This document shows, piece after piece, positions 1 through 64,000 of a stretch of 64,000 bases of DNA. Numbering within the stretch: the first letter of the stretch is position 1; every line of letters starts with the position of its first letter. Origin of the DNA: Mizuhopecten yessoensis (Eukaryota); NCBI RefSeq assembly GCF_002113885.1, contig NW_018406552.1, forward strand, positions 698,308 to 762,307, read 5' to 3'. The notes beneath the pieces are model-generated. The model was not told where the DNA came from and did no database searches. It worked only from the letters and a program-made list of their open reading frames with translations. Both the position numbers and the translations under genes were made by a program.

Positions 1-148
1 ATACACAGGTGAGATAGTTTACCTGTATACATACAAAGATGGGACAGTTTACCTGTATACATACACAGGTGAGATAGTTTACCTATATACATACACATGT
101 GAGACAGTTTACCTGTATACATACACAGATGAGATATTTTACCTGTAT
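1..148. repeat. 30-bp minisatellite in an MTMR9 intron (at least 5 copies, runs off the window)
   Basis: Unit ATACACAG(G/A)TGAGA(T/C)AGTTTACCTGTATAC repeats at 1, 31, 61, 91, 121. Confidence 0.9.
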
Positions 149-164
149 TAGATGAAATACCTAC

Positions 165-3100
165 CTTCAGAGTCCATACACTGTGCTACAGTACAAGCAC
201 AGGTAAGAATGTCTTTGATGTTTGTAAGCCAGTTACTAGATTCCAGTTTAGACAGCCACTTGTCCATACTAGCCCCATTGTCACTGCAGGCTGGAATAAA
301 CACAGCAAACAATTATTAACAAGGAAAAACGGAAGTGGTTACATTCCTAACAGAAATGAATGTAAACATCTGATATTTTGTAGAAGTATTTTGATAATAA
401 GTTTGAATATCTCAATATCAGGAAGTTTTCAATTTTTTGCTGTGTTGTAAGACAATGAGATGCAGCCGTACTTACCTTCCATTAGTTTGATAAGGGACTC
501 GTGGAAGTGTTGTCGCCGTTCTATTGGCTGGTTAATTCGCCTCCACTGTGAGTAGTGTGCCTCTGGCTCGTAACCGCCACCTGTGGCATCAGAGGATATC
601 TATATCAATAAAGTCTTTGTTAATTCATGTTACTTTAACAAACATAATAGTGTTTAACAAAAAATGAAAAATAAAATATTCATGTCCTAATTTTCTGACA
701 ATCTTTCGACTCAGGATATTGTTTTATTTTGAGTTTTACCATTCACGCAACAAATAAGGTCATATGAAGACGGGTGCATAGGGAGACGTCACCAAAAGAT
801 ACTCTAAGAGTAGGAAAAGACAGATCTCAAGTACTGCAATGAGGGCAGAAGATCAAATTTGGTCTCTTCAATATCCTCCAAATAGAAGACCCTACGGGTA
901 CATTCGCGTATCCGGTTGAAACAGTTGAACCGGTAAAGAAAACGACGGGTACAGATTTGGACCGAGGCTGACCTCAGAAAAATTTGGTACGTGTAGATCG
1001 AGGGGTCCAGACGTACCTGACCAAAACTAAAATGCTGACTATTGCCAATTTGCGATATTTCTTTCTTAAACAATGTCAAGTCACATGTAGTTTTTAAGAT
1101 ACGTTATGTATTTTAGTGGATGCGTGAGAGAAGGGCTTAATATTCTTGATACATTGTTTTTTATTCTCCGAAACTGTGGATTTTATGCTCTGTTTATAGA
1201 ACGGTCCAGGTGTGTTCGTTTATCGTGGAAAATTTCTGCGCCACACGTACCTTTTCAACCGGGATACGCGAATGTAGCCTAAAGAAAGTCCTTGATTCTG
1301 CAAGGGGGTTCTTAGTTGGGTCCTATATAAGTTACCTCCCCTGATTCTGCAGGGCTGGGGGAATCCTACATTAGTGCCTCTTCCAACATGCATGTGGTAT
1401 ACAGTAGGTCTATTCCTATCCTGAACCCTTACTATTGTGCATGTACTATTAACCTGAAGTCAACAAGACCCACACCTTTACTCTGGGCTGACTTGGCAGC
1501 ACTTGATGACCTTGTGTCCACAATGTATCCACGCTTGCCAATGCCAAGGACAGAGTTGACCAGTTTCTCGTCTTCCCGACAACGCTTATTGTTCTGACCC
1601 GTCAGAGGCTGACTACTCCGCATCATCACGGCCTGCATGAGACATTAAAATTCAGTGATATAATAATTGGAGGTACCTATGTACCGCTGTATCACAACCT
1701 AGATCGTAGGTCGTCTCAAAGCGGTTCACAAATTATTTCAGTGGTTATAGGGCCTTCGCAACCAGCCAATATCTTTCTCAACTCCCTGGGGAGCATACAG
1801 CCGGGGCTACCATTTCAGCACTCACAGCTAGCATTCTACAATTCTAGCACTACCCAACCACATACTCATTTACAGCTGAGTAGACTGGAACAGGCGGAGT
1901 ACAGTTTTTTGCTCAAAGATACAACACAGTGCCATGACGTGAGTCGAACTCACAACCCTTCGGTCATGACCACTAGACTACTGTGCCTCTTAAAACTATT
2001 ACTCAGGCCCTTCTATAGCATGTTTTATATGACACCATGAATGTAATGTAAAAATGGTGTTAAAAGAAAATTGTTAAATATATATGTTCATATTTAACTT
2101 ATTCACCCCTGACTTTTCATAATGGACTATTCAAACCTTTGAACTGGAAGACTTCAAATGTGTCTTCAGGGGTGAATGAGTTAAATGAATAAATGAAAAA
2201 TCTCCAGACCCTTGGGTGATTATTCAGCAGAGTCTCAGGTAAGACAACCAAAACAACACCCCTAAGGTTGGAGATCTCTCTGTCACACCCTAAATGTAGG
2301 GGAAGATTCTATTCATCAATATTATAGCATGATCTGAACGTCATACCTATAAGGTTTTACCTTAGTTTGTTTACTGTAATAGCTAAGAACTGGAAATCGG
2401 CCATGCTGACGAAACTGGGCTGCTTTTACAAGCGTGTCGTCATCAACTGTCTTAGGAACAATGACAGCATGTGGATATGACGGACATACCTACAAAATAA
2501 AGGAAACAACGCCATAAGGTAGTGACCAGTAAAACAACATAAATACCATGCAGCAAATGAAGAAGTTCAAACAAAAAGCAATGTTCAATACTTGAAGTAC
2601 CGCTTATAAGAACATTTTCTACAAATCCTAATACATTTGTTAATATGTAATGCAACGGATTTTGGTTTGATAAAAGAATTTGTTTTCATTTTCGTTTAAA
2701 TTTCAAATGTGATGTTAGCACTGTTTAAACTATACTATTGATTGTTTTCATAAAATTCTACTGTTCAGCCTTGATAATCCATTCCCCTCCATTCTTAGCA
2801 ACAGTGGCTTGTTTGTATGAAGACTTGATTACTGGGACAAGTTTGTATAGCAAAAGGGAGTGAATCTGACATCTTAAACACAGTCTGAATAGCGTAACAA
2901 GCAGATAATGGGTGGATGAATTAACAAGAACAAACTTGAGCAATAATTCTTTTAATTTCAATATTTCAAGAACTTTTCCCCATTTTATATTTTATACTTA
3001 GAGAAAAAACTTGAATATCATTGACTATAGGTTAGTTCATCCCCGCCTACCGAATAGTCCTTGTTGACGTAGCTAAGTCTCCATTCCTCCGAGCATTCCT

Positions 3101-4537
3101 TACAACGTGTGTACTCATTCTCAGGGAGAAAAGCCTGCCAGCCGTCCTCCAGAGGCTCAAACATGGCACGGTAGAAAAATGGGTAGCTCAATGTCAGGTT
3201 ATCTGTTAAAACGACCATGTTACATGTTTTAAATGAATTGATTGCGACTAGCTTTTATTAACATTAAATGAAGGCAGGGAGAAACTTGGGTGAACCAGAG
3301 ATGGTGTCAAAGCCAGTTATAATACTGGACTGTTTAAGAATTTTTTGTTTTGTCTTATAATCACTCACACCACTTCTGGAGCCTTGCAATGCAATGAATC
3401 TTCAAAACAGGTGTAAAAAAAATATTGTAATAATGCAGGGGTGTAATTAGCCACTGGTCCACTGGCCCGTGGTTTTCCACGCAGTTCAGTAGGTTTTTCA
3501 ACCAGCTATCCCGCCAGGCCAGTAGATATTTTGTAAATTTATCTAACATTTCAGCAGAACTGATAAGCTTTATTTTCAGCCAAGAATGCTCCACAGAGCT
3601 TCTAGATTTCAAAATTTTCTGGGGAAGCAAATGAAGATAGACGGTAATTGTCCAGTGTCCTTACCAATATTGGAGAGCTGTTCTATGGAAGCCCCGACAT
3701 TGAGACAGTCCTCTGCCGACTGAAACTCGAGGGCGACCAGTGTAAAGTCTTTACACTTCAGCGATAGAATTCCACCGGGCTGAGACAGCTTCTTCTCTAT
3801 ACTGTCAACATTGTTGTGTAGCAGCTACAAAGTATATGGAAAATGAAAGTACTGTGTGTGTGTACGTACAGCTATGTAGAATTGGTACCATCTTTTAAAT
3901 AAATTAAATACATTTTGTATTGAAAATGAGAGTGTATCTGTATACCAACTACAAAGTATGCAGAAATTACATGTTAAGATCACTACTTCTTTACTTACTT
4001 TTATAAGGGCAGCATATAAAGTACTGCACAGTATTCAGCAGTTCATCAGTCTATTTGCTGTAAGCCTTTTTTAAGGTTGCAACTACAGTTTAGATATCAG
4101 GTACGTATAAATTGTACTAGCGATTTTTATAATACTACTTTCAGTATACCAAGCAGCATGCTAGGAATTATATATATATGAATATATATATTTATCACTC
4201 AATTGCAATGGCATTGACATAATATGAATATCCCTACCAAGGTCAAATGGCTAACACGCTTCATGGAACTTGTCACATGCCAGTCAGCAATCACATTGAC
4301 TAAGAATGCCAACGGAAAGCAGTTGAAATCTTAAATGGGACATGGAGGTCACAATTTAAATATTATACAACATGATGTATAAAGAATTACCCATAGTTCC
4401 TCCTTGTTGTCCTTCCGTGATGACAGAATGAGGTGATGCCCTGTGATACAAAGTGTTCCTTCAACAGACTTACGGAATGGCTTCCACAGAACCACATTGT
4501 TCACCATTGGCTTCTTAATAAATTCTGCAAACTCCAT
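165..4537 (-). CDS. MTMR9: Myotubularin-related protein 9 (pseudophosphatase), 5' part; gene continues beyond the left edge. Exons: 4391-4537, 3665-3824, 3051-3202, 2361-2489, 1476-1632, 476-580, 165-290
   Basis: Seven GT-AG exons join in frame (phases 0,1,0,0,1,1,1) to MEFAEFIKKPMVNNVVLWKPFRKSVEGTLCITGHHLILSSRKDNKEELWLLHNNVDSIEK...LSYPFFYRAMFEPLEDGWQAF...WRLSYVNKDYSVCPSYP...FRQHGRFPVLSYY...MMRSSQPLTGQNNKRCREDEKL...GGGYEPEAHYSQWRRI...WLSKLESSNWLTNIKDILTCAC. This is collinear with vertebrate MTMR9 as I recall it (MEFAELIKTP...VEGTLCLTGHHLILSSR...). Confidence 0.95.
896..1279. mobile_element. MITE, PIF/Harbinger-like
   Basis: Terminal inverted repeats GGGTACATTCGCGTATCCGGTTGAAA and TTTCAACCGGGATACGCGAATGTAGCC. 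Flanks TAC/TAA resemble a TAA/TWA target duplication. No coding capacity. Confidence 0.7.
1657..1989 (-). mobile_element. tRNA-derived SINE (family 1)
   Basis: Minus strand reads GAGGCACAGTAGTCTAGTGG...GAGTTCGACTCAC (A/B boxes), a body with CAGTCTACTCAGCTG and TATGCTCCCCAGGGAGTTGA, and an ATT-rich tail. It aligns over its length with the copy at 49207-49527. Confidence 0.75.
2094..2184. mobile_element. Miniature inverted-repeat element bounded by TTAA
   Basis: TTAACTTATTCACCCCTGA ... TCAGGGGTGAATGAGTTAA: 19-bp inverted repeat with one mismatch, including TTAA at both ends. Confidence 0.6.
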
Positions 4538-4937
4538 CTTTGGTTATCTCCCTTTTCAAAGAAAACAAGACATCTTACAGTCTTCATTTAGATTCTGTCA
4601 ACAGAGTGCTTCTTTAGAGTCCTTGTTATTCAATAGTAAAATAGTCTGGATAAGTTTCTGAGAGAACCAGGAACTCTTATATAATTGTAGATCTGAGATA
4701 CGTTAATGATCCAAGTAACGTCACATTCATCTATTGTTAAATATTTCTGTGTTATGATTTTAGTTTGGTGAAGAGGATCTGTATAGATCCTGTATCGGTA
4801 AATAAACTTCACTTAATTAACTTAAAACAAAATGAAACAAAACAATTTAATATACTGGGTCAATTTTGTAGATTATGCAAATTACACAGGATCGACTAAT
4901 CAACAAACCGTACTGAATACATTTTTCTATTCAGAAG

Positions 4938-5404
4938 TGCACTCTGCCATCTGCCATCCCAAGATGTCATTGTACAATAAATCTGGTTAATCCAGGTGTA
5001 ATAGTATAGAAGATATGCCCCAAAGAAACATTTTCAAAAGTGAAGGTCAAAGGTCAAGTCACAGGTCACAGAGACCTAACTCTTGCACTCTGCACTTCGC
5101 CATCTCCAGATTTCCAAATCTGGCTTCACCGGGTGAAATACAGAAACAGTTTAGAAGATATGCTCCGGACAAACTTTTTCAAAAGTTAAGGTCAAAGCAT
5201 AGATCCCAGTGAGGTAATAGTGACCTTTGTCTTGCACACTGCACTCCGCCTACCCAAGATGTTCTTGTACGCCAAATCTGGCTACTCCATGTGAAATTAT
5301 ATAGAAGATATGCCCTGGACAAATTAACTTCTCGGGGAGACAGAAGGGCGCACAGAGTGCAAACCTATAGTACTAGTCCCCCCGGGGAACCGTTAGGGGA
5401 CTAA
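4938..5404 (+). mobile_element. pearl-like / non-autonomous Helentron-type element with internal ~150-bp tandem repeats
   Basis: Three diverged ~150-bp units (TGCACT..GCC at 4938, 5091, 5240; each with AAATCTGG and TAGAAGATATGC), followed by a 3' hairpin AGTCCCCC...GGGGGACT. This is the layout of bivalve pearl-type elements. Confidence 0.65.
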
Positions 5405-5550
5405 TTGATAACCCATTTATCAATGTATTATAAGGTATGTGTTGTTTAACATAGCAGATTTTTGTTGTCAGCAACTCAAAACTTTCCGACAAGCCCTTGT
5501 TTGCAACATTTCGTTCAAAAAGGATAAAAAATGAAGTCAGGAAAATGTAT

Positions 5551-5940
5551 TGGTTTGGTTAAGTATTGTTTAACGTCCTATTAACAGCTATATATGGTCA
5601 TTTAAGGAGACCTCCCCCGTGTGCAAGATGCATGCGTGTAGTGTATGAGTGTGTGTTTTAGGAGGCTGCGATATGTTTGTGTTTATCTCCTTGTGATAGC
5701 GCGGAACTGATGCCGACTTTATAGTGCTACCTCACTGAAACATACTGAAGACACCAAGCAGGATATCCCACCCAGTCACATTATACCGACACCGGGCGAA
5801 CCAGTCGCCCCACTCCTAAATTGCTGTGCGTGAAGCAGGAGTAAAAACTACCATTTTTACAGACTCTGGTATGTCTCGGCCAGGGAACAGAACCTGAAGC
5901 CTTCCTCACGAGGCAAACGCTCAACTGAAGGCCAAAAGTG
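5551..5940 (-). mobile_element. SINE (family 2) with (AAACC)n tail
   Basis: Degenerate pol III-like head near 5870-5930 on the minus strand and tail TGGTTTGGTT at 5551. The 3' ~100 nt recurs at 26282-26380. Confidence 0.6.
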
Positions 5941-8900
5941 AGGCATTGTCAAGGGAGACATTAGTAAGAAGAAATTTGTTTCGAAAGAAGAGAAAAACTG
6001 CCAAAGAACCAAATGAGAAAATTATATAAAAAGTGAAAAAATATGACACGTCATACTCAGTGGTTTATTGTAAGGCAATAAGTTAACTGACCCATCGCCT
6101 ATATGCGCCAGCTCCAGATAGCGCTGTTGCACGTTTTATCGAAAATCCGTAGTCTCTTTAGTCTGAGACTGATCGTCCAAAATGTTTCTCTGCCCTCAAA
6201 CTGCCTCTACCACCAAGTCCAATTTCTAAAAATGTTGTTATTAAAAGAATAAGATGAGTATGTACGAATTACTCATGTATATTCATTATTATCTGTAATA
6301 ACTAATCAAAATCTCGAAACCGAAATTCATGCAAACGACACCTATGTCGTATGGACCATTGCGGTACATATTCAACAGAGATACCCATCATGTGGTTTCA
6401 AGCAAATAACAAGATACCACAATTCTGAGGCTTTACTAGTTACCGATTGGGGACTGATCCGTGATTATTCGACGGAGAAGCAGGAAGTCAGGGGTGTCCA
6501 ACCATCTCCTCCTATCCGGCATCGATTTTGTAGTTCACGATAGGCCACATAAATATTGTGAAGTTTTTAGAAATTATCTTTAAAAAAATCAAATTTAAGA
6601 AAAATGATAAATATAGATAAATCTGACTTAATATAAAACCATTTTAGTTGAAAAGTTGTTGGACTAATACTAAATAAAATTAAGTAAGGTTTTGTATATT
6701 TTCGAGGCTATCACGTAAAGTAATATTAATTACAGCACGGGAGTGACTGTATCAACTGGCACAGTCATCGTTGATATGCTTGATTATCGATTGACATCAT
6801 TGGAAAGCCTCTGACTATAGATCTAGCTTCTTTATTTTACAACATTCTTATTTTTATTTTATATTGCTGGCAAAATATCCTACCTGTCACGGAATTCTGA
6901 TGCACATAGTTTGATATGCATGTACATTGGTATCTAGATATCATGTATTATCATTTATATAGAAAAATATACCTCAGTGCCTTTTCCTGAACCCCGTCCT
7001 CAATTACTTACAAACAGCATATGTCAAAACAGACACCATCACAAGTAATGATCTCACCATCCAATTAGCAAAAACTATACGTACTGTACATAACAAAAGG
7101 ATTTTTTTTTATATAAAATAACATTTTTATCAAGGGAGATAATTCATATAAGTTTTCTCCCTTGTTTAGATGGGCTTTAAAACAAGTTACTATACTTTGG
7201 CGAATTAAAAAAACAAAAACAGCACGAGTACATTAAAATGGCCCTCTGCCGTTAACCATCAAGTCAATATTGACTGCAACAGTTACATTTCATATAAAAG
7301 TGAGAGTAACTAAAATTGAGCCATTTTAACGCTTTAACGATAAACCGTTAAACAAAAGATAAAAACAATCGTTAGAATGACTTGAATGTTATATGGTCGT
7401 ACAAGTGCAATGTTACTAATCCCGAAGAACACCAATACGTGCAAATACCTTTCAACATAATTAAGATTCTTGTTAACCCAGTTACCTACCGGAGATTTCT
7501 CTTTGCATTATCTCACTATTATTGAAGAAGATTTTTCTTGTTCATTACATTCTACCAGTGAAATATTTATTATTTTTATACCTAGCCGACCAATCAGAGA
7601 TCAGGATTAATGAAACACGACGTTTTCTTACTTTGACATCACAAAAAAACTCCGTTTACGACTGTGTTTTTTTCATTTACAATTTAATTGTAAAATCCGT
7701 TGTAAAATATAGCTATTATTGCCATCAACGTCTTAAATATCCTTTGTAAAGTATTTAGTCGGTAGTCAAAACCAAGGACGTGGCCTGATCAGTGTATTTT
7801 CTGTGTAATGTGCTAACTGGAATGCCTTTTAATTGAATGGTGTAACTTTCTCTCTCTCTTTCTTTTCTTTTTAATGACGGAAAAAGTTCGTCCTACGTGT
7901 ACGTACGTTAACTGTTACTACATGTACATTAACGCACCAACATATGAATGTAATTACTTACATTTAGGCACCTCGATACTCCAGGGGTTACACTCTCTGT
8001 ACCCCTGGAATATCACAACAATACAGAAGGCTCAGTGAGCGCCATCATGTGGATCAGACGGGAAGACTTGTTTGATCCTTTGATGTACATCGAAAGAATC
8101 TCGCGGTCGCGTAACGGTAAAATTGTCTGGCTTTGAAGTCGGGCATCGCTCCTCTGTATCTTCAAAGGACATGTATCAGCTTAGCGATTGGTCAGGTTAT
8201 TTTATCTGAGACCGATCAAATGGGTAGCTGCGTGCCTTAAATTTTGCTATCACAATTTTCATTCTTCAATTTTCATTGAAGGGATGAAGATAGCGCAAGT
8301 GAGCTTAAAATCTGGAGTATAGAGGCTGACATTTAGGGCAGGTATATCACCTGAGAATATCATATATACCGCCATTATTTGCACCCTTTTAATTCAGACT
8401 AGCAATCAGATAATACATGTTAATTCGATGTATCACCAAGCTGGACGGTACATAAAGGGACAGCTTTTGGGATCCGAGTTGTCAATAATAGAGGAATTTG
8501 AAGACTCTCTAGGAAAGAAATTCCTCAAGATTAATACTCGGTCATGCATATGGGATGATCCAGATTATATCAAGATACTATTTACATTTCATGTATAGTT
8601 AAAAGATATGCCCCGTTTGCAGACGATTCATTTTCTGAACCATTATATAAAAGCATTATTTTCTTTTTTTTCATCTGTCCCTATTCTATTAATACGAATA
8701 GAACACGTACCGCGTTATAATACAGGACGCATTAAATCACCATATTGTATAGGATGTTAAACCCTGTACAATCAACAAACTTTCTCCATGCGAAAAAAGT
8801 TTTAAAAAGTGTAAAAATAATGGCAATTTCATTTAGACCTTCGTTAGACTGTTTGTTCTTGAAAGGGAATTTACCTCCCCTGTCATGTGAAAAAGACCAA

Positions 8901-11082
8901 AAGACCAACTATCTACATTACAATCACGTTCGGGACTGCTGGTTCAGTGTCGTGAAATTATACCATTCTCAATAGCATCTCGTGGCAATATTTCCGCGTA
9001 TTTATAGTAGCAGTTTGGTTAATTCTCCATATCTTTTGCTATATTTCTTTACCAGAAATGGGTTGATTTTGACACAGTAGCTGTCTTTCGTTTTGTACTT
9101 CACTTTAGAATTGGTCCCATAATTTTCTTTCCAGTTCACTTAAAACTCCCTTGATGGTTATCATTTTACATTGAAATTCATTAAATATCTTGAAAAACGG
9201 GAATGAAAGTTCTTATTTTAATGTTTATTGAATAATTATACAATTCAGTATCTTAATTACAAACAGTTTTTGCATAATTACGCCTGACAGATAATGTAGT
9301 ACTAGTTGTTAAGTTGGTACATGTACCTCACACTGTCAAGTTGTCATACTAATTTCGAGAATGTGGTAATATCTAAAAATGCTAAAACGATCACCCAGAT
9401 ATCATGTAACGGATAATATTTCCTAATATCTAAATAAAGTTGGCATTCGAAGACAAACTGTATTTTTTATTTATACTGTCATTGTAGAGTGATATAACGT
9501 GTTTTTTTTTACATATGTTTACTCTCTGGTATCTTGCATCACTACTTAAATGCCATGTATCTCCTAAATCCTTTTAAGACACCAAACTTAGATATGTAAA
9601 CTAACCTTGGTCTATTTCCTCGGCAGTCAACTATGTGTGAATTGCTATGTAATTGTCAGATGTAATCTACCTGTCAGCAATGTATTAGTTATTGCATGCA
9701 AATTTTGCGAAAACCGTTTATCATCAACTCCAGAATTTCTTACATTAATGTCAAACTGTTTGCACTGGAGTGCACGTGGTTATTTTATATGTATCTAATA
9801 AGCGATGAAAAGGCAATGGTTATATCGTAATATACATACACGGCCTATGCACACGATTTTTTTTTATAATTTTTCTTTGAATCTGATAACATGTTTTTTG
9901 ATATTTAGGCTAGCTCATCCAAAATGTCAGATCTATTATTAAATTATTTCATTAGCGTCTAAAATGTTAAAATAACAAGAGAATACCAAAGTATGAACAA
10001 AACCGTCATTCCAACTCAAATTTATTCGGTAAAATAAAAACAAACGAAAGAGAATACCACTGAATAAAGAACAAGTAGAATAAGACCAAGTGTTCCAGAA
10101 GGGTATCGGCAAACGTCTTTTGTTTCAACGACCATACCCGCCATGTAAATCTGAATACTTAACAATAATTCATTCGAGCCTGGATGATACAGGGAGTGAT
10201 AGAACTCACCATCTTAATAAGGTTGGTCAAGAAAACAGTTCATTTTTTTTCAAGTTTAATATAATTCTTTTTCATAAGCCTCATTCTTCACAAGGTATAC
10301 CAAGAAACAGGTCAACATATATGCTTTAAAATGACGCCTTTTGCGATAACATTGTTTTGTGTTTGAATACCTTGGATTTTATTGATTGTCACTTCACTCG
10401 TTTGTTTGTACACGACATGCCAATGATGTTTGTACGGGATATGCGATAAGACTGATCTTACAGTTTATTCTTGCATATTTATATTTTTTTTCTGAAAACA
10501 TAATAAATCTTTTTTTTTTTTTGACAAAGTTCGGACTTTAAACAATTAAGTTCCTGGTTGACAATATAAATTATTTATGTTCTAATACGACCTTCATGTT
10601 TATCATGAAAACACCAACACTGTAGTGAGCAACACCATTTATTCGAGTATATGCATATGTGTTACAAAGAAATCGATAGATCTTCTAAGTTCCTTCTGTG
10701 AAAACGGACCCAGCCTCACCTCACTTCTCTCCGTGGTTTCCTGATAGCATCCTTAGTCCTTCGCAAAATGACGGGGATCCATCAGAATGTTCTCTCCATG
10801 AATAAGATCTGTAATTAACATTAACCCGAACTGGGCATGTGTAGGGAGGGGTGGGATAAAATGCGTGTTGTCGTACTGTATTACAAGGCTCGAATGCCGA
10901 GAACCAGGACCCCTTGGTCTATTCTCACCTGTATCGCACTAATAGCACTTGCGACTACATGCATACAGTTAGCTCTACCCTTATCACTACACACCTGTCA
11001 ACCACGCATAGCCCCGCCCCTTCGCCATACACGTGTTCCATGCATGTACATCCAATCAAAACATTTCTGTTGAGTTATAACT

Positions 11083-11320
11083 ATCCCTATTGCAACAAAT
11101 TGTGTCCCTTTTCTGGCCGCTGTTGTGTTTGTTTTCATATGAGACAGAATCTATTGAAAAACTTATCAGGACTGGAAGCAAACACTTTGCCAAGTCCTTC
11201 ACTTTCACATTCAGTTAATTAGACGATGCACTGTCCTAACAATCAAGAAATGAAATGACCATTTTGAAAGTATATACCTCCTGAACCTGAAATCAAAGAC
11301 ACGAAAGACAAACTAGCAAA
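11083..11320 (+). mobile_element. Decayed Penelope-like retroelement reverse-transcriptase fragment
   Basis: Translation across frameshifts and stops gives IPIATNCVPFLA..LFSYETESIEKLI..FAKSFTFTFS*LDDALS...IPPEPEIKDT, matching the Penelope-type RT pattern GIPMGTNCAPLLADLFLYSYE..FNFTFRYIDDVLS..IYPxELEIKDT. Confidence 0.7.
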
Positions 11321-11940
11321 ACATTTAAATCTTCAGGGACCAGCATATGTACCTACAATTAGTCTACTAGTATCAAATATGTCAACATTAGTTGATACAT
11401 TACTATAACCAGAATGTTAATCATAAATGGTGCATAATAAATACATCATGTCAGCAAAACCCCTTATTTAACTAAACCAAAAATCTACAAATAGCAGAAC
11501 ATGTTCTCCTCAGATATAAAGAGTGCGCAATAGCTAAAATTACGCACTAGGATACAAAACATTTAAAAGAAAATCACGTCACATTCACAAATATATCCGC
11601 CATTAGATATTCTCACGATATGCTGCTCCTAGGGTTATGGCGAACAAGCAATACAAATTTATATGAAAATTATTAGAATAATTTTGTTTCTTCAATATGC
11701 ACTAGTACATGTATGTGAATACATCAATAAAAATGCGAGGAATGGGTTAGTCATCAAAGGATTCGATTGATTCAAGGGAGATAAACAGAGATAGGAATAA
11801 GCTTCATTATGGTATTTGGGACGGCATTTGGTTAGATAAAGCGGCCAGGTTAGTTTAAATCGACAATCAATAATGTGCGCGAGCATTCTTGGAAAAGTAT
11901 ATATGTAAATAATCAGTAACCAATAATCTACAATTTGCCT

Positions 11941-12000
11941 ATGCGCATGGACACTTTTCTATATAAGTATATAAGAACATTTTAATCTTATCATATTCAC
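11941..12000 (+). promoter_or_regulatory. Putative core promoter of CILP-like gene A
   Basis: ATGCGCATG (11941-11949), TATATAAG twice (11960, 11968) and TCATATT ~30 nt downstream, just 5' of the ATG. The same arrangement occurs upstream of gene B. Confidence 0.5.
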
Positions 12001-12010
12001 CCACTCTAGA

Positions 12011-37500: not shown

Positions 37501-40500
37501 ATTAAATTCCCTATATATGGTCTCATGAAGCACTGGATATACATGTTTCGGGTTGGTGAATATTTCAGTCACAAACATACAACTTAGATGTTATTATACT
37601 GGCAAGTCATTTAATTATATTTACCATTGCCTGTCATTTGAACTGTATTTCCATACCACATTCAAATGATTTTTATATAGGCTATGATGTCATGAGCCGA
37701 TTGTTAACGTCATAATTAGTTTGACATTATATTTGTTACGTTGGATACCACTTTCCCTCTCTGGACAGATGATCATCCTATTTATTATGATATATTATAT
37801 TTTATTCATTAAACAAGCTTTAACGTAAATTGCATTATTTGAACTAAACGCTGAAAAAAAATGAAATGTCTATGAGAGAAACAGAATAAAAAAGGTAAAT
37901 TTAAATGGACAATAGCCAAATTTAAACTAAGGCGCGATTCATATTGTCTATGAACGCCAGCTGAAAGAAGTTCAATGTTTTATATGACATTGTGTAATAA
38001 TGATTAATGCCGATATCAGTGATGTCATGATTCATGATAATTGTTTTCCAGGACGCAGGTTTCATGTGTTGCAAAGAGAAAAAAAAAGTTTATTTTTATT
38101 TTTGAAATGATAAAAAACGTCGTAAGTTATAACATGTGTCTTTATATATTTTGATTACTATTTAAATAGAATAATATAAACATGACAGCAAAGCGTCGAT
38201 ATTTATTCAAAGATAAGGGACGGGTCGCCTCGATAAATTGAGAAGTTCGCACTGCCCTTATTACGTCTTTGCTTATAGGACTTACACAACTTAATCATTT
38301 AATATATGTTATTATTACGCTTTTGAGGTAATAGCGTTAATATTTGAAGTACAACACTAGTGACAACTGTCTAGATTCACAGATACATACCTGCCAAAGG
38401 CTTCAAAAGGCTTCAAAAGGCATTTTTTGGTGAGTTTAGTGCCAAATAAGAGCGCTACAGTCGTCTGCTTTAAACAGCCAGAAGTTTACAAGCAAAACCT
38501 GTTAAGTGGGACGGGAACACCCCCTGACATTTTACCCCATATCAATCCGCCATCACATATTAAAATCTACTAAAACTATATATGTTTCTAAAGTTCAATA
38601 TCTGTAGCTTTCTTTCAATGTAAAATATGTCAACAATTACCTATTTAAATCACTCAGAGGCACTGTATTAAACCGGAACAAATTTTAGGTCGGGGTTACA
38701 ATCGTATGAAACACTTGCTGATTGGCTGATTTAGTTGTGTGAGTCCTTATATTGATATGTAGATGATACGCAATCAACGAATATTTGTTCGGATTCAGCA
38801 GTATTAGATCATATTGTTAATAATATACACATATTGATCTAATTCATCTTTTGTGATCTGATATATCATATTGCTTTCTTGTTTTGTTTTGTCTTCTTTA
38901 TTTGGTTTCTACTACTTCAACGATATGAAATTGCTACTTGGTTACTGTGTTATTTGTTGTGATATATGTCATTGTTTATGCGTATTATTTTTTTAAGTGG
39001 ATTACATCAAACATTTTTCAAATTCCGTTGTCCTCAATGTCGCTATTACTTCTTTACTTATATCATTTTATGCACACACAAAAAAAAAGTTATGATACAC
39101 TTTGTTCATTTTAAGAATGTAAATAATCAGTCATACCGAACGAGGTGTTTCTGATAGGAATTGTTTCATACAGGTAATGAAGGAATTGATTAGCTTTTCA
39201 ATCTTTAACCGTTGGCACATCCAGATCTTTGTGAAAGAATAGTTTTTTATTAAGTATTTTGAATATAACTTAAACAACGTTTAAAAAATAGGTATAAAGA
39301 TGGAAAACAAATATCACAAGACTTGAGCTCTGGAACACTGAGGTTACCTAACCTACAAAAAATGGACGAGGGGATTTACTCATGTATGGCAGAGTCTGAA
39401 GCTGGAATCGTCAAATCAGAAAGCGTGCTGGTCAATGTGAAAGGTAACTGGTCTTGATCTACAGTATTCCTATGTATATATGCCACGCGTGACTTTTATT
39501 TATTTTCAAAATCTATTTACTCCAAGGATTGAGACCTTTTGATGACATTCTATCGGGAAAATGATGAGCAATTGCATTTCAAAATTGCGCATGAGACATC
39601 TTAAATTTGTTAAAACTATTGAGCTCGCTCTTAATTGGCTAATATTGCTTTGAACAATTATTAACAGTGAAATTCATAAATCACCATGATAATATGGAGC
39701 TGTTGCCTCCTTTACATCTTAATAACAAATGTTTGTAATCTAAATTGATTGCTTAAAATTGTATAAAAAGAAGATCCAGCAATGTTTTAAATAAACAGTT
39801 TACCATACTTTAATGGCACACATTCTCATCTTTACGTTCATGGTGTCACATATGATGTACACACAGATGCACAAATACATTATATTTCGTCCTACGAAAG
39901 CTATGATTTTGGCTTACTAAATTCTACACGTTTGTTACGATTGCCATTCTATTGTCTATCCAGATGTTTCAAAGGACACGTGTGACAAGTATCCCGTATC
40001 AAAGAAAGAGAGATTACCTGCTGGATGTTTTGCTACAGTCAACGGTGTTCAGCAAAATGAAGTAGATATCGGACAATGTGTTCAACTACCGTGCATCACA
40101 TCGACAGACATTGATAATGGGACATGTGAAGAATGGTGGCCGTCAAAATGCTGCAATGTCGAAACAGTTGATAGAATCGAGGTTACATGCCCAGACTTTA
40201 CGTATTCATTAAATAAAATCGAAACATGTGGTTGCAGTTTGGGAACAACTGTTACAAGAGTAACAGCATTTGCCTATGGTATTAGGAATGGAACACGTGT
40301 ACCTTTCCAAAGAGGGAAAGTATTTGTTGATGGAGGCAAACTCACATATTCAAGTTCATCTGGAATGCTTTCTTTCAGTATTCCTTTTGAAAAGACAGAA
40401 GTTACTCTTTCCCTTCAGGAGGACATCAAGGGAGAGTTCCTGGACTCGATTAAGACATTGAAGTTAACTCCTGGAAAAATGATGACCGTGAACGTTATAT

Positions 40501-43204
40501 TACCATTACGGCCAATCCCTGTATCATTCAATACCAGAATGGGATTAAGCATCCCCCTCAATAATGTAGATGGTGCTGACAGAGTGGCAACGGTTTCTAT
40601 TCCTTCAGACTCTATGTTGGATAAAGACGGTAACAAATATGAAGGTGCGGCTAATGCTTTTGTTAACTTCATGGATCCAAGAAAACTCGAGGATCTGCAG
40701 GCCGCTGACGGAAGTTTCACGACTTTAGATGACAACGGAAATGCAGCACCTCTTGAAACATTCGGAATGTTTCGTATGCATTTTGAGGATAACTCAGGTA
40801 GTGAATTGTCCCTTTCTGGACCAATAACTACACAGATGGATGCTAGTTTGTTCAATATATCACAAGACAAGGATGGAAATCCGGATTTATCAATGTGGCA
40901 CCTGGATCCAAACACCGGAAAATGGGTAGAACAGGGAGCATTCCGATATGTTCAAACCCAGGGGAAGCGTAGATTGTTAGCAAAAACATTGATTGAAGGA
41001 ACGATTGATCCCAGTAGCATCCCTAAAATAGATTTGATGTATACGTCAGTAACATCGAAAACAATAAGCCGTCCGATCTACTCTAATTGTGATAAAAACC
41101 GCATAATTGGTTATACGTACAGCAGATATATACAGAAGAATCCACCCGCACCTAAAGACGATGCCTGCTATGTCAGGGTTCGAACATACACTGACTTCAC
41201 ACTCACAGATTATTTGAAAGGAGTGACTGTAACTGCTATTACAAAGGAACTGAACGGTCCTCGTTTTAAAGGCATCAGTACATCATCAACTGATGAAAAC
41301 GGCATTGCGTGCGTGGAAATATTCTGCAACTCCATTGTGTATCTGTACACGACGTTTGGAACTCAGATGTACGCTACTGATCAGCACAGCCTTCCTGACA
41401 ATTATCCGTTCAAGAACATTCAAAATTTAACACAAGTACAGTTCACGTCCATAGACCCGTACATTAATCAGCCTCGAAGTGACAAAATGTACAGCCCTGC
41501 TTATGATTTCAAAAAGAAACCACAATGTGAAAAGCCTTCCTTTTCTGATGGACTTTTTCAATTTGCTCCGATCAAAAAGGAAAATAGACTAGAGACATCT
41601 CTTAGAATAAATGTCCTTGACCAAAGACTGGCCTGGTATACAAGACCTGTTGAAGATCCACTACATAAATCATGCTTCATAAAGTTGAATATTAAGGTAA
41701 ATAAAGATGTTGATGAATTATATTCATTTTTTTGCGATGAAGTAATGTTATATATTTAGATCAGAGGGAACGCATAATATTTGGTAGCATTTTTTATGTG
41801 TCTTTACAACATCATTTAAGATACCCTGTTTCTATTTCAACGAATAATAATAAATCCGATTAACTTGTCTATTGTCTGATAAAGAATGTAACCAGATTTT
41901 TTTGAAATATAAATTATAAATGTTAAGGTGTTCTACACCAGTTTTTAGTTTCATCAACCGCTTATTTCAAATAAATGCATTTATAGTTGGTATAGATTGA
42001 CATTTGATTAAAAATATGCATTTAAGAGACTGAAGTTGAGATTTGTTCAAAACAGGTTTAATCCGTCACAGCTTAGTGAAAAGGATTTACAAGATATATT
42101 ATATCTTATAGTATTCATTCGTGTCATTACCCATTATTTATTGTCATTATTAGTTGTTTTTGCAACATGAAATATTTCTATTTTAATTGACAAAGTATCA
42201 ACCACATGAACAAAATATGGTTTTCTATTTAAGCAGAATTTGTTCTTTATATAACCAATATTGAGGTATTTTTAAAAATGTTTGTTAACAAAATACCAAT
42301 AGTTAACTGATTAAATATGCCGCGTGACATGTATACCTTTGCGAATTAATTGAACATTCATTGCTTTCTTTTTCAGTCAAACATTCACAGTTTTGACATA
42401 ATCAGCAAGAGCTTCATACAGGATGACCCCTCACAACGTGATGAGTATGGAACTTACTTTACATCTCCCTACTGGGATGAGACCACAGATCGCCGGTACT
42501 CCAAAGCGGCATGTATTGAGTTCCGATGTTCCGGGCTGGTTGTGGACGGGGCAACGAAAACACAGAATGTACCGACATTGGTGTACATCTACGTGGCGAG
42601 CGACGAAGGAGCAAGGTGCACTATCGAGTAAGTATATACCAAAATAATACGCGTTTCATGAAGACTTGCATTGGTTTGATATACAATGTAATAACAAGGT
42701 TCGATATTAAAGATAGCTTTAACATTTTGTTATATACCAACCGTTAGTGATATATAGCCATTGTTTATCGCAAAGTTTCAAATGCTTAGATGGTATTGTG
42801 TTCTATTTTGTTGTTAACTATATACGTAGTTATCATATAAAGCACATGTCATATTACTCATAATACATATTGCATTTCATACAAGAAATCAAAGGGCCAA
42901 CAAATCTCCATGTAATGCATACTTCGTTTTGAAATATTAAATGACACTCATAAAGATTGTTACTTTAATTATGTATGTTTTGTACAGTTCCAGTTCCGTT
43001 GCCGTTAATCAAACCGGAATGGGAAATAGCTATGTATTTTTGGCTAACCCGAGAGATCAATATGGCCAGCAATATGGAGTTTTTATCAGAAACCAGCCGG
43101 CTGATGACGTCAGACAGATGTGTGAAAGTGGGACAACATCCGGTAGTGTTTCCTCTACGATGAAACCTGACAAGAACCCAGCTTTCCAGTTAACGTGCAT
43201 ATAA
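31514..43204 (+). CDS. CILP-like protein B, ~1071 aa, tandem paralogue of A, type II membrane-anchored. Exons: 31514-31727, 33648-33695, 33963-34139, 35000-35314, 37042-37150, 39292-39443, 39964-41696, 42377-42627, 42988-43204
   Basis: Same nine-exon structure and phases as gene A. Exons 2-6 and 8 have identical lengths (48, 177, 315, 109, 152, 251 nt). Total 3216 nt, open frame, same domain order and motifs. A second possible acceptor 6 nt downstream exists for the last exon. Confidence 0.9.
38275..38751. mobile_element. Possible MITE in intron 5 of gene B
   Basis: Imperfect ~23-bp inverted repeats ATAGGACTTACACAACTTAATCA / TGATTTAGTTGTGTGAGTCCTTAT. Confidence 0.5.
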
Positions 43205-44398
43205 TAGTATCCTATGTATCAAAATATATCCAGACTCTATATACACTTCCTTTTTCAGAATTAATTTGATTCCGAACGATTCATAATAAAAATCATAATA
43301 GATAGATAAAGGACGTCATGTATTTGCCGCTAGAGTTAAGAGTTTGACAAATGCGAATACATATTCGCTTAACTGGTTTCTATTTTTGTTTTAAAGTGTG
43401 TGGCTATGTTTCTCACATCAAATCCTTCTTAATTGAGTTAAAATTATGCTGCCTTGTAATGTTTTGAAACTATTATACACATATTGTCTAGTGTGAAATC
43501 AAGTTAAATGAAAACACATGTTTATGTCAATACATTGTCAAATTATTGACGCAACAATTCTGTTACAATTATCAAAATACCTTTTTACCGTAAATAAACA
43601 GATGAGTGTCCCTCTCAAGATTGTTTTGTTCCTTTAAAGTAATGCTTGTATACCTTCTTGTCCGTATTCAAAATCCATTTTGAATTGTTCGGTAATCTAT
43701 TCTTTCTAATTCAACTAAATATGTTTACAAAAGTTTCCACATTGTATCGGATAATTTAAACGACATTCAATGCAACAGGGAATTGTCAATTGTCATACGA
43801 ACATGTATATCAGGTTCTGTTCTTAAACCACCTAACCGTTGTAATTATTTTTAGAGTTCAAGATATTATCGATACAAAGCCGAAAGGCAAGAAATAAAGA
43901 AAAGATAGAAACACTTATCGAATTATAACTGGTAAACATTCGGCGAAAGGGTAATAAAACAAAGCCTCTTGTGCATATTGAGCCATGAACCGTGAAAAGA
44001 ATCGAAAACAAATGTCCTCTTGATGATACTTCAGAAGCACTGTCCCACTGCAGACAAAGCACTCATTACTTCCACAGTGCTTTACCATACACACATGTAC
44101 AGCAACGTCCAATTAATTTGGTTTCGTGGACAACTGTAGTGAGACTTCATCTGACGAGGTAACGTATCTTAATTAATCGACTGTATTGCAAATCTGAGGA
44201 CGAGTGTTGTACTCCCGGTTGGCCCGGTGGCATTTTTAACTCTTAGAAACACTGTTGTTTACTTTTTGTTGGTACATTACGTATATAGTGTTCCATAAAA
44301 TCTGCAATGTATGTGTTTCTTTTCACATCTAATTGGTTAAAGCAATTGTAATTCTGGTAATAAAATGATTATATGATCAGACCCGTTGATAATAAATA

Positions 44399-45243
44399 CA
44401 GTTGTGTGACCGCACAACGCACCAAAAATACCGTGCACACACCGTTCATACATCGTTCACACACCGTCCGCACATCGTCTACAGATGGTGCGCACAACTG
44501 GGCGATTTAACAATCGTTCGCCCCGTTGTGCGCTTCCCTCCTCACAACTGTGCGATTTGGTACAATTTGTTGATCAATATTACGGAATGAAAAAAACCGT
44601 AAACTGTATATCTTACTGTAATTTTTCATCAAAATAATTAAGATTACGTTCAATTTTACAATGCGTGTAGAACAATATACAGTGACCGTTAGACTGTCAA
44701 TACTGGGGATTTGGCTCCTAGCTAGGTAACAGAACAGGTAAATAACGATTTGATGAGTGACCGGAGTTTTACCTGGCCTGTACCTGACACATATAGCTGC
44801 TATGTGATACCGTATGACCGTTATGAAAACACATCTGTACGTTGAGTATTTGTTATTTGCATTCGTTCTGATCTAGAGCTCCCCTTACCTTGGGGAGTTA
44901 CGTAAGTGCCCCGGGCGGGGAAAAACTACGGTTGAGATACAAAGTGGCTATGGTCGTTTAAAAAACACTGAAGCACCATTTCTAAATTTAAGAAAGTATA
45001 GACAGAAGATAAGCTTATAGATGTAGCTAGAATATAGAAACATACTCAACAATCAAGTTTATATGTTTAAACACCAAACCGTATATATTGTTAAGTCATT
45101 CCTCAATTTACACCAACCACGATTGTTATCGCACAACGTTCGTCGATCGTCCGCACAAATGTGCGCAAGCAATGATCGTCCAATTTTTATCGTTCACACT
45201 CCGTGCACACATCGTGCGCACACGTTGTGCGATCCCACAACTG
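44399..45243. mobile_element. Tc1/mariner-type MITE (~845 bp) between the 3' ends of genes B and C
   Basis: TA|CAGTTGTGTGACCGCACAACG ... CGTTGTGCGATCCCACAACTG|TA: TA target duplication, TIR starting CAGT, and subterminal CGT(G/T)CAC/GCAC-rich repeats at both ends. Confidence 0.8.
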
Positions 45244-45770
45244 TATATATATATACATGGATTGTCTTAACCGAAGTGGTTTTTGAGTTTGCAGGTTCAT
45301 AAAATACCTTCAATGTTTGTGAAATCGAGAAGAGAAAATTTGTTTTTTCAAGAATAGGGAAATTGAAGTAAATATCTCTTTCATTAACATCATTACATTA
45401 TGCTAGTGGAACAAAAGTTATATCGAAATATGTCTCAGCCAATCATAGCGGCCACGGCGGCGGCGGCGGCAATATTTGATGTCTGATCGAGAAAAAATAA
45501 TACACATCTGCATATGTATATCAATATATACTTATGTGAAGTTTCATAAGTATGCATCGCAGGAAGCGTCCGATAAACATTTGGAAGAAAAAGAAGAAAA
45601 CATGGGTCCAATCATGTAGTTCTCATAATATAGTAATGAAGAAAACATGCAAAATATCGTAATGTATTTTATATTTTATTTATTCTAAATTGAATATGGG
45701 TTCGCGTATGAAATATTAATGAATCTTAACAAGTTCATTAAATTACATGTACAAGTACACACAAACTCAA

Positions 45771-48700
45771 TCAGCCAACTAAATTATCAGACGGTAAATT
45801 CGCCTCACATGTAAACTGAAAGGCATAGCCTGTATCTGGGTTCATTTCGTAATTGTCAATTATATCATTGGCCCCGGTAAAGCAAAGTGACTTAGCAACC
45901 TTTCGGACTTTATTAAAATATATACCAGCATTCGGCCCATAATCATCATGAGGTGTCAAGGATATTTCAAAGTTAGAGTTGGTTATATTGAAGCCGCCCG
46001 ATTGAAAATCCGGTGAAATATTACTGCAAATAAAATAAAACTTGTAAGCATCTACAAAAAATCGTAAAATCCCAGAATTAACAGTACATATCAGCATCAA
46101 ATACGACTTAAATACAGTCTTGCTGAATTCCTTTAACATTTCATGTCCCTCCAAGATGGTGGTTACATTTTTGTTTACTATTTGCAGGCAATGTACACTG
46201 GAAGCAGATTTTTGATGCATTATGAGTAATCAGTGCTCTTCTTAAAAATAAAACGTTGTTTGGCGAATGGATTTTTCGCCTAATGAAGAATTGAACTACT
46301 CGGCAACCGAGCAGTCTAAAACACACTCAGATTAACAAAAGGTTTGGTTAGTGAGGTGGTAGAGCGCTAGGCTTGTGACCTTGAGATGTAAAAATCGACT
46401 TCAAGCAAAGTCTTTATCCATTTATTTAAATTTCATTTATGCTATTGTTTTCAACAGGGCATTTATTAGTGTAAGATGTTATCAAACATACCCTTTGAAC
46501 AGTGTGCAAGGTGGTAGATCTACGGGTAAATGAAACTGCAGAACGGCGAGACACAGATAACTTTTCAACTTTTTTCTAGTTATAAATATGAACCCAAATC
46601 GCAGACAAATCATAACTTTGAAAGGTCGCCTTTCCGTGTCATTTGTTAATAATCTGTTTAGTTTATTGTAAATATTGATGAAATCATAGATCTTTCATTA
46701 TTGTATGCTGCAGCTGTATAAATATCAAGAATTATCATAACAGTTTGAATAAGCATCATTGAATCGTTTATTTATTGCCGCTTAGTAAAATTACTAGAGT
46801 AGCATTTCAAGAATGAAATACATACCTTTTCCTGCAAGAAACTGATCTAGGAACTGTCAGTTTTCCTTCTAATCTCGTAGCGATGATTTTCCCACTGCTC
46901 GGATCTTCATAGGGGCATCTGTATTCTATACATGCCGCTCTATTCAAAATATTGCCAGCCTTTGGGTCTTCTTTTGGTCCTGACGTCATACTTCCGTAAT
47001 AGAAGTTACTTTGGTTATTGTAACTTTCCAGTTTGATACTGACGTTATAGAATGGTGTCTACAAAGGAAATGCCGTACAATATTACCATAAATAAAATTT
47101 GCATATTGAAACTAAAATATCACATCAGATGATATTGTCGTCATGACGATTAACTTGTAACCGTTTATTGCAGAGCAGAACCGAATTAACTGCGAAATTT
47201 TAAAATCCAAAATCAGATTAGGCTTGTTAATGTCTACTGGGGAAAGAACACTCAATGTCCTCCAGGAATATGTCAGTTTATATAATATTTGTAGATCTAT
47301 CATTTTCCCCCTCAAAATAAAGACAAAATAAAGAAAAATGTTAATTATGTCCCTTGCTTAATAGTTGAAAGTATTATTGCTTTTGTAAGACAAGTGGCAT
47401 TTGATCACATGTACACGCATAGCCTTTCATGTGACATTTAAAAGCATAACCACCTACCTTTTTTCCTAAAGCATATAGAAATGCATATTTTCTATAAAAA
47501 CTGTTACTAAAAGATTCAGATATCCACATTCCTGAACAAGAAGCCCATTATATGTTCTACCCCGATTGCTATAGATGTTAATAATTAAAATAATGTAGAC
47601 TGCCATATTTTTTGTTACACATTATCCTAGAAAAGCTTGTTCGCTAAGCCTTAATAATGTTATGAAACGTCGTCATATATCCCATTTAGTAAAACAACAC
47701 ATGCTGAAATGTCTGTTTTTGACAAAATAATAACAAATGCAACAAGGAGTTGTAACAAATGTTGTATGATAAAAACCGAAATAAATACCTGGACCTTGAC
47801 CTTGATGTAGCAGACCTTATATCCAGACTCGCCCTCACGTAGTGGGTACCACGATTCGTCGTAAGAGAGTTTTGATGCATTTGTGTTTTCTTCGAATTTA
47901 TCCGGTGGTCCAAGGAAATGAAAACCGATGTAATAAGCTAATGGCTGTGGATTTTTGCACTCAGGAAGAAAGCCTTTTGTATAAACAGGACCAGGCGGAT
48001 GAAAGAAAGCTGGAATCTGATATATTTTTTTTAACAGTATTTCGGTTGCACTTAATGACGTACTGCTTAATTGACTTGGCATCAATTGATTGGCAGCTAT
48101 ATGTAAGCGCTCGATTCCAGTATCGACAAATATTATAGCATTTTTTCTACATATTGTTCGAACACATGCGTTACCGTTTATATCAGTTTGGGCTTCTGTA
48201 TAGCCCGTGAAATTAATGTTATTGTCCGAGTGCGTCGGGTCTATAACTAGCGCAAACACAGACACATTATTTGCCGGGTACTTAAGTGCTGAACTCTTGA
48301 AGACTTTAACATTGACGTAGCAGTAATGTATACGAAGACCATCCAGCATGGAGGCTTCAGTCAAGTAGTTCACTTGTGCATCGTAGGTAGAGTCCGATCC
48401 ATTGTCGAGAGTGAAATTTCGTGCTCTATCAAAAAGTAGTGCTCTGTGCACGTGTATTTTTCTTGCCGGTACTGAAATATAAACAACTATCACTTCATAG
48501 TATCGAAAAATGTACATCTATTTTGCGTGATGCAATAGTGCGTTTCTGCTTCAAGCGCATTAAGGTAAAATAACTGAATTATTTAATAGTATCTCTCAAA
48601 GTTGAAATAGAAAGAGAATCTGACGACATTTTGCTAGAAATAATATATAATGTCTATAAAACTGCTATGTTGGGTGAAACCTCAGATTTTGCGTTAAATG

Positions 48701-50375
48701 ATTACGAAGGGGTGCGCAAAATTTTAAGGAATGATATCGGTTTTGTACGTATCTTCACATTATTTATTTGATTATAATGATATACATAGAAATCTCGGTC
48801 AAATCCAAGTAATATCACCTCATCAAAATGAGAACCAGGAAACCATGACAACACCAATGAGTGTGATACATACTACTGTGTTGTATGTTTGACCGTCAGT
48901 AGTCGTCATTTATCAAAGAAATCATGATATGCAATACTGAATCAACTGCGATGTAAACATCAAAGGCTTAGAAAGTATGATGCTTATCGTATAGTTAATT
49001 AGTACGTCTTCCATGAAAATAACGTTGCTTGTAAAACTCGAGATATAGGCTGTTGTTGTTCATGACGAAAAAACGATCGACGTGGTCATTGAATTTCTTG
49101 TTATTTATAATAGTACATCCTCGAAATATACTAACGTGAAATTGAAATATTTGATAAGGTTGTGTAACCATTCCTTATGATCTCATTAATAAATTCAACT
49201 TCATATGAGGCACAGTAAACAAGTGGTAAGACGCCGGGCTCGTGAACCAATTGTTTACCGTGCGAGTCACGTCACGTTGTATCTTTGAACAAGATACTTT
49301 TCTCCGCTTGCTCCAGTCTACTCAGCTGAAAAATATTACTTGACTAGGCAGTGATAGAATTGTTGATTGCTAGATGTGAGTGCACAGAACCGGCTCTATG
49401 CTCCCCATGGAGTTGACAAAGATATTGGCTGGTTGCAAAGGCCCAATAACCACCTTTGAGACAATCTACGACCTAGGTTTTGATTAAGCGGTATATAAGA
49501 ACATCGCATTATTAATTATTATTATTTATGAAAACAAAAATAAGTTGGACTGAATGGGTAAATAATTCGTTCCCATAGAAATGCATAAAGTTTGAAAAAT
49601 ATAGCTTGCCAACTCGTAAGAAAACCATATAAATAATAGTCAACCAGCTGCTCAATCAGTCTCACAAGTTCGAAATCAATATGTTTTTATTTGGAGTTTG
49701 TTTTTATCACGAAATATGACTTTTGTTTTTTTTTTGCAAACTTCAATTATTACTTTTATATGATTGACACAGTTATCAAGAGGGGAATCAGTTGTGCCAG
49801 GTGTTGTATAAAACAATCTGATTTCCCATTTGGTTTGTGTTTACAAATTTGGATGTTTACATGTGGTTGTTAGAGTCAAAGCTTTATCGTGGTTTATTTC
49901 AAGGATAATATTTCAAAGCCAATTTTTTTTTCTTCATTTACCTATCTATATAACGTCTCATTGGCTTTTGAAAACAATATGAACATTTATGAAAAGTTAG
50001 ATAAATATGTTACAAAGTTACAAAGTTTGTAGTATTTATCAAAGAGGTGTGATTGATAACAAGATGCCTTTTGTAACACAGACCGTTTTCTTTATTGCAC
50101 ATTTAATTATGCAAAGTTACTTACGTCAAATTTCAGAATAAACAGTAAGTTGAGTTGAAGATGTGAACCATAGGAAAACAGTTTCCATTGATTTAAATAG
50201 GGATACATAGATTAATAGAATAAAAACATGAGATTTCCTTATTTCAGTAAAAACATATGAACATTTAACTTTAAATATTTTGCATGAATGTCTCACCTTG
50301 TTGACCGATGACAAAATGTTGTGATACAAGTGCAACCAATAGCAAATAGCGAACGATCACGAAACAGCAAGTCAT
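45771..50375 (-). CDS. Secreted CILP C-terminal-fragment-only protein (gene C), ~415 aa. Exons: 50297-50375, 47789-48471, 46826-47058, 45771-46023
   Basis: Exon 1 is signal-peptide-like, MTCCFVIVRYLLLVALVSQHFVIGQQ, with a phase-1 GTGAGA donor. Exons 2-4 carry CYVNVKV, NGNACVRTIC, GPVY, SWYP, CYIKVKVQ|, RAACIEYRC, YGPNAGIY, LCFTG and AFQFTC, matching the C-terminal part of genes A/B with the same phase-0 and phase-2 introns. 1248 nt in frame; nine N-glycosylation sequons. Confidence 0.85.
49207..49527 (+). mobile_element. tRNA-derived SINE (family 1), second copy, in intron 1 of gene C
   Basis: Collinear with the reverse complement of 1657-1989 (GAGGCACAGTA...CCAGTCTACTCAGCTG...TATGCTCCCC..GGAGTTGA.AAAGATATTGGCTGGTTGC...); ATT-repeat tail. 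Confidence 0.75.
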
Positions 50376-52234
50376 TGTTCTGTAATAGATGCAAAATCAA
50401 TTTATGATCTATTTATTATTCTAGAATGTGTTATAAGACTGTGATATACATGTAGATGTAAAAGAAAAATACAAACCTTTTGCGTGTATCCTTCGACACA
50501 ATCTTATGAAGTCTATTTGGTGTCCTCTGAGAGTGTGAATATAATGCAGATTTCCGAGCAGTATCTATGAACACTTCAAGATAAAGTTCGACCTAAGATA
50601 AGGCCGAACATCTCGGTCAAGTTATTGTCATTCATCATTTTGGAGCTGAACAATCGACCATTTCAGTTTGTTTTCTTATAATGTGATATCTTTTAATCAG
50701 GTTTGCTCAAAGAACTGATAATATCTTAAAATTTGTTGCAAATAATGCTACTGCTTTGTTGAAGATATGATTTATGTTATCATAGATAAGTGCATTGGTG
50801 TAAATATATGAATCGTCATGAGAGAAAACAACTATCGTTTCTAAAATAGCATTAAAGTCTCATTAACTTTATGGCCGATAACAAAATGATACAAACTTAA
50901 TTAATATTCATATGCATATTTATATACTCTTTTTATAGAGTTGATAATTTTCGTCTGCAATGATAAAAAGGAAATGAATTTACAAGGTAATTATGGTAAA
51001 CAATATATTTTTGTTCTGTTTCTATTAATCGCTGGGACATTTCCGATGATTTATGATATTACCACTACACTTAAGCTGCGTGAATACATCTGAATAAGTG
51101 ATTTCTCCCTATTTTGGTATCGTAGAACAACAAAATGATGTCTATGTAAACAGTTAAAGGTAGACCAATTATAGTAATTAATTATTAATCATCAACGTTT
51201 TTACCTGTATCTTTACATTGTTGCTGTGTTAAACTGGTTTTGCATCACCTTTATTTATATATTTTGGCACAGTTGGTGAACTCGCTTGGCTGATTGTTCG
51301 TTGAAATCGTCTAACTAAACAGCATGTAACAACAAAATTAAATGATAACAAAATACACCAATACTTTAAGTATTAAAGTTTTATTAATTACAAATTGCAA
51401 AATCATATTACATTTGCAATAGACACTAGGCAATTCAACAACAAAACATATCATCATTTTTATAATATTAAGTACCAGTACATGCTTACAAAGACAAAAA
51501 AAGAAGTAAATATTGCACTATTATATATCACATTGACAAAAACAGAAAATGAAATATAGCAGCATAAAATATGTAGAAAAAAATAATATAGCACTTATAC
51601 AAGCAGAATTGCAAAGTGGTCTCCAAGAAACCTTATGTTTGAAGTTGTAATAATACATCGATTAGAGTTGAATATGTTATTAAAATAATATTGATATCAT
51701 TTTATATTCATTGTATCATCAGCACCAGCTTTAAATTGATATAAACTACGTTAATATCAAAGGAAACACAGGTAAATCAAGGAAATACAAATTAACCACT
51801 TTTACGACGTGTTAAAATACCACCAGTAATTGAAGGGCTATATGAAGATACTGCTTTTTAGTGAATATTACCTGTAGGCGCTCATCATTTAGGTCACATA
51901 TATGGTATGAACCTTCTTATTTCAATACCATATGTTTAACATATTACAATTCAATATGCTTACAGTAAAATTGAAAATGAAATAAATACATAAAAGTCTA
52001 CATACTGCGAAAGAACATAATTATAAGCTTGTTTCTCAAGAGTGGGCGAACGGACCTTGTACATGGTATGACCTTTTTACAAATATAGTTGTTTTATCTC
52101 TTGCGTGATTGTTTGCACTGGGCATTTACTCTTATCTTAGAACATGTCGGCTCCATATGTTCAAACAGCAATTGTTCACGTCTATAGATATGCTTTTTTT
52201 ATTGTTCCATGACACAATTTTGTAATTTCATTCT

Positions 52235-52540
52235 TTGGATACATATAAACTTGATAAAAATATTGACATTAATATAAGTACAATTCTAATTTGGGTCACA
52301 GGAGATACTAATAAAACAAAACCAACTAACATCATCATTACATACACTAAATACTACATATTCTGTAATGCAAAGAAAAGAAATCTCTTAATAATAGGAT
52401 TGAAAGAATACCTAACTCAAACATTTACACACGAAATTACCTTGTCACAAAAAATATGCAAATCCAAAAATTCAACAAAACTTGGAATGAATGGAAAAAC
52501 CTATTTACCTAGTAAAAACCTAGTCGAAAAAAATATTTGA
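52235..52540 (+). mobile_element. 3'-terminal relic of an L1/Tx1-like LINE ORF2
   Basis: NIIITYTKYYIF..K...GLKEYL....EI.L then, after a frameshift, QKFNKTWNEW: the typical pattern of L1/Tx1 ORF2 C-termini. Confidence 0.5.
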
Positions 52541-53204
52541 AAATCATAGCCAAGTGATGAACTTCAAATAGTTGGTCACCCATATACCCTTATGAATTAC
52601 AATAATTAAATATTGTTGTCTTTTTTATATGTATTTGTAGCCTTTTATACACATTAATATATACAATGTACATATAGATGATTAAGTGTTAACTTGCTAA
52701 TATACATGTGTTTTATACACCCAAAAAAGGCATAATGGACTCTGTTGAGATGTATTTGTTGTGTATAGTACAGGTCCATATGTATATGTGAATATATGTA
52801 TAGTATACATGTGTATGTGTAGCAGTGTACAAACGTGTGCATATCCGCATAAAATACAAACAAGTTTATACAAAGTAAAACGATTTTTATTGTTTTCTTC
52901 TGTTTATATGTCAAATTGTAAACTTGTACAAGTATAACATATGACAATACCAAATTGTGTACTGTTTTCTTATATATTATCAAATCCTTACCTATTAATC
53001 TCAATAAAATAAATCCCCTTTAAAGATTAAAAAATACCCGTGTGCTTCTTGTTATCTGTGTCGCCTGAATGACACGTATAGGTAACAACCTATCCCATTT
53101 GCACGTGCAAATACCACCAATAGCGACACCTATTGGCGTATATCATAACAAAGAGAAAATAAGTACACCCTAATTCCTACCGTCAACCGGTTGAAATGAT
53201 ATTA

Positions 53205-53520
53205 TATTATTTTATACTGTATACCTATAATGTATTACAATGTCAAATTGTTTACTGTATAACTATAACATATATATCACAAAGCCAAATTGTGTACTGT
53301 TCAAGTATCATGTATCACAATTCAAAATAGCATACTGTATAAGTATAACATCTCACAATTCAAAATTGTATAATGTATAACTATAACATATCACCAGGCA
53401 AAATTGTTTACTGTATACGTATAACATTTCACAATGCCAAATAATATACTGTACAAGTATAACATCTCACAAAATTATGTACTGTATAAGAATAATGTAT
53501 CTCATTGTCAAATTGTATAG
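53205..53520. repeat. ~38-bp degenerate minisatellite
   Basis: About 8 units resembling CAAATTGT(G/T)TACTGTATAA(C/G)TATAACAT(A/C)TCACAA; two more units near 52908-52965. Confidence 0.8.
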
Positions 53521-53559
53521 TGCATTCCTTTAATGACTAATGTGCGTACATCATACGAG

Positions 53560-53790
53560 CGTATCTGCGTGTGTGTGTATGTGCGTGCATATGCACATGT
53601 GTGTGTATAGATGTGCGTACATATGTACGTGCGTGCATGTGGAATTGTGTATGTGCGTATGTATGTAAACTTTGTATGTGTGTGGGTGTATGTATGTATG
53701 TATGCATGCATTTATGTATGTATGTATGTATGTTATGTATGTATGTTATATATTATGTTAAGTATGAATGCATGCATGTTTGTGTGTTGG
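53560..53790. repeat. TG/TATG-rich low-complexity repeat
   Basis: (TG)n and (TATG)n runs; explains the Cys/Met/Val/Tyr ORFs at 53508-53945. Confidence 0.9.
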
Positions 53791-54794
53791 TGTTTATGTT
53801 CACATGTAACTGTTTTACTATGTATTACGATAAAATATATATGTTTTTTGTCTATGAATAAAACAAAAACAAAACAAAAAATTGTATATACGCAATGACA
53901 GGACGTTGGATAACATAAATGTTGGATAAGATAAGTTTTATGCAAAATTTTCTACATGGGTTATTTGATACCGTGCCTTCTGTCCATGACATCATCACCG
54001 TATTAAGTAATGATATTTCGATTTGAAGTTTCTTGGTTATACTTTGAAACTTACAAAATGTTCAAATAAATATCAGTTTTATAAATTCATTTCGTTTCAG
54101 ACTATAAGTGTTTATGATATAAATTTATATTATGCTCATAATCATATTTTTGGAGAGGGATCATGGATACCTTTCTAAAGTCATTTTAATGACTACAGGG
54201 AATGTGTTTGCTCTTTAATTTTTATGAGATGGATTAATTTGACGCCGACTTCTAACTGTATTGAAAAAAAATCATTTTCTTCTCATTGTAACACAGCGGG
54301 CATGAAAATATTTCGCATCCGTCATGACAGTATGGTAAATATACCGCAGCGATAACGCACAAGATCAAAAGGTCGTAATGAGCGAGCGGGCGGACAACGG
54401 ACAGTCGGACGGATTTGTAGCTAATGTGTTGTGTTCTCTGGTCAAGTTTTTGAATTATTTATGTTATTGTATTTTTTAGCTTTTGAAATTTCCATTGTTT
54501 CCTTTTGTATTTTATTTATCAACTTTATTTATATTGTATTATTGCGTTGTCGCATATTAAATGTAACTGTGATATACTTCGTCTCTGTAATGTTTGCTTA
54601 AGCATAGAACACTCTTTATTGCTAGTCAGATAAGGTATTGATCCCAAACACTTGAATTAAAAAATACCATAAATCATTAACGTGATGTTTATAGCAACCA
54701 CTCAAGACGTTTCCTTTTCATTTAAGTCCACAAATGCACTATACATGCATACCGGATTGTATGCACATGTTATCGGTGTAGCTCTTTTTCCAAG

Positions 54795-57700
54795 ATGTCA
54801 CATACAGCATTTATATGCCTTGTTTCTGCCTTGATTCTTGCTGGTGTTTGTATCAGGTAATTTTGAAAGAATGATAGTATATATTTGTGACACAGTTATA
54901 CTTGCAATTGCAACTTTTGTTGATATGTTTTTTACAATAATGTGTATTGTATTTCAGATTATCGTCAGCAACCAAGCCAACACATCGGATTCGACGTCAA
55001 ACATCGTATGTAGATATGTTTAACGATTCGTGTTTTTACATTATGAGTACATATTTGATATTTCTTGTCGAATATTTGTTTCAGTGATAATTCAGACCGT
55101 CACAATAAAATATTGAAAACTATTTATTCTATAAAAGTGATATATTTCACTGAGTGACAAATATCAAAATGATAGTGAAAATATCGTTTTCATCTGTTTT
55201 CACCAATCGAAACACTGATAACAAATCACCAGGAAAACTCACTTATCCTGATGATGAAAAATCTGCCCAGAATAATCACCTGTTACCAACATGGGGGACC
55301 ATAATCTGGGGGAAAGACAACGTTTAATTCCATACTCAATTTTTATTTTCATACAAACCAACACACTATGCAGGTCAGTTGTTTTTGATCGGGGGGAAAG
55401 TCAAATGAGTCATCTCTGACAGTGACAATGGCGCTTCCAATTATAAACCACTCATAGTATTCTGAGTTGATATGACGGGACATTTATCAAATAATTGAAT
55501 TTTGATAGTAATTTCCATAGTCTTTGATGAAAATGCGAACTTAAGTACCTACTATTTTAACATAAGTAATTATAGGAATTTAATAATGAGTTTTTATAAA
55601 ATACCAAAATATTGACACATATTTTGCTGCGTATGATTGTTTATTGTCAGTTTCATGTGTCGCTACACGTTCCAGGGTAGGTTTTTGCTGGTAAAAAGTG
55701 TAGTACTCGTGAAAGATACCAATATGTCAGCAAAACTCGTAAAATACATTTCATTATCACAAAAGGACTAATTTATATTCTCTGAAACTGAATTCGAAGC
55801 TTATTAAAACTTAAAAAAAAAAAAATCAATGGTGACATTTAAAAACATTATGTTGAAATAGGATATGCATTTATTTAATCAAACTATTAATCTGTTTCAA
55901 CTGTTATAACACTCTTAATGGTGTTTGGACAGGATATATTCCAATTATGAAGAAAATATGTACAACCATAAGCCTTGACATTCAAATTATCTAATAAAAT
56001 ATGTTTTGCCTGTTTTGATTAAGGCTTTGGTGGAGAACTTCATCTTCTAGTTCTTCAGGATATCAAGGTAAATACTTTCAGTGTATTCCAAAAAACGTTA
56101 ACGATGACTTCCATCCAAAGAGAAGATTGAACGTTTAGAAATTCTCATTTAGCACTTTGGTCGCAGATAACACAAGTTGATATACTTCAAACATTCAAAC
56201 ATTGTGTATGAAGATTTAACAAAGATTTTAATTTATCAATGGATTTAGAAAAGAAAATTGTCTTTAACTTCCAGTCGACCGAAGTATACACTTAAGCATG
56301 AACACAATATGTTTGCAGCTACACTTCTTTTTGAATTTGTATTTTTTATATTTCTGTCTTGCTTGATGGGCGGATTGCCGCTTTTTCTTTTGCCTGCACT
56401 GTCGCTTATATATCTCTGCTTACCTATTTATATAAGCGATACATATCCAATGAAAATATGTTTGTTTGAATCAAGTGTCTGAATTAGCCGTACCGTCCTT
56501 ACTATGTATGATACCTATATATATATTTGTGTCTTTGTGTGCGTGCAGGTTATTTACATGTAGTTCCCAAAGAATTTCAAAGACAATTATCTCCTTTATT
56601 CTTATTACGGAAACACGTTTACCTGTCAAATGAATTATAAGAACATAATTTTTTTTCACGTTACTAAGGCGTCATAATAAAATCACCTGTTGGAAATCTT
56701 GTTCTCTATAATTTTATGGATTTTTTTTTATCTATTAAACAGATTTTAGTGAATGCAATTAACTATTATTATATATTTACTGGTGAAATGTCAGGAATTA
56801 ATAATTAAAAAATATGAATATTATATCTAATATGTGAAGATATGGCTTTGAATATTGTCAATGCAGAACGGTAGTTTCTGTAAAGATTTTTTTTATTAAA
56901 AGTCAGATGATTCGACGGCAGAATAATTGGTTGTATAGATAAACCTTTGAAACAAATGTACGGTATGAATATAACTACAAAATTGATATAGTTTTTGTTG
57001 GGAAATCTTACCAGTTGATAGCAGCAAACGGCAGAATTGCAGTAAGTTACTGTTCATTAAATAGGAAAAGCACATGACCTTCTTCTTGAATCTGGACACT
57101 TATTACTGATATCGGTGTGCCTGTAACAAGGAAACTACCTTGCGTTGAAGTACCGTTGAAGTTATGGCAGCATTTCCACAATAGCACACTTCTCAAAAAT
57201 CGCAGAACCAATGTCAGCCACTGTTGACAAAACCATCATTTGGAAATGTGTAAAAGAAAGTGTAATAGAATGTTTAATAGAACGTGTTAAATTGATGACT
57301 TAAACACCCCGGAAACTAAGTGCGAGATACAAAAGCGGCAACTTTGAATATCTGTTTAAAAGATTTTACCTTTAGATCAAGTACTATCAGAGCTGAATTA
57401 ACGGTTATTGCATTTTTACCTATTACATGTAGTCACCAATTTTGTCGCTGAAAGGGGTCATATTTCCAATCAAAACAAATAGGCTGGAGACAAGGATATT
57501 GGTCCCACTAGGTCGCTGACTCTTCAGAGTCCTTGTGGGGGAACCCAGGAGGGTTAAATATTGCTTTTTTAAAAACAAATACAGATATACTTTTGTATGA
57601 AGATATGTAAAGGGTTAATTATTAAACCTTTTTCTAGACGTTATGATAAATGCGGGAGTAGGGCCTTTGAAGTTGGCAAACGGGACCTGTTCTATATGTA

Positions 57701-60700
57701 TGGAAATAACACAACTTTCATTTAGCAGGGGTAAGATAATTTAACACATGCAACATCGGTTGTATTGTAAGAACCGGAGAAAATCATTTTATTTTAAAGT
57801 TCTCGATTTAATTTAACCGAGTTACCGAAATTATCAGACGACCTTCATTATACATTTCAAATACTTCTCTTATATTTTTCTGAAATTTGCCAGTCTATTT
57901 TTTTATATATATATATGGATGTATCAGGGCTCATACTCAATATTTTGTTTGAATTTGCTCACTTGTTACCCAAATGCGGCCTTACCTAACGTCGATGGTT
58001 GCATATCGTATTGTGACAAAAACAAAATAACTTAATGTAGAATAAACCCTTTGCAAGTCTTAGCAGTTAGAGACGTATTATGCTTATGGTCTTGATACGA
58101 CGCACTGAAATAGGTCAAATTACCAAAGGGCAAATGCCATATTCCTGTTGGCCTCTGGTCTTTGGATCTATGATAGAATACAATTGGAGCTGTTTAATTC
58201 CGTCAGGCATTGTGATATATTTTATTAAACACCCAACATCTTGTGATTAATATGAGCAAGATCCGTAAATAAAACAATAAATGTGTCTGTTCTGCTGTCT
58301 ATCACTGAAGTACTTATAGACGCTTACATATAATGTTTTGCAGTTTGTTATGATCAAACATATTTTTTTATCTAGATTTGTTAGTTTTCTATATCAATAA
58401 AATTATGTTGTATAATACACTAATAGAATAGCTATTTATAAAGAAAGAATGGTGTCTACAAAACAAGTTTTCCTTTTTGGAATTGTTTACATTTTGTCGA
58501 AATCATGCTGAAAGTAGCAGTCTGTATTAACTATCATAGCGAAGATTTCTTCTTTTTGAAAACTTCTAAATAATGTTATTATTTGCATATTTGACCGTAA
58601 TTTTGATTTTTGACACTAAAAACCTATATGGTATTAATACTACATAAAAAGGCCGCTCACACCTAAATATGTGCGTCTCATCAGATGGTGTTTGACATTG
58701 GCTGTTTCCCCTAATAGAATTCTGTTAACTTTTTTCAGAAAATACCTGTATACAAAAATGCTACAATGGTGGGGTATGCTACAACATAAACAAATGTAGA
58801 TGCACCTCACAATACAAGGGTACGACTTGTGAAGAACGTAAGTAATACAGTCATTAATTATGTTGGTATGATGAAATATTAGAGACATTATGAGACCTTT
58901 ATATTTTTATTTATGTAAATGCAATTGTTATGTTCAAACGCATAATTTAATCTTTATTATAGTCTCATATCCCAACTTCAACAACAATTTGTTATTGGTT
59001 ATAGTTAGGGATCTGCCACTACAAAATTAGAAAACATGATTTTCACAATTGCTGGCTGCTGCATTTGAATCATTTTTTTTTTCAGCTATTTGTAATGCAG
59101 CATGCAGTATACATGGCAACTGTATTCTTCCGAATGTATGCCAGTGTAGTACTGGATATGAAGGCAAACTTTGTGACTCAGGTTAATATACACATTTATA
59201 CGTTTTTTAGAAAAGAAAGGATGTACAAAACCAAAGGTACTACAAGTGTATGAGAGAAATTTGGCCAACAATCAATTTATTATACTTTTTGTACCATCAT
59301 TACTACTTTCGCTTCATGAATATCCAATAAATGTCAGAAGCCATATCATGTTTACCTTGATGGCCACAGTAATCGCTTTTGGGTGACACACATTTGTAAT
59401 GAATTCGAAACTAAGCAGTGCTCTGGGTTTTTTAAATTCATAAATTAAAAGTTTTGAGATACCTTCCCCTCTGTTTCATCAGTAGTTTAGACCTACTTGG
59501 ATTTCAATTATTTTCTGCCCCTAGCATCACCGATAAGACCTCAAAGGTGAAACAGCTGTATGACACAGTACAATTAATTCTGGGCATACTGTATCTGTTA
59601 CTAAATCTCAAAGGCGCAATCACCTCTGAGTGTGTGTTACGTTCGTCTTTTTACCTAATCATTATGTTTTTCCAACTCATACCAAATTTGAAGATATTCT
59701 GATTTTCCACTATATATGTGATTGTTTATTGTATCTGAAGACGTCTCTGTTCATATTTCACTGGTCGGAGATAAAGAATTTCCTTAAAAAAGATATGCAG
59801 GATTTAAAGGACTCGTAAGGCTAAGTTATGAATTGTTGAATATATTGAAACGTTTAATGGGTATATTGTTAAGCAAGTAATGCTGCACCCGTTCTCAACG
59901 TACCATATAGTAACTGTTACATAGCAGAAATGGAGTTTACCCGTTGAAATATTGTATGATATTGTTGTGCCCAAAATGTGCAATACATACTATTTGTGAA
60001 CTATTTGAAACTCAAAAACGCATATTAAGACGATGAATCGGATATTCCAAAAAATCTAAAAGAATCTTTCTATTTACATCCTAAAGCTATCTGTGTTCCT
60101 CAATGTCAAAATGGTGGCAACTGTTCAATGCCGGGGGAGTGTACATGTGACTATGAATATACTGGGGGATCATGCGAACAAGGTACTGTATAAAATAAAT
60201 TACAAATTTTGTATTGTAAGCTGTTCGTTTACGCTTGCATATTTTAAAATAATATATTTTGAGGAGATAAATGGTGTATTTCTAACATTTTTAGCAATAT
60301 ATTGATTTTCCTGATACATTAATTGAATTTAAAGCATGTTGTATAAATTATAGTATTCTATTAAAAACATAACACATTTGTCGACATACAAGGTAAAAAT
60401 CGGAACTATACGACAAAATACAAGATCACAGGAGATGCATACCAGAGAGAAAGAAAATTATATCGATTTATAGCTGTTTTTGTATGATGTATCTTCTTGT
60501 TGTTTTTTACTATCATTGGGATTGCATAAGAACTATTGTATATGTTGGAAAAGACTTTGAATCACAAACCATTTATCTTCAAAAACTGCTTCTACTTACA
60601 AGATTTTTTTGATTTTTTTTTAAATAATAGCTATTTGCAAGAATGAATGTTTGAATGGAGGAAAATGCACTTCACCAGATGTTTGTAAATGCACCAAGGG

Positions 60701-62902
60701 ATATACAGGATTTGTTTGCGAGAGTGGTAAGTATATGAAGTATATTGGAATGTTTTGTTTGATGTCTCGCCATCGGATCAGAACGAGACCCTTTCTGTTG
60801 ATATAAACGGTATGATTTTAAAGGGACTGTCAACACATTTTACATGGCATTATCTGGTGAATATTGAATAAATTATGAATATTTTTTATCCCTCTTCGTA
60901 AATATAAAGCTTAACCCAGGCATTAATGTATATAAGGGTACATTTCATTTACACTGTTACTATTAGGTTATGTTGCAAGTAAATATGTACGCGCAGTGTC
61001 TATTTAAGCAAGTAGTGTTGGAATCCAATTTATTTTTGCACTTTAGGAAGTCTCAAACAGTTTTTCCAAATGTAGAAGCATATATTGCAACTTGGGGCAG
61101 GGGTTCAATTTAAGTTTATTGTCTGTTAGGAAGGTGTTTTCGAAGAAACATCGAAATCTGCAGGGTCCCAATTTTAACTACTAACAACATTGCTAATTTG
61201 TAATTTACCGTGGTGTCTAATGTTTTGCTGGCTTAGGTTGTTTGTCATTGAAATTGCATACTGTATTTTGATAAAATGACGTTGTGTTTGTATGATTACA
61301 ATTCAGCTATTTGTACGAAACCCTGTTTGAATGGAGGTTCTTGTATTGCACCGAACATATGTGCATGTGCTTCTGGGTACTTGGGAGCCTTCTGTGAACT
61401 CGGTAAGGTATTAATTACATATTCATGTGTCGTATATAATAAGGAAAAGCATTGTCTTTGAATAAAAAATATGTTATTGCAGTGTACTTTACACTATGTA
61501 TACAAGTAACTAATAATATGATCGTTTTTTCATAAGGTGGGGACCCAGACTCTTTCCTGAGCCCTTCCTATCACTTCACCAATAAACAAACGGGTAACTT
61601 ATTGTCATGGTATGAGGAGGAGCCACTCTCAATATTTGGCAAAAGTTGTCTTGTAAAGGTTGAAATTTTGGTAAGAGAATATAAAGACTTTGAAATATTT
61701 GAAAATATGAAAACAGCTTAATTAAATCAGAAGTAAATAATTCAGTTTGCGATTAAATTGTTGTTACCATCAATTACAAAATAGTTGCAATCATCTGTTA
61801 CGTCAACAATTATTGACTGATACGTTTATCTCTCTCCTGCTTACTGACTAATGTAATACACACACATAAGTTATATAGAATACAAAACTAGCAATTATGG
61901 CTTTGTTTGACTAAATACTCTTTAAAAAAAACCAGAAAAATCATCTTAATACATTTGACATAGGAATATGATATTTAATCAGGAATTTTGTTTTTGAAAT
62001 GTGATTATAGCAGGCTATGTTTAACATGTTTGATATTAATTCGATCTACATATTGCTTTTTAATTTTTAACCTGTGAACCGGTAACTTATAATATTAATA
62101 ATATTAAACATCCTTTTTTTTCGATGTAGAATGCAGATGTAGAAACCTTACTGACAGCAACAAGCTACACATCAACTGGAGAACTCTTTGGAAATTATAC
62201 GGTTGGTGGAGCCGATCATGGTCTGCGAAGTAGCGGAACTAATCGGGCTGCGTGTCTTGAGTTCCGGTGTCCATCAGACATTCGTGAGGATTCTGTTATT
62301 GTCAATGTCACCATAGCTACATCCCGGCAAAACTGCAATATTACGTAAGTGTGTCGCTTAAGATTCAGATCGAAAGATCGATATGTGAATTGCAATGGTA
62401 TGAAAACCTAACAGCAATATGTTGTAATATTTATTATTCGTGTTGCTAATTTTTTGTTTTAAAGACTATTATTTCAGAAATTAGATATATTTGTCAGAAA
62501 TTAGATACATTGATCAGACACAAAGTTATTATTTGAGAAACTTATTTTTCCCACTTTTGCGATGCCTTTGAATCAGTAGCGGTTTTCAATATTATGTTTA
62601 GTATTAGACCGTAACACATGCGTCATCCTTCAATAGTAACCTTATGGCCCCGTTTTTGTTTCAGCAAACTGTCACCTTTATTGAATGTCATGGCTGGATA
62701 TGACAGTAACGAAAACCAAGAGGTGGCATTTCAGGTGCTACCACATAGAGATTATGGATCCATGTATGGTATATACATCACCTATGGACTTCGTCAAAGG
62801 ATACAGTATATTGGCGAAAAGATGTGCCGAAGTGGTACAAACTACGGCGGAGATAACGTTGTGCCAAGTGACGGAACTGCTTTAATTTATACTTGCAATT
62901 AG
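54795..62902 (+). CDS. Secreted 4xEGF + half CILP C-terminal module protein (gene D), ~405 aa. Exons: 54795-54856, 54958-55005, 56024-56067, 57638-57730, 59086-59181, 60087-60182, 60631-60726, 61307-61402, 61537-61670, 62130-62344, 62665-62902
   Basis: Signal peptide MSHTAFICLVSALILAGVCIRLSSA, then TKPTHRIRR. Four 96-nt phase 1-1 EGF exons (e.g. AICTKPCLNGGSCIAPNICACASGYLGAFCEL). Then SWY..SCLVKVEIL|, NRAACLEFRC, DYGSMYGIY, MCRSGT and ALIYTCN with the shared phase-0 and phase-2 introns. 1218 nt in frame. The last seven exons are firm; small exons 3-4 rest only on splice sites and phase fit. Confidence 0.8.
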
Positions 62903-64000
62903 ATGAAAAAAGGGATTATCATTGCTTCCAACGTTTTTTATTAGACGTGGACTTCATCACATTTTGCATTTCTATTTGCATTAATCAAGATGTATATTTG
63001 CCAAGGCAATAAACAAAACATTAGTCTAGTAAGCAATTCTATAATTGTTGATAACAAATATGAATTTCAGATAACTGGAATATGGTTTACAATTTTGTTA
63101 ATTTCTCATTTATATGCATGTAGAGATTCTCAGAAGTTTTTATTGAAGTTCCCGAAATCTCAAATCATAAAAAATGTTGTCAATGCTTCAAAACTAAACA
63201 AATATTTTTGTAATAAATAATTTCTCTAATACGTTGTTGTTTTATCTATATCACAAGCGGAGGCTAAGTCGGTAGGTAACCACCTTACTACTATTTTGAC
63301 GTAATACGGAACAAAGTAATAACTTAACAAAAATATAGCAGAGACCGAAATGTTTTTGCTTTATTTGGATTCTAGATACAATTATTAAAAACAAAAAAAC
63401 ACTAAACCTTTTATAAAAGGATCTTCATCTTATCACTGTGTACTTTTTTGAGATAATATATTCCTATATAGCGATTTAATGTTTATGGTTATTTGCTCAT
63501 ATAAAATACAATTTATTTTCTTAGAGTGTTGTCTCCAAATTCTAGAAGTCTTTCAAATAAATGAGAGAAAAGTTTGCTCAATATTTAGGAGAAAGAATTT
63601 ATTGTGTTCATTGTATACGATAAGAATTGTTTTCGAACAATTTTATATAGCCGTCATATTCAATGGTCCTGTAATTACTTTCATAGAATGAAAGTATAAT
63701 TTCCTTTTGGCAATTTAATTTGGAAATACAGTAAAAAAAGTTAATTTGAAATTCCTTTCGGCGCATTTAAATGGCAAAATATAAACGACAAAAGAATACT
63801 GAAATTTGAACTTAATGCGTTCTGAAATGGTCAGCGTCTTCTGCTCCACCAACAAAAGTTTGATCTTCATATCACACAAAGATATAGAATACGGAAATAA
63901 AATATTTAAAACAAAAGATTGACTTGAAAATACTCTTGAGTATACCGTGTATTTATCGATATGAAGGAGATAGTAGCAAAATTAGAACCAGGAACGTATT

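What the first reader, a model, noticed from the sequence alone, without database searches (positions are those of the whole stretch)
59086..62902. Gene D: exon-shuffled EGFx4 fused to the minimal terminal CILP domain
Seen: four exons of exactly 96 nt, all phase 1-1, all starting A-I-C, each a six-Cys EGF with consensus C..xCxNGGxCxxPxxCxCxxGYxGxxC. They splice to a 134-nt exon beginning ~20 aa before the SWY motif, a point internal to exon 7 of A/B and exon 2 of C. Established: symmetric phase-1 EGF exons are the classic shuffled module, and this short non-calcium-binding EGF type resembles those of WIF1-like proteins. Inference: a chimeric gene that delimits the smallest autonomous CILP domain (~195 aa). 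Automated annotation would likely label it only as an EGF protein.
Basis: partly seen in the sequence, partly recalled or inferred. Interest (0 to 1): 0.7.

Follow-up and report, generated by a model that had tools for sequence, protein, structure and literature searches.

The report
Ancient bivalve EGF-CILP fusion gene
A scallop gene splices small EGF repeats onto the end domain of cartilage intermediate layer protein (CILP), a join also seen in three clam species, so it likely encodes an old, misnamed secreted matrix protein whose binding role is predicted and not yet tested.

Summary
The fusion is real. Spliced contigs from three studies join EGF3, EGF4 and the three CILP exons at the predicted GT-AG sites. 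The 11-exon model equals a 407-aa scallop protein annotated 'delta-like protein 4', which has no DSL domain. The last 195 aa match Pfam CILP_C (E 1.7e-12, positions 16-200 of 200), keep all six cysteines and both introns of neighbouring CILP genes, and fold alone with pLDDT 92. So the 'minimal domain' is already delimited by Pfam. The fusion is not a scallop one-off: an EGF directly before CILP_C occurs in Ruditapes, Mactra, Mya and two unnamed clusters, with varied N-termini (TSP1, IgGFc-binding). These domains form one clade (100/100 in a 38-row tree, SH-aLRT 81 in a 95-row tree). Verdict: an old bivalve EGF-CILP_C family, likely a secreted, non-enzymatic matrix adaptor. I found no paper on it. 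It is a new domain combination made by a known process; its function is untested.

The parts
54795..54856 (+). Exon 1: ATG and hydrophobic signal-like peptide (aa 1-21)
   Evidence: Exact match to P0001, donor at 54856. Signal peptide is read from the sequence; no predictor was run.
54958..55005 (+). Exon 2: short pro-segment with R31-I-R-R34, a furin-type motif (motif recalled)
   Evidence: cleavage inferred
56024..56067 (+). Exon 3: 44-nt Ser-rich linker, phase 2 to 1
   Evidence: found through the database protein
58739..58837 (+).
   Evidence: Pfam EGF_2 E 0.0013; paralog exon on C82495
59086..59181 (+). EGF1, 96-nt phase 1-1 exon
60087..60182 (+). EGF2, 96-nt phase 1-1 exon
60631..60726 (+). 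EGF3, 96-nt phase 1-1 exon
   Evidence: joint to EGF4 in 3 of 4 runs
61307..61402 (+). EGF4, 96-nt phase 1-1 exon; the EGF that abuts CILP_C
   Evidence: joint to 61537 in 3 of 4 runs; junction aligns with clam homologues
61537..61670 (+). CILP_C exon 1 (134 nt, phase 1 to 0). Its acceptor lies at a point that is mid-exon in genes A, B and C.
62130..62344 (+). CILP_C exon 2 (215 nt, phase 0 to 2; AACLEFRC motif); both flanking introns shared with A, B, C
62665..62902 (+). CILP_C exon 3 to the TAG stop
62903..63229 (+). 3' untranslated region, minimum extent
   Evidence: contig X1 record 4 runs to 63229
45774..50375 (-). Neighbour gene C: signal peptide plus the post-furin half of CILP (415 aa), head-to-head with D, 4.4 kb between start codons
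   Evidence: P0005, 4 exons
12011..20742 (+). Neighbour gene A: near full-length CILP-like, 1061 aa, 9 exons
   Evidence: P0003
31514..43204 (+). Neighbour gene B: near full-length CILP-like, 1071 aa, 9 exons
   Evidence: P0004

Best explanation
Gene D is a spliced scallop gene that joins five short EGF repeats to the C-terminal domain of CILP, a join that likely arose once in an early bivalve and likely encodes a secreted, non-enzymatic matrix adaptor. Origin (inferred): a duplicate in the CILP cluster gained a phase-1 acceptor in the linker just before CILP_C. That let a 96-nt phase-1 EGF exon splice on, and the EGF-CILP_C end then kept or gained different N-terminal modules in different lineages: four more EGFs in scallop, TSP1 plus EGF in clams, IgGFc-binding in another. 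Working model (inferred): the protein is secreted and trimmed at RIRR. The EGFs form a spacer that presents a compact beta-sandwich, predicted to be closed by three disulfides, and this domain binds a matrix protein or growth factor as the end of full-length CILP would. Shown: exon structure, downstream splicing, CILP_C homology, shared junction in four bivalve genera, purifying selection. Predicted: autonomous fold and disulfides. Untested: secretion, cleavage, ligand.
For: Splicing: four joints, all GT..AG, in runs X1, X2, X7 from three studies. Single contigs in X2 and X7 span EGF3 to the last exon and carry 517 and 527 nt further upstream, against 474 coding nt predicted (the upstream fit is by length only). 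The model equals database protein P0001. Homology: CILP_C E 1.7e-12, 47.6 bits against a cut-off of 27; six Cys, W and AAC.EF.C shared with vertebrate CILP; phase-0 and phase-2 introns shared with A, B, C. Autonomy: pLDDT 92.2, pTM 0.89 for the domain alone; Cys co-loss in 95 domains pairs C250-C304 (6 of 6) and C326-C406 (4 of 4), leaving C299-C383. Age: EGF directly before CILP_C in 6 of the 150 listed representatives plus one cluster member; last EGF Cys to conserved W is 26-29 residues in 8 of 8; one clade, 100/100 and SH-aLRT 81; scallop is Pteriomorphia, the clams Heteroconchia. Module supply: 22 of 29 similar EGF motifs outside D and its paralog sit in 96-nt phase-1 exons. Selection: dN/dS 0.20 (EGF) and 0.23 (CILP_C) against the paralog.
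Against: No result bears directly on ligand or tissue. The three supporting runs are contigs labelled 'RNA?', and the one raw RNA run laid had 0 reads (no test). Clade support is 81 in the full 95-row quick tree, and the 38 rows of the careful tree were picked after seeing it. Intron positions in the clam genes were not seen, so the shared phase-1 intron is inferred from protein alignment. EGF4 is the closest of D's five EGFs to the clams' last EGF but only 5th of 40 motifs scored. No oyster or mussel EGF-CILP_C form was among the named hits; 41 of 191 hits were not listed, and 30 proteins were looked up for names. The TGF-beta binding of vertebrate CILP is assigned mainly to the N-terminal/TSP1 part (PMC7251193, PMC9052998), which D lacks.
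Confidence: 0.7

Rival explanations
1. Mini-CILP by internal deletion: the ancestor was a CILP duplicate that kept its own signal and TSP1 exon, lost the middle, and took in EGF exons. Scallop later lost TSP1 and multiplied EGFs. It would work as a shortened CILP (TSP1 plus CILP_C) that modulates TGF-beta-type signals.
For: Three of the five non-scallop clusters (Ruditapes P0036, Mactra P0037, P0160/P0032) have a TSP1-like segment at the N-terminus (for P0037 read from the sequence, no Pfam hit), as CILP does. Saccoglossus has TSP1+CILP_C. The Mactra gene has an accession three numbers from a full CILP-like gene on a contig of the same length.
Against: D has no TSP1, and a remnant in residues 36-54 is not supported (790 of 2000 shuffles score as high). 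Mya P0044 and P0035 lack TSP1. TSP1 is itself a common shuffled module. A new acceptor before CILP_C is needed in this scenario too.
Confidence: 0.2
2. Independent fusions: scallops and clams each attached an EGF to a free CILP_C, because the linker is the only tolerated cut point and EGF exons are abundant.
For: CILP_C is detached in other phyla. EGF exons of this type are plentiful. D is only 29-32% identical to the clam domains, against 20-30% to other bivalve CILP_C domains.
Against: EGF-fused domains form one clade in both trees, with 0 of 500 shuffles as clustered. The junction aligns almost without gaps and shares an L.P motif.
Confidence: 0.07
3. Annotation artefact or read-through: an EGF gene and a CILP fragment are separate units.
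For: One low-depth contig covers an intron (depth 14 against 240-285), so unspliced forms or DNA are present in that run.
Against: Direct EGF4>CILP_C joints in three studies; one open frame; the same exon sizes in a paralog with dN/dS about 0.2; the same fusion in clams.
Confidence: 0.02

Closest known systems
Cartilage intermediate layer protein 1/2 (CILP; Pfam CILP_C PF23599)
   Same: C-terminal domain with all six Cys and the core motifs; secreted-type precursor with a basic cleavage motif; lies in a CILP-like cluster and shares two introns with it.
   Different: Lacks TSP1, CarboxypepD_reg, Ig, CILP_5th, CILP and CILP_8th domains; has five EGFs, which genes A and B lack; the basic motif is N-terminal, not internal.
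Wnt inhibitory factor 1 (WIF1)
   Same: Five short non-calcium EGFs; best solved match, residues 80-210 to WIF1 144-274, E 5e-32.
   Different: No WIF domain; the EGFs come before, not after, the globular domain; the EGF array is not basic (10 K/R, 13 D/E), which argues against the heparan-sulfate binding described for WIF1 EGF II-V (PMC6292148).
Delta-like 4 / DSL ligands (the database name)
   Same: Tandem EGF repeats (PDB Delta-like 1 E 1e-17).
   Different: No DSL or MNNL domain hit and no membrane-spanning stretch after the EGFs (sequence); the name is wrong.
Transthyretin-like / CnaB / Ole e 1 beta-sandwiches
   Same: Best structural matches to the model: Pla l 1 Z 5.5 (rmsd 3.3, 98 aligned), EMC7 Z 5.3, pilins Z 5.2.
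   Different: Only half the 195 residues align, identity is 5-10%, and Z is within the range of common arrangements; Foldseek has no match at E<=0.001.

Membership tests
CILP_C domain (PF23599) | Score above the Pfam cut-off over most of the model | tested here: met
   47.6 bits against 27, model 16-200 of 200; paralog 31.7 bits
CILP_C domain (PF23599) | Six conserved Cys, W, and AAC.EF.C motif | tested here: met
   invariant in 13 of 13 aligned domains incl. camel and smelt CILP
CILP proteins (full family) | TSP1, CarboxypepD_reg, Ig and middle CILP domains before CILP_C | tested here: not met
   none in P0001; present in gene A
CILP proteins (full family) | Internal furin site splitting N- and C-terminal fragments (PMC7251193) | tested here: not met
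   only an N-terminal RIRR at 31-34 in P0001; cleavage itself untested
CILP proteins (full family) | TGF-beta binding or inhibition | not testable with these tools
   needs a binding or reporter assay
WIF1 | WIF domain | tested here: not met
   no Pfam hit at E<=5; PDB match confined to the EGF array
WIF1 | Five short non-calcium EGF repeats | tested here: met
   the exon type is common in the genome, so it is not diagnostic
WIF1 | Heparan-sulfate binding by the EGFs | tested here: inconclusive
   charge count only: 10 basic, 13 acidic
Delta/DSL ligands | MNNL and DSL domains (features recalled) | tested here: not met
   no hit
Delta/DSL ligands | Membrane-spanning helix after the EGFs (feature recalled) | tested here: not met
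   the C-terminal 195 aa are a globular beta-rich domain
Calcium-binding EGF | EGF_CA consensus | tested here: not met
   no EGF_CA hit in 5 of 5 exons at E<=1
Transthyretin-like/CnaB fold | Structural match well above background | tested here: inconclusive
   best Z 5.5, 98 of 195 aligned
Exon-shuffled class 1-1 module | Phase-1 introns on both sides of each EGF | tested here: met
   5 of 5 exons in D and 5 of 5 in the paralog
Exon-shuffled class 1-1 module | Same junction intron in clam orthologues | not testable with these tools
   no clam genomic DNA was available

The most novel reading that the evidence does not exclude
CILP_C is a mobile ligand-binding module with no close solved fold, set free several times in animals. 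Bivalves have kept an EGF-CILP_C cassette since before scallops and clams split, as the working end of a family of secreted proteins with swappable heads (EGF rod, TSP1, IgGFc-binding). Its ligand would also reveal the unknown job of the C-terminal end of human CILP1/2.
Probability: 0.25. Interest if true: 0.6.

Novelty: new variant of a known kind. Interest (0 to 1): 0.37.

Why it matters
It corrects a misleading annotation and defines a bivalve gene family that full-length Pfam scans miss (CILP_C not detected in P0001, P0036, P0037, P0044). It shows a module boundary made inside an ancestral exon, next to the parent genes, with a three-way split of CILP (near full-length, C-terminal half, end domain) that likely predates the scallop-clam divergence. 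It also offers a natural, confidently modelled 195-aa construct of a domain with no solved relative. The C-terminal fragment of human CILP is poorly understood, with only limited enzyme activity reported (PMC7251193). The process, phase-1 exon shuffling in matrix proteins, is well known, which caps the surprise.

Tried and rejected
TSP1 remnant in residues 36-54: rejected, 790 of 2000 shuffles score as high. Scallop-specific recent chimera: rejected by clam homologues and trees. Delta-like identity: rejected. Full-length structure prediction with 8 sequences: pLDDT 47.6, unusable. Homodimer prediction of CILP_C, prompted by tandem copies in amphioxus and hemichordates: no verdict (score 0.00, alignment not used, fold uncertain). 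PDB sequence search with the domain profile: 0 hits at E<=5. Foldseek: none at E<=0.001; VIA-align best Z 5.5, which shows neither a new fold nor a known one. ESM Atlas: no usable feature hit, TM<0.5. Word-based search with residues 212-407 found only D itself, a sensitivity limit, since the profile search found the clam forms. Run search: no RNA holder listed as on record; raw run X21 had 0 reads. Orthology of the last EGF by score: inconclusive. Paper searches for invertebrate CILP or this gene (listings only) found nothing relevant; supplements were not searched and may list the gene as 'delta-like protein 4'. Earlier scan findings: none.
Full report
Observation. The four 96-nt exons and the three downstream exons are at the stated places, with AG/GT ends and one open frame. 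A motif scan found a fifth six-Cys EGF at 58739-58837 (99 nt, phase 1-1). Three more exons upstream encode a hydrophobic leader, an RIRR motif and a Ser-rich linker. The 11-exon product is letter for letter the 407-aa database protein P0001, named 'delta-like protein 4 [Mizuhopecten yessoensis]', on a contig as long as the window's. Small corrections: the first 96-nt exon reads P-I-C when spliced, and two of the four EGFs depart from the stated consensus.

Is it one transcript? I laid 4 of the 24 listed runs on 60660-63330. Three contig sets, from three studies, show all four joints at the predicted GT..AG sites, including EGF4 to CILP_C. Single contigs in X2 and X7 run from EGF3 to the last exon and extend 517 and 527 nt further upstream; the model needs 474 coding nt there. 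The raw run X21 had no reads, which is no test. The runs are labelled RNA by guess, but exact intron removal shows spliced RNA.

The C-terminal domain. A Pfam scan of the whole protein reports only EGFs. The last 195 aa alone match CILP_C (PF23599) at E 1.7e-12, 47.6 bits against a cut-off of 27, model positions 16-200 of 200. All six Cys and the W, K, G and AAC.EF.C positions are shared with vertebrate CILP. Genes A, B and C in the window hit CILP families and share D's phase-0 and phase-2 introns. D's 5' acceptor falls inside exon 7 of A/B and exon 2 of C. With 66 sequences the domain folds at pLDDT 92.2 and pTM 0.89 as a beta-rich domain with one main helix. Co-loss of Cys across 95 domains suggests pairs 250-304, 326-406 and, by remainder, 299-383, all internal. 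No solved relative was found by sequence or Foldseek. VIA-align gives weak, half-length matches to Ole e 1, EMC7 and pilin sandwiches (Z up to 5.5). The domain is plausibly autonomous, but its boundary is the one Pfam already has.

The EGFs. They lack the calcium-binding signature, and the best solved match is WIF1's EGF array. The own-genome search gave 33 matches for EGF4. In the 30 loci returned, 22 of 29 motifs outside D and its paralog sit in 96-nt phase-1 exons. So the module is common and no donor can be named. WIF1's EGF II-V bind heparan sulfate (PMC6292148, passages seen); D's array has 10 basic and 13 acidic residues, which does not favour that.

Paralog and selection. A paralog is spread over two small contigs (C82495: EGF0-1; C82506: EGF2-4 and CILP_C; the link between them is inferred) with the same exon sizes except a shorter last exon. 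dN/dS is 0.20 over 156 EGF codons and 0.23 over 187 CILP_C codons.

Distribution. A profile search of 1.84 billion representatives gave 191 hits at E<=0.001, of which 150 were listed. Six listed proteins have an EGF directly before CILP_C: the scallop paralog, Ruditapes XP_060597302.1 (TSP1, EGF, EGF), Mactra KAL4224568.1 (TSP1-like, EGFs), Mya XP_052765126.1, and two unnamed clusters, one with an IgGFc-binding domain and one whose longer member has TSP1 and two EGFs. The junction aligns nearly gap-free, with 26-29 residues from the last EGF Cys to the conserved W in 8 of 8. In a quick tree of 95 full-length domains the 8 EGF-fused ones form one group (SH-aLRT 81). In a careful tree of 38 rows chosen afterwards (57 left out, including long branches P0115 and P0048) support is 100/100, beside a C-type group (100/96) and an A/B-type group (99/96), together 100/97. 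The C-type group has named members from scallop, oyster, Mactra and Mya; the A/B-type group from scallop, oyster, Ruditapes, Mya, Mactra and Mercenaria. Scallop is Pteriomorphia and the clams are Heteroconchia; their split is early Palaeozoic (recalled). Accession numbers hint at old linkage: Mactra D-type KAL4224568 against A/B-type KAL4224563-65, and Mya C-type WAR29041 against A/B-type WAR29046, each pair on contigs of equal length. The Mya D-type gene is on another contig. Coordinates were not seen. CILP_C is also detached elsewhere: TSP1+CILP_C in Saccoglossus, tandem copies in amphioxus and Ptychodera, and behind a Thr-rich tract in an unnamed protein. The domain reaches back to a sponge.

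Mechanism. Shown: structure, downstream splicing, homology, conservation. Inferred: one early bivalve event made a phase-1 acceptor in the linker before CILP_C, an EGF exon was spliced on, and N-terminal modules then varied. The product is likely secreted, trimmed at RIRR, glycosylated (four sequons), and presents CILP_C on an EGF spacer to bind a matrix or growth-factor partner. Vertebrate CILP is cut by furin into an N-terminal TGF-beta-binding fragment and a C-terminal fragment with limited reported enzyme activity; both fragments are said to lower Smad3 phosphorylation (PMC7251193 and PMC9052998, passages seen). D keeps only the last part of the C-terminal fragment, so TGF-beta modulation is a lead, not a finding. 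Rivals are a mini-CILP made by internal deletion (0.2), independent fusions (0.07) and artefact (0.02).

Novelty. Six paper searches (listings only, supplements not searched) found no description of invertebrate CILP derivatives or this fusion. Both domains and the shuffling process are known; the combination and its age in bivalves appear undescribed. Verdict: new variant of a known kind, interest 0.37.

Noticed in passing
window 45774-50375 (-): Gene C is a free-standing secreted version of the post-furin half of CILP; C-type genes also occur in oyster, Mactra and Mya and form their own clade.
   Followed up: partly
window 12011-12187 and 31514-31726: Genes A and B begin with a short polar segment and a long hydrophobic stretch, like a type II membrane anchor, instead of a cleaved signal and WxxW domain; the Ptychodera homologue looks similar.
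   Followed up: no
window 50375-54795: Genes C and D are head-to-head, 4.4 kb between start codons; a shared promoter is possible.
   Followed up: no
G000:C76476 1712-26160 (L049-L051): A second A/B-type plus C-type pair lies on another contig, both on one strand, whereas C is inverted relative to A/B in the window.
   Followed up: partly
G000:C5578 (L009-L012): A separate cluster of at least four CILP-like genes has an uninterrupted CILP_C; some copies appear frameshifted.
   Followed up: no
window about 800-4550 (-): Exons of a myotubularin-related (MTMR6-9 type) gene.
   Followed up: partly
window 60727-61306: Low-depth contigs cover this intron in runs X1 and X2 (depth 14 against 240-285 in X1): retained intron, pre-mRNA or DNA.
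   Followed up: no
P0054 (Styela clava): A zonadhesin-like protein (VWD, C8, TIL, Sushi, EGF) ends in the CILP, CILP_8th and CILP_C domains: another CILP fusion.
   Followed up: no
window 29987-30130: A 144-base assembly gap between genes A and B, amid repeats.
   Followed up: no
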